Positions 1 through 64,000 of a stretch of 64,000 bases of DNA are shown here, piece by piece. This DNA comes from Lytechinus pictus (taxonomy: Eukaryota), in assembly GCF_037042905.1 (NCBI RefSeq), contig NC_087250.1, positions 6,264,001 through 6,328,000 of the forward strand, read 5' to 3'. The first letter of the stretch is position 1. Each line of letters starts with the position of its first letter. Below the pieces are notes generated by a model. That model made no database searches. It worked only from the letters and a program-made list of their open reading frames with translations, and had not been told where the DNA came from. Both the position numbers and the translations under genes were made by a program.

Positions 1-335
1 CGGATTTTCCTCGCTCGTAGTCAAAATTCATCTGGACAGCTGTTTGGCTGCATATTATATATAAAAAAGGGAGCAATAAAGTATATCATTACAAATATAT
101 ACGTCTATTACATCACAAAGTCCCCTCCCCCTCTCTCTCTTTAACTGGTCATAATTTTAACATTAGAACATCGCAAGAGCAGCTCATTACAATATTTGTC
201 ACAATAATATTGTCGTTACCTATAATTATGATAATAAAAAGAACTTTAAACCTAAGGCACTTGGTTCACATCTGAATGATGTATTATGGTTTATTATCAT
301 TCCCGTTATGAATTTCTATTTTCTATGCAATTCAG

Positions 336-384
336 AACTCTTGATAGATGGCAATTCGACTTTGATACCGCGAAAGGTGTTCAG
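336..384 (+). CDS. Internal coding exon of NLR-type gene 1 (gene begins before the window)
   Basis: Pyrimidine-rich ...ttcag acceptor and CAG|gtgagc donor; 49 nt = 1 + 16 codons (TLDRWQFDFDTAKGVQ), ending in phase 0 and matching the phase-0 start of the 12936 exon. Short, so support is mainly splice signals and phase. Confidence 0.55.
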
Positions 385-622
385 GTGAGCATAGGTGTAT
401 TATGTGGTTGTATATTATTTGTGTAACTTGCTTGTTGCTATATAACTGTAACATTATCAGGGGCGGATCTAGCTTTCACAAATAGAAGGGGGATATTTGT
501 GATTATTAAAAAAATCTTAATCATTTTGTTTTCCTCCTTAATGAAATAAAACAACGTTTGCTTCTCTATATATTCATTACTGTCCCAGGGGGAATCGGTA
601 CTTAGAAAAGAAAATCCGTGAC

Positions 623-3600
623 ATTGATTGATTGATTGATTGCATTTATTCTTTTTCATTCCAAATTTTAACAAAAGTTACAATGTATAGTAAAACACAA
701 AATATAATATACAGAAATGAAAAAAGGGAACCCACTGGAAAGCAAAGCTTGTTATTATGGGTTCCCTGCAATAAATAGTTGATTAAAGTATGTAATTGAT
801 CAGTGAAATTCAAATCGTAAATTAAAAAGGTTTATACAATGAAAAAGAATACTACTGGGGTCAAGCTTTTTATGTGTACTGTGTTAAAATTGACAAAAAA
901 TATTATATTATACCCCTGCTGTATAAAAACAAACCATGAGTTCAGGAGTGTATGAACAAACAATCACTTGGAAAAGACAGAACGAATACTAAAAACAAAA
1001 CAAAGACAAAAACAAAAACAAAGAAGGCACGCAAACCACAACAGGACAAGACAGCAAAAAAGGGAACAGAAACAAAACAAAACACACTACAAAACATAGA
1101 CAAACAGGAAAATAAGAAAAGCAACAGAACTAGACATTAAAGGTGATAGGAAGAGAGAGAGAACAAAAGAAATATAAGAGGGAGGAGGAAAGAGAAGAAA
1201 GAAGAAAATAAGAAGGGAAGAAGAAGAAGATGTGGTAGCTGCTTACACAGAAATGTTTGAGTTCTGGGGTTTATACCCAAGAATAAGAATTTTCTTTAAC
1301 CCTCGACTGAAACTTAAATGTGTTGGTTTGTTACGTAATGATTCTGTAAGAGAGTTCCAAAGTTTGATACCTGTAAAAATAAATGTTTTATTCAAAAGGA
1401 TGGTTCTAGCTCTTGGTGGATGAAAGAGCCCGGCGGACCTAGTAGGATAATGATGAATATCGACATTTTTAGTAAACATGGAATAAAATATATTTGGAAG
1501 TTCATTTTTATCTAAACTATACATGAGTTTTCCGAGATTGTATCGATACAAGTCACCAATCTTCAAAATATTATATTTATAGAAAAGTTCGTCAGTGTGT
1601 GAACGAAAATCTGCATGACAAATAATACGAATAGCCTTTTTCTGCAAAAGTAAAATTCTGTTCAGGAGGCAGTCAGCACAATTCCCCCATGCTGTTATAC
1701 CGTAGTTTAAATGAGGCAGGATCAAAGTTGAATACAAATTAAATAGTATATGAGTGGGAAAGAAAAATTTTACTTTGTTTATAATACCAATATTTCTCGA
1801 AATAATTTTACAAATGTGATCAACGTGTTCTTTCCAGGAAAGATTATTATCAATGGTTACCCCAAGAAATTTAGTACTGCCAACTCTTTGTAAATTAGTA
1901 TTTTCGAAAATTATATTACCTGGAAGTTCATCTATGATATTACTAAAGAGCATATAATTTGTTTTTTGGAGATTAAGGGATAGTTTATTAGCTTTGATCC
2001 ATTCAGATACATGTACTAGTTCGTGGTTAATGGTGGCAAGCAAATGGCGTGGATCCTTATGGGAGAAAAAAATATTAGAATCGTCAGCAAACAGAAGAAA
2101 GGATAAATTATTGGAGGACTTACAAAAATCATTTATGTATATAAGAAAAAGTAGGGGACCCAAAATAGAGCCTTGCGGAACCCCACAAGTAACAAGTTTT
2201 GTTTCGGAATTAAAGTTTTCGAAAGAGACAAATTGTTTTCTATTGTCTAGGTAGTTCCTGAACCACTCCAAGGCTATTCCCCTGACTCCATAGTAATTAA
2301 GTTTGTGTAGTAAAATGTCATGATTAATGGTATCAAAAGCCTTGGAGAAGTCCAGGAACACCCCAACAGTATGTTGAAACTTGTCGATTCCGCTGGCAAT
2401 CTTATCAACTATTGTTAATAATGCATGTGTAGTATTATGATGTTCACGAAAACCAAATTGTAAGGGATAAAATAAATCATGCAAATTAAAGAATTTCGTC
2501 GTACGAACAAATATCAATTTTTCAAGTACTTTAGACAAACAGGTCAGCAGTGATATGGGTCGATAATTACCTAACGCAGTACTGTCACCTTTTTTAAATA
2601 CAGGTATAACTCGAGCTAGTTTCAGAGATGAAGGAACAATCCCAGTAGACATACATAAATTATAGATATATGCCAAGGGTTTAACAATGGTATTACAATT
2701 CTTTTTTAACAAAATGTTATTGATGCCATCATGCCCCGAGCTTTGCTTGTTTTTTAAGCCATGAATTATATCCGCAATTTCTGCCTCATCTGTAGGAGAA
2801 AAATATATTGAATGTGGGTTGGGGTCATGGAGAAAATCAGTAAAATGTTTTGTAGAGTCTGGAATGAGTCTGGCAAGATTTGGACCGATACTGGAAAAAT
2901 AATCATTGAAAGTGTTGGCTAAAGTAAGTGGATTTTCTATTATTTCGCCATCAACATTTATTTTTGAAACAATATATTTTTTTGAATTACCATGCAAAAC
3001 ATTCTTGATTATTTTCCAGGTATTTTGTATATCATTTTTGAATAATTGAAACTGATTGAAAAAATATTTTTTTTTACTTTTCCTAAGTATACCAGTAAGA
3101 ATGTTCTTGTAATCTTTGTACTTTTTCTTGTTTTTATCACATGGTTTAACAATTGATTTCAAATAAAGATTATTCTTCCTGTTAATGGATCGTAAAATAC
3201 CCTTGGAGACCCATGGGGACCTTGGAATCTTTTTGTAGTTAGATCTTTTTTTTCGGATTAAAGGAAAACAATGATCCATCTTAGAAGATGTTATGCTCAT
3301 GAATGATTCAAAGGCATCATTTGCATTTTCTATAGTGTAGATTCCAGACCAGTCTGTGTTTTCTAGCTCTTGCATAAAGTGTTCTATATTGTTTTCAGAA
3401 AAATCACGTTGTATGTGAAAAGCCGAGTTCGCCGAAAAATCATTATTGAGTTGGAAATGGAGGAATATTGGAAAATGGTCAGATAGATCGGAGAGAATTA
3501 TGCCAGATGACAGCGCATGTCGTACATTCGTAAAGACATTATCAATAAGACTAGCCGAGTTAGTAGAAATTCTGGTAGGTTTAGTAATTGCTGGTAAAAA

Positions 3601-4580
3601 ACCCGCAGTAAGAAATGAATCCATGAATTTTTGTATAAATGCATCTGAATCATATTTTAAGAGGTCTGCATTAAAATCCCCTAGTAAAAAGCAGTTTTTA
3701 TGAAGCATGATGGGGTGATTTAATAATTCATTGAAATTGTTTAAAAAGTCATCACGAAGATAGTTTGGAGGTCTGTAAATAACCCCGATTACAATGTTTT
3801 TGTCATTTGGAATAACTACTTCAATAAATAAACTTTCTATAGAATTATTCATGCGATTCAATTCTGGCCTCAGCCTATACTCGTACCGTTCAGAAATAAA
3901 CAAACATATACCGCCACCTGTTTTTTCTGTCCTGTTATTCGTAATCAAATTATAGCCAGGAAGTGAATAAAAAGTTAAATCAGTTTCAGAAGTAAACCAG
4001 GTTTCTGACAGACCTATAACTGAACAGTTGAGTTTGGAATTAAGTAAAAGGGAATGCAAAGCATCAAAGTTTTTATTGGCACTGCGAATATTGCAATGTA
4101 ACATTAAAAAATCATCTTTACTGTTGTTTGAATGTTTACTTGCAACCTGACTTTCTGAATAATAATAGGAAGGTGCATGCTGATAGGTACTATCGTTTGG
4201 ATCGGAGACAGAATCAAGATTCTTGTTTTGGAAGTTCATGGACTGGGCGACGAAATTGTGAAAAGCTTTATTTGAATTTTCATTAAAATTGGTATCTCGA
4301 TCAGACTGAAAAGCGTCGTATAATTCATCATTATCCAAGTAGTGAAATGGAGCATTTGTGTTAGCAGCCATAGTTAAGGAAAGAAAAGTGGAATAGAATG
4401 TGAAGAACAGTTACACAAAAACAAGACAAAACAGGACACACAGTAACACATGAACAATCACACAAAAAGGCAAACAACGAGAAAAAACGGCAAATATGCT
4501 TGATTGGCGGCAAAAAACATTACATCAGGCATTTGCCAGCTACCCCTAAATAACAAATAAAAAGAAACCAAAAAAAAAAA
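623..4580 (-). mobile_element. CR1/L2-group non-LTR retrotransposon, antisense in an intron of NLR gene 1
   Basis: ORF2 plus 3' UTR with stem AGGGAACCCA (725-734)/TGGGTTCCCT (758-767), minus-strand AATAAA (645-650) and (CAAT)n tail (623-642). 5' boundary approximate; no ORF1 recognised. Confidence 0.9.
1243..4371 (-). CDS. LINE ORF2: APE endonuclease + reverse transcriptase (CR1/L2 group), uninterrupted 1042 aa
   Basis: APE motifs HCNIRS, GLSETW, YRPP, GDFN, IDNVF, SDHFPI; RT motifs YRPISLL, FLDFSKAFDT, GVPQGSILGPLLF, FADD, KFLGV; C-terminal KLWNSL. Confidence 0.97.
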   Translation of the reverse strand: MAANTNAPFHYLDNDELYDAFQSDRDTNFNENSNKAFHNFVAQSMNFQNKNLDSVSDPNDSTYQHAPSYYYSESQVASKHSNNSKDDFLMLHCNIRSANKNFDALHSLLLNSKLNCSVIGLSETWFTSETDLTFYSLPGYNLITNNRTEKTGGGICLFISERYEYRLRPELNRMNNSIESLFIEVVIPNDKNIVIGVIYRPPNYLRDDFLNNFNELLNHPIMLHKNCFLLGDFNADLLKYDSDAFIQKFMDSFLTAGFLPAITKPTRISTNSASLIDNVFTNVRHALSSGIILSDLSDHFPIFLHFQLNNDFSANSAFHIQRDFSENNIEHFMQELENTDWSGIYTIENANDAFESFMSITSSKMDHCFPLIRKKRSNYKKIPRSPWVSKGILRSINRKNNLYLKSIVKPCDKNKKKYKDYKNILTGILRKSKKKYFFNQFQLFKNDIQNTWKIIKNVLHGNSKKYIVSKINVDGEIIENPLTLANTFNDYFSSIGPNLARLIPDSTKHFTDFLHDPNPHSIYFSPTDEAEIADIIHGLKNKQSSGHDGINNILLKKNCNTIVKPLAYIYNLCMSTGIVPSSLKLARVIPVFKKGDSTALGNYRPISLLTCLSKVLEKLIFVRTTKFFNLHDLFYPLQFGFREHHNTTHALLTIVDKIASGIDKFQHTVGVFLDFSKAFDTINHDILLHKLNYYGVRGIALEWFRNYLDNRKQFVSFENFNSETKLVTCGVPQGSILGPLLFLIYINDFCKSSNNLSFLLFADDSNIFFSHKDPRHLLATINHELVHVSEWIKANKLSLNLQKTNYMLFSNIIDELPGNIIFENTNLQRVGSTKFLGVTIDNNLSWKEHVDHICKIISRNIGIINKVKFFFPTHILFNLYSTLILPHLNYGITAWGNCADCLLNRILLLQKKAIRIICHADFRSHTDELFYKYNILKIGDLYRYNLGKLMYSLDKNELPNIFYSMFTKNVDIHHYPTRSAGLFHPPRARTILLNKTFIFTGIKLWNSLTESLRNKPTHLSFSRGLKKILILGYKPQNSNISV

Positions 4581-5848
4581 AACCAGATCCGAACGGGAAT
4601 CTCAAACAAACCGATGACATATCATGACCTTTTGGAATTGGTCACCATGGTTCAGGAACCAAAAAGAAATATACATCCCGGTTGAGAAAGTCCTCACAGT
4701 TGAATTACAACCTAACCCAATTCTATCACAAGAATCAAGATGTTTAACATTCATTCAAATAATGAGAGATGAACTTAATAGAATTTGAGCATGCATGCTT
4801 AGCATAAAGTCTGCACAGACCTTCAACAGATTATAATAAAGTGCGTCATTCAGAACCCAACAATTTAGGCAACAATCAAATGTAAAAAAAATCCCGCATT
4901 GCTCGTGATTGTAAAGAATTCAAATCATAATCACATAGTAATTTCGTTGCCATGTCGTACAGAGCAATTAATAGCGAAATAATGGGTGCCGTACATATAA
5001 ACTTGTCATTGCTATGGCCGTCCGATGCAACATAAATACGGCAAGGAACCGAACCACACAGGAGCATGAGCAAACCCAGCACCCCTTGTATTATGAGCAA
5101 GAAAAAAATGATTTAAAGGGATAGAAAATGCTTGGATGTTCCAGGTATGATTGACGCACTGAGTTGGCCTACACACAAAAAAAAAATTATACAACGCTGT
5201 TCACCATATGAACCACACAGCAATCGCTCAACAAGTGTTTAAATCATAAGCAACAAAGTAAGTTTTCAATATATGATCTTCATTAAATTAAACATAATTG
5301 TCTAAAAGGTTTAATGAACATTGTAAGGCTCACATAGGAAACAGCGCCGCATAAAATCTTAAGGAGCGTTTATACTGTGTAATAACATCATGCATTATAT
5401 TCAAATTTTAAAAACACAAGATCAAATAATCCCTCAGACGATCATTAAAATAAATTCTAATGAAATGACGAAAGCAGCTCTCTGTGGTAAATGTAGATAA
5501 TAGATTTAAATTATACACCATTTTTATGATACTTAAAATTATATGAAATACAACTCGCTATGTTATGCCTAAAGAAAGGCATGAAAGAAGGTCGAGGCTC
5601 GTTTGCAGCGTAAATGAAAACGTTGATTCAATCTCTAAGTCGTATTTCAGTCAACATATGATATAACATGGTAAAAATAGGTTTTATAATAGATTTTCAG
5701 TGTCATTTTGATGATATATGATGTGAGAGAACTTCCAGAAGGGGGAAGAAATTCCATGTGATCGATTAATCTTCTGTACCACCTCATATTAAAGTTAATC
5801 ATAACATCTGGGAAAAACTATTTGCTCGGCAATGTGGCCGGTACAGTA

Positions 5849-6098
5849 CACAGTAAAAAATATACAGAAAAAATATACAAAAAATTATACAAAAAATATA
5901 CAACAAAATATACAACGCTGTTCACCATACGAACCCTGCAGCAAATTGTTTAAACAGTTTAAACAAGTGTTTTAAGTTTAATTTTCAATATTTAATTTTC
6001 AATAAATTAAACATGATTGTTTAAATGGCCAAACAAACGCTGCAAGGTCCATACGGTAAACAGCGCCGTATAAAATCTTAAACAGCGTTTTTACGGTG
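5849..6098. mobile_element. MITE with CAC-type ends (EnSpm/CACTA-like), TA flanks; decayed sister copy at ~5172-5380
   Basis: TA|CACAGTAAAAA ... TTTTTACGGTG|TA; internal sequence shared with 5190-5380. Confidence 0.7.
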
Positions 6099-8045
6099 TA
6101 TTATTCAATACAAGGTAAGGGAAACTAAGAGAATATAAACTCTGAAAGAAATTTGAACAACATCTGCTAAAAATACTGGCTTTAAGACCAATAAACAACC
6201 ATCAATCAGAAGAACATTAGAACTTATCTCCAGTATCAATTTGGAAATGATTAGCCATGTGGAGATAAAGACCTAAAGAAACAATATTCAACAATTAAAC
6301 TATTTTCATGAAAAAACCCCAGCCTTTCTACAACATCAAGGAAACCTGCCTATGAAAAGCTTGACCCCTGCTATTGAAAGAATGGAGTTGATGTGGCATA
6401 TTAAACATGCTAAAGAGACCATCGTCCTGTACATTTAAACCAACCTCAAGCATAAGTTAGGTATTCTGTAGTATGAAGACACGCATAATAAAAAAAAAAA
6501 TCCACAGGGATCCGTATTAGACACCAACAGATGAAAACATATGTATTTTAAAAAATGTATTTGCCATAAAATAGGAGTGAACATTTTTATGTTAAAAAAA
6601 AATTAATTTATTTCTACAGTATCATTTCATCCTTGTCGCCATAGGAAACAAAATTGGCCCCTATATGTGGCAGTATGGTTTTTACATCACAAGAAACTAC
6701 CTTTTAGAAAAACCTTGTAATTCAAATCGAAGGTTATTTCAGAAGTATTTTTTGAGTAAGGATACACATCTACAGTTGATAAATATCTATTATCAAAACC
6801 AGACACCGCCTATGGGACCAGCTTCAAAATAGCTGCACTGGGTAGTGTTTGTTTACTGAGGAAATAAAAATGGCAGAACCATTTAAAATAAATCGTTCAA
6901 TCAAGTGACCTTAATTCTGTAGCATTTCACTTCAAATATCAAATAAGGAAATAATTAAGTGTAATAATGACAGTAAGTGACCGGTAGGTTTAAAAAGAAA
7001 GAAAGAAAGAAAAGAGTCGTTCTACTCATACAAGCGGAGTAAAATGTTTCTTTTAGCAAAGTAGCAGATATAATTTGCATGAGAGCAATACATAAAAAGT
7101 TTATTTTATCTTACCGAATTAATTACTTAGGAATAAATTGAATGGGAACTATCATCCTGTACATTCTTATTCCAAAACTACATATTCGTTTCGACTCTTG
7201 TGTAAAGAAAAAATGTTACACATTAATACAAACTCAAAACATCAGTTTCGAAATAGTTCCAAAGTGAAAAGTACAAACTTGCTGAAAAGACCTTTCTTTC
7301 CCCTTTCTTTTTTAAAGATGAGGATCAGGTTTGAAAAAAAATACAACGGACATAGTCAGCGGCATAAAAAAATAAAAAAATTAGATATTAACAAAGTTCC
7401 TGTGTAATGCCAAAATGAAGTTAGGTGTATTGACAGTTACATGAAGAATGTATTTTTTATAGCAACGATGAACTTCATGCTTCAATTGAGAAATTAAAAT
7501 GAAATATCATGTAGCCATATTCCTGTCTTCTGTTGTAGCATCGAATGGGCTCAAACTTCAATCCGAGTATAACTTTTTTGTAGAATGTAGGTTTCATCTC
7601 GACTGAAATATAAGATGAGCAATTTTCAGAGGCCCAGAAATTTCCTGTCATGAATGAGCTGAAATAACTTTTTCTACAGAATCAGAACATTAGCTTTCGC
7701 AAAGGTAGCAGTAAACAGGTAGATTCCAAATATTGATATACATAGCATATGATTAAACTGTCCCTTCTAAATGTCATACTTTATTTACCAAGTTGCCGAT
7801 TCGAAATTTAAATGGCCTCACCTATCTCAATTTTAAAACAGCCAGAAATTTCCGGTTACTTCTATATAATTAGTTCACTTTTTTAGCTGAATTGAAAATC
7901 GGACATTCAAAGCACCGTTTGAAATCACAAAGAGGATAAAAATCACACTTAACAAATAATTCGAGCGTGAAGCATGAGTAGATTTAAAAGAAAAATCAGT
8001 TATGAATATTGAATATTTAAGCATATTTTTTTAACAGAAAGTAAT

Positions 8046-8560
8046 AACAAGTCGAATGCATCTGGCTGTCTGGCATGCATTATGCGATATTGCAACAGTG
8101 CTGACTTTGAAAACAGTTATTGAAAAATTATTCACAAAAGAAAGCTTTAATATGATAATAAAATAATATTTCCGTTGACCCAACATGATCTTTGACCAAA
8201 ATCATGTGACCTAAGACGTGTTCAAAACATACTTGATAACCCTTATGTATATGTTTAATGTGTAGATCCATAATTGTTCAAAGTTATGATGCCAATTAGA
8301 AAATACCCCGAACACGGCCCAAGTATATTGACCCTAAATTACCTTTGGTCTTAATCATGTGACCTGAAACATACACATGATTTTAATGGATGGATGGTTA
8401 CTCTTATGTTCAAGTTTCATGAACTAGATCCATAAACTTTTAGAGTTATGACAATTCCACAAATATCCCCAATATTATCAAAGTACGTTGACCCTAAATG
8501 ACATTTAACCTTGGTCATGTGACCTTAAACTCAACAGGAACTTCAGGGATACTCAATTGC
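8046..8560 (+). mobile_element. Truncated Helentron/HINE-like repeat (same family as 47454-48398)
   Basis: Shares aacaagt...gcagtgctgactttgaaaac head and gaccctaaatgac/ggtcatgtgacc subrepeats. Confidence 0.7.
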
Positions 8561-8627
8561 TCTATTTCATAAAAGTAAACGGCTTTGAACGTTTACTGGT
8601 TGCATTAGTATTGCACTTGTTGCACTA

Positions 8628-10187
8628 CAGTGCGTATAAAAAAAAAACCGGGACAGATTTGAAGAGTCAAAAAAAAAATTTGTTTCCAATGATAATGTCT
8701 ATATTTTGATGTTAATATGTGCTCTAGGGTCTTATCATTCGAATGCCATTAACACAATTTAGTTTTCTTCATGCTTGAGGGAACATGGAATATTTTTGTC
8801 TAGGATTAAAAAGAAGGCTTGCGTCAAAATGGCATATAATAATAATAATAATATAGGGTATTTATATTGCGCACATATCCACCTTGTTAGGTGCTCAAGG
8901 CGCTCCTATATTACCCGGCTAAGCTAGGCGTACACAGCGCACACAGCTTCTTGAGGAATTACTTCCTACCGGTACCCATTTACCTCACCTGGGTTGAGGC
9001 ATATAATGATAACAATAATGATCAGACATCTTGCTAATCAGCTGACTTTCTCTTAACCTTTTCATTATCTGTGCCATAATTTTAGAATTATGCTGTCATT
9101 TTTTATTTACATATTTATTTATTTACTTTAATCATTATTTTTTTCACTTAAACCTCTTTTACCTTTCAATTTTCCTTCATGAGTAAGAAAATAAGACTTT
9201 TTGTCAATCCAAGCAAGGAGATTTGCATGATTAATTGGGAAAAACTTGTAATTATTCAAATCCTTTTAAGTGAAACAAATTATGTTATGGTACCTTTAAA
9301 GACATGAAATCAATTTTTCATTCAAGAGGTTATCGATTCCTTTACCAAATTCAATTATATGCTCGACAGGACAAACGGGGAGGAATTAATGTCTTTCAAT
9401 GGCATTGGTGTATTGGGTCAATTTTGAAGGAGCTAGATATGGTAGATCGGGTAAAATGTATTAAAAAGTTGTGAGCGAACGAAGCGAAGCACGCAAATAT
9501 TCCCACTTTTTTATTACAATATCAAATTTTGTGGTAGATTTTGACACAATATTATAAAATAATATCATATTCTACTTTCTATCTTTCTTTTTATTTCCTT
9601 ACTACTTTTTTCTTGGTCATGATTTTTTTTAATTGAGGGGAGGGGAGGGTATATATCGCGAGCCTCCGCTCATCTGTATGGCACTGTTTAAAAGGCACAA
9701 TAATCTTTGTAGCACACAATGAAAGGATTTGAAAAAAAAAATACACGCACTCCCATACTTCGGTTGAAAAAAATGTGTTTGCTTGAAGAAGGAATATTCA
9801 AAGCTAACAGAGAACATATGAAAAAGAAACAACAGAACAATTCAAGCAAAACAATTAGATTTAAAAATGAATTTTGACCGCATAATTCGAAAATTATGGC
9901 AAAGATAATGGAAAGGTTAGGAGGAAGTCTGCTGATTAGAAGGAAATCCGATCACCATTTTTATCATTACATGCCATTTTGGCGCAAGCCTCCTTTTTTA
10001 ATCCCAGACAAAAACATTCTGTGTTCGCTCAAGCATGAACAAAACTAAATTTGTTAATTGCGTTTCAAAGATTAGACCCTAGAGCACATATTAACACCAA
10101 AATATAGACATCATGATTTGAAACAAAAATTGTATAGAATTTTCAAATCTGTCCCGTTTTATTTATATTTTATTTTTATACGCACTG
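8628..10187. mobile_element. Tc1/mariner-type non-autonomous element with long inverted arms
   Basis: TA|CAGTGCGTATAAAAA...GGGACAGATTTGAA at left and TTCAAATCTGTCCC...TTTTTATACGCACTG at right; arms match over ~250 bp. Confidence 0.8.
8841..8997 (-). mobile_element. 5'-truncated SINE inserted in the left arm of the Tc1-type element
   Basis: Reverse complement of the ACCCAGGTGAGGT...ATGGGTACCG core seen in other SINEs here, (TTA)n tail, TSD ggcatataat on both sides. Confidence 0.8.
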
Positions 10188-10284
10188 CAAAATTACGAAA
10201 AGCAATAGGTACTCAATGCACTTTTCAACCAATACAATTTTAATTTGTCATTTTGTGATGACCATATTTGAAATTTATTTTCGT

Positions 10285-10563
10285 GGGTGCATCGTGGTCT
10301 AGTGGTTCTGAGTCTCGCCTTTTCAACAGAGGGTCGTGGGTTCGAATCCTAGCCATGGCGTGTTTTCTTTCAGCAATAAATTTATCCACACTGTGCTGCA
10401 CTCGACCCAGGCGAGGTGAATGGGTACCCGGCAGGATTAATTAATTGAATGCACTGAGCGCCGGTGATGGTAGCTCGAGCTAAAGCCGGGGTATTAATAG
10501 CAAGTGCTTTGTATCCTCAGGCAAAAGAGCTATATAAATCCAGCTATCATTATTATTATTATT
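10285..10563 (+). mobile_element. tRNA-derived SINE
   Basis: A box TGGTCTAGTGG, B box GGTTCGAATCC, core gcactcgacccagg...gaatgggtaccc, (ATT)n tail. Confidence 0.9.
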
Positions 10564-11849
10564 AGAAATTAGCCTTAATATATACATCATATCCTAAGAT
10601 TTTCAGCCCACCCCATGCTTGAAAATGTATTTTATATAAACAAGAGAATAATACGCAGGGGTGCATCCGTTTGTATTAAATTTTGATATAAAATTGATAA
10701 ATCTTTTTCAATAACACATACTTTTATCTTGAAACTTCACACCACGAAAATTTTTGGGGCACACATATTGATATGATATCGTAATCCATTGGAACAGTGA
10801 CATTCGATTTGGTGGAGATTTTTTTAGTAATAAATATATGTATATTGTGAAAGAAATGGATGAAGACAGGGTTGGCACGTCTGAGACGGTGCGTTTTAAA
10901 ACGTTTTAAAACGCGTATTAGAACACCCATTTTTCACATAAAAAGTGTTTTAAAACACGGCACAGGCTTGTGTGTAGTAAATTTGCAAGGATGGGATTTT
11001 AGATGAATGTTTTTTTTTTCATACTTCCATTTCTGAAGTGATGTATTGTTTTCCTCTAACTTTTTAAAACTCTTTCTCAACACCACTCCTTTTTTTATCC
11101 CCCCCCCCTTATTTTGCCTTTCTCCATCTCTTTGTCATGTTTCTTTCTTCCCAGTTCAATTATAAATCTGTAAACACGACAGGGCCACTCCATATCATTC
11201 AAGCCTCTTTTGGAATGCATGCATGTGTATGCAGTTATGATATTACACAACAAGTGCATGTCATACCCCGAATTTCTAAAAACGTGATTCATGTATAAAG
11301 CCAAGATCTGTATCATTATTTTTACTTTTTGTTGATTTAAATTATTGTCAATAATTTCCATTAAAAAAAAAGAAGTAAAAAAAAAAATTCTTACGCAAAT
11401 TTTGTTTCTCCCCCCCCCCTTAATTCACAAGACTCACAATACCCCGGGACTACATGTACATGTATGAGGAATAATTTTAGTGGGACTTTTTAGGGGCATT
11501 CAATTTCCATGCTTTAGTATTTTTTTCGGGAAATATGACTTTTTCTGTTGGAAGTTCACTAACAAATATTGTAATATTCTTTCACTAAATACTCCAAAAA
11601 TGTATTTAAAACGTCAAGAGCTTAATTCAGACTGTATAATTTAATTGATTTACGGAAAATTGCATCATTCGTTGGAAAAAAGTTAAAAAACGATATAAAA
11701 CGTTTTAAAGCATTTTGTTTTTTTGAATAAAAATCTTTTTTTATTTGTTTTATTACAACCCTGGATGAAGAGAAAAATGGTAGGCGTAGCTTAAATCAAG
11801 GATCCCCAGAGCTATCTACCCTTTGGAAAAATTGGTGATGCCGAAAAAA

Positions 11850-11922
11850 TGTCTCTGCCGGGAAAATGAACGCGTGCCCCCAGCTTTGAACGACGGTGCC
11901 TTAACCATTAGACCATAGAGAC
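11850..11922 (-). pseudogene. Degenerate second copy of the TCA tRNA-like gene
   Basis: Same sequence on the minus strand with the same GTTCAAA loop but a damaged T arm/B box. Confidence 0.65.
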
Positions 11923-12218
11923 GGGTTAGTGGCTAGGGCGACCTTGATCCAATTGGCCGTCAGATAGATTTTCGACACCATATCAAATATAATTTCCTTT
12001 GTCATGTTTGTTGGGTATAAGCGGGTTTTTGCACAAAGACAAGCCGCCACGCCTCAGCTATATCAAAGCTTTTTCCGGCATCACCATTTTTTTCCAATTG
12101 GTAGATAGCTTTGGGGAACCTTGAGTTAAGCTATACAAAAGAGTTGCCAAAGCTGCTGTACATGTAAAACGTCACACACACATACACATCACCCACGCAA
12201 ACACACACTCACACATAC

Positions 12219-12270
<52 letters not shown>

Positions 12271-12486
12271 TACAAAGCTGTAGTACATGTATAACTTCAC
12301 ACATTTGTATACTTTCTCCTATACGTGTACTGTATCAAAGCAATAGCTTTGATCCAGCTGAGGCATGGCGGCTTGTCATTGTTCAAAACCCACCTTCACC
12401 CGACAAAGGAAATTACAATTGGTATGGTGTCGAAAATCTGTCTATCTGACGGTCAATCGGATCGGGGTCGCCCTAGCCACTAACCC

Positions 12487-12558
12487 GTCTCTGTGGTCAA
12501 GTGGTTAAGGCACCGGCGTTCAAAGCTGGGGGCCCGGGTTCGATTCCCGGCAGAGACA
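12487..12558 (+). tRNA. tRNA-like gene, anticodon TCA (12520-12522), element-borne
   Basis: Acceptor GTCTCTG/CAGAGAC, D stem GTC/GGC, anticodon stem CCGGC/GCTGG with loop GTTCAAA, 4-nt variable loop, T stem CCGGG/CCCGG with TTCGATT, discriminator A, followed by TTTTTT. Confidence 0.6.
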
Positions 12559-12657
12559 TTTTTTCGGCATCACCAATTTTTCCAAAAAGGGTAGATAGCT
12601 CTGGGGAACCTTGATTTAAGCTACGCCTACCATTGTTCTCTTCATCCATTTCTTTCA

Positions 12658-12693
<36 letters not shown>

Positions 12694-12935
12694 GTCGGAT
12701 TTTTTTCTTCATAATTTCTCGTCTGAAGTAATACATATTTATTTAAGTCTAAAAATATTTAATATGACAAATCACGTTTTTTTTTTTGGGGGGGGGGCAG
12801 GATGAAATAAATCGTTTTTTACGAAATGCATAAAAGGTGTGAAGAATGAATCTGATCCCAAAATCATTTCATGAACCAAACAGATTTTACAGAACATAAT
12901 TGTTTTCTACCTTTTCTGTTTATATTTTCCTTCAG

Positions 12936-13435
12936 ATAAGCGAATGTCGTCGGTCTTCTGAGATGACTTCTAGAATGTGGGCATGTCTCAGATCTGTCAC
13001 CTCACTGAAGCGTCTTACCATCTCAAAGTCATCTTTCAGTATCCCTTCATCATCTCCTGAGTTACCATCGGTCACAAACCTATCAGATGTAAGAGTGACG
13101 TCAAACAGCTATGAAGGTCTGATCTCATTGCTCCCTGGTGTGGAAAATATCGATATCACCATAGATGATGCAGAGGGAGACATGGCCCATATCACTGCTG
13201 GTCTTCGTCGGACAGGAGGGCAGAAACTCAAACACATACATCTTTATGGTCCATCATCACTTTCACCAGGGAGCCATGTATCGGAAGAGACAATGCGAGG
13301 ACTGGGTCTGATCATCAAAGAGCATACACAGAACCTGCTGGAGCTCCATCTGCAATCGGTGAAGTGTAGAGACGAGGATGACTTAGTTTACCTAATGGAG
13401 TGCTGCAGACACGTGAAGACGCTGCAATATGTTTT
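12936..13435 (+). CDS. LRR-region exon of an echinoderm-type NLR (NACHT-LRR) immune receptor
   Basis: ttttccttcag acceptor and TT|gtaagt donor; open 166 codons ISECRRSSEMTSRMWACLRSVTSLKRLTIS...NLLELHLQSVKC...VKTLQYV with LxxLxL motifs resembling sea urchin NLR LRR exons. NACHT domain is not in the window, so NLR status is inferred. Confidence 0.85.
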
Positions 13436-14224
13436 GTAAGTTCTTGCTTACTAAAAACATTTTGTTGATATAGTTTAAATATCAATCAAATGCAGTAAGT
13501 TAATTCCCAATGTTACAGCGAGTTCAATTGTAACTTTTTTATAAGCTCCAGTAGCCTGCTATCAATAGTTTTTCATACCTAACTCGCATTCAATGTGAAA
13601 TAATCGATTTGTTTATTGCATTGAAAATGTCCTTTTCAATTTTTCTCAAAATGTTATATGTATTACTTTTTAGTTTTTTAATGTATGTTACTTCAATCAC
13701 ACATTTTGTCATTTTTTGTTATGGCCGGCCCGATCCCCACAGGCCTACTCACACTGGCACCGCATTCTGTTGGTTCACGCTACCACGCACATGGGTCTCG
13801 CGCTCTCCATCAACGGCCGATTAGCTCGGCATAGGAGGATTACCATATGCGCACAAGTAGGCCGTAAAACAATATTTAACAAATGCTTAAAATTTCCGGT
13901 TTACAGACCTTAATACCAACAGATTTCTAGCTCTCATTTATATTCAATTGATGAATAAGGTAAGGCCAGGATTTCATGAATTTCTAATATTGAAATTGTC
14001 ATTTTTTTCAGAATGGATTATCGATATCGACAAGTTTCATTTCGCGCTTAGGAAGAGGATTAGAAAAATAGTCATTTTCATACGATGACAACATGTCTTT
14101 ACAATTTTCCCTTGTGCTTGGTCTATCATCATTGTGAAGTACTATCCAAGTCCACTTCACAATTTGTTTTACGATGCTTGAAAGACTGCATAAATGGAAA
14201 TTTTTAAGATCGCCATCATTTTTT

Positions 14225-16470
14225 TTCAGCTCGCGCTCGCGGATTACTGATTTCCATAATAAAAGAAACGTATTTAGAATGCCAAGATTCTAGGTCTAAA
14301 TTCCCAAAACACGCGCACACAATAGATACGCAGTCTGTTTATTATTCAAAACGTGCTTAAACTATCCTGTTTCATATCATAATATCATAATTTTTCTTCT
14401 CGCGATTCGCACTCGCATTATTAATGTAGGAAGATACTAAATTAGTCGTTCTTTTCGTGATTTACGAAACATGAATAGTGTGTCGCGTTTTTAGGTCTAA
14501 ATCTCTTTTTTTTTCGTTTCGCGCACGAATAAAATTTTAAGTTATATATCTATTTTGTTTATAATTACAAAAAGTGCTTAGAATGTCCGATTTTGGGGTC
14601 AAAATGTCAACAATTTTCAGGTCACGCTTCGAGCTCGCATTAAATGATTTTTGAAACATGTAGGCTTATCGTTTTTATTGGCAACTGCAAACATTCCTTA
14701 AAAGGTTTGTTTTCCATCAGGCTAGAACATAATATCACAATTTTCTGCTCGAGATTCGCTCTCGCAGTAATAATTTATTTACATACACATCTTGTTCTCG
14801 ATCACAATTATTGCTCAGAATGTTCAATTTTCAGGAAAAATACATTAAAGTTCTTTTAAAAAATTTGCTCGCGCTTCATGCTCGTACCATTTAATTAGGG
14901 CTTATATGAGATTATTATTCATTTATGTTTTGTGAGAATAAAGCTAGGAAGTGATCGTTAGGACTAACATAATAAAATAATCACAGGGCGGGAGGTCAGG
15001 GGATCTTGGTGGCCTTTCTACGTCATTGTTGAGGGCCACAACTTGATCTCCAAAGAGTTCTTTGGGTCTACCTCGAATGATGTTGGAACGAATGACTGGA
15101 GTGCTTGTCCTGAATCCGCCAAAGATGCAGATTCACTCCTCGATTCTGCCTCTCAAAATGTTAGTCCAACGACTGTTGTATGATCTGCTCGTTAATTATT
15201 TTCAATTACATTCGCCACTTACACTCCTTTGGAAGGAAAATGTCCAATCAGGATTTTTGCCAGTTCGGGCATCGATGAAAGTATTTACATCTGCATGACA
15301 AAATGACAAAAAGTGGTTTTCACCAGTTGCATTCAGAATCACTTTTGGTCATGCGTGGCACAAATGGTACAAATAGGGTATCAATGAAAAACTAATGAGT
15401 ATTTCTTTCACTTCCATGCAAAATAATTCCCAAACTAAATATAATTTGAATACCAGACCTCTAGATTTGGATTACCTTTTTTTCTGAAACGCACTGTATA
15501 TTAATTTTATAACAAACTACTTAGAATCCCGCATTTAGGACATTTTATAAAAAAAAAATAGGCTCGCGATTTGCGCTCACATTGTTAGTTAAAAATATAT
15601 CAACCCATGAATCATATTCATGATTACAAAAGTAAATGAAATATCCAGTTTCAGGCCTCAATGTCAACAAATTTTACGCACTTTTTGGCTAATTAGATAT
15701 AATAAATACTTTTATGAATTCCTAATAACTAAATTGTCCCTTTTTCAGAAATGAAGTTTCATATCGTACTTAGGAATAGTAATATAACGATAGTAATGAA
15801 GACAAAATGTCCGTCAGCCTAGAATGTCCCGATCCTAGGTCAAAATGATAATCAAATAACAGCTCGCGTGTTAAATAGTGCTTAAATTGACCCTTTTCTT
15901 TGTATCGGAATATCAAATACTTTCAGCTCGCCCTACGCGCTTGCATTGTTGGTTTTCAAAAAAAAAATGTATTCAGATAATGTCTAACTCTAAAACAGGC
16001 GCACGCATGTTTCTTTTTTTTTAATACGCAGCTTGATCTCCATTCAATATGTGTTAAATTTATCCAGTTTCAGCTCGAAATATCAAAAAAAAATTGCTCC
16101 CGCTTTGCGCTCGAATTGTTAATATAGATATCTAGGTACCAAACTATACCCATCTTTTTTCATGATTTACAAAACATGAAAAGAGTTTCCTGTTCTTAGG
16201 TTTGAATTTTCATACCTCTCACGCTTCGTGCTCGCATCAATTGTTTGTTCATATTCATGTACCGTTTAGGATTACAACAAGTGCATAGAACGTCGTTTTT
16301 TTTAGGTCGGAAAGTCAAAAATTTTCAGCTCGCGCTTTGCGCTCGCATTATTTATTCGTTGAGACATGAATCGTTTTAATCGCTAACTGCAAAAGTCCTT
16401 AACAGGTCCCTTTTCTACACGACAAGATAGTATAATAAAAAAATTATGCTCGCGGTTCGCGATCGCAGTA
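14225..16470. repeat. Periodic array of GCTCGCGCTTCGCGCTCGCA motifs with AT-rich spacers
   Basis: About a dozen degenerate copies, mostly ~110-125 bp apart; block ~14240-14800 recurs at ~15930-16470. Confidence 0.8.
15020..15496 (-). mobile_element. Decayed Tc1-like transposon 5' fragment
   Basis: Minus strand starts TA|CAGTGCGTTTCAGAAAAAAAGG; downstream frame reads FRTSTPVIRSNIIRGRPKELFGDQVVAL (Tc1 GRPR/K motif), interrupted by stops. Confidence 0.55.
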
Positions 16471-16743
16471 AGTCCCGACGTTTCGTTGGAGAACGCGAAC
16501 GCTTATTTACGACGTTAGCTGATTTTGGAAGAGACTTTTGGGATCGTCGTCATGGTCGTAAAACTCTGTCCTGCAATGCAAATTCTGTAACATGAGATCT
16601 TTTGCGTTTTGCATCTGCAACAGAAACATTGAATATGCGTTTCGTGTGAAAAATTCTGGTCGCTACTATGGTAACAGCGATAAATTCGATCTAGGACGAC
16701 TTTCCAAAGCCACATTTGGTTTCTCCCAGAGCTCGAGAGGCCG

Positions 16744-17044
16744 CCCATGGGGCCCACTTCCATTGAAGAGTGGATACCAGGCGCGACCACATGTAAAAAG
16801 GGAAAGAGTGGGCAAGTACGTTACGTATAGGCCTATGTTACGTAATACGGATGTCAAAAACGATGTTTAAAATATTGAAAAGGAGGATATGTCTTCAATA
16901 CTTGTAGGGTTTCACAAGCTAAATACTTTTTAAGAGATGCATTTTCATAATCTGGAAAAGCTTTGCTTCCCTTGTTTAGGGTGCTTTTTGAAACCGCATG
17001 GTCGTACCTGGTATCCACTCATCAATGGAAGTGGTCCCCCCGGG
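16744..17044. mobile_element. MITE
   Basis: TIRs CCACTTCCATTGAAGAGTGGATACCAGG / CCTGGTATCCACTCATCAATGGAAGTGG with GGGG/CCCC ends. Confidence 0.75.
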
Positions 17045-19664
17045 AATTCGAATCTATTCCGCATTTCTGGGGAAAGTAAAACATAATGCCCATTACATTG
17101 TGTGCTAGAGGCAAATCGTTTGTGTAGTAGTAAACAAAAGAAAAAAGGCAGACGTAACATGCTGTGTAAATAATCAACGCATGCGAAATGGTTTCGGCTG
17201 GAGAGGTGATTTGACCCACGGAATCAATTGCCAGAGATCCACCAATAATCCACATTAAATGCAATATCGATTCGATGGACTGTAATGATCTATATCTAAG
17301 CCTTGATTCAGTAACCTTATCCTCACTCAATATGTACTCGATTTGTTTGAAAAAACAATTTCTTATCCATGTTATAATCTATTGTAGCTCCTGCATTTCG
17401 AATATCTCCAGCCATCAGTCGTAATACATGCATGTATGGTGCGGGTGTCGCGGGAAAGAATTTTGCACACGAAAAGCAGATCTGTAGGGCCTGTAACCCC
17501 CCCTGTAACACAATGCTTAGCATTGATTGTAGAGTAGTTTTCTACGTTTGATTATATTGACTATAATGTACAATCAATCTTAAAAATCAAGTGTATGATT
17601 AAGCGTAAAATTTTGTGTTAGGGGACCCTAATATTAGCGTCCGTGATGATTGCGAAACGTGGCTATTATCTAGTTACATACGCATTTTCTTCAGGTTCAC
17701 AATCATTGCCCGGAATGTTCGATTTTCAGGACAAAATACATGAAATAAAAAAAATTGCCGTTTTACCCCACCCCCCTCAAAAAAATAATTAATAAAAAAA
17801 AATTAAATTAAATAGAATTCACGGCCAAGAAAAAAAAACAGAAAGGCATAAGGGTGAAATATAATATATTTTTTTTAATATTATGTAAAAATCTATCACC
17901 AACTTGGATTTTTGTACTAAAAATGTCAAAATTTTTGCTCGCTCGTCTCGCTCGCTCGCAACTTGTTAATTTTACGCCATACGCCTTATCAAGCCCCCTC
18001 AAAGTTGTTGGTTCATTACGCCACTGGGACATCCCTTCAAAGAATCAAACAAAAATCAATTTTAAACGGCCAATATGGAAAATATGGTTGAAAAAAAATT
18101 GTCGCCCCATTTAGGCAAAAATTTATGGAGGAGGGGACATCACAAATTGTCGCCCCATTTTACTCGACACTGAACACACAAACAAACAAAATAGGTAATG
18201 TAGAATTGCAAATGCAATTGGACCATTTGGCTATTAGACGAACTGGGCACTTAACCAAATGAGAATTAGACCAAGTATAAATTAGACCAATTGCAAACTG
18301 GACCAAATGGGTTAAGCTCACGTGTTATTAGACAAACGGAATTAGTCCAATTTTTGTTAGACCAAGTGGATAAAACCGAATTTTCCATAGGCTCAGCTGC
18401 TATTTTCCCTCTAAGCCTTTAAGATATTCTTCTCAAAAATAAATGTCATCATATTCGATCATTTTTATTAATAGAAATGTGTAAAAAAATCAAATTATAG
18501 CAAATTTTAACTTGTGTTTATTCAACCGTGAAATTTAGCCAAAAACTTGGATCGTCTTTTCGAAAGTACCTTTTACAAGCCTTCTGACTATTTTTCATGA
18601 TTAGTATGTGGAATTCGTTCCAATAAAGTGGAATCAAAATAAGGATATTTGGCTTGTGACTTTTTAAAAGTGACAATTTTGCCTTCTGGCGGTGCTCACC
18701 GAAGCATGACATAACATTCACTCAGAGGGTTGCTTACAGAATTACCTACACGGTCATGTAAAAATATATTAAAAACTCGCACTGGTTCGGAAATTATGGA
18801 TGTTTGTTTTTAAGGGGGGAATTACTTTTTTTGTTGTGTATAGTTCGGAGGAAAGTTGGCGACAAACAATGGTGCGAAAAAATAAACAAATAAAGAAATA
18901 AATAAATACTAAAGAAAATTCTGACGAAATTAAGAGGTGACCTATCAGAGACAGACCACCTAATGATAACAAAAAACAATGATAATAGTACACACATATA
19001 CACACACGCACAAAACCTTACAACAAACAACGACACACACCAGGACACACATACACACTACACACTATACATTTGTGTGATTGGCTGCAATTTGTGGTTC
19101 TAGCTTTCTTTTTGTGGTGTCAAGTGTTGCACAAATTGTCACGGGCCGACAATTTGTGGTTTAACAAGATTAACGTCGCCATTGTTCAAACGGCAAGGAA
19201 TTGATTTCCCGAAGGCAAGAAAAGGGATCGAGCACTGCCTAAGGGTTATGCATAATATGAAATCAAGCAGTTTCTGAAGCATGATCTTTTGCTTTTCTAG
19301 CAATTGCCTGTACTGGAAGCAAGTGCTACTTTTTATGCATCTGACCCATTAACAAACATTTTATGGAATATTACTCAATATTATTTGATACACCTATCAT
19401 TTTTCGTACTGCAAAGTCACTTTTACCTGCATTTTTCGTACTTCAAAGTCAAAGTCAAGATCTTGTTAGTACTCTTGTATTATGAAGTATAAATTTTCAT
19501 TTCGGGAGAGTAAACAAAAGGTATTGAATTAAAACTAACGTGTCACATATTACTAGCGTTTTAACCTGAAACATACAATTGACACATACACGCAAACACT
19601 TTTGATATACATTCCCTATTTTCTTATGATTTCTTATACCCATTCTTTTATTTCATGATTTCAG

Positions 19665-19764
19665 GCTCTCTAAATGTGGGACGACGAATAATGGCAGGCT
19701 GCATTCATACCTCGGGGACCAAAACCGTGGATCTTCCGACGGTTTCTATGTGCGTTTTGAACAT
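19665..19764 (+). CDS. Penultimate coding exon of NLR-type gene 1
   Basis: tttcag acceptor and CAT|gtaaga donor; 100 nt = 1 + 33 codons, completes the phase-2 codon TT+G (Leu), then LSKCGTTNNGRLHSYLGDQNRGSSDGFYVRFEH; GC-richer than flanks. Confidence 0.75.
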
Positions 19765-20819
19765 GTAAGATATACTGCACTGCTTTTACGCTTTGTAATT
19801 TCAATGTCACATTGATGCATACCAGCACTTGAATTTAGGGTTAAAAAATACGAATAACATGTTAGTCTATAGCAAGATTGTTTATCATTCATATTGAAAG
19901 CAAACATAAATGTGAAATAAAAAATATAATAAGCCTGTATTGTATTTTTTTAAATTTTACAATACAATATAGAAGATGGATCACAATTCGTTCGTTTTTT
20001 ATAGTAAATCATTTTTGCTTTGGTTCAAAGAAACAAAACAATATTATTCGCTTTGAACTTCAATATAAATGAGTTTTCCAACAGCTTTTGTGATATTGAA
20101 TAATATGACAACATCGAACTGCAGCAAACGTTTTAATCGATTTGGGCGAAAATAAACAGCGAGTGCTATGGACGGGGAAAGAGAGGACGTTGTTGAATTT
20201 CTAGTGTGTATTTTGTATTTATCTAAAGTGCACAAAAGGGAAATATAAGGGGGGGGGGGAAGGGAGACAGAGAGCAGGAAAAATTTGAGAGTATAGATTG
20301 GGCTTCCTCTGAGTAATACTCATGAATTTCCCTGGTTCCTCCTTTTTTCTATTTACAAGTTTATCATAATTTACTGTAAGATAAATATTTCTTTTAGAAT
20401 ATTTGCCCTTTAACCGATCCCATACTGTCTGCTTTGAAAATAATTGCTTTTCAAAACAAGGTGCCCAGGAATATAATATACTAATAAACATGTATATAAG
20501 CTCTATGAAATGCATCACAGCGAAACAAAAACAGAGTAGTCACAGTGTCATAGGAATATGCTCTATGCATATTAGGTAATAAAGAAACAGAATGGACCCA
20601 AAAATGAAAGTGACAAACTGTTAAAAATAGCAGGACAAGCGTTATGCTTTTTCACCTCTTACAATCTGGGTGATTTGTTAAAAATAGCTTCTGTTGTCGG
20701 GCTTCCAACATAGGAAAAAGGCAGAAAAAAAAATCAATTATGACGTCATCGTTTTGAGTCCGGTAACGTCACGGTTCATTTTTTTTCTCCTTTTCCATTA
20801 CCGCATTTCAATTTTTTAA

Positions 20820-23053
20820 TTTTTATCACATGGCGATACCATAAATATATTTTCTGAGAGTTTGCATTGATGCACACTACATTTTCTCGCATATTTGGTG
20901 CAGCTTTCCTATTCTATCTGCATTCGGATTATATAAACCGACTTTTCCTGACATAGCAGTTTAGTCCCAATCAGAGCCCCAAACCAAGCAATCCCCCCCC
21001 CACAAAAAAAAAAAAAAAAAATATCTATATATATGAATATAAATATATAAATAAAATAGGTTGACTATTTTGCTGAAGTTTTCTATCGCACATTTTTTTT
21101 CAGTCAAATCTTCCCCTTTCACTGATTTTATTGAAAGACGCACTTAACAAACAACATACATGCTATTGTACCGTCGTTCAGATGTGGATTCCGTCTGGTC
21201 AGAGTAAAATTATACTATGCATGGATATAAAAAATCAAGAAAATTATCTTATCACGACCCAGACGTATGCAGTTTGGTCGGAGAAAAGTCAGTTGGAGGA
21301 AAGTTTGGACTAGTTCCCGTCTGGACAGAGTTACTGCAACCATCCTCTGACCAAGATACTCATTCCACCTACCAAGACACTAGCCACTTTCCTGTCGCGG
21401 GGAAGGAGAGCCAAATGTTATGCTCTACACATGCGTGACCAAAATAAAAACCCGTTTAAATGTTTTTTTTTGGTCTTCAGTCTTAGACGCGGCCACGCGT
21501 GCACCCGTTAAGGGTATCAAAAACACCGATTTTCGAAGAAGGTGGTTTTGAAAGACTGGTCAATTGTCAGTCGCGGTTTAAAACGCATTTAGGGTATTTT
21601 TTCCATGTTTTTTTCAAGACTAGCCAAACATGTTTAGGTTTTTTTTTTCTTTCTTTTTTCGGATATTGTGTTGCCATGGTAACGGTGTATTTTGACCCCC
21701 CCCCCCAAGAAAAAAAAAATTGCCGTTTATAATAATTCATCAGTTTTCTACCAATTTTCATGAAAGGTGACTCACACATTGGTTTGGAGGTTAAGATGTG
21801 CGAGACACATTTTTGCATGTGTCGGAAATTGTGTTGCCCTGGTAACAGTACATGTATATTATGTCGAAAAGTATGTAAAAATGTTGCAGTTCTAACTGCT
21901 TCCTCAGTTCTTAATCATATCTCGTGAAAATTCGGCATAAAAATTAGTCTTGATGTGAAAATGTGCAAGACATGTTTGTCTGTATCAAAAGTCATTTTGT
22001 CATGGTAACAACACTTTTTTATCACATGGCGATACCATTAATATATTTTCTGAGAGCTTTCATTGATACACACTACAGCTTTTGCCATTTTTTTTTTCTC
22101 GCATATTTGGTGCAGCTTTCCTTTTCTATCTGCATTCGGATTATATACGCCGACTTTTCCCGACATAGCAGTTTAGGCCCAATGAGAGCCCCAAACCAAG
22201 CAACCCCCCCCCAAAAAAAAAAAAAAAATAAATAAAATAAAATAAAATAAAAATATATATATATATGCAGCAATGGAGATACACACCTGAAAGTCGACCC
22301 TGAGTCAACCGACTTGAAGTCAATTTACTCAGGGTCATGTTCAGAACTTATACATTTTTTTGAGCTCGGAGTGCTTTCACGATGGGAAACACAGTTGGGG
22401 TGTGATCGCTTATTAGAACAGCCACTACGTACATTCTCGATCGGCCATTTCGTTACGATTTTAAAAAAAAATGGCCGATCGAGACGGGGGTAGAAGGAGA
22501 GAACTTTTCGTTTTTTTGAGGTTCCAGTCTGTGCCCAGATGTCAGGAAACTGCCACTCGTTAGACCTTCATCCATATAATCGTGGTAATTGTATACTTTC
22601 TGTTTTCACAATTCATTGGAGAAATATTTAGACCATAAATCACCCTAGTCCGGTGACTATGGTCAAATACACGGTAAGCCCCTGGGCGTACCAGTCACTG
22701 GCACCTGCCACTGCACCACTCTAAATTATACTTAACCCAGGGAGCTTACCGTGTATTTGACCAAAGTCACCGGACTAGGGTGATTTATGGTCTAAATATT
22801 TCTCCAAATGAATTGTGAAAACAGAAAGTATACAATTACTTCGATTATATGGATGAATCTAACGAGTGGCAGTTTCCTGACATCTGGGCTGGCTGGCTGT
22901 TCTAATAAGCGATCACACCCCCCAACTGTGTTTCCCATCGTGAAAGCACTCCGAGCTAAAAAAAAATCATAAGTTCTGAACATGACCCTGAGTAAATTGA
23001 CTTCAAGTCGGTTGACTCAGGGTCGACTTTCAGGTATGTATCTCCATTGCTGC

Positions 23054-23086
<33 letters not shown>

Positions 23087-23305
23087 ATAGGTTGACTATT
23101 TTGTTAAGGTTTTCTATCGCACATATTTTTTTTTCAGTCAGATCTTCCCCTTTCACTGATGTGATGGAAATACGCGCTTAACAATCAACATACATGCTAT
23201 TGTAACGTTGTTTAGATGAGGATTCCTTCTAGTCAGAGTAAAATTATATTATGCATGGATATATAAAAAATCAAGAAAATTTTCTTATCACGACCCAGAC
23301 GTATG
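20820..23305 (+). repeat. Local direct duplication (~450 bp): 20820-21270 and 22015-23305
   Basis: Both run ttttatcacatggcgatacc ... cttatcacgacccagacgtatg; second copy split by a foldback insertion. Confidence 0.9.
22266..23054. mobile_element. Foldback MITE (~790 bp) inserted in a (TA)n tract
   Basis: TGCAGCAATGGAGATAC...GTATCTCCATTGCTGCA; near-perfect arms 22266-22686 and 22736-23054 around a ~49-nt spacer. Confidence 0.9.
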
Positions 23306-25285
23306 GTTGGTTGGTCATGACCTGCCCCCCCCCCCCCAAAAAAAAAAAAAAAATCCGAAATGGGTTTTCAAGTTACAAACAAAGGACAGAAACAAATGAA
23401 ATGGTCCCGACTCCTAAGTAAGAGTTTTAAGTTCAATTTATTTAAATGAGCATATCCTACAGAGACATGCAAAACAAAAAGACAATGCTAACTTTTTTTG
23501 GCTACATGTAAAACTAGATTCTAGACCTGCATGTAGTTACAGGTCTAGTTCTAGTTTTAAGGGGGCTATACCTAGATCATGAACTACAGTCCCTTGCTCA
23601 GATCTCCTAGAAATAATCTAAACCCCTAGCTTACTTCCTTTTTAGGCCTAGATGAGAAGATCTAGACTACATCTAGATCAAGATCTGCATTTAGAAAGTC
23701 TTGATCTAGGCCTACATTGAGATACGAGTCTCTAGATCTAGAATAGGGTCTAACTTTTAGTCTAACAAATATAGATCTTGATATCTAGATCTAGGTCTAG
23801 GCTAGGCCCTGGTCTAGACTGAGCTGTTGGTCTAGGCTTAGTCCTGTTTTTTAGTCCTGGGAGAGGAAAACAAGTCCAAAAAATGTTTAGACTTTAAATA
23901 GACTAAAAACTCCCCAAACAAACATATGGACAGTAGGACTAGATTCTAGGCCCAGTTGGCAAGCAATGCAATGGTCAGATCTAGATCTATGCCTATCCCT
24001 GTCCATAGGCTAAGGCCAGGCTAAGTCCTGAATGTTATTATAGGCCTAGACCAATACGGTTGTTCCATCCACTGGACTAGTCTTTGTTTTGCTTCAGGAA
24101 AGAAAAGTCAAAAGACAAAACAACTTTAATTCTCCTCCAAACAAACAGATTTCAGCTGGAGATCTAGGCCTAATGTTAGACCCAAAACTAGTCTCAAAAG
24201 TTATCCCTTAAATCTACTTAACGTTAGAATAACGATATCGACCTCTTAAGTTATTCTTTTAGATCTAGACTTTAAAATGGATGTGGTGAATCTATTCTGT
24301 GTTTAATTTAGATTTTGACCAACAATACATGAGAAGCAATAAATGGGACTATCATAAAAAAAACTGTGTAAGTCACTCAGTTTGGGAGTGAAATGTTTTA
24401 TTAATTAACAGAATATAGATAAACTGAATTTAAAAATCTCACCATGTTTGGATGATGAATGTTATTCTTTTACTACATTTTTTTGTAATTAAGTTTCCAT
24501 AAAAAAACAAATTTTGATGAAAACCAACTTTAGCAACATTTTTTTCAACTTTGTTGCAGTCATCCCCGCAAGCATTATAACATTATTTAAATCATTTTAA
24601 AGCTAACCAATGAAATGAAAGAAAATATAATAACCCAACTGAAATGTAGTAATCCAATTCGTAATATAATCCCATATACCAATAAGGAATAAGGAGATGA
24701 AGATGATAAAGATGTCTTGGTTATTATGTTATAATGAAAATAAGAACTAAAGAGTTAGGAACGAGTAGATCACCTGCATAGAGAAGGAAGGAAGATAACA
24801 AAAGAGAATGAGAGGAAAGGAACTCGGAGTTGAAAGAATGAATGACAAATGAATATAATTAAACTCATATAACCTAAGTTCAGTCTAAAAGGGTAGTACT
24901 GAACATAAATGCAAATGAACTCAAGTCTAGACTGAATAGAAATGTAAAACAGCTGGCAAAGAAAACATAATAGAACAAATAAACAAATTAGAAAATGCCA
25001 TAATAACTATTTGTATAACTACACTCGTTTTGCCTTTTGTAAATATTTCCATTGTGCTTTTCATTTGTCATTATGTTTTGTGTATTCATTGTTTATTTCT
25101 AGTAAGATCTTAGAGTCATTATTTTATCCATTGTTATACTCTCTATACATATAACTATCTATTCTTCGTTTAATTTAAATCTTAATTATGGATATCAAGG
25201 CATATCTCGGAATTTCATGCAATCCGAGTAGTACTGTGAGGTCAATTTTGTGCTAATGTATGTTTACATTTCTTTCTTTTTTTAG

Positions 25286-25339
25286 AATGCTGGTGGTAGT
25301 GATCGGTTTTGGATCCCCCGCATTGATCACGTTGATTGA
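25286..25339 (+). CDS. Terminal coding exon of NLR-type gene 1
   Basis: Strong acceptor tttctttcttttttttag; phase 0 continues NAGGSDRFWIPRIDHVD then TGA; AATAAA signals near 25927 and 25940. Confidence 0.6.
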   Translation, partial: NAGGSDRFWIPRIDHVD

Positions 25340-25961
25340 GAAATTGCCACCACAGCAAATCCTCATCTTGTGGAGCCATAATGTGTGAACTCATTCAACT
25401 GCAACATAATTAAATTGAACCTAGAGACACACCATGGTCAAGTCTAACCATGAGTGTGGGCGCCTTTAGCAACGTAGTTGAAGGTATTTGCAGAATAACC
25501 CCTTATTTCTTTTGTTTATTATATATTCATTAGGGGAATTTTTTAATGTTAACATGAATTGTGTTTAATGACCTGCTAGGATTCAATTTCATTTTTATTA
25601 TAACAGGTGATATTTTTGGGACAGAACGCCACTCTTATAATTGAGGCAACAGTATTAAGGGTAAAAAAGGATAATTAATAAGATCAGATATGACCCGGAT
25701 GACTGACCAATTTAGGGCCGAATGAACGGACTAATTTCAGAGTCAAATGGGGTTCGCCAACATCGTGTGAGTGTTTCTCCTGACTTTTACTCTTATTAAT
25801 GCGAACTAAGCCTCATCATCTGTGGAACTTTCCTTTTAATTTATGAAAGCAACATTTCAAACTTTTTCATTAAAAATCAATGTCTATTATAAAGAAAATA
25901 AGCGGGATGTCATATTTATCATTTCAAATAAACGTACAAAATAAACGTATACAATAAGCAG

Positions 25962-26139
25962 CTATAGTGGTAGAAATAGTAACAGTAGTGGCAGCAAAAC
26001 AAAAGTAATAGCACCAGTAGTAGTAGTTGTAGCAGAAATTGCAGTAGTAGTAAGATTATATGCAGTTGTAGTAATACTAGTAGATGTAGTAGTTGTTGTT
26101 GTTGTAGAAGCAGAAGTACAGAAGTAGCAAAAGTAGCAA

Positions 26140-26170
<31 letters not shown>

Positions 26171-26272
26171 TGTTGTTGTTGTTGTAGAAACAGAAGTACA
26201 GAAACAGCAAAAGTAGCAGTAGTATTAGTAGTAGTAGTTGTTGTTGTTGCTGTTGTTGAAGTATTAGTAGCA
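25962..26272. repeat. (GTA)n/(GTT)n low-complexity tract
   Basis: Directly visible trinucleotide runs. Confidence 0.9.
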
Positions 26273-27703
26273 GGAGGGATTTATGTACTGATCATTGTAG
26301 GCTGTATGCCGTATTCCAATCAGTTCACATAATTGCAATTGATGATACAGGCCCCTGTGACCATGATCATCAACACACATTTTGTACATTACTGCATGTG
26401 CTCTAATATACGTTTAGGGTAGTGATCGCAGAACAGGTATATGTTCATCCTGCTCCGTACCCAAACAAACGAACTGATCACTTCAGCCACTCACTGTTTA
26501 TTGTAACCCAATCATTATATTCCGATCATTCTTGTTCATTGAGCTCGTTGTTTATTCTTGCCAGATAAGGAAAGTAGCAAAACTTCCATAAATGATCATG
26601 GTGCAATTTGTAAATACACCAACATTTTGTTTTGTGTGTGACGAATACAATTGTACAGAAAGTTGGAGCAGTGAAATTATATACATTTGTAGTGGTTAGA
26701 AATTAGAATAGACAAGCAGTCAGAAAGCCACGTTTGTCAAGAAGTATGATATTTACGAACTATTTGATAATATATTTTATGCAAATCAAGTAATTTCTAT
26801 ATATTTTTTTTACATTTTCATGCATCGAGACGGGTCGATGGTGTTAATGAATCTTATTGTATATTGTTTTTTGGATCGTAATGTAACATATTGTGCCTAA
26901 ATATATAGATCATTATCGAAAACACTGCTTTTGCGATATGAATTGTACAGACGTGTTAAAACTGTTAAATATGTATGTATTAAGTCTTTTTATACTTTCA
27001 AGCTTCTGTATGGTATCTCAAATTATTTTGATAATTGTTGAATGACGAAAATGTTTAAAAATATTGAGCTATAATGGTTGTTTTCAGGGTTTATTAGTTC
27101 TAATACATGCACTTGTACACATGTTTCATCTTGGTTTGAGAATTTTTTAAATCGGCTGCTCACAAAGCTAAACAATACCTTTAAATAGAGTATTTCGTAA
27201 AGTGTCTATTTTATTCCAACTGAACTAATAGTTTCAGTTGCATTTAAACCTGGCTTACTTTCATTTGAATTAAAGTAAGTCATTTTTTTTTTCTAGATGC
27301 GCTTTCGGTGACTTAGAATCGCTGTAGTATCGTGGAATAAGAAAAATACATTAGTTTTCTCAGAATTTATATATATGGACCCAAACTCTTTTTAAACTAA
27401 AATTCCATTTTCTTTGCCAGTTTTAAATAATTTTTCACGATTTTGTTATATGTATTTATAAATACATGCTACGTGGCTGTCCACGTCCTTAGTGGTCTTA
27501 ACGCCAGCGCACACTTACACGAACCTTATAGATCTGACTTTCAAAGAAATTACAGTAGCGTTTGATATATAATATTTCAACTTATAAATTCTGAACGATC
27601 AAAGTTCCCTATAGTAAAATGAATATCAAAATGGAAATGCCTGTCTATTTCGAGCCTCCCTCAAGCAAATTCAATTCCAAATCGTGGTGACGGCATCAGG
27701 GTG

Positions 27704-28836
27704 TAGTAGTAGTAGTAGTAGTATTTATTTCCGTATTAAAAAGCACAATTATATACAATAAAATACGGTGGATAGCCCACATTCAGCGTGACTGGCACAG
27801 TAGCGCTGGTCTTCCGTGGGGTCCATAACATATAACATTAACGTATAATTTAGATACAATAAACCACATTAGAATAACAGATGTACAGAAGATAAATGAA
27901 AATGTAAATATCAACAGTAAACATATTTAGATAAAACCAAAAAGAAAAAAGAAGAAAAAAAGAAAGAAAAAAAAAAAAAAAAAACCTAACAGCGAATGGG
28001 GGGGGGGGGGGGGGTACCGGAGTCCATGTGCTACAGATCAACAATCTTAGATTTGAAAATATTAATACTAGGGGATGATTTGATGTGAAGAGGAAGGGAA
28101 TTATAAGCCATGGCGCTTTTATACTTGAAGGATCTTTTGAGGTAATTTGTTCTTGGTTTTGGTAATTTAAATTTGGTTCCGAAACGGGAGGGATACGTAT
28201 GTGATACTAACTCAAATTCATTTCTTAAATATTCTGGAGATAGATTATTCATGATCTTATACATGAGAATAAGGGAATGATCGTTTCTTCTTTTGTCCAA
28301 CAATTGCCAATTTAGTGTATCATGCATTTCCAAAATAGATATATGAGATTCGGGTTTAATTTGGAGTATAATACGACCTGCTCTGTTTTGCAGTTTTTGA
28401 AGGCGGTCTGTGTATTTTCTAAAGGATGCATCGTAAACAACATCACCATAATCAAAGTAGGGGAGGATCAATGAACTATATATTAATTTCAGTATCGATT
28501 CACTTAAGGATCGCCGCAATCTTCCCAGAAAGCCGACTAATTGACCTATTTTTTGCAACATGTTGTCTATATGCAAATTAAAATTCAAATAATCATCAAC
28601 TATGATGCCTAGGTATTTGACATGATGAACTTGTTCTAATGGGGTATTATTTAAGGAAACATGAAGGACATTTTGTTTAGAAATCATATTCTTGCTTCCG
28701 ATGAGCATACAGACCGTTTTTTGACAGTTAACACTTAACTTATTCTGGCACATCCATTGGTACATATTTTCTAAATCTGAGTTTAGGGCCTCGTTGATTC
28801 TATCTATGGAGGGGTGTGAAAAATACAAAACGGTGT
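27704..28836 (-). mobile_element. 5'-truncated CR1/L2-group LINE (RT C-terminus and 3' UTR)
   Basis: 265 aa open frame with NKLSVNCQKT, KYLGIIVD, LPYFDYGD, LQNRAGRII, YNSLP; begins just after the YADD region; 3' stem-loop and (TAC)n tail. Confidence 0.92.
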
Positions 28837-31204
28837 GACTTATTGAAGCTATTTTGGACTATACTCTGACCACAAGGCTCATGCCGAACTTCAAATTGAA
28901 TGACTACTTGGAACTTTCAAATTTAATTAAAAATCAAATCAATCAAAATTAATTTTAAAAAAGATAAAGTTTTCCAAGTATTATGTATTGGTTTACGTAT
29001 GTTTTATATAAAATACTATTAAGTTAATCATTATGTTGTGCAATGTTTGCTTATTGTTATGTAATGTTCAATATAGGCCAACCTGTCCATGTGTATACTT
29101 TTGTTATTGAAATGTGTAATTAAATGAAATAAAATCGAATAAATTAAATAAAATCAAAATAACATGTTTTGCTCTCAGTACCACCATTATTGCGTTATGA
29201 ATTGTCCAGAAAATTAGTGCAATAATTTGTACACTTTCATATAAAATAGTACATATTTGGTAAAGGGCAGTGTTTATTTCGTAATTTATCACCTTCCCTA
29301 TATACTTTATTGAATTTAATGCTTTGTGAACAATATAGATTTCCGTCCAGAGCATGATCGGTTAAGGGTTAACATTAAGGGTTTTTTTTTCATTGATTTT
29401 TCTATAAAAAACAACAACATCGATTCGTATATCCGAAAGCCGACGCAAGAATCCGCGCCTAGACGTGCCGTCCGCATCTTTTTCCGTAGGTATATGATGA
29501 ATAAAAAAAAGTGGTGATTGGAAGGGATTCGCTCGAAATCGCAGGAAAAATATCATTTTATGCCATGGATATTGACTTGTCTTGATCTGTCAAGCGCAAT
29601 TGCTTTGGAACCGCGCCAAATGCAACGTGTAGGATTTCCCGGCATCAATGTTATTTTTTGGCATTCCTCCAAAGAGAGCAGATATATAATATATTTTTTT
29701 AATAATATTTGGTTTTACAAAAACGCAATTGAGCTTAAATTGCATTGGGTTGTGATTGGTCCGATCAACCACAACTATGGAAGGCCACCAGTATAAACTT
29801 CTAAAGGTCATGTTCGTTCAAAGTGTTTTGTACAGCGAAATCTGTCAATAGTGACCGTCCAATGCAAACACAAAATATGGCCCTTTTAGGGAGGTTCTGC
29901 TATACACACAATCTGTCTCCATGGGAATCGATTTTAGTGGTCACTACAGACAGATGGCTGTTATAGACATGTTCTTATATACACAATGCGCCTTCATGGG
30001 AATCGAATTTAATGGTGTAGACAGGTGGCCACTAACACAGGTTTATTCAGTACATGTCTCTTCATCTTGACAAGTGATTCCTCTTCACACATAAACAACA
30101 TTGAGCAAATTTTCTGTGTGAAAAATAAAAACAATGATGAATATTAATGTAGTTTTGATTTATCGTATCAACCTCAGCTCTTTGTAATCTGCCATTGCGG
30201 GGCCTTGGTCTACACAGGGAATAAGCAATTAGTTCCATGGCCCACACCAGCTTCGTTTACTTCGGTATCACTCAGTTTGTCTACAACCAGTCGCTCTACC
30301 AACAACTTGGTCCACTGCCATTTACCACAACTTTACTTTCTAATTTTAATGTGAGGTAGTACCCATATCGTCGTATAAACACGTGGTCTAGAACCACTTA
30401 GAACAAATGTTTATGAATACAATTTTCATAAAACCACTTGCATAATAATTGGTAGACGAAGCGGGTATTATACCATTTGTACATTATACTGCATGGGAAT
30501 TTGGTATTGTTAGATGAACTGTAGTTGGACCAAGCTAGACTCATTTTATACCGAATGGGTACATCTTGTATAAGGCTTCAGTAGACCAACTGCTTGGAAA
30601 CCAATAATTTATTAATATATATACATTGTAAATGCTTTCCCTTTTTTTTTCGTCTGGAAATCTAGCATGATCAGACCAAATTCATTCCAATATCGCGCGT
30701 ATACCTGTCTAAATTGTTATCTGTCATCTATTCCCCATTTTTTCATTATGGGTTGCAATCCCATTAAACCTGAACAATTATCTTTTTGGTCTAATAACCA
30801 CATCTTTGGTCTCACATATGTTGAATCCATTTTCAATCAAGCACCCCCCCCCTCCCTTTTCACTCACCTGGGACAAAAATAACTCACCAGTAATAATATA
30901 CAAAATGTGCGTTTTTTCACCATGATTGGTTATTTGTATTTTGAGACCTACCAGGATTTTGATTTATATTGACAATTTTCATCAGTCGGACAAATAATTT
31001 AAGAGTTTATGTAAGAGTCTAATGGAAACCATGATGGATAATAAATGATTTCAGAAAGAGGCTTAATAACGTTTGGTATGCTCCAAGGCACAAAGCCTTA
31101 AGTCATCCTATCGATCGAGGTCTGATCAATGATTTTATTTATTTACTCATTTATTCATTTACTCATTTATTTATTTATTTATTCATTTATTCAAACCCAT
31201 CAAG

Positions 31205-32300
31205 AACAGTTTGGAAATCTGAGTTTGGCCATTAATTTCTCCCAACTTCTAATTTTTACACAATGCATGTTTGACATCATTCAAAAGATCATTTAATTTA
31301 CTTTAAAATGATACCATGCTTGTTATGATCATGCCACCATTAAAAGAGCAGGATTCAAAAGTGTTGGATGAGGTCTGAATTGAAAAGTAGCAAAACGATA
31401 AAAAAAAAGGTTTGAAAATCTGAGTTTCGCCATTAATTTCTCCGAACTCCCAATTTTACACAATGCATATTTGATATCATTCAAAAGATCGTTTAAATTT
31501 ATTCAAAATGATACCATTGCTTGTTATGATCATGCCATTACGAAAAGAGCATGATTAAAAGTGTTGTATGTGATCTGAATTGAAAAGCTGCAAAATGAGC
31601 AGAAATAGTCATGAAGGGTCAATACAGAGCATGATTCTTTGTCTGTGTCAATAGAGATGGAAATTCATTCAAATCAAACCACTGCTTCTTCATGTTTTTT
31701 ATGTTTCGTTTTAATTTATGTATGGTTTGAATCGTGGTTTGAAATACCCATGCATGATTGTTTCTTTGTTTGTTATGGGTTTGCTTGTGCAGAGGTTTGT
31801 TTGATTCCCTGTTAATGTTGATGTTAAGGTGCATGAAAAAAAAAAACCGCTAAGAAACTCACTCATCACCACGGAAAAAGAAACAGTGACTTTCAACATT
31901 GTGTCATTTTGCAACCTTTGTATTTTGACAATGCCCCACATTTCAAGGCGCTGCACCTCCATATGAACAATAATCACATCATGTAGGGTATCATTCTAAA
32001 GAGAATTAAAAGATCTATTTATTTATATTAATAAGACATTGATATTTACTAAACCAAGGAGGGATTTTTGATCAAATCCAAAACAAACCGCTGAGAAACT
32101 CACTCATCACCACGGAAAAAAGAACAGTGACTTCAATATTGTGTAATTTTGCAACTTTTGAATGTTGACTTTGTCCCACATTTCAAGGCACTGCACCTCT
32201 ATGTGAACCATAATCATATCATGTAGGGTATCATTTTAAAGAGAAATAAATGATCTATTCATTAATATTAAAAAGATATTGATGTTTACTAAAAACAGAG
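31205..32300. repeat. Two adjacent tandem dimers (~200 bp x2 at 31205-31600; ~240 bp x2 at 31845-32300)
   Basis: aaatctgagttt..ccattaatttctcc appears twice; aaaccgct.agaaactcactcatcaccacggaaaaa appears twice. Confidence 0.85.
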
Positions 32301-33596
32301 GAGGAATTACGGATCAAATTCAGATTTCCAATTTTTTTTGGGGGGGTTTATTTAATCTTTTCGGCGAAAAAGGGATATCATTGTGGCGAACTAGAGACTG
32401 TAGATATAATAAACTACCTAGTTTCCCACACAAGTACCATATCCTGAAACAAGTACGAAAAATGTCAAAACAAACACATTAATAGTAGAAATAAGCAGAA
32501 TATGAAACCCATCCAGGATCTTTTTTTCTAGTGCGTCTGTATTGAATAATCATCCAAGCGTAAGGCTTACCAAACCGACCCTGGATCAAACCGCCGCTCT
32601 GTATATCAGTCAACTATGATTAATATTGAATATCATAGCGCGCGGTGCTCGCACCAGCGGACGCCAACCACCAGCGCGGACCCTGATTGGCCGGCGGCAT
32701 CGGCCAATCACAGCACGGCTCACACCCTAGTCGAGCCAGACAATAACGGGCAGCCGGGCACGCCGGCCCCTTGGCGATATAACCCGTGCGCGCGTTTCCG
32801 TTTTACACCCTGGCGAAGGCATTTTCCGGAAAAATAGCCACAAAGCGACTAGTGAAGAGTCTACGTCTACGTTTGTTTACATAATCAGCTGGGCGCGCGA
32901 TCCAAAAGTCCGCACCGAAGATATCCGCAGAACATACGTGCAAATGCAGCTGAGCTTATAGACCAAAAGCTTCAGTCTCTGTATTTTGGTTGTTCCGCTG
33001 AACTGATACGTTGGCTTCATGATTTTTTTTTACTTTATCGCACATGATCGTTTAGAATGAAAACGAATAATAGCTAAAATATTGAAAAATAAAACACATA
33101 ATTACTTGTTTTCATATTATATCTATCCTTATATCTATCATATCTGTCTATCCACTATCTATGTTATAAATCAATCTATGGTACTACATGGTATATCTAT
33201 CTGTTAATTTGTCTATCTACTCTGTCTCTCTCATTCTCTATCTACCTATCTATCTGTCTATCCATCTAACATCTATCTCTCAAATTCTCTATCTATCCAT
33301 CTGTCTCTCTTTTATTTCTCTCTATCCATCTGTTAATCTACTCATGTGCAATATCAACACTGCTTCAACTTCCTTCGGGAGTCTATTTCCTCAGCTCTAC
33401 TTTTCCCTTTTTTGTGCTCGTTTCGATTCAACTACTACTTTATTTACTTGTTACCATTGTTAAATGTCTTGTATTGCATAATGAGTTTTTTTCTTCTGAA
33501 GGTTGCCTCCTATTCTCTTTCAAATTCCACCTCTTGCTTTCCCTTCTCTTTGTCTTATCCAGATTTATTTCCCTTCTCTCACCTCTTTCTTCTTAA

Positions 33597-33717
33597 AGGT
33601 CAAGTCCACCTCAGAAAAATGTTAATTTGGATAAAAAGAGAAAAATTCAACAAGCACAATGCTGAAAATTTCATCAAAATCGGATGTAAAATAAGAAAGT
33701 TATGACATTTCAAAGTT
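33597..33717 (+). mobile_element. Kolobok-like terminal fragment nested in Mutator-like copy 1
   Basis: TTAA|AGGTCAAGTCCACC start; absent from copy 2, which has TTAA at the equivalent site. Confidence 0.6.
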
Positions 33718-33729
33718 TGTATTGCAATA

Positions 33730-33760
<31 letters not shown>

Positions 33761-34326
33761 CTCAAATTCTCTTTATCTATCCATCTGTCTTTCTCTAGTT
33801 CTCTCTCTCTCTATCAATCTATCTATCTATCTTCTATCTATCTATCTATCTATCTATATGTAACTGCAGTATCTATCGATCTGTTAATTTGTCGCTCTTC
33901 TCTGTCTCTCTCATTCTTCATCTATCTAACATCTATCTATCTCTCAAATTCTCTCTCTCTCTCTCCCCCTCTCTCTATCTATCTATCCATCTTTCTGTCT
34001 TTCTCTCTCTATCTATCTTCTATCTATTTATTTATCTATCTCTCAAATTCTATCTCTATCTATCCATGTAACTACAGTATATATCTATCTATCTGTTAAT
34101 TTGTCTATCTTCTCTGTCTCTCTCATTCTTTATCTATCTATCTATCTATCTATCTATCTTCTATCTATCTATATATCTATATGTAACTGCAGTATCTATC
34201 GATCTGTTAATTTGTCGTTCTTCTCTGTCTCTCTCATTCTTTATCTATCTAACATCTATCTATCTCTCAAATTCTCTCTCTCTCTCTCCCCCTCTCTCTA
34301 TCTATCTATCCATCTTTCTGTCTTTC

Positions 34327-34383
<57 letters not shown>

Positions 34384-34895
34384 TATCTATTTATATATCT
34401 ATGTAACTACAGTATATATCTATCTGTTAATTTATCTATCTTCTCTGTCTCTCTCATTCTTTATCTATCTATCTATCTATCTAACATGTACCTATCTCTC
34501 AAATTCTCTATCTCTCTCTCCCCCCTCTATCTATCTATCCATCTGTCTGTCTTTCTCTATATCTCTCTATTTATCTTCTATCTATCTATTTATCTAGCTA
34601 TCTATATGTAACTACAGTTTCTATTTATCTGTTAATTTGTCTATCTTCTTTGTCTCTCTCATTCTTTATCTATCTATCTAACATCTATCTATCTCTCAGA
34701 TTCTCTACCTCTCTCTCTCTCTCTCTCTTTCTCTCTTTATCTATCCATCTGTCTGTATTTTTTTTCTCTCTCTATTTCTCTTTAACCGTCCATATATCTA
34801 TCTATATATCTATAACATCTCTCCATCTCTCAAGTTCTCTCCCCCCATCTATCTATCTATCCATCTCTCTGTCTTTCTCTCTCTCTCTCTACTTC

Positions 34896-34938
<43 letters not shown>

Positions 34939-35752
34939 GGCTGCGTTTATGCGACCTCAAGCCAGAATCATGATTTGAATCATGATTTGAATCATGATTC
35001 AAAACACAAACATGAATCACAATATCACAGAATCAGCGTTTAGACGACCTTCATTCCAACGCTGTTTCTCCTCAGATTCGGGCCAATCCAGTGCGCATCA
35101 CTAGTGCGCAGTTTGACAGAGGAAGTTTTTCGCACGTGTTTCGGCTCTCGAAAAATCTTTTGCTTCCATAATTCATTTTGTTTACTTCTATCATATAGGG
35201 TCCATAATATATGCTTCTATTCATCATGTTAGTTTATCCAAAATGGTGTTCGGAAGTGAATTTCAGCGTAGATCCAATTTAATATTGATACTGTATACTC
35301 AACAACAACTGAGATCATTGTCTGTCCAGTTAATTCATTTACTAGAACTTGAAGTTGAAGACATGACCAAAAAATGAACAGTAGTGGACGATGCGATGAC
35401 CAACACAGAACTTGAACATGACAAGAAATGCATGCATAGTACATAATCATGTACATACAATGAGCATATAGAGCGCCTTGAGCTTGGCAATAGTCAAACC
35501 GAAAGTAGCCCGACACAGTGAGGTCATATAGAATCATGATTCAAATCACGATATCGTTTATTCGAACATTTTCGTACGTGATTCTGCAGAAACGTCTTTC
35601 CAAACGCCCCTTTTTTCGTGTTTCATGTTTGTGATTCTAATCATGATTATATTCAATTTCGACTAAACGCAATCGTGATTCTGCAGAATCATGATTTGAA
35701 TCATGATTCAGATCATGATTCTAGGGTAAAAAAGTGGCGGATAAACGCACCC
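34939..35752. mobile_element. PIF/Harbinger-like MITE nested in Mutator-like copy 1
   Basis: Ends GGCTGCGTTTAT / ATAAACGCACCC, 3-bp flanks TAT/TAA, subterminal AATCATGATT palindromes; empty site in copy 2 near 50670. Confidence 0.75.
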
Positions 35753-36923
35753 TAAGTCTCTATCTATTTATCAGTCTTCTATATCTATATTTCGGCATCT
35801 AGTGTATCAATCCATCAAACTTCAATTTTCTTTCTATTATTTGTATATGTTTATTTTTATTTTGTCTGTCATTCTATTCATTTAGTTAATAATTTATATT
35901 TAGAAAAAAAAACTTTTTCATAACTTTTCATAAAAAAACTTAACTGCAAAAGCATGTCCTGATTTCACTCATATGACTGCTCTCTTTCCATGAAGTGCCG
36001 AGGAACTCTATGCTCTGATCAGTAACTGTGCAGATTGCATGCGGTGGTGTGGGGCTCGCCTGTGTCGCACGCTGCAACCAGCGACGTGTGTAGACTCTTC
36101 ACTAGTCGCTTTGTGGCTATTTTTGCGGAAAATGCCTTCGCCAGGGTGTAAAACGGAAACGCGCAACCCGTGCGCAGTGCTCAGCGTCTTTGCTCAGTGC
36201 CTGACGAAGTCGCTTTCCTACTATGTTTGATACATCGTGAGACAACTGGTTATTTCTTATCCTTCACCACGATGAACCTCTTCCACATCATATAAAAATC
36301 ATCTTAGATCCAGTGGTAAAGGACAAGGGTCAAATCATTGAACGATCATGTACATGTCGCTTTGAATGATAAGGGTGCTGGATTGTAAAAAGTCAAAGAT
36401 TTTCGATCACTCGAAAATGGAAAGGGATGTTGTTTAAAAAAAAAAATACAAGGGGGGAAATCATTTGAAAAAGGAGGGGACTTGGTTAGGAATAAGAGAA
36501 AAAAATACAAGCAAACAAAGAAGGGTTTGTTCAAACAAAATAAAATTGATTTTGTTCAGAAAAAAACAATCAAAAGCATACACACACACACACAAACCCA
36601 TCGTTCCCTAATTTATGGAGATTTTTGTCATTTCTTTACATTTTACCATACAAACCCCCGTTTCCCAGGGCATTGATAATCCAGGCGTAATTAAAAAAAA
36701 ACAGATACTAGATCGAGGCAAAATAAAATCATGATTGCTTTACTGAAGCAACTTAAAATGCAGTGCCGAACCTGGGAATATATGCTTATTGTCATGTAAG
36801 TATTCAAGTGTAAACGTTGAGGACAATATCACAGTCGTTTTGTGACCCTTCCGTTCTCTCAAACGTATTTCACCCCCTCCGACCCCCCCCCCCCCACTCC
36901 CACCTTTCTTCTCTCTCTCTCCC

Positions 36924-36964
<41 letters not shown>

Positions 36965-38247
36965 ATATCTCTTACTGTCTACTCCCTTTTTATAAGTAAA
37001 TTAGGCAAAGCTTTTATCAAAAGACAGGAATGTTTGAAACGAGAAATGAGAAAGGTGCGGTTGAATGACGAAAATATTTGCACTTCGATTTCATTTCAAA
37101 AGTCCTCACGATACAACGCCTGAAAATTGGTAAATAGCATTGTTAGGCAGATGAAGTAATAATAAAATCACATAACGCCTGACCGTGACGTGCACCACGT
37201 CCAAATTCAATACCTATATAGTAAGATGCAAAAATAGGACCTCAATGTGGGGCGCGGCTTGCGCGTCAAATTTCGGCACAAACATTTTTTTTTGCCCATT
37301 AAGAGGTAAAAAAAAAAAAATTGACAATATATGTTTAATGATATTTTGACTATCCTCCCTCACAAAGATAATGCAGGGATAAGATCCCAGGGGCATGTTA
37401 TTTTGCAGAATCGTTTCATGTTGAGTATTACATATGTCCCCTCCAAGTTTGTTTATATTGTTTTCAGGGGTGGGGGTCATTTATATTTGAAGATCAAACC
37501 AAGGGTATCAGTTTTTGTATTGGCGTGCTTATATTGTTATTAAGCATTGCAATGATTAAACAGCTCAGGGGCCCAAGCCAAGTAAAGATGTAATAAAGTT
37601 ACATAAATCAAGTAGACTTCCAATATTGATAGTCTTTACTTTAGGAACAATGACTGACTGAAACTAATCATACGATGAATATGATTCATGGATTTAATGA
37701 ATAATATTATTTATTCATCTGTTTGTTGTATTATGATAGAATATAAATGATTATGGCCAGAATATGACACAATGTATGACAAAATAGTATTATGAAGATT
37801 TTAGACAACCTATCGCCTACAAGTTAATTTAGAAAAAAAAAATATATTACATAAGGGGATAAGTCGGAAGCTTCAGTGTAGCGTTACGTCTTACAAAGAA
37901 GTTGCCAGCACTACGTGCTGCCTCCTCACATTATCTACATTTGCACAGGTTGAGATATTAAGCATTTTATTTTATTTTTTCAAATCCTTTCAAAACTCAA
38001 AGCTATTTAGTATTACCTTATCATCGAATTGTAGAGTATGTATTTTCCAATATCAACCCCTCTCCCCAACCAATATTGTTTTTTTTTTTTTTAGATATTG
38101 GGAAAAAATAGATACTTAGGGGAAAGTCAAAGCGAATGTTCGGTTTACCCATGAAAAAAAACCAAGTATCTACAGATGAAAGATAATTCCATTCAGTTGT
38201 CATGGTTCTATCGTTCGTTATCAATTGCGCAATATTGGCTTCCTAAG

Positions 38248-40155
38248 AACATATCTCACTCACAAGCTGGATTTAGAGGAAGCTATAGCACAATGGATCA
38301 TATTTTCACTTTACATGGTTTAATTGATTTATATTTGCACCGTGGTAAGATAATTTATTGTCTTTTTATAGACTATCTGAAAGCTTTTGATTTAGTTGAT
38401 AGGTCGTCCTTGTGGTACAAACTCATTTCTAATGGTATCAATGGTAACACCATTAGGGTTATATATAATTTGTATTTAAATGCAAAATCGTGTATAAAAC
38501 TTCGTTACAGCTTGTCCAATTCTTTTGCATGTAATATAGGAGTAAGGCAGGGAGAAAATGTGTATCCTTTACTGTTTGCAATGTATTTGAATGATTTTGA
38601 ATATTTTGTTAGTAGGCGTTATAAAGGTCTTGATATGTGTGCTTCAGAGATTAGGAAAAATCTCACTTATGATGATATTGAAGTATTTCTACGTCTTTAT
38701 GTGTTGCTGTATGCGGACGATACGATTGTTATGGCGGAGTCTGCTGATGAACTGCAAAATGCTCTATCAGCTGTACACCAGTAATAATGTGATCTTTGGA
38801 AATTGTCTGTTAACACAAGCAAAACAAAGATTGTTATATTTTCTCGTGGAAAAGTGCGTAAATACCCCAAATTTACTTTTGGTGATAGTACCCTCAATGT
38901 TGTTGATGATTATATATACCTCGGAACGACTTTCAATTATAATGGTTCCTTTGATAAAGCTATCACTAAACAGGTTAATCAGGCGAGGATAGCTATGTTT
39001 GCTTTAATTTGCAAAGCAAAAAAATTATGCTTACCTGTGGATATTCAGTGTGAGCTTTTTGATCAGCTTGTTGTCCCGATTTTGTTGTATGGTAGTGAAG
39101 TGTGGGGCTTCCAGAAGCTCGATTGTATTGAGATATTTCATAGGAAATTTCTTAAAAGTTTGCTTAAACTAAATCGTGGCACTGCCAAATGCATGGTGTA
39201 TGGTGAACTTGGTAGAAGTGCCCTGGCAAGTAGGATAGAGATGCGTATGGTTAATTTTTGGGCAAGGATCAGCCAAGGTAACAAATCTAAACTCTCTTAC
39301 ACCATCTACAGTTTGTTACGAAAACTTCATGTAAATTGTGAGTTTAATTCAAGATGGATCTCAAAAATTTAAAGTATTTTGGACAATTGTGGAATGTCAA
39401 GTTTGTGGGAAGAAGACCATCTTTTAAATCTGAATCGGGTTAAGTTAGCTATGGAAAGTAGATTACGTGATATTGATTATCAAAACTGGAATGAAGAAGT
39501 TAATAGAAATCGTTTGTGTTTCATTTATAGAATTTTCAAACAAGAAGCAGTTTTAGACAAATATTTGTTGAAGTTGGATTTAGGAGATAGAATATCTTTA
39601 TGTAAATGTCGGTGTGGTAACCATAATCTGCCAATTGCTAAATGTCGTTTTTCATCTGATGAACCTCTTGAAATATGTCCATTGTGTAACCTTGAAGTTT
39701 AGGGTGATGAATTTCATTATGTTTTAGTATGTCCGTTTTTCAATGATGAGCGTAAGAAGTATGTTAAGATTTATTATTACCGTATACCTAATGTCATTAA
39801 GTTTAATCAGCTATTCAATGTTAAATCTATTAAGCACTTAAAGAATATATCCAAATTTTTTAGAGTCATCATGTCGAAGTTCAAATAATTTTGTTGTCTT
39901 TCCTTGTTTTCATGCTCTTCCTGTTGTTGAATTGGTCTTTTTAAAATTAATGTACATGTACGTAGTTCAGACTATTTCTATGCCATGTTATTAGTCCATA
40001 TATTTTATTTTCGATTCTTGCCTTTTACCTGTTTGTTGTAAGAGTCTGATATTCTAAGCTTTTGTTATCTTTTAACTTTTTTATGTATATCTATATTTGT
40101 TGTTATACTATTGTATTTCTTCCATGCCCCTGAAGGGGCCGTATAAGAAATACAA
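38248..40155 (+). mobile_element. 5'-truncated LINE pseudogene, RTEX-like
   Basis: One frame with in-frame stops (38782, 39370, 39700): QAGFR, FIDYLKAFD, GVRQGEN, LLYADDT, YIYLG, PILLYGSEVWG, C-terminal CPLC...GDEFHYVLVCP; ends TAA 39888; 3' hairpin gcccctgaaggggc. Confidence 0.9.
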
Positions 40156-40327
40156 ATCACTGTATTACTCGCTCAGCAACAGAGAAACTGGTACATTCAC
40201 TCATGTTTTCCGCACGATTCGAATTAAGCATTGAATCAAATAAATTAATAACACATGCTCATTAACAAAATATTATCAAATGTGGTAATTTTAGCATGCC
40301 AACCTAATTTCCATGGGATGCTGCTCA

Positions 40328-40469
40328 CACTGTAAAAAGATGAAGTGCTAATGTAGCACTTACAGTGCTTGTATAGTGACTGCACTACGAGTGCTGATTT
40401 TCTAGTTCAAATTTAAACTAGAAAATCAGCACTCGTAGTGCAATCACCGTAGACTTCATTTTTACAGTG
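40328..40469. mobile_element. Short palindromic MITE with CACTG ends
   Basis: CACTGTAAAAA...TTTTTACAGTG with inner palindrome cactacgagtgctgattttctagtt/aactagaaaatcagcactcgtagtg. Confidence 0.8.
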
Positions 40470-42028
40470 TATAGTGTACAACATACCCACCATTACACCC
40501 ATTTTCCAGGGCAATGATAATCCTGGCGTAATGTTCACAAACCAGACACTAGATTAAAGAAAAATAATATTATGATAATATAGTTTTACGTAAGTTATTA
40601 ATGTAATGCTGAACCTGGAGATACGTGCTTATTGTTATTTAAATATTCAAATACAAAAAAAGTAAAAAATAGGGAAAAAATATCTAACCACAATCGCTCG
40701 TGACATCATTACTCGCTATGCTTTCCCCTCTCTTCTATCTGCATTTCCTGCCGCCGGGCGCCCCCGTACTCTCTTTCTCTCTATCTTTATCTCCCCTTCT
40801 CTCACTGTCTACTTTCCTTTCTATATCGGTACAATTGGCAAAGCTTTTTATCAAAAGATAGGAGTAAGAAGGTTGCAGCTAGTTTTATCTTGCTTCTGAT
40901 ATTTGAATAAAGAACATATTTTTTCTTTTCTTTCATGTCAAAAGCCGCCACAGTGCAAGGTTGCCAAATTCGTAAACATCATTGTCAAAGCAGATGAAAA
41001 AAATAGTGATATGATAAAACGCCTAACCGTGACATGCGCCGTCGGCAATTTGAATACTCAAAAGAAGCAGGAATTTGACTTTATTTTGGTGATTTGTTTA
41101 TATATATGTATATATATTTTTCTCTTGGGGTGGGGGACTGAAACTGTGTTGAAAAAAATCACATAAGTCAGCAAGGCGGACAATAAAATATTAGTGGAAT
41201 GGTAATTACAATTACTGTTGATATAGATGTATGCTATAAATCATTTGGTTTATTGTCTTATCGCCGACTTCAAATTAGAAGCTGGTGTGAACTCACTATA
41301 AAAGGTGAGCAGTCGATCAAAAAGTTCGAGCGTGGCGATGTTGTCATTATTCCAAAACTGATGCCTCACCACATTATTTGAAAATATGTGATCATCATTA
41401 CTTCGTGATGGCAATCACTTACATTAGAATATTCAGACACTTTTGAAGATGGATTGTAACAAAAGAACGTTCCAAATATAATTTTATTCAAACATCTTTT
41501 TTTAAGTCTATTCTAAATGATTATGTGATATCTACATCATCCTTTACCCTTCTAAACATATTTCAATTTACAAATATCTTTTAGCTTGACTAATAAAATA
41601 AAACTGTAATGAGCTCATGCACGCGAACCCATTTCACGAATATTACTATGAAACATTATAACGCATATTTAAGTTTACGAAGACCTGTTACAACCGATAA
41701 CCGTCGCAGCGACGCATACAAGAGAGTTTTCCCAATCAGGACGCGGACGCTCTCTTACAATGCACCAATTCCTTTTAAAACGCAAGTCAAATCACAACGG
41801 AGAGCTGAGAGGCTTCAGTCGAAAGTTAGTGGTTCGGGACTGCAGATTATCCGAAGATTTGGACTGGCCGAATAATCGCAAATATGTCTTGGTCAAATCA
41901 CGAGACGGTGCTGCTGTCCACCAAAAAAAAGCCTCTCAGATATGTCTTTGATTTGACTCACATTCTCAAGGACTTTGTGCGTTGTAGAATGGTCACGTCA
42001 TGATTGCGACAATTCTCTATTGTCGCAC

Positions 42029-42310
42029 CAACGCATTATGTCGCAAAGTGTGACATGATGCGATGATCATCCAACACATAATGTCGCAAAGTGTGACATG
42101 ACACGATGATCGTCACACGCATGTCCTAGCCAACGCATAATGTCGCAAAGTGTGACATGATACGATGATCGTCCTACGCATGTCACAGCCAACGCATAAT
42201 GTTTCAAAGTGTGACATGATGCGAATATCGCCCCACGCATGTAACAGCCAACGCATAGTGTTGTTAATTTACTAACGCATAATGCCTTATGTCCTCACGA
42301 ATAATGTCGC
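42029..42310. repeat. Minisatellite, ~59-bp unit
   Basis: caacgcataatgtcgcaaagtgtgacatgat.cgatgatcgtc..acgcatgtc..agc repeated 4-5 times. Confidence 0.9.
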
Positions 42311-42734
42311 AGGACGTCAAATGTCTTAACTGCGGTAGGACATTGGTTAATATATAGCAGTGTTATTTTTTGATAAGGAATCTTAATTTTTACAATAATC
42401 ATCTGCCGGGGGAACATGGAACATGGGGAAAGAGGGAGAAGGATGGCATGAAAGCATAGGTAGGACGGTTAAAGCAGTTACATGGGCCTAAATATTATGT
42501 CAATGGAAGTCGTATTTAGCTGAGCGAGTGAACGTGTTGCGAAGCTAAAATATTCTTCTTTCAAAATGATCTGCCTAGATTGTGTAAACTGTTAAGGTTT
42601 AGGTCGGATATTTTGCTACCACGACGGACCCATTTTTTATTGATAATGATTTGGGGGTCGATTTCTAGATCTATGACCTCATTTTCCAGCTGAACATGTG
42701 TAATGCTGATGACTTATTGTTTGTTTCTCTTTTG

Positions 42735-43680
42735 TATAAGCGCCTCTTTTTGGACGGCGGCAGCGGCATTAAAATCTGAACTAAGGTTTAGTTTTGGAAA
42801 TATCATCATAACTTTAAAGTACATTGAACCTGGTTCATGAAACCTGAGCGTATTGGTAATTAAGTATTAGTAAACATCCTGTCTGGGTTTCAGGTCACTT
42901 GTCCAAGGTCGAAAGTTAATTAGGGTCAACAAACTTAGATCATGTTGGGGAATCAACAGCAACATCTTACCCAAGGTTAAGCTTTTGGAAATGTTGTCAC
43001 AACAATAACAAAAATGTGGATCTACTTTATGAAACTTGGATTAAAGAGCAATCAATTACCACATTACATCCAGCGTCAGTTTCAAATCACAAGCCCAAGG
43101 TTAAAAGTCATAATAAGGGTCAACAAATTTTTGCCATGTTAGGGTAATTGTTAAATTATCTTCGCAAGTATATGAAGCTAGTTCATGAAACTTTGATACT
43201 GACTTTCACACGGTAAAATAAATCGTAATTGGAATGATGATTCCAGTGAAAAAATAGCTTAATGACAGATTTAACAGGTGTAAAACCAAACTAGAACATG
43301 ATTAGAGTCACGAACGCTAATCACTGTCACAATTAGACTAGTAATCATCATTACAATGGTGATTCAAGATTCACTTGTGGAAAGACATGGCCAACGAATT
43401 GTGACTATTAGTGAATTGTCATCGTAACATTTAACATTTATGGATCTAGTTCATGAAACGTAGATATAAGGGTAATCCAGTACCACTGATTGATTTGCAC
43501 TATGATTAGGTCACATAAACGAGGTCAAAGGTTATTTACGGCCAATGAACATAGTGCATGTATTTTTTTATCATATGAATGGTGTTTTTTTTTCTTTTAA
43601 ATAATTATTCAATAGTTGTTTTCAAAGTCAGCACTGCTGCTATATTGAATCGCGTAATGCAAGCGAGACTTGCAAGGCCT
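42735..43680 (-). mobile_element. Diverged Helentron/HINE-like copy
   Basis: Reverse complement of the 47454-48398 family (ttttcaaagtcagcactgctgctatattgaatcgcg; caaggtcaaagg subrepeats). Confidence 0.75.
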
Positions 43681-44467
43681 TATTATTATTATTATTATAT
43701 TTTTTTTTTTGGTTTGGCAGAAATTTAATACCGAGTTTGAACTGTGTATCTATGTTGATAACAATAATTCAATTTGGCAAGCCAGCTTATGAGCGACATC
43801 AGAAATACATAGAAAGACAAGTTTCTCTTAGTACCAGTAGGTATTGAAACATTTCACCGTTGGGGGTACAAGCGTGTTCGTGGAAAACGTTAACAACCTG
43901 ATAAAATATGTTATGAGGAAAAGGAAAGAGGTGAATTTGCGTGCGTTTTTTTTTTTTTTTGTTTGGGGGGAAATGGGGCAGGTGTCGAGGATTACTGCTG
44001 AACGTGCAAAAAAAAATTCGTTTGGTTACTTTACCCACACTCAGATGTAGTCTGAATTCCGATAACGTTCTGACTTTGAATAATCTAAGAGCACTTGACG
44101 AGATAGTTGGGTACTGCATTACTCAATAATTATGTAAATTGTGTATTCTTTTTGTTATTTGTTGTTATACCTGTTTTTTTTTATTAAGGTTTAGGTAGGG
44201 CATCAAAGCATCCTACTACATGTACATATACCGCGCCTGTATTGAGGCATACCCGGCCTGACACACTGCAACAATCACCAAATTTAAGTCGTTTCATCAA
44301 AATGTGAATATTTCATAGCTCGCTCGACACGTACACTCGCTCAGCTGAATAAAATTAACATCGCCATACCGTTGTAATGTTAGCTGTCCGACATCTGTCG
44401 CTTAGACCCGTCCCTAAATCCTCCCCTGGCGTAATGCCATGTTTACATTATGACTACGCGAACAGCG

Positions 44468-44772
44468 TGGAGCGTTGTGGCCTAGTGGATTAGTCTTCGG
44501 ACTTTGAAACAGAGGGTCGTGGGTTCGAATCCCAGCCATGGCGTAATTTCCTTCGGCAAGAAATTTATCCACATTGTGCTGCACTCGACCCAGGTTTGGT
44601 GAATGGGTACCCGGTAGGATTTATTCCTTGAATGCTTTAGCGCCTATATGGCCGCTCAGCAACAGCCGGGGTAATAATAATATACCAAGTATATTTCAGC
44701 GCCTTGAGCACATAATCAATTTGGATTTGGCGCTTTATAAATACTCTATATTATTATTATTATTATTATTAT
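44468..44772 (+). mobile_element. tRNA-derived SINE (same family as 10285)
   Basis: A box TGGCCTAGTGG, B box GGTTCGAATCC, shared core, (ATT)n tail. Confidence 0.9.
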
Positions 44773-46699
44773 TTCAATATTGGACGCCCCCACTTTTTTC
44801 TTCTCCTGTCTTATCTTCTTTGTCCATGTTCATTATTTAAAATATAATAAAAGAAATAAGACGTTCTTGTTCCTAGTTGAGGTAAAATCACTACAGGGGG
44901 TGTGCGAGTCCTTTGGGTAAATGTATGTACATGTAACTGCGTCCCAGCTCAACCACTAGCATTGAAAATTTGACGTCGAAATTGTAAATTGTCATTATCA
45001 TTGCTGTTACTATTATCATCGTCATCATTAGCATCTGTAGTATCACTGTTACTAATAGTATTATTGCTACTGTTGTGAGGATATTGATTGTTATCAAGAT
45101 TATTATTATTACGATCATGATGATGATTGGTATTTTTCACTGTCTGGCTATGGGGGCGTTTTTTTAGGGGGGGGGGTGGGTCATTCTCGGTCTCTACTTA
45201 ATTCACCAGAATAGTATGCTTTGGGAAAATGAATACAGAGCGAAATGTGAAGGTTGCGGTTTTATGTTTGGTTGCCTTTAGAAATATGAAAACATCTACC
45301 CTTGGACTTTTCACAATAGAATTGTTTTTCCGAAATTTCAGTTCCGCCAAAAACACAAATATAATGGATATTTTAAAACCCGACAAAAAACCGCCAACAC
45401 AATCAACCGAGTCATTCAACCATGTATTTTCATTACTGGAGTTCCTTATTATCCCTCAATTTAAAGACTTTATTTTAAGAGAAAAAAAATAAACTGACAC
45501 GTTTTACACTAAATGAAACCTGATAAGTTAAATACAAAATACAACAAAGCCAGTCTCACACATTCTTACATATTAAAACAAAGTTTTTCTTGTTTATATA
45601 TATATATATAGCATTTATGAGACGCCGATACATTAGACACATTCATATTCTTCAACCTCAACTACTTATATGGAGGATGCAGTGTTTGCTTGTAGAAAAT
45701 TTCCATTACTTTCTTGTTTTTCAGTTCACAAATTAAAATCTTGTTGGAAGATTTGCAAAGAAAATTGTATCTAAAATTAGTTTAGTGCCTAAATCAAGAT
45801 TTTACCCACAGCTTGTGATTTATTTTCTTCTCTCGTTCTACCACCCATTTGGCCATAACTGCTATGTCAGGTAAACGTGTCTCAACGCAGATCAAAGTGA
45901 AATGCTATGCGAAAAAAGCAGCAATAAAACTGCGATAAAATTAAGTTATAGAGCTTGGGTTTCATCGTTAAAGGCAAGAAACAGTAGCATTGTTGGTTCT
46001 CAGTACGTATTGTCCTCAAAATGTATAATTCATAATTAGGAAAATAGCATGATCAATCTTGACTACAAAACTTGGCTACAACCTTGGCTGCATGAAATCT
46101 CAACTCAAACCTAATGGTATGAAATCATAATATTTCAGGTCATCGATAGGCGCAACGGAGGCCATAATCAAGATTCACGAATTCGGGTCTTTATTAAGCA
46201 AAGAACATTGCTGGTAAGCAGTGAAAATGCATGAAATCTTCAAAGCTCTTTACAGCTTTTAAATAAACATTCTGGCTTCCAAAATGGTCTTTAACATGAT
46301 ATTATTAAAAATTCTAACCCGGTTCTCCATTTTCATGCTTGATCTGGGACCAAAGAAATACACTATGATAATACTCTAAAAAAGGAAAATACCCAGACTT
46401 TGCAAAACGATGAACAAACACAAATTACGTGCAACCCATAAATTGAATCATCCTTGCGGAATTAACCGTGAAGTGATTATAGTTAATATCATTGACATGA
46501 AAGTATGCCACAAGTCTTATTGTTCATCGTCATATCGGATGATAGAATGATAGATTTATAACCATTTATAACTGATATCAATAGAAGACCCTGTACGTAA
46601 TTAAGCAAACAACGACTGGATTATGGGAAGCAGATTGATATTTCCGTTTAGTCAATCGTGTTTGTATGACATTACGAAAGAAATATAGTTTTGTGTCTA

Positions 46700-46972
46700 A
46701 ACCGTGGTTTAAAGTGTCAAATAATACATTGGGACAAGTTACATGTACAATAACGGTCAGTGGTTAAGCATGTCAACAAAATTCCAAGATTGAGACCGTA
46801 GTTTAGATTACAAAATCATATTCCCCAGATGGATATTGAACAAAATATGCAATTTTTTTAAGAAACAGCAGTCATAATCTAGTTTAGGAAGTCATCTGAG
46901 ATTATTGGACACTCTTTGACCATTGGCTGTCCTTGTAACTTGTCCCAATGTATTGTTTACCCTTAAAACCAC
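46700..46972. mobile_element. Decayed MITE
   Basis: Inverted repeats cgtggtttaaag...aatacattgggacaagttaca / tgtaacttgtcccaatgtatt...aaaaccacg. Confidence 0.6.
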
Positions 46973-47453
46973 GAGCTGGACATCAAAATCATGTCTCCAA
47001 GGCGGATATGAAATGAGCTATGTTACTTTTAAGTATCAGCAACCATTTCAGATTACATTTTTGGAAGCCATTTTGGATTTTTGGACATACACCAAACCAT
47101 AGACTGTCCTTGAAACTTGCACTTATGTAAAACTTGACCTTTAAAACCATCAAATGGGTACTAAATTTATCAAATATATTGTTTTGGACGCCATCTTGAA
47201 TTTTGAAGTACATTTTAGTGATTATATTTACTATAACCTGTATCAACAAATCTACTTACCCCTTGGATCATGGAATATGCACCGAAATAGGACGTCTTGG
47301 GTGGAAAATTAGAAAGATTTATCAATTTACATTGACTGACTGTCGGCCTTCTTGGACGTCATGTTAAAAATAATCACTTTCCCGGTTTGTATAAATTTTA
47401 GTATGTTATTCCTGATGTCAAATAGTACCAGAAACAGATGAAAAAAACAAAAA

Positions 47454-48398
47454 AACAAGTGGAATGCCTCTGGCCGTCTCACCTGCATCACGCGATTCAA
47501 TATAGCAGCAGTGCTGAGTTTGAAAACTACTATAACTCGCACAAGATGTTCAGTGATACTTGGTTACTCTTATTTCGACGTTTTATGAACTAGATCCATA
47601 AACTTTTAGAGTTATGATGGTAATTCTACAGATACCCCCAATTCGGCCAAAGTTCATTGACCCTAAATGACGTTTGACCTTGGTCATGTGACGTGAAACT
47701 CATGCAGGATGTTCAGTGATACTTGATTAACCTTATGTATAAGTTTCATGAACTAGGTCCATATATTTTCTAAGTTATGATGGTAATTCAACAGATACCC
47801 CCATTATGGCCAAAGTTCATTGACCTTTGACCTTGGTCATGTGACCTAAAATGCGCAAAGGATGTTCAGTGATACTTGATTACTCTTATGTCCAAGTTTT
47901 ATGAACTAGACCAACACACTTTCAAAGTTAGGCGGTAATTCAACAAATACCCCCAGTTCGGCCAAAGTTCATTGACCCTAAATGACCTTTGACCTTGGTC
48001 ATGTGACGTGAAACTCATGCAGGATATTCAGTGATACTTGATTAACCTTTTGTATATTAAGTTTCATGAACTAGGTCCATATATTTTCTAAGTTATGATG
48101 ACACTTCAAAAACTTAACCTTAGGTTAAGATTTTGATGTTGATTCCCCCAACATGGTCTAAGTTCATTGACCCTAAATGACATTTGACCTTAGTCATGTG
48201 ACATGAACCTCCGGCAGGATGTTCAGTAATACTTGATTAACCTTTTGGCCAAGTTTCATGAACTAGGTTCATATACTTTCTAAGTTATGCTGTCATTTCC
48301 AAAACTTAACCTCAGGTTAAGATTTGGTGTTGACGCCACCGCCGCCGTCGGAAAAGCGGCGCCTATAGTCTCACTCTGCTATGCAGGTGAGACAAAAA
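47454..48398 (+). mobile_element. Helentron-associated non-autonomous element (HINE/DINE-1-like)
   Basis: 13-bp subterminal inverted repeats GTCTCACCTGCAT (47476-47488)/ATGCAGGTGAGAC (48381-48393), short 3' hairpin, ~150-190 bp central tandem units, A-run flanks. Confidence 0.75.
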
Positions 48399-48604
48399 CA
48401 TATTGTTGCAATTCGTTTGGGGTAAAACCATGAATTAATCCGACTAATAATTGACCCGAAGGCCGAAAAATACATACTTAACGCAGTGTGTACATTTTAG
48501 TCAAAATGTAATCGAATTTCTGAAGAGCGTATCCACAGTATGAAAACAATTCGGGGACGGTGCGATGTGTGTATCGCACTGAAATTGCACGCAGTTGCTG
48601 GGAC

Positions 48605-49666
48605 GCGCGTTTCCGTTTTACACCCTGGCGAAGGCATTTTCCGGAAAAATAGCCACAAAGCGACTAGTGAAGAGTCTACGTCTACGTTTGTTTACATAAT
48701 CAGCTGGGCGCTCGATCCAAAAGTCCGCACCGAAGATATCCGCAGAAATATACGTGCAAATGCAGCTGAGCTTATAGACCAAACGCTTTGCAGTCTCTGT
48801 ATTTTGGTTGTTCCGCTGAACTACGTTGGCTCCATTATTATTATTTTTTTTTTACTTTATCGCACATGATCGTTTATATGAATGAAAACGAATAATAGCT
48901 AAAATATTGAAAAATAAAACACATAATTACCTCTTTTTCTTCATATTATATCTATCCTTATATCTATCATATCTGTCTATCCACTATCTATGTTATAAAT
49001 CAATCTATGGAACTACATGATATATCTATCTGTCAATTTGTCTATCTACTCTGTCTCTCTCATTCTCTATCTACCTATCTATCTATCTATCCATCCATCT
49101 AACATCTATCTCTCAAATTCTCTATCTATCCATCTGTCTCTCTTTTATTTCTCTCTATCCATCTATTAATCTATTCATGTGCAATGTCAACACTGCTTAG
49201 ACTTCTTTCGGGAGTCTATTTCCTCAGCTCTACTTTTCCCTTTTTTGTGCTCGATTCGATTCAATTACTACTTTATTTACTTGTTACCATTGTTAAATGT
49301 CTTGTATTGCATAATGAGTTTTTTTTCTGAAGGCTGCCTCCTCGGTGCATCCTATTCTCTTTCAAATTCCACCTCTTGCTTTCCCTTCTCTTTGTCTTAT
49401 CCCAATTTCTTTCCCTTCTCTCACCTCTTTCCTCTTCTCTCTCCTCTTTCTTCTTAATCTTTCATTCCGCATTTTTCTTCTTAGATGACACTCTGTAGTA
49501 CTTTTGGCCTTTTGTATTTATTTATGGTACATTTCGTTTGTATTGTATTTGATATTTATTTATAATGTTTACTTTATATCTTGTTATGATTTTATTTGTA
49601 TGTAAACATTCACTTATTTCAGTCTTTGACTGCTTGTGATTGTATTTTGATAGTTTTTATTGCAAT

Positions 49667-49697
<31 letters not shown>

Positions 49698-50268
49698 GTC
49701 TTAAATTCTCTCTATCCATCTGTCTGTCTTTTTCTCTCTCCCTATTTATCTCTATCCGTCTATCTATCTATCTATCTATCTATCTATTTATCTATCTATG
49801 TAACTACAGTATCTATCTATCTGTTAATTTGTCGCTCTTCTCTGTCTCTCTCATTCTTTATCTATCTATCTACACAGCAAAAACTGTGGTGTTAACCGGT
49901 GTACATAGAGGACCACACAAGTTATTTTACACCGGTGTTAAATTGGTGGTGTTAGTTTTACACCTATAGGTGTTATTACAACCATCTTTGGTGTTATGTT
50001 CAATCTCTAGGGTGTTATTTTAACACCTCAGGGTGTGGTCCTCTATTAACACCAATTGGTGTCAGTTTTAACACCACAGTTTTTACAGTGTATCTATATA
50101 TCTATCTAACATCTATCAATCTTTCAAATTCTCTATCTCTCTTTCCCTCTATCTATCTATCCTTCTGTCTGTCTGTTTTTTCTCTCTTTCTCTCTTTCTC
50201 TTTTTCCGTCCATATATATATATCTATCTATCTATAACATCTCTCCATTTCTCAAATTCTCTCCCCCC

Positions 50269-50325
<57 letters not shown>

Positions 50326-50439
50326 CTATCTATTTATCTATCTATATGTAACTACAGTATCTATCTATATGTTAATTTGTCTATCTTCTCTGTCTCTATA
50401 ATTCTTTATCTATCTATTTAACATCTATCTATCTCTCAG

Positions 50440-50477
<38 letters not shown>

Positions 50478-51109
50478 CATCTGTCTGTCTTTTTTCTCTC
50501 TTTCTCTATTTATCTTTATCCGTCCATATATCTATCTATTTATCTATCTATAACATCTCTCTATCTCTCATGTTCTCTCCCCCCATATATCTATCTATCT
50601 ATATATCTATCTATCTATCTATCTATCTATCCATCTCTCTGTCTTTCTCTCTATTTATATCTATATATCTATGTCTCTATCTATTTATCAGTCTTATATA
50701 TCTATCGTTCAGCATCTAAGTGTATCAATCCATCAAAATTCAATTTTCTTTCTATTATATGTATCTGTTTATTTTTATTTTGTCTGTCATTCTATTTATT
50801 TAGTTAATAATTTATTTTTAGAAAAAAAACTTTTTCATAACTTTTCATTAAAAAAACGCAACTGCAAAAGCATGTTCGGATTCCACTCATCTGCTCTCTG
50901 TACATGAAGTGCCGAGGAACTCTATGCTCTAATCATAGAGCTATTAATAGCTCCATGCTCTAATCGGTAACTGTGTAGATTGCATGCGGTGGTGTGGGAC
51001 TCGGCTGTGTCGCACGCTGCAACCAGCGACGTGTGTAGACTCTTCACTAGTCGCTTTGTGGCTATTTTTGCGGAAAATGCCTTCGCCAGGGTGTAAAACG
51101 GAAACGCGC
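48605..51109. mobile_element. Non-autonomous Mutator-like element, copy 2
   Basis: Same TIRs and interior as 32790-36164; 9-bp TSD tgctgggac/tgccgggac (one mismatch). Confidence 0.88.
49873..50090. mobile_element. CAC-ended MITE nested in Mutator-like copy 2
   Basis: TA|CACAGCAAAAACTGTGGTGTTAA ... TTAACACCACAGTTTTTACAGTG|TA. Confidence 0.85.
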
Positions 51110-51897
51110 TGCCGGGACACGACATTTGCTTCCGCGAGATTTCCACCGGTCTTGATATATCAAAGGCACGGGGTTAGAGTTATGGTGGTAAAAGAGGGTT
51201 TTTTTTTCAGAATAACGTAAAGATAAGGATTGGGGTTTAAAAGTGTTGGATGATATATTTTATGTTTTGCTTTAAGTGCGAACTTTCCATTGGTGCATTT
51301 GTCATAGGGGCAATCAACTGCCATTGAACCCATAATTGCAACACATTGGAATGGTTGGCACTGTGTGATAACACACACATAGAACTGTGTTCACATAGAA
51401 GACAAGTAGTAAGAAAATTTAACGCAGGATGTAAAATCCATTTGTCGCAGTGTGAGTGCCTTATTTTCCGTGCTCTCCTCCCAGGTGAGGTATGTGGGTA
51501 CCTGGTAGGAATGTTTTCCCTTGAATGCCTTGAGTGCGTCATAGTAGCTCGGGTAAGCCATAGTAACCATTCATTGTAGAGCGGTTATATACATGTACTC
51601 TTGATTTAGAGGTATTAGGCGCTAATTGTATATCAAACAAAGAAATGTTATAAAATGAAGATAAAACAAAAACTACCCTGAAAATAAGAACCCGCCCTTT
51701 CACACGGTAAAAAAAATCAATGTTGATTTCAGGAAAAAATAAGGGTAATGACATATTTTTGACACGTGTAAACCAAACTAGAATCATGAACGCTTATCAC
51801 AATTTCAAATTCAAATTCTACTTCGGAGGTGAATTCCAGTTAAGTTTCATACAAATTATGGTAGGAGTCTTACGTGTGAAATGCTTGACCTCCAAAA

Positions 51898-51934
<37 letters not shown>

Positions 51935-52649
51935 GGGGGGGGGCGGAACTTACATGTCCGTAAATAATGCGATTGTCATGCACTCGTCGTATCGACGCAG
52001 TGCTTTCATCGATGGATATACCCCCAATCATTTAAAAAGCTTGAAGAAAAATAAGGTATAATAAAACAAGATATTTCCGATATTTTTTTAAGACCACGAA
52101 AATCCAATCTGAACAATAGACTCAGAGAATGTCAATATAAAACATTACACAATATACTATACACAAAAAGTATTTGTATTTATTTAAAATGACAACAGAT
52201 GATTTATATTCATTTTGCAGTAAGGAAGAAAAACATATGATCATATAGTTTTTTCATGTGATAGGATAAAAACTGATACACTTTAAAGAAAGAAAACTAG
52301 CTGAATAGAGAGGTCTATTAACAAACAATTTCAGAAAATGGGACAAGTTTACTTTCTACGGATGCTGGGGCAAAGTAGGTTCAAGCATACAGTTATTTAA
52401 CACCCCAAATGCGAGGGAGGTCCCTATTATCGCACTGCTCTTGGAGTAGGTTGGGGCGGTAATTTTGAATGGGATTTGTGTCTCCGGGGTGCAATGTGGT
52501 TTCTTCTGGAATGAAAATGTAAAAAAAAAATACAAAAAAAAAATTGTACATTTTTTTGTATTATAAATGATTATTTGACTTTGTGAACAGTGTTTTGTTG
52601 ATATACTATTACTTGGATAATTTTGAACTGAATGATTTTATTAAATATT

Positions 52650-53270
52650 ATATTTTGGATCAAAAATTTATCCTCCGGTCATTGGCTAAAAGAGCTTCAC
52701 GTGATTATGTGTATTTTCAACTATTTTGGAATGTTGGCAGCTAGGCATACTATTTGGGAAAATTACGTCATGTTTGTGACGTCATTTCCCCAAATAGTAA
52801 AACTATTTGGGGGAAATGACGTCACGGCGCCATACGCCTGATGCGCGTGATATAAAAATCACCAACATTCAGCGGGGTATACGAGAGCTGGAGTGCTTAC
52901 CATGGGCGACTCTCGCGACGTCGCGGCTACGTTTTTTAATGACCGATCATCCGCGATAATCTAGCGCCAGCTTTCGATATAAAGACATTTGTAAACATTA
53001 TTTAAGAAAAGAGCACACGATCATCAGAGTGACAAGAGAGGATAAAAGGTAAGCCATTATTCTGTTTTTTTCCTTTTGTTTAAAATTTTTGATCCAAAAT
53101 ATAAAACAAATATACTCTGCCATAATTTCGAGTTAGTCTAGTTAAAACTATGGGCCTCGGTGCCTCCAATAGTACCATTCACTTCGGGGCTCAGTGAATA
53201 GTACTATTCTGGAGTCACCTCTTGCCCATAGTTTTAACCAGACCCTCTCTAGGCAAAGTATATTTGTATA
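52650..53270. repeat. Nested-palindrome element containing CRE and TATA motifs
   Basis: Inverted repeat tatattttggatcaaaaatttta (~52650)/taaaatttttgatccaaaatata (~53080); hairpin 52776-52825; long hairpin ~53106-53268. Confidence 0.65.
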
Positions 53271-53297
53271 CTATTACAAAAACAAATGAGAGTGAGC

Positions 53298-54185
53298 ATG
53301 TGAAAGGTCTGATATGTTTACTCCCACCTCTGAAATGTTCCATACTCTAAAATGGATTAACATGGAAAATAGATGGGAGTTCTAGAAGAGTAAATTAATG
53401 TTTGATATCATGAATAACAGTGCACCATTATATTTGTACAATATGTTTTCATTATCCAGCCATACTCACAGATAAAGTTGAATAAGTTCAGAGAATTATG
53501 GTGTGATCATTCCAAGAGTGAAGACAGAATGTGGTAAACGTGCACTATCAATCGATGGTGCTTTACTTTGGAATAGCCTACCCCCATCAGTGAGAAGTGC
53601 TAGTAGTAAGAATGCTTTTTGTTCCCAGTACTTGAAGTGGTGCTCTTCCAGGAAATAGCCCCTTCACTCTTTGCAACATGCAGACATCAGAATGTGAAGC
53701 ACATATATAGGCTTTTTAATATTGTATGAATTACATGTATCTTAACTACTTGCAACACATCTTAAAGATTGTCACACATGGAATAATTATGAGTTTCTCT
53801 GTTAATTTCATGGAAAATAGTTGATGATTTGCATATTTTTGTTTCCACTACTAAATTTCCGTATGTACTATTCACACTGAGTAGCAATCACATTGATTTA
53901 CCTGAATTTAGATAATTGAAATGTAGGGTGAGGGTGTTTTTCCTGTATTGTAATGCTGATTGAAATCCAGATGAAATAACGTTACTTCCCTACATTGTAC
54001 TTATGTACCATCATCTTTTTTCTATGTATTCACTTTTGATTATTTTGCATGTTCTATTTGTTTTTTCCTTATGTAATTTGCTTGTCTGTTAAATTGTAAA
54101 TATTTGTTTACAGGGCCCCTGGAAAACAGTACAAGACTACTGATGGGGCTACCCTGTATAAATAAAACGAAATAAATAAAAATAA
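53298..54185 (+). mobile_element. Decayed 3' fragment of a CR1/L2-group LINE
   Basis: Frame with stops: SEMFHTLKWINM...NNSAPLYL...IPRVKTECGKRAL...ALLWNSLPPSVRSASSKNAF; 3' stem cagggcccc...ggggctaccctg then (AAAT)n. Confidence 0.85.
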
Positions 54186-54692
54186 AATTCTAAAGACGAA
54201 TTACGTACAATCTTCAATGCAATGATGATTCAGGATTTGCATGTGAAAATGCTCAAAGACGTTCTCCAGCACCGTGCTGCAGAAATAGATACACTGTTTA
54301 TGGCTTTGTTCAGGAAAGTGTCATTGCAGTAGTTTCAATAATTTTAGTAAATGTGATAGTTCATTATATAATTTGAGGAAATACGTTGAAGGGGACGATG
54401 ATGGTAGTGATCTAAGTGACGACAAAGACGACTACGACAAAGTGTGAAGATGACGATATTGATGATAAAGATGGTAATGTCAATAATGATGATAATGTTC
54501 ATGTTTTTGGTAATGATGAAAATGATAGCGATCATTTTGATGATGGTAGTGGTAGTTCCTACTGAGTTACTTTTTAAAACAATATTTGATAAGAGATGAA
54601 ATATTAACACAAACATTTTACGTACACTTTTGAATTATTGTATGTATGGTGTTTGAGAAGTAGAGGGCGGAGAATATAATTGGTCTTAACCG

Positions 54693-54830
54693 TGGAGGTG
54701 CCAAGGCCGAGTGGTCTAAGGCTCCTGGCTACACATTGAAAGTCCGGGGCTCGATCCCAGGCCGCAGTACCTATGCCCTTGAGCAAGGCATTTACTCTGC
54801 AATGCTCTTTTATCCTGCTTTCAAATAAAT
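54693..54830 (+). mobile_element. tRNA-derived SINE head of a second family
   Basis: A-box-like AGGCCGAGTGG, B-box-like GGCTCGATCCC, then gcccttgagcaaggcattta core. Confidence 0.7.
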
Positions 54831-57800
54831 AGAAATGATATATACATTATTGGTTACGATGTGTACACTTGTTAAAAAATTGTATCGTTTAGTTTTATAT
54901 GGTTAAATCACCTTGGGATTAGTACCGTAACATTTGAAGCAAAACGGGTAGGGTGAGAGTTAGCTAATATATTTTCATTGGGATGTTATCTATGGCGAAC
55001 ATTTAATAATTGAATGGTAATTTCTGCATCTCTTTGTAATACAAACTTGTGTCTAGCTGTCTGTAAGGTATATTCCCTTGGAAACATTCCGGAGTGTAGG
55101 TGATGGTAGGTAGGTTTGTGTGCGTGTGTGTTTGAGGTGGTCGTGTTTGGTGTTGGGATAAGACCGCGTCATATCTTTGTGGAGAAAACCGAGCCCCAGT
55201 TCTACTGTTGAAACCTAAACATGTATTAATGCGCATCAATCCGTAGCATTATAATAGCTATCAATTCATATTTAAAAAAGGGGGGCGTTAATCTACTACC
55301 GAGGCAGAAACATTTCTATATTTGGTTCCATAAAATGGTTCTTTCATTTTGATTGGTTGATAAAATGTTTTGCCCACCAGAGTTACGTGTAAGAAATGCC
55401 TTGTGTAGATTTAAGTGTTTCGAAGTCGATTCAATCAGTTTAAGCCCCGCAGGAGCATTCGAACACACTGTTTGACCTGATGATGTTGTGTTATCAAGAA
55501 ATGATAGAAACAGTTTGAAATTGAATTGAGCTGCGAGGAGGATAGCGTGATTCTACATGGATATCTATTGTATTTCTCCCAAATGCTTCGGGTAAATGTT
55601 TTCGAGGATATGTTCTAACAAACAACTATTTGCACTATCCGCCAAGTTCAAATGCGTCATCTAAATATTAGGTTTTTACGGAAATAATAGAGGAAGCTAA
55701 TTTCCACCCTAAATTCTGGAGCTTCACTGCAAGTTTAATCCAAAACAGGTAAGAAAGGGGTTGTAAATTAATTGTACTAATGCTGATAAAGGGTTGATAT
55801 TCAATCGGTATACAATGAAAACGTCAACTTAATTGTCTAATAAAATTTTGACGAAACCCATTTGGTTATAAATTTGGTGTAGTTGATATCTTGCTAATTT
55901 GTCTATTGAGTTTATCCCAGTTTTTCTACCGAACTATTGGTCTGTTTCCAGTTAGTAATGTACCCCTTTATGGACATACAATCGAGGGGCGGACCGAGCT
56001 TTCGCCAATGAGGGAATACTTCCATACACATTTCCCCGATCAGCCTCGAAAAGCTGTTTTTTGTGAGTAGTCCTTACTAAAGACTATTTGCTTTAAGTAT
56101 CTGGATTTTTACCTTTATTCTTACGAATAACACAAGACATCTCATGAGGACTGAATACATGTCATAATGCGAGTTGGAGTTCATTGTTTGTGTATTTCAT
56201 TTATTTAGTCCTGGAAAGTTGACATTTTGATTTTTTTTTGTAGTTATAACACACATCTAGGCAATTAATGCTCGTGCAAAGCACGATATGCCATTGTATA
56301 TGCTGACCTTTGAATTATTTTAAAGACTCTTAATAGAAACTCATCATGATTACACGTTTCAAAAATAAATCGACCTTTTGCGAGCAAGAAGCCCGAGTTT
56401 GATTTAATTTTCAATTTAATAGTTGCACCTAAAGGCGGAATTTGTAAAAAAAAAAAAAAATATGTAACAACATTTTGTAATCCAAACATGCAAATGTAAC
56501 TAAACAATACGAGCGCGAAGCGCGAGCTAAACTTCTATAAGTTACACTTACCTGAAAAAGTGGGAATTTAAAGGATTGTTTTGGGGAACTAATGAGCAGT
56601 TTACATATCCCACAGACCTATTTTTATATCCTACCTGAAAAGGGAAATTTTAAGGATTGTTTGCTAACAAAGCAATCGTGAACTTGATTTGTATTTCACT
56701 TATAAAATGCAACAGTAAACGTCTGCTAAGGAGCTTTGACGATTGAAGCAGAATAAAAGTTAACGTAATTTAGAACTGTTGTGAGATTGATGTATCTTAC
56801 AAATCACTAAGTAAATCCGCAGCGTGTGTTGAAAAGCCATGGTATTTGCAGCTGAAATACATTTTAATTGCTGTTTGTTAGAATTCATGAAGAGAATACA
56901 TCATAAATCAAAATGCAAGTGCACATATGTTTTTATATTTATTTTTTCTTACGTGAAAATGATAAAATCGTAAGCCCTATCTGATCGACTTGAACAGAAT
57001 GTGGATCTCACCAAGCAGTCAATTCCACTTTCCTTAATCTTAGTCACTTTTCTTTCTCTTTTTTTTCTCTTGTAATATATTTCCTTCTCAATTTCCACCT
57101 ATCTTTCCCCTTTCCCTCATTAGGTGGTCTGTCAGTGACAGATTACCTTAATTTCGTCAAAATTTTCTAGTTTATTTTTAAAGCAAATATTTGTCGCCAA
57201 ATTTTCTCCAAATAGGCTCAATCAATTTGACTGAATTTCATGTTATTTATGAAATCATCTTAGAGATGCCATAATAAGATTTCCAATGTCATCTTGTGGT
57301 AATGAGGTCATCTAGGCGCCAATTTGTATTTTGTTTTCATCATATCTACATAACTGATTATCACTTATCAATCATATTTACAGCATATAAACTTTAGGTC
57401 ACAGGCCAACTGTCGAGGTTATTTATATTTCGACAGAGAATGAATTTTAGATATGATTTCTTTTTTCATATGACCCTATATAATATTGTGACGTCATCAA
57501 AATTACGTCAGAATTCAAAATTTCTATTTGCGTGCTATGACGTCATCTTAATTATGCAAATATGACTCTAACTCTGTAAGTGGTAGTCAATTTACGTCAT
57601 TTTTTTATATGGTATAGCTGAGGGCTTTCCTATTCTGAATATATTTTTTTTTTTTTTGATGGAAGGATCATCCTAAAAATTGCCATTTTGGCTCATTTTG
57701 CGTGTAATCTGTATCATGTCTCTGAGAGATGACTTTTTGTTAAAACCAGACTCTACATTCCTTTATTTCATGAGTTATATCTCTATTATTTCTTGCTGAC

Positions 57801-58324
57801 ATTTTCTGAGCTTCTTGTACGTTGTAGCTGAGATTATAGGCTTTTGCCTTCCGTTTCCAATCAGATGCCGGGATTATGCCGGTTTTATACTTGCAAAATT
57901 GGATTTGAGATTCTTGTTTATTGCATACGTGTAAAGTCTAAGGGAAATACTGTAGTCCAATCGGTAAGGCGACATACTTGACCTGCCCATCAAGCCACCA
58001 CGGGGGCACGAGTTCGAGCTCAGGGTGAACATGAGTAGTCTTTTTTTCTTTTCACCATTTCGCACATGGTCCTTTATGATCATTAAAAGCAATATAAAGA
58101 AAGAAAACGACTAAAAGTTAAAATATTGAACAATAAAAGAGATTAAAACAATTTTTATGCGATGATTATTATAAAGATATTTATGGAAAATAAATTAACA
58201 TATTTTTAATGGGGTGTAAGTCTATGGCGAACAGTTATGAAAGTAAGGCATTGCTTGGTAATAACTACATCTCTTTGTATAGGTTTTCGAGGTCAAATGT
58301 CCGCAGATTGGAACCGATCGTCCA

Positions 58325-58620
58325 TATAGGTATTTCAAATGTCCGTGTACACGAATGAATGTCTGCATAAGAATATGGATGTCCGATAAGGGATTTAAAA
58401 TGTCCATGTAGGTTCAAAGTGTCTATATAGCTAAATCAAATATCCCATTATGGAGCTCAAATGTCCACGTAGGTTCAAAGTTTCCATATAGCTATATCAA
58501 ATACCCGATTAGAAAAAAACTAAATGTCACATAGGGAACTAAATGTCCAATTAGAGAGTGGAATATCCCACTTTGAAAAAGAAATGTCGTATAGGGCTCT
58601 CAAGCTCTCAATTGTCCACG
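58325..58620. repeat. Degenerate ~20-bp-period minisatellite (aaatgtcc core)
   Basis: aaatgtcc/aaatatcc recurs every ~20 bp with a ~60-bp higher-order repeat. Confidence 0.75.
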
Positions 58621-58633
58621 GCTCAAATTAATA

Positions 58634-58865
58634 ATATCATCTGCTGTAATCTTCAAAGGGCTCTGCAGCCTATCTCGAAGATGAGATTAAACTTGGACGC
58701 ACGTTAAGAGGAGGAGTGAGGGATATTTTCAAGGTGACTTTGGAGAAGCTTTTGGAAGCTGTCAAGCGAAACTGCATTAACTATTTGGAGAGGGAGTTTA
58801 TTCCATTCAGGTACAGATCGTTGGGCAAAGGCAAACACATGTCATCAATTTCGAGTCAATTCAGA
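58634..58865 (-). mobile_element. CR1-type LINE 3' end fragment
   Basis: Minus frame FAQRSVPEWNKLPLQIVNAVSLDSFQKLLQSHLE matches the CR1 ORF2 C-terminal pattern. Confidence 0.75.
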
Positions 58866-60319
58866 GACCGATTCGAAGAATATTTCGGAAAGGCATTTCA
58901 GCGCTTTATAATTGTGATTTCTGTCATATGTATTTCTTTTCAATTATTTCAAATGACATGATGATAATCCCCACATCACCACCTGCCCATTGATATATGA
59001 TAAGACTATAGTCATACTCTATATATTTCTCCTTTAACGGGGTGATACTATGAAGGGCCGTTCACTTGTTGGACGAATGACGGGTTATAGCGTGAAAGGC
59101 CCGTTATACACATAATGTATATTTACAAATATCTATGTATGTCTTGATGGAAAACAAAACACATAAATTTGAGGAAAAAAAATGGGTAAATTTTAAAAGA
59201 ATACTTGTCATTTTTGTTATAAGATTTCCGGACCTTTATATGTATTTCTGCTTGATGTAAACATATTTTCATGATGAATATGCCGCGTGTGTCGGGTGAT
59301 AGGTGATTAATTATTGTTGCATGGGCCGTGTTCGGCGCTCATTTGTTTTTTTAAGCGGCGGCGGAACGGATGGGCGTAGGACATGGCCACCACAGGGATC
59401 GGTTGCCTTTTGTTTTCATACGCCCTGTAGGCCTATACTTTGTTCAAGATTATACTATGTTTGTATGCTATGCTTTGTATTATGTTATTTATATCATTAC
59501 TAAAATGTTTATGCATATATATGCTCTATCGGAGGGAAGTAAAACAAAAAAAAAATAAAAAAACCCATCTGATTCTTAATATTCACACTCTCAAACTTAA
59601 CCTTTGCAGAGAAATACCTAAGTTGTTTGTATTTAAAGCATGGCTTTTCCGCATTATATTTCTTGCTTATAAAAGGCAGTTTAACCTTTTATGACCTTAA
59701 ACGACCTTTAACTGACCTATGCGTAATTTAAATGCCTATTTCATTTGATCTTTCATAAGCTTTATTTGATACCAAACATGACATGTTAATTCCGTACAAT
59801 ATGAAAATCATATGTAAGAGGTTTTTGAAAAGTGGGCGTTGTCCATGACCAAGCTTTCCCAGGTAGCACCCGTCGGATTATTGGAGTAGACACCCTACAT
59901 GTATACTACAACTTCCAGCATTAAAAAAATCGCAGTCATGCCCAACTTGACGTTTATGTTGGGGTTCTACTTGACTTCAAGCCTAAGACCAATATAAGGA
60001 TACCGACATTTTTAAGGTGCTGATCCACTCACGACAACACTTTTGTAAAGGTGAAGTCCATGCGCATGCGTATCTTATTCCGAAGACGCAAGTCATGAAT
60101 ATTTATATTGGCATCCGGAACTGCGGTTGGAAAAATAATTTCGCGGGCCAGGCCCCTCCCCCTGGGTCCGCCTGTGTGTAGTACCAAAGCCTTAATTCAG
60201 TATTTTAATTTTTTTACTTAATATGTACTCGATTTGTTTGAACAACAACTTTCTTATTCATGTCGTAATACATCACGTAGGCTTGGGGCTTCTCATGACA
60301 CTTCCAGCCCAGCGCCCTG

Positions 60320-60629
60320 GGGCCGATTGCACGAAAGGGTCTTTCCAAGGACCGTCTTTCGTGTCGCCCATGTTTTATGATGCGCTATAAGCGGGGTGTT
60401 TCTGAAATTTATGATAAACAAATAAAATTCGTAAGCTTGCTTTTAAATCAAATTTTATACAATTTCATGAAATATCACATCATTTTATAAACAAATATTT
60501 AGTTTATTTTAACGGAAAATAAAATATATTTGCAGATAATTTATTTGAAATGCGTTTCACATGGCGTATCATAAAAGATGGGCGACACGAAAGACGGTCC
60601 TTGCAAAGACCCTTTCGTGCAATCGGCCC
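60320..60629. mobile_element. PIF/Harbinger-like MITE
   Basis: ~65-bp TIRs GGGCCGATTGCACGAAAGGGTCTTT..., flanks CTG/CAG. Confidence 0.85.
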
Positions 60630-61185
60630 CAGAGTCCTGGGGCCCAAAGGGCATGCTGTGATGAGCACTCGTTCGTGAAAACGTGAAAACACGGGATCTT
60701 GTCATCTCACAACTTTCATGTTGTGCCTTTGAATGTTTTTAACAGATAAATGGCGCAATATAAATGCTGTGGATCATCATCATCATGTTGTCGCAAGCGT
60801 CGATCTCGACATGTCGCTGTATAACATAACATGTAGTATTATAATAATTTTGCAAACGAACACCAGATCTAATGTTGCCGTACTCGAGGTTGCGAATGGT
60901 GTGAATCGTCAGCCAGACTGCGGGGCCTTATGCTAATGAGCAAAATATCATTAATTCTGAAAATGTCTTTGTCTAAGAATTTCACCACTACAGCTTCAAG
61001 TAAAGTTGAATAGTATTGCACAATAGAAAAAGAGTAATTTTATCGCTTTTATAATGGCTATTAATTTTAAATGAAAAAATTTGAAAAATAAATGAATTTT
61101 ATGCCTGAAAAGGTGTTCCAAAACAGATTTCCCCCCTTTGTTTTCTCTTGCAAATCCTTTTTTATTTGAGCCCAAATGATAAATA

Positions 61186-61999
61186 CAGTGCGTCCCAGAA
61201 AAAACGAAACCGAGATTTAGCGATGATTTATCATAACTTAATCATAGATAAACTAGACAAATGACCTACCAATATGAAGCGTAGAATCTCTTGTTTCATC
61301 TGGTATTACTTAGATTATTCCTCATTCACACATGAGTGAGCAAAAACAATTCGAAGAAAGAATGCCAAAAACTCATTTGGCGGGGGGTATATGAATTTCA
61401 AAAAGAAAATCACATGACTAAAAATATCAATATCTGCTCTTTTCTTTGATACCTTATTCACAGAAAATGGTCAAGAAGTAAACAAATTATGATCCCTCGA
61501 AACAATGCTTGTATTTCCATAATTTTATTAAATAAACGTGTTTTCACCGGTTTCCCACAGAAGCTATCACACGTTAACAAAATACTTAATGCGTGGCTGA
61601 TCGTCAACAAAGCGGAGTGTCGAGTGAGTTTAAACGCTAGCCTGTAAAACCTCTTCATTTTATGAAATTAATGAAATTCAAGCCTTATTTCAAATAACCA
61701 GAACTTTGTTATTTCTCGACCATTTTCTGTAATTGAGGTATCAAATTAAAGAGCAGATATTGAACTTTTTGAAAATGTGGTTTTCTTTTTGAAACCCAGA
61801 TACAGCGCGCCAAATGACTTTTTGGTATCCCCTTTTCAAATTTGGTCACTCATGCATGAAATATAAATAATCTAAGTAATTTCAGATGAAAGAGGAGATT
61901 CTAAGCTTTACAATGGTAGGTCATTTGTCTATTGTATTTGTGATTAAGTTATGATAAATCATCGATAAATCTCGGTTTCGTTTTTTGTGGGACGCACTA
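61186..61999. mobile_element. Tc1/mariner-type MITE with long inverted arms
   Basis: TA|CAGTGCGTCCCAGAAAAAACGAAACCGAGATTT ... AAATCTCGGTTTCGTTTTTTGTGGGACGCACTA|TA. Confidence 0.88.
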
Positions 62000-62263
62000 T
62001 ATATCTTCGTTAAGCTCATTCTCAGTACTTCATCACAATGCCAATCTAGATATTTGATACCACGTAAATGGGTTAGGATCTATTTTTCCCATCGAGATAC
62101 AAGACGAGATTTCTGAAATTTCTTAGTAGCATTAAATCCTGAGTTCTGACTTGCTGGATAATGTTTTAGAAACAGCATGCTCGGGCATTTGGAAGATATT
62201 ACCATACTTTAGTGTGACTTTGGAGAGGCCCAATTATGAAAACCGTTGAAATTTGGGTTAGTG

Positions 62264-62472
62264 CACTGCAAAAACATCGGTGTCGATTTAACACCAGCCC
62301 AGAATATTATTCAGAGAAGTGTTAAACTACACCAGTTTTGTTTCGGTCTAACACCATGAGAATTAAAACAGCTTGGATTTGATTCGAATCTGGTGTTGTT
62401 TCAAAACTTCTCTGGTGTGGACATATATAGATTCCGGGCTGGTGTTAAATCAACACCGGAGTTTTTGCAGTG
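62264..62472. mobile_element. CACTG-ended MITE, 2-bp TG TSD
   Basis: TG|CACTGCAAAAAC...gatttaacaccagccc / gggctggtgttaaatc...GTTTTTGCAGTG|TG. Confidence 0.8.
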
Positions 62473-63093
62473 TGTGTGGTTTTATGGACCAATCAGAGCC
62501 AAGTATTATTGTTTTCCAGCTACTGAATCATGTACCTGGCCAATGAAAAGGTGGATATTCATCAATTTAAAACAAGTGTTCTTATACAGCCTTTCTCATA
62601 TTAAAACTTAGATCTTCAGTGTTTTCGTGATCTAAAAATCATTTGGGCTAAACAAAGTGTAAAAATTATAAATCTTGACAGGCAAAAATAATTATTTGGT
62701 AGCATTTCTTCGATCAAAGGTTTCACAAACATCACATTTAAACAAAATTAATCCAAACACATGTCCTGAAAGAGTTATTCTTAATGTTTTCAATGGTACC
62801 AAACTCATGAAATTTTATACGTATTTAGGGCAGCAATGACCGAATCAAAATAGATAATTTGGTGCAGATCCAGCTCATTCAATATGCAAAATATTTCTAT
62901 TTACGAATATCACTGGAATATTGAATGTACCTTTTGAGGACCTGCCAACTGACTGTTCTCATCATCGATATACTTGATTTTTAAGACATATCTTGGCATG
63001 TAAATTCTTCATCATTTACAGTAAAATATTTTCATTTTTTTTGATATTTTTCTTATTATAATTCATGTTTATTATCATTTGTCACCTTTTAAG

Positions 63094-63387
63094 GTCTATC
63101 CTCAATGATAATGGAGGCATTACCAGATTTACAGCAGGTGGAGATTATACGTCTTGCAGAAGACATACCTCCTGGTCGTTACATAGAGCTCTGTGTAGCT
63201 TTAGGGTACTCCATAAACCAGGGTGATGCAGTTCTTGCCAGCCACCAATCCAAATACAAGGAAGCTACAACGCAGGTTTTAAACGATTGGAGTACGAAGC
63301 AAAAAGAGCCAAACCAATCACGATCAATCCTGGCACGGAACCTTAAAGAGGCGAAGCTGGGTGAATTAGGAGCGAAATTATCCACAG
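63094..63387 (+). CDS. Death-domain exon, probable N-terminus of a second NLR-type gene
   Basis: ccttttaag acceptor and ACAG|gtaata donor; ATGs at 63105 and 63111; MEALPDLQQVEIIRLAEDIPPGRYIELCVALG...TQVLNDW...ILARNLKEAKLGELGAKL fits the death-fold pattern typical of echinoid NLR N-termini. Confidence 0.8.
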
Positions 63388-64000
63388 GTAATAACTTTCT
63401 ATTATTTCGTTATTTTTATGACCGGTGTTACGATATTTAACAAATACTAAAGAACACCGAAGAAAATTTAATATACTATTTGTTGGCCTTTTTATTTACA
63501 CGTAAACAGATCATACACTAAACAAAATAATAAGTTTTCTTACATATCTTGTAGAGTCAGTTCTGATTAATCTTCGAATTATGATAAGCCAAACAATGCG
63601 AAGTAGCTGGTAAGGAGTTCCTTAACTTAAAATCCACAATGCAGGCAATGATGAAATTGTGTTGAAATGCGATGGATGTGTAGAGTCACAGTAACAAGAT
63701 GAAATGTCCATGAAGACGAAATTAATGATGATGAAAAGTCAAGTCAGCAATCCTTGGGTTGACTAATTTGCTTTAGAACAGGCTGACGATCTCGATGAGA
63801 ACTGAGAATTCCTCTTTCAAGAGAAGTGCAAGCAGTTCATTGATGGTGTGCAAATAATTCCACAGATCTTAATGATGTATTCAGGGTGGATATAAGCTAT
63901 GCTCCAATATTAAGTCTAGCCTCAAACTCTTAGTACTGATCTGATATGAACCTTGAAGAAAATACCAGATTTTACAAATATAGATTTCAACTATACTGGA

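Follow-up and report, generated by a model that had tools for sequence, protein, structure and literature searches.

A 64,000-nucleotide stretch of the Lytechinus pictus genome (contig NC_087250.1, positions 6,264,001 to 6,328,000 of the forward strand; hereafter "the window") contains a repeat that carries what looks like an intact tRNA gene with the anticodon UCA. The locus raises the question of what such a gene is doing inside a repeat: whether it decodes UGA, serves the element or the host in some other way, or is carried along as a passenger. A first-pass annotation, made from the sequence alone, had proposed an opal-suppressor-like tRNA, a tRNA mimic or a TFIIIC-binding insulator; mimicry and insulator roles are guesses. 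The explanation that we favor, with moderate confidence, is that the module is a relic or passenger tRNA gene in a high-copy, non-autonomous, Penelope-type retroelement, and not a UGA decoder. A more interesting question than suppression is whether the fold serves as a processing site for host enzymes or as a Pol III platform.

A tRNA-type gene with a stop anticodon

The tRNA-like module is a 72-nt cloverleaf at positions 12487-12558 of the window (+ strand), with the anticodon TCA at 12520-12522. ARAGORN reports it as the sole tRNA in the 64-kb window and labels it "SeC" (anticodon tca at position 34), a label that is due to the anticodon alone. Rfam family RF00005 matches the module over its full length (1-71) at 59.5 bits (gathering score 29; E 2.5e-10), and the consensus of the repeat family scores 60.9 bits against the same cut-off. 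Read directly from the sequence, the acceptor stem pairs at 7/7 positions, the T stem at 5/5 and the anticodon stem at five, including one G-U. These three stems are as the first-pass annotation had described them; the D stem of the window copy is not intact, as the module here is one base off the family consensus (A13 for T13) and the A13-A22 mismatch breaks the D-stem pair 13-22. A thermodynamic fold recovers the acceptor, anticodon and T arms, with the D arm missing (z about -2.5), and none of 100 shuffles matched the 20-nt T-arm string by chance. The contact bases conserved among tRNAs (U8, A14, G18G19, U33, a purine at 37, the T-loop TTCRA and G53-C61) are all present. The anticodon loop, G-T-TCA-A-A, places G and not a pyrimidine at position 32; G is also the family consensus there, where this genome's Glu, Gly and Lys genes have C or T, and the earlier remark that G32 is atypical was well founded.

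Promoter and terminator signals are found on the same strand. An A-box-like stretch at 12494-12504 covers tRNA positions 8-18, assigned by sequence reading under what we take to be the A-box motif, and a B-box-like stretch at 12537-12547, GGTTCGATTCC, is identical in the genome's tRNA-Glu and tRNA-Gly genes. A terminator-like T6 run (12559-12564) directly follows the discriminator base, as T runs do behind the genome's real tRNA-Gly and tRNA-Glu genes, where they are T7-T8 in length. Both boxes and the immediate T6 had been listed before, and all are present on direct reading. The claim of an immediate termination signal also extends to the family: the T6 is kept in 44/46 full copies of the unbiased sample described below, with T5 in the remaining 2/46, and is retained in old and young copies alike. 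A second T run, a T5, lies about 11-16 nt beyond the T6. The object is an anatomically complete tRNA-type gene with a stop anticodon, present as a repeat module.

Compared with the genome's tRNA-Glu genes, the module is identical at 54-56 of 72 positions, with the D loop and the variable/T region exact; compared with tRNA-Gly(TCC) it is identical at 51/72, with the D-loop and T-arm the same. This likeness suggests descent from a Gly/Glu-type cytosolic tRNA gene. The genome yielded no candidate parent sharing the module's acceptor stem; only Glu, Gly and Lys genes and SINE heads were seen. The T runs of the real Gly and Glu genes, together with tRNA-Lys genes arrayed at a period of 470 bp, make the module look like a whole gene and not a mere promoter head.

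Other identities were considered. A nuclear copy of mitochondrial tRNA-Trp(UCA) was rejected on sight, the D and T loops of the module being canonical cytosolic ones, identical to those of nuclear Glu/Gly genes. Identity as tRNA-Sec, which the first-pass annotation had already discounted, was ruled out: the module has a 7/5 fold, a 4-bp D stem and a 4-nt variable region, its best clan member is RF00005 at an ordinary tRNA score, and the long variable arm, 9/4 or 8/5 acceptor/T arrangement and 6-bp D stem of tRNA-Sec (RF01852) are all absent from it. True candidates for tRNA-Sec (two, 86 nt, 76.9 bits) lie elsewhere in the genome. The genome's tRNA-Gly(TCC) genes are themselves clustered, with 26 of the 27 that were pattern-matched genome-wide lying on both strands of C13:22.08-22.16 Mb.

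Family structure and mode of spread

The genome searched comprises 812 Mb in 368 contigs. A 26-nt anticodon-arm pattern with the anticodon left free matches it 1,878 times; the anticodon is TCA in 99 and TCT in one of the first 100 matches listed. With exact flanks, position 36 is variant in 17/1,878 copies (C in 8, T in 5 and G in 4), a scatter that looks like plain mutation. The 78-nt consensus of module plus T6 occurs unchanged in 1,137 copies. The module belongs to a 406-412-bp unit, which stands in arrays of less than one to about 43.6 units, the last at C2:8866017-8883729. TCA, complementary to UGA, is the anticodon of 46/46 full copies in the unbiased sample and of the 1,137 exact copies; a different anticodon or a lack of stems in the family consensus would have counted against the first-pass annotation, and the consensus carries TCA and paired stems. 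A derivation of the anticodon from tRNA-Gly(TCC) was tried and dropped: 24 family copies do have TCC (the four inspected all lie within a normal unit), yet the changes at position 36 go to all three other bases, as given above, and old copies have TCA. Sequencing runs under three organism labels contain about half of the sampled unit words, so near-identical copies exist beyond the window's own species label.

At this locus the module lies in a young copy of the approximately 410-bp element, at 12273-12672 (+), which amounts to nearly one full unit (unit 199-412 and then 1-188, with unit positions numbered from tRNA base 1) and is about 99% identical to the family reference by blastn against the unit. 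A (TA)15 run at 12661-12690, either a microsatellite target or a tail, marks its 3' end, an arrangement with a counterpart in 51/65 arms of the sample. On its 5' side, a (TA)25 run at 12220-12269 doubles as the 3' tail of an older + arm, and the young copy was therefore inserted into the TA run of the older one. The older direct arm (12070-12178, +) consists of unit 73-139 and 188-229 at 84-90% identity by blastn and ends in CACACA plus the TA run. Head to head with it stands an older inverted arm (11762-12073, -; unit 268-412 and then 1-164, 81-92% identity by blastn), which holds a decayed tRNA-like part at 11850-11922 with TCA retained and the T arm broken. The earlier description of the module as complete and element-borne is supported by this second, inverted copy together with the ARAGORN call and the RF00005 score, and its position inside the repeat, away from the head, by the unit 189-412 sequence that precedes the module in most copies.

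Insertion architecture was examined in an unbiased sample consisting of all 40 loci on contig C1 with the anticodon-arm pattern; mapping of the unit at these loci gave 65 arms. The 3' ends of the arms fall at unit ~188 in 27, at 229-237 in 29 and elsewhere in 9. The 5' ends fall throughout the unit, frequently where there is TA/AT microhomology, and form several clusters. At least four TA repeats follow within 30 nt past the 3' end in 51/65 arms, and the 5' side is often TA-flanked too. There are 21 head-to-head minus/plus junctions, distributed over 20/40 loci, and the window has the same plan. Where both outer ends of a head-to-head pair could be classified, 15/16 pairs join one 188 end and one 229-237 end, an outcome with a chance of about 3 in 10,000 at 50:50 (our own arithmetic). 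Insertions often have a 41-49-bp extension at one end only, and this regular short/long asymmetry may constrain integration models for such elements.

Fixed 3' ends combined with free 5' ends argue for copying from RNA, as opposed to a symmetric DNA process. Spread as a Helitron or by other DNA-level means was ruled out by the fixed 3' ends, the scattered 5' ends and the absence of Helitron ends. Craig et al. (2021, PMC8557442) describe Penelope-like elements as strongly 5'-truncated and partly tandem, with a neighboring copy that is inverted and likewise 5'-truncated, a tail that one end alone bears and a preference for (TA)n; they name (TA)n as the preferred target of the Naiad clade and report head-to-tail multicopy insertions for non-autonomous Penelope-like relatives. 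A Penelope-type mode of spread is well supported for the unit family. By this route, the 406-412-bp unit would be copied via RNA into (TA)n microsatellites by reverse transcription of the Penelope-like type. The outcome would be arrays that run head to tail and lack 5' sequence, often with an inverted arm and with one end slightly extended.

An ordinary tandem tRNA gene family, with no mobile element involved, would be another way to produce arrays of this kind, and the genome has a ready precedent in its tRNA-Lys genes, which stand in arrays of about 470-bp period (12 genes in 5.4 kb); real tRNA genes here likewise end in T runs. Against such an origin are hundreds of dispersed, 5'-truncated, TA-flanked and partly inverted copies on many contigs, a spacer unrelated to that of the Lys array and an insertion anatomy that contradicts it, and we regard it as highly improbable. 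The Lys array referred to (anticodons TTT and CTT) lies at C4:9700600-9706000, within a region of about 45 tRNA matches in 35 kb (C4:9.70-9.74 Mb).

The ends of the arms also bear on the idea that the module acts as DNA, as a Pol III/TFIIIC platform that would drive transcription of the element with read-through of the T6, or would form a host chromatin boundary at some insertions. Its B box is perfect and its A box nearly so, both matching those of the genome's real tRNA genes exactly, more than 1,100 copies are intact, and 9/65 arms have their 5' end in unit 1-13, which could mean that the module was where some templates started. The T6 and downstream T5, however, should stop Pol III before it reaches the 3' end of the element, the module is preceded in most copies by unit sequence that a start at the module could not supply, and 5' ends also cluster elsewhere, all of them with TA/AT microhomology. 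A platform role of this kind is rather unlikely. In the passenger reading, some copies may still yield a short tRNA-size RNA and bind TFIIIC/Pol III, and the element would be copied from longer read-through transcripts running across the T6.

The passenger reading also presumes a Penelope-type partner, and coding sequences were searched accordingly. Open frames of at least 110 aa were collected in 355 kb and 89 were kept; the longest 30 of these, together with nine more around window 36.8-41.2 kb, were compared with Pfam. Among these Pfam-searched frames no coding partner recurs beside the arrays (only an APE-type LINE and RT fragments were seen), and the recurrent "ORFs" near arrays are frames of the unit itself. 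GIY-YIG domains do occur in the genome, where the open frames that encode them reach 954 aa. One GIY-YIG family was compared with the unit, out of a set with 468 other candidate places: a young Penelope-like family, with copies 97.7% alike, a C-terminal GIY-YIG nuclease and tandem 3' units of about 565 bp (C19:10761500-10762700; C8:29774600-29775800). Its 3' region has no similarity to the unit. Inverted pairs of GIY-YIG matches are found on C8 and C19.

The remainder of the window contains several other features. An APE-type LINE copy at 1246-4410 (-) has a 1,055-aa frame with endonuclease/exonuclease/phosphatase and reverse-transcriptase domains, and no match between this LINE and the unit was found. 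A reverse-transcriptase fragment occupies two adjoining frames at 38155-39372 (+), and no nuclease domain was found in its vicinity. The blocks at 32783-36169 and 48600-51116, separated by about 15 kb, are related: they are 87-99% alike, partly inverted, rich in (TCTA)n/(CT)n minisatellites and strongly skewed in GC and AT. Four tandem 59-bp units lie at 42025-42261.

Selection, decoding and RNA evidence

The first-pass annotation had called for a check of anticodon conservation together with stem covariation. The anticodon is indeed uniform in the family; covariation is absent and old copies decay, losing the T arm and the fold. In a set of 67 copies (42 distinct), cloverleaf pairing is present in 92.3% of cells vs 92.1% in shuffles, with 125/500 shuffles as high, and there is neither covariation nor an excess of double changes; 8 of the 67 rows are 5'-truncated and have flank letters in the acceptor columns, which lowers the pairing there. 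Divergence from the consensus is 1.1% over module bases 1-21 and 2.7% over bases 48-72 vs 4.9% elsewhere in the unit, a figure inflated by indel-prone and end regions (the best other stretches are at 1.6-2.5%). Changes at the subfamily level number 0 in the module vs 9 in the other 334 positions, a difference that is not significant (estimated P about 0.15). From the 1,137 identical copies, the lack of covariation and the decay of old copies it follows that the uniform TCA is inherited: the module is uniform through identity by descent, in an amplified family of recent origin, and not through conservation. The TCA anticodon would then be the founder's state, multiplied through amplification, and the Gly/Glu-type-derived module would have retained its promoter boxes, full cloverleaf and terminator.

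One comparison points the other way. Relative to tRNA-Glu and tRNA-Gly, 4/7 acceptor pairs of the module differ on both sides and all seven still pair, and the anticodon stem has been rebuilt; such changes hint at past selection on the fold or at a closer, unseen parent gene. The cloverleaf is kept better than a mere promoter needs, which counts against the relic or passenger reading. So do the T6 found in copies of every age, the loss of the fold from a SINE head of this genome (described below), the lower divergence of the module, with the reservation given above, and the lack of an autonomous partner among the frames and the GIY-YIG family compared.

A working opal suppressor would be an RNA that is made, matured, charged (most likely with Trp) and able to read UGA. 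The anticodon UCA, U33, A37, the full set of tertiary-contact bases and the module's own promoter and terminator are all features that such a tRNA would have, and A73, G1-C72, C35 and A36 of the module fit what is presumably the eukaryotic TrpRS identity set. Suppressor activity nevertheless appears unlikely because G32 is atypical, more than 1,100 identical suppressor genes should harm the host, copies decay freely without covariation, and the genome has its own separate tRNA-Sec candidates. We would assign very little probability to it, and equally little to its fullest form, in which more than 1,100 identical modules would be live Pol III genes for a charged (Trp), element-borne UGA reader, for example in the germ line or early embryo. 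By analogy, a UGA reader might aid a retroelement partner with an in-frame UGA; in other phyla, Naiads, which are Penelope-like, have been recorded that encode selenocysteine by UGA (PMC8557442). A real suppressor, if true, would be far more important than a passenger. In the preferred, passenger reading, any RNA from the module would not be a UGA decoder.

Among indexed sequencing runs, none recorded as RNA was listed as containing the stretch, which is no evidence either way. RNA evidence comes from three raw RNA-seq runs with the same species label; these are conventional paired cDNA libraries, in which RNA of tRNA size, CCA ends and charging would all be invisible, and no processed transcript was seen in them. 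Reads from the unit number 681, 518 and 348 of the 12.9 million read per run, most of them 95-99% alike, and they make up a smaller fraction of the reads than the family does of the genome (at least 0.09%, by our own arithmetic). The two orientations are equal, the whole unit is covered, coverage rises toward the 3' part as genomic copy number does, and depth does not drop after the T6. Reads span the joins between units, the joins between inverted arms and the flanks of insertions; those across unit joins are equally explained by tandem DNA, and depth is low. In none of the three runs do read ends accumulate at a module border (12486/12487 or 12558-12564); the sole place listed is 12434, in one run. 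This is the pattern that passive read-through or DNA traces would give. A separate observation is that, in each run, 38-55 reads pass from a (GA)n-like stretch straight into the unit's 3' part (window 12592-12655), where depth steps up; a pattern search of the assembly found no match to this junction.

The same reads bear on a role of the fold as a processing signal, in which RNase P and RNase Z would cut tandem transcripts at the modules to give unit-length RNAs that are used as templates or circularised, along with a small tRNA-like by-product. The architecture of the element is that of the non-LTR retrozymes minus the ribozyme, the acceptor/T-arm fold has been retained in full, beyond what a promoter requires, and Naiad and Chlamys Penelope-like elements are likewise described as being without canonical hammerheads (PMC8557442). 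Yet the inserted arrays hold uncut modules, read ends do not pile up at module borders in the three runs, and insertion 3' ends fall at unit 188/229-237, away from the module. The products of RNase P and RNase Z bear a 5'-phosphate and a 3'-OH, whereas RtcB joins ends of another kind. The mascRNA model, furthermore, scores only 20.8 bits against a cut-off of 42.5. We consider processing at the module a doubtful proposition.

Comparison with known systems

For annotation, the more than 1,000 "tRNA-Sec/suppressor" calls in this genome amount to one repeat family. Like tRNA-Sec, the module has the anticodon UCA in a loop of the form xUUCAAA. Like the tRNA-Lys arrays (C4:9.70 Mb), the family has a period of 0.4-0.5 kb, with one tRNA gene and T run per unit; unlike those arrays, which are local and have sense-codon anticodons, it is dispersed by insertion and has a stop anticodon. 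With MALAT1 mascRNA-type signals it shares a tRNA-like fold inside a longer transcript, and it differs from them in its low score to RF01684, given above as the mascRNA model, and in RNA-seq reads that are without a cleavage signature.

A parallel in this genome is provided by tRNA-derived SINEs. "Family B", a SINE of over 300 bp that accounts for most of 247 pattern matches, has a degenerate head in which the module's D loop and B box recur; it and the module family are both tRNA-derived and high in copy number. The family B head is 54/72 identical to the module, with the fold lost and 0 proper tRNA calls by ARAGORN in 12 copies. Sea-urchin SINE2 families are named in PMC4824008. The module family is unlike SINEs in that its tRNA part is internal (about 224 nt from the unit start), has a whole cloverleaf and is followed by an immediate terminator, and in that its copies are 5'-truncated and tandem. 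In place of a promoter head at the 5' end of the element, most copies have unit 189-412 before the module and the 5' ends are scattered; in place of an interior free of strong Pol III terminators, there is the T6, in 44/46 copies, and then the T5.

There is also a likeness to Penelope-like elements, especially those of the Naiad type, which share 5' truncation, partial tandems, an inverted neighbor, a one-end extension and a (TA)n bias with the unit family. The unit differs from them in having no ORF and no sequence in common with the one GIY-YIG family examined. A published account of the family was not found in searches on suppressor tRNA/sea urchin and on tRNA-like tandem retrotransposons (Repbase, SINEBase or supplements may contain it), nor was the module sequence found printed in a paper.

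Animal non-LTR retrozymes, as outlined in PMC7229834, are tandem non-coding units of 150-450 bp that occur as dimers to 62-mers. A 2026 preprint (bioRxiv 10.64898/2026.07.22.740005) derives them from Penelope-like elements, by which they are thought to be mobilised (PMC7229834; bioRxiv 10.64898/2026.07.22.740005). The unit family is similarly non-coding, a few hundred bp in length, arranged head to tail in dimers to tens, dispersed and high in copy number. It is unlike the retrozymes in that circular or abundant RNA was not seen in the RNA-seq reads and no hammerhead ribozyme was found by Rfam at E<=1 over 3.3 units, the matches being the tRNA and weak chance ones; the unit has instead a complete tRNA-like gene plus T6. 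The element might thus be called "retrozyme-like", with a tRNA-like gene in place of the hammerhead ribozyme; among tandem retroelements of the Penelope type it looks like a new variant, one that lacks a hammerhead and bears a tRNA. If this is true, it would be a natural echinoderm case of a retrozyme-like Penelope-type element in which a ribozyme has given way to a whole tRNA-type gene, and the family offers a test case for whether a host-processed tRNA fold can replace a self-cleaving ribozyme.
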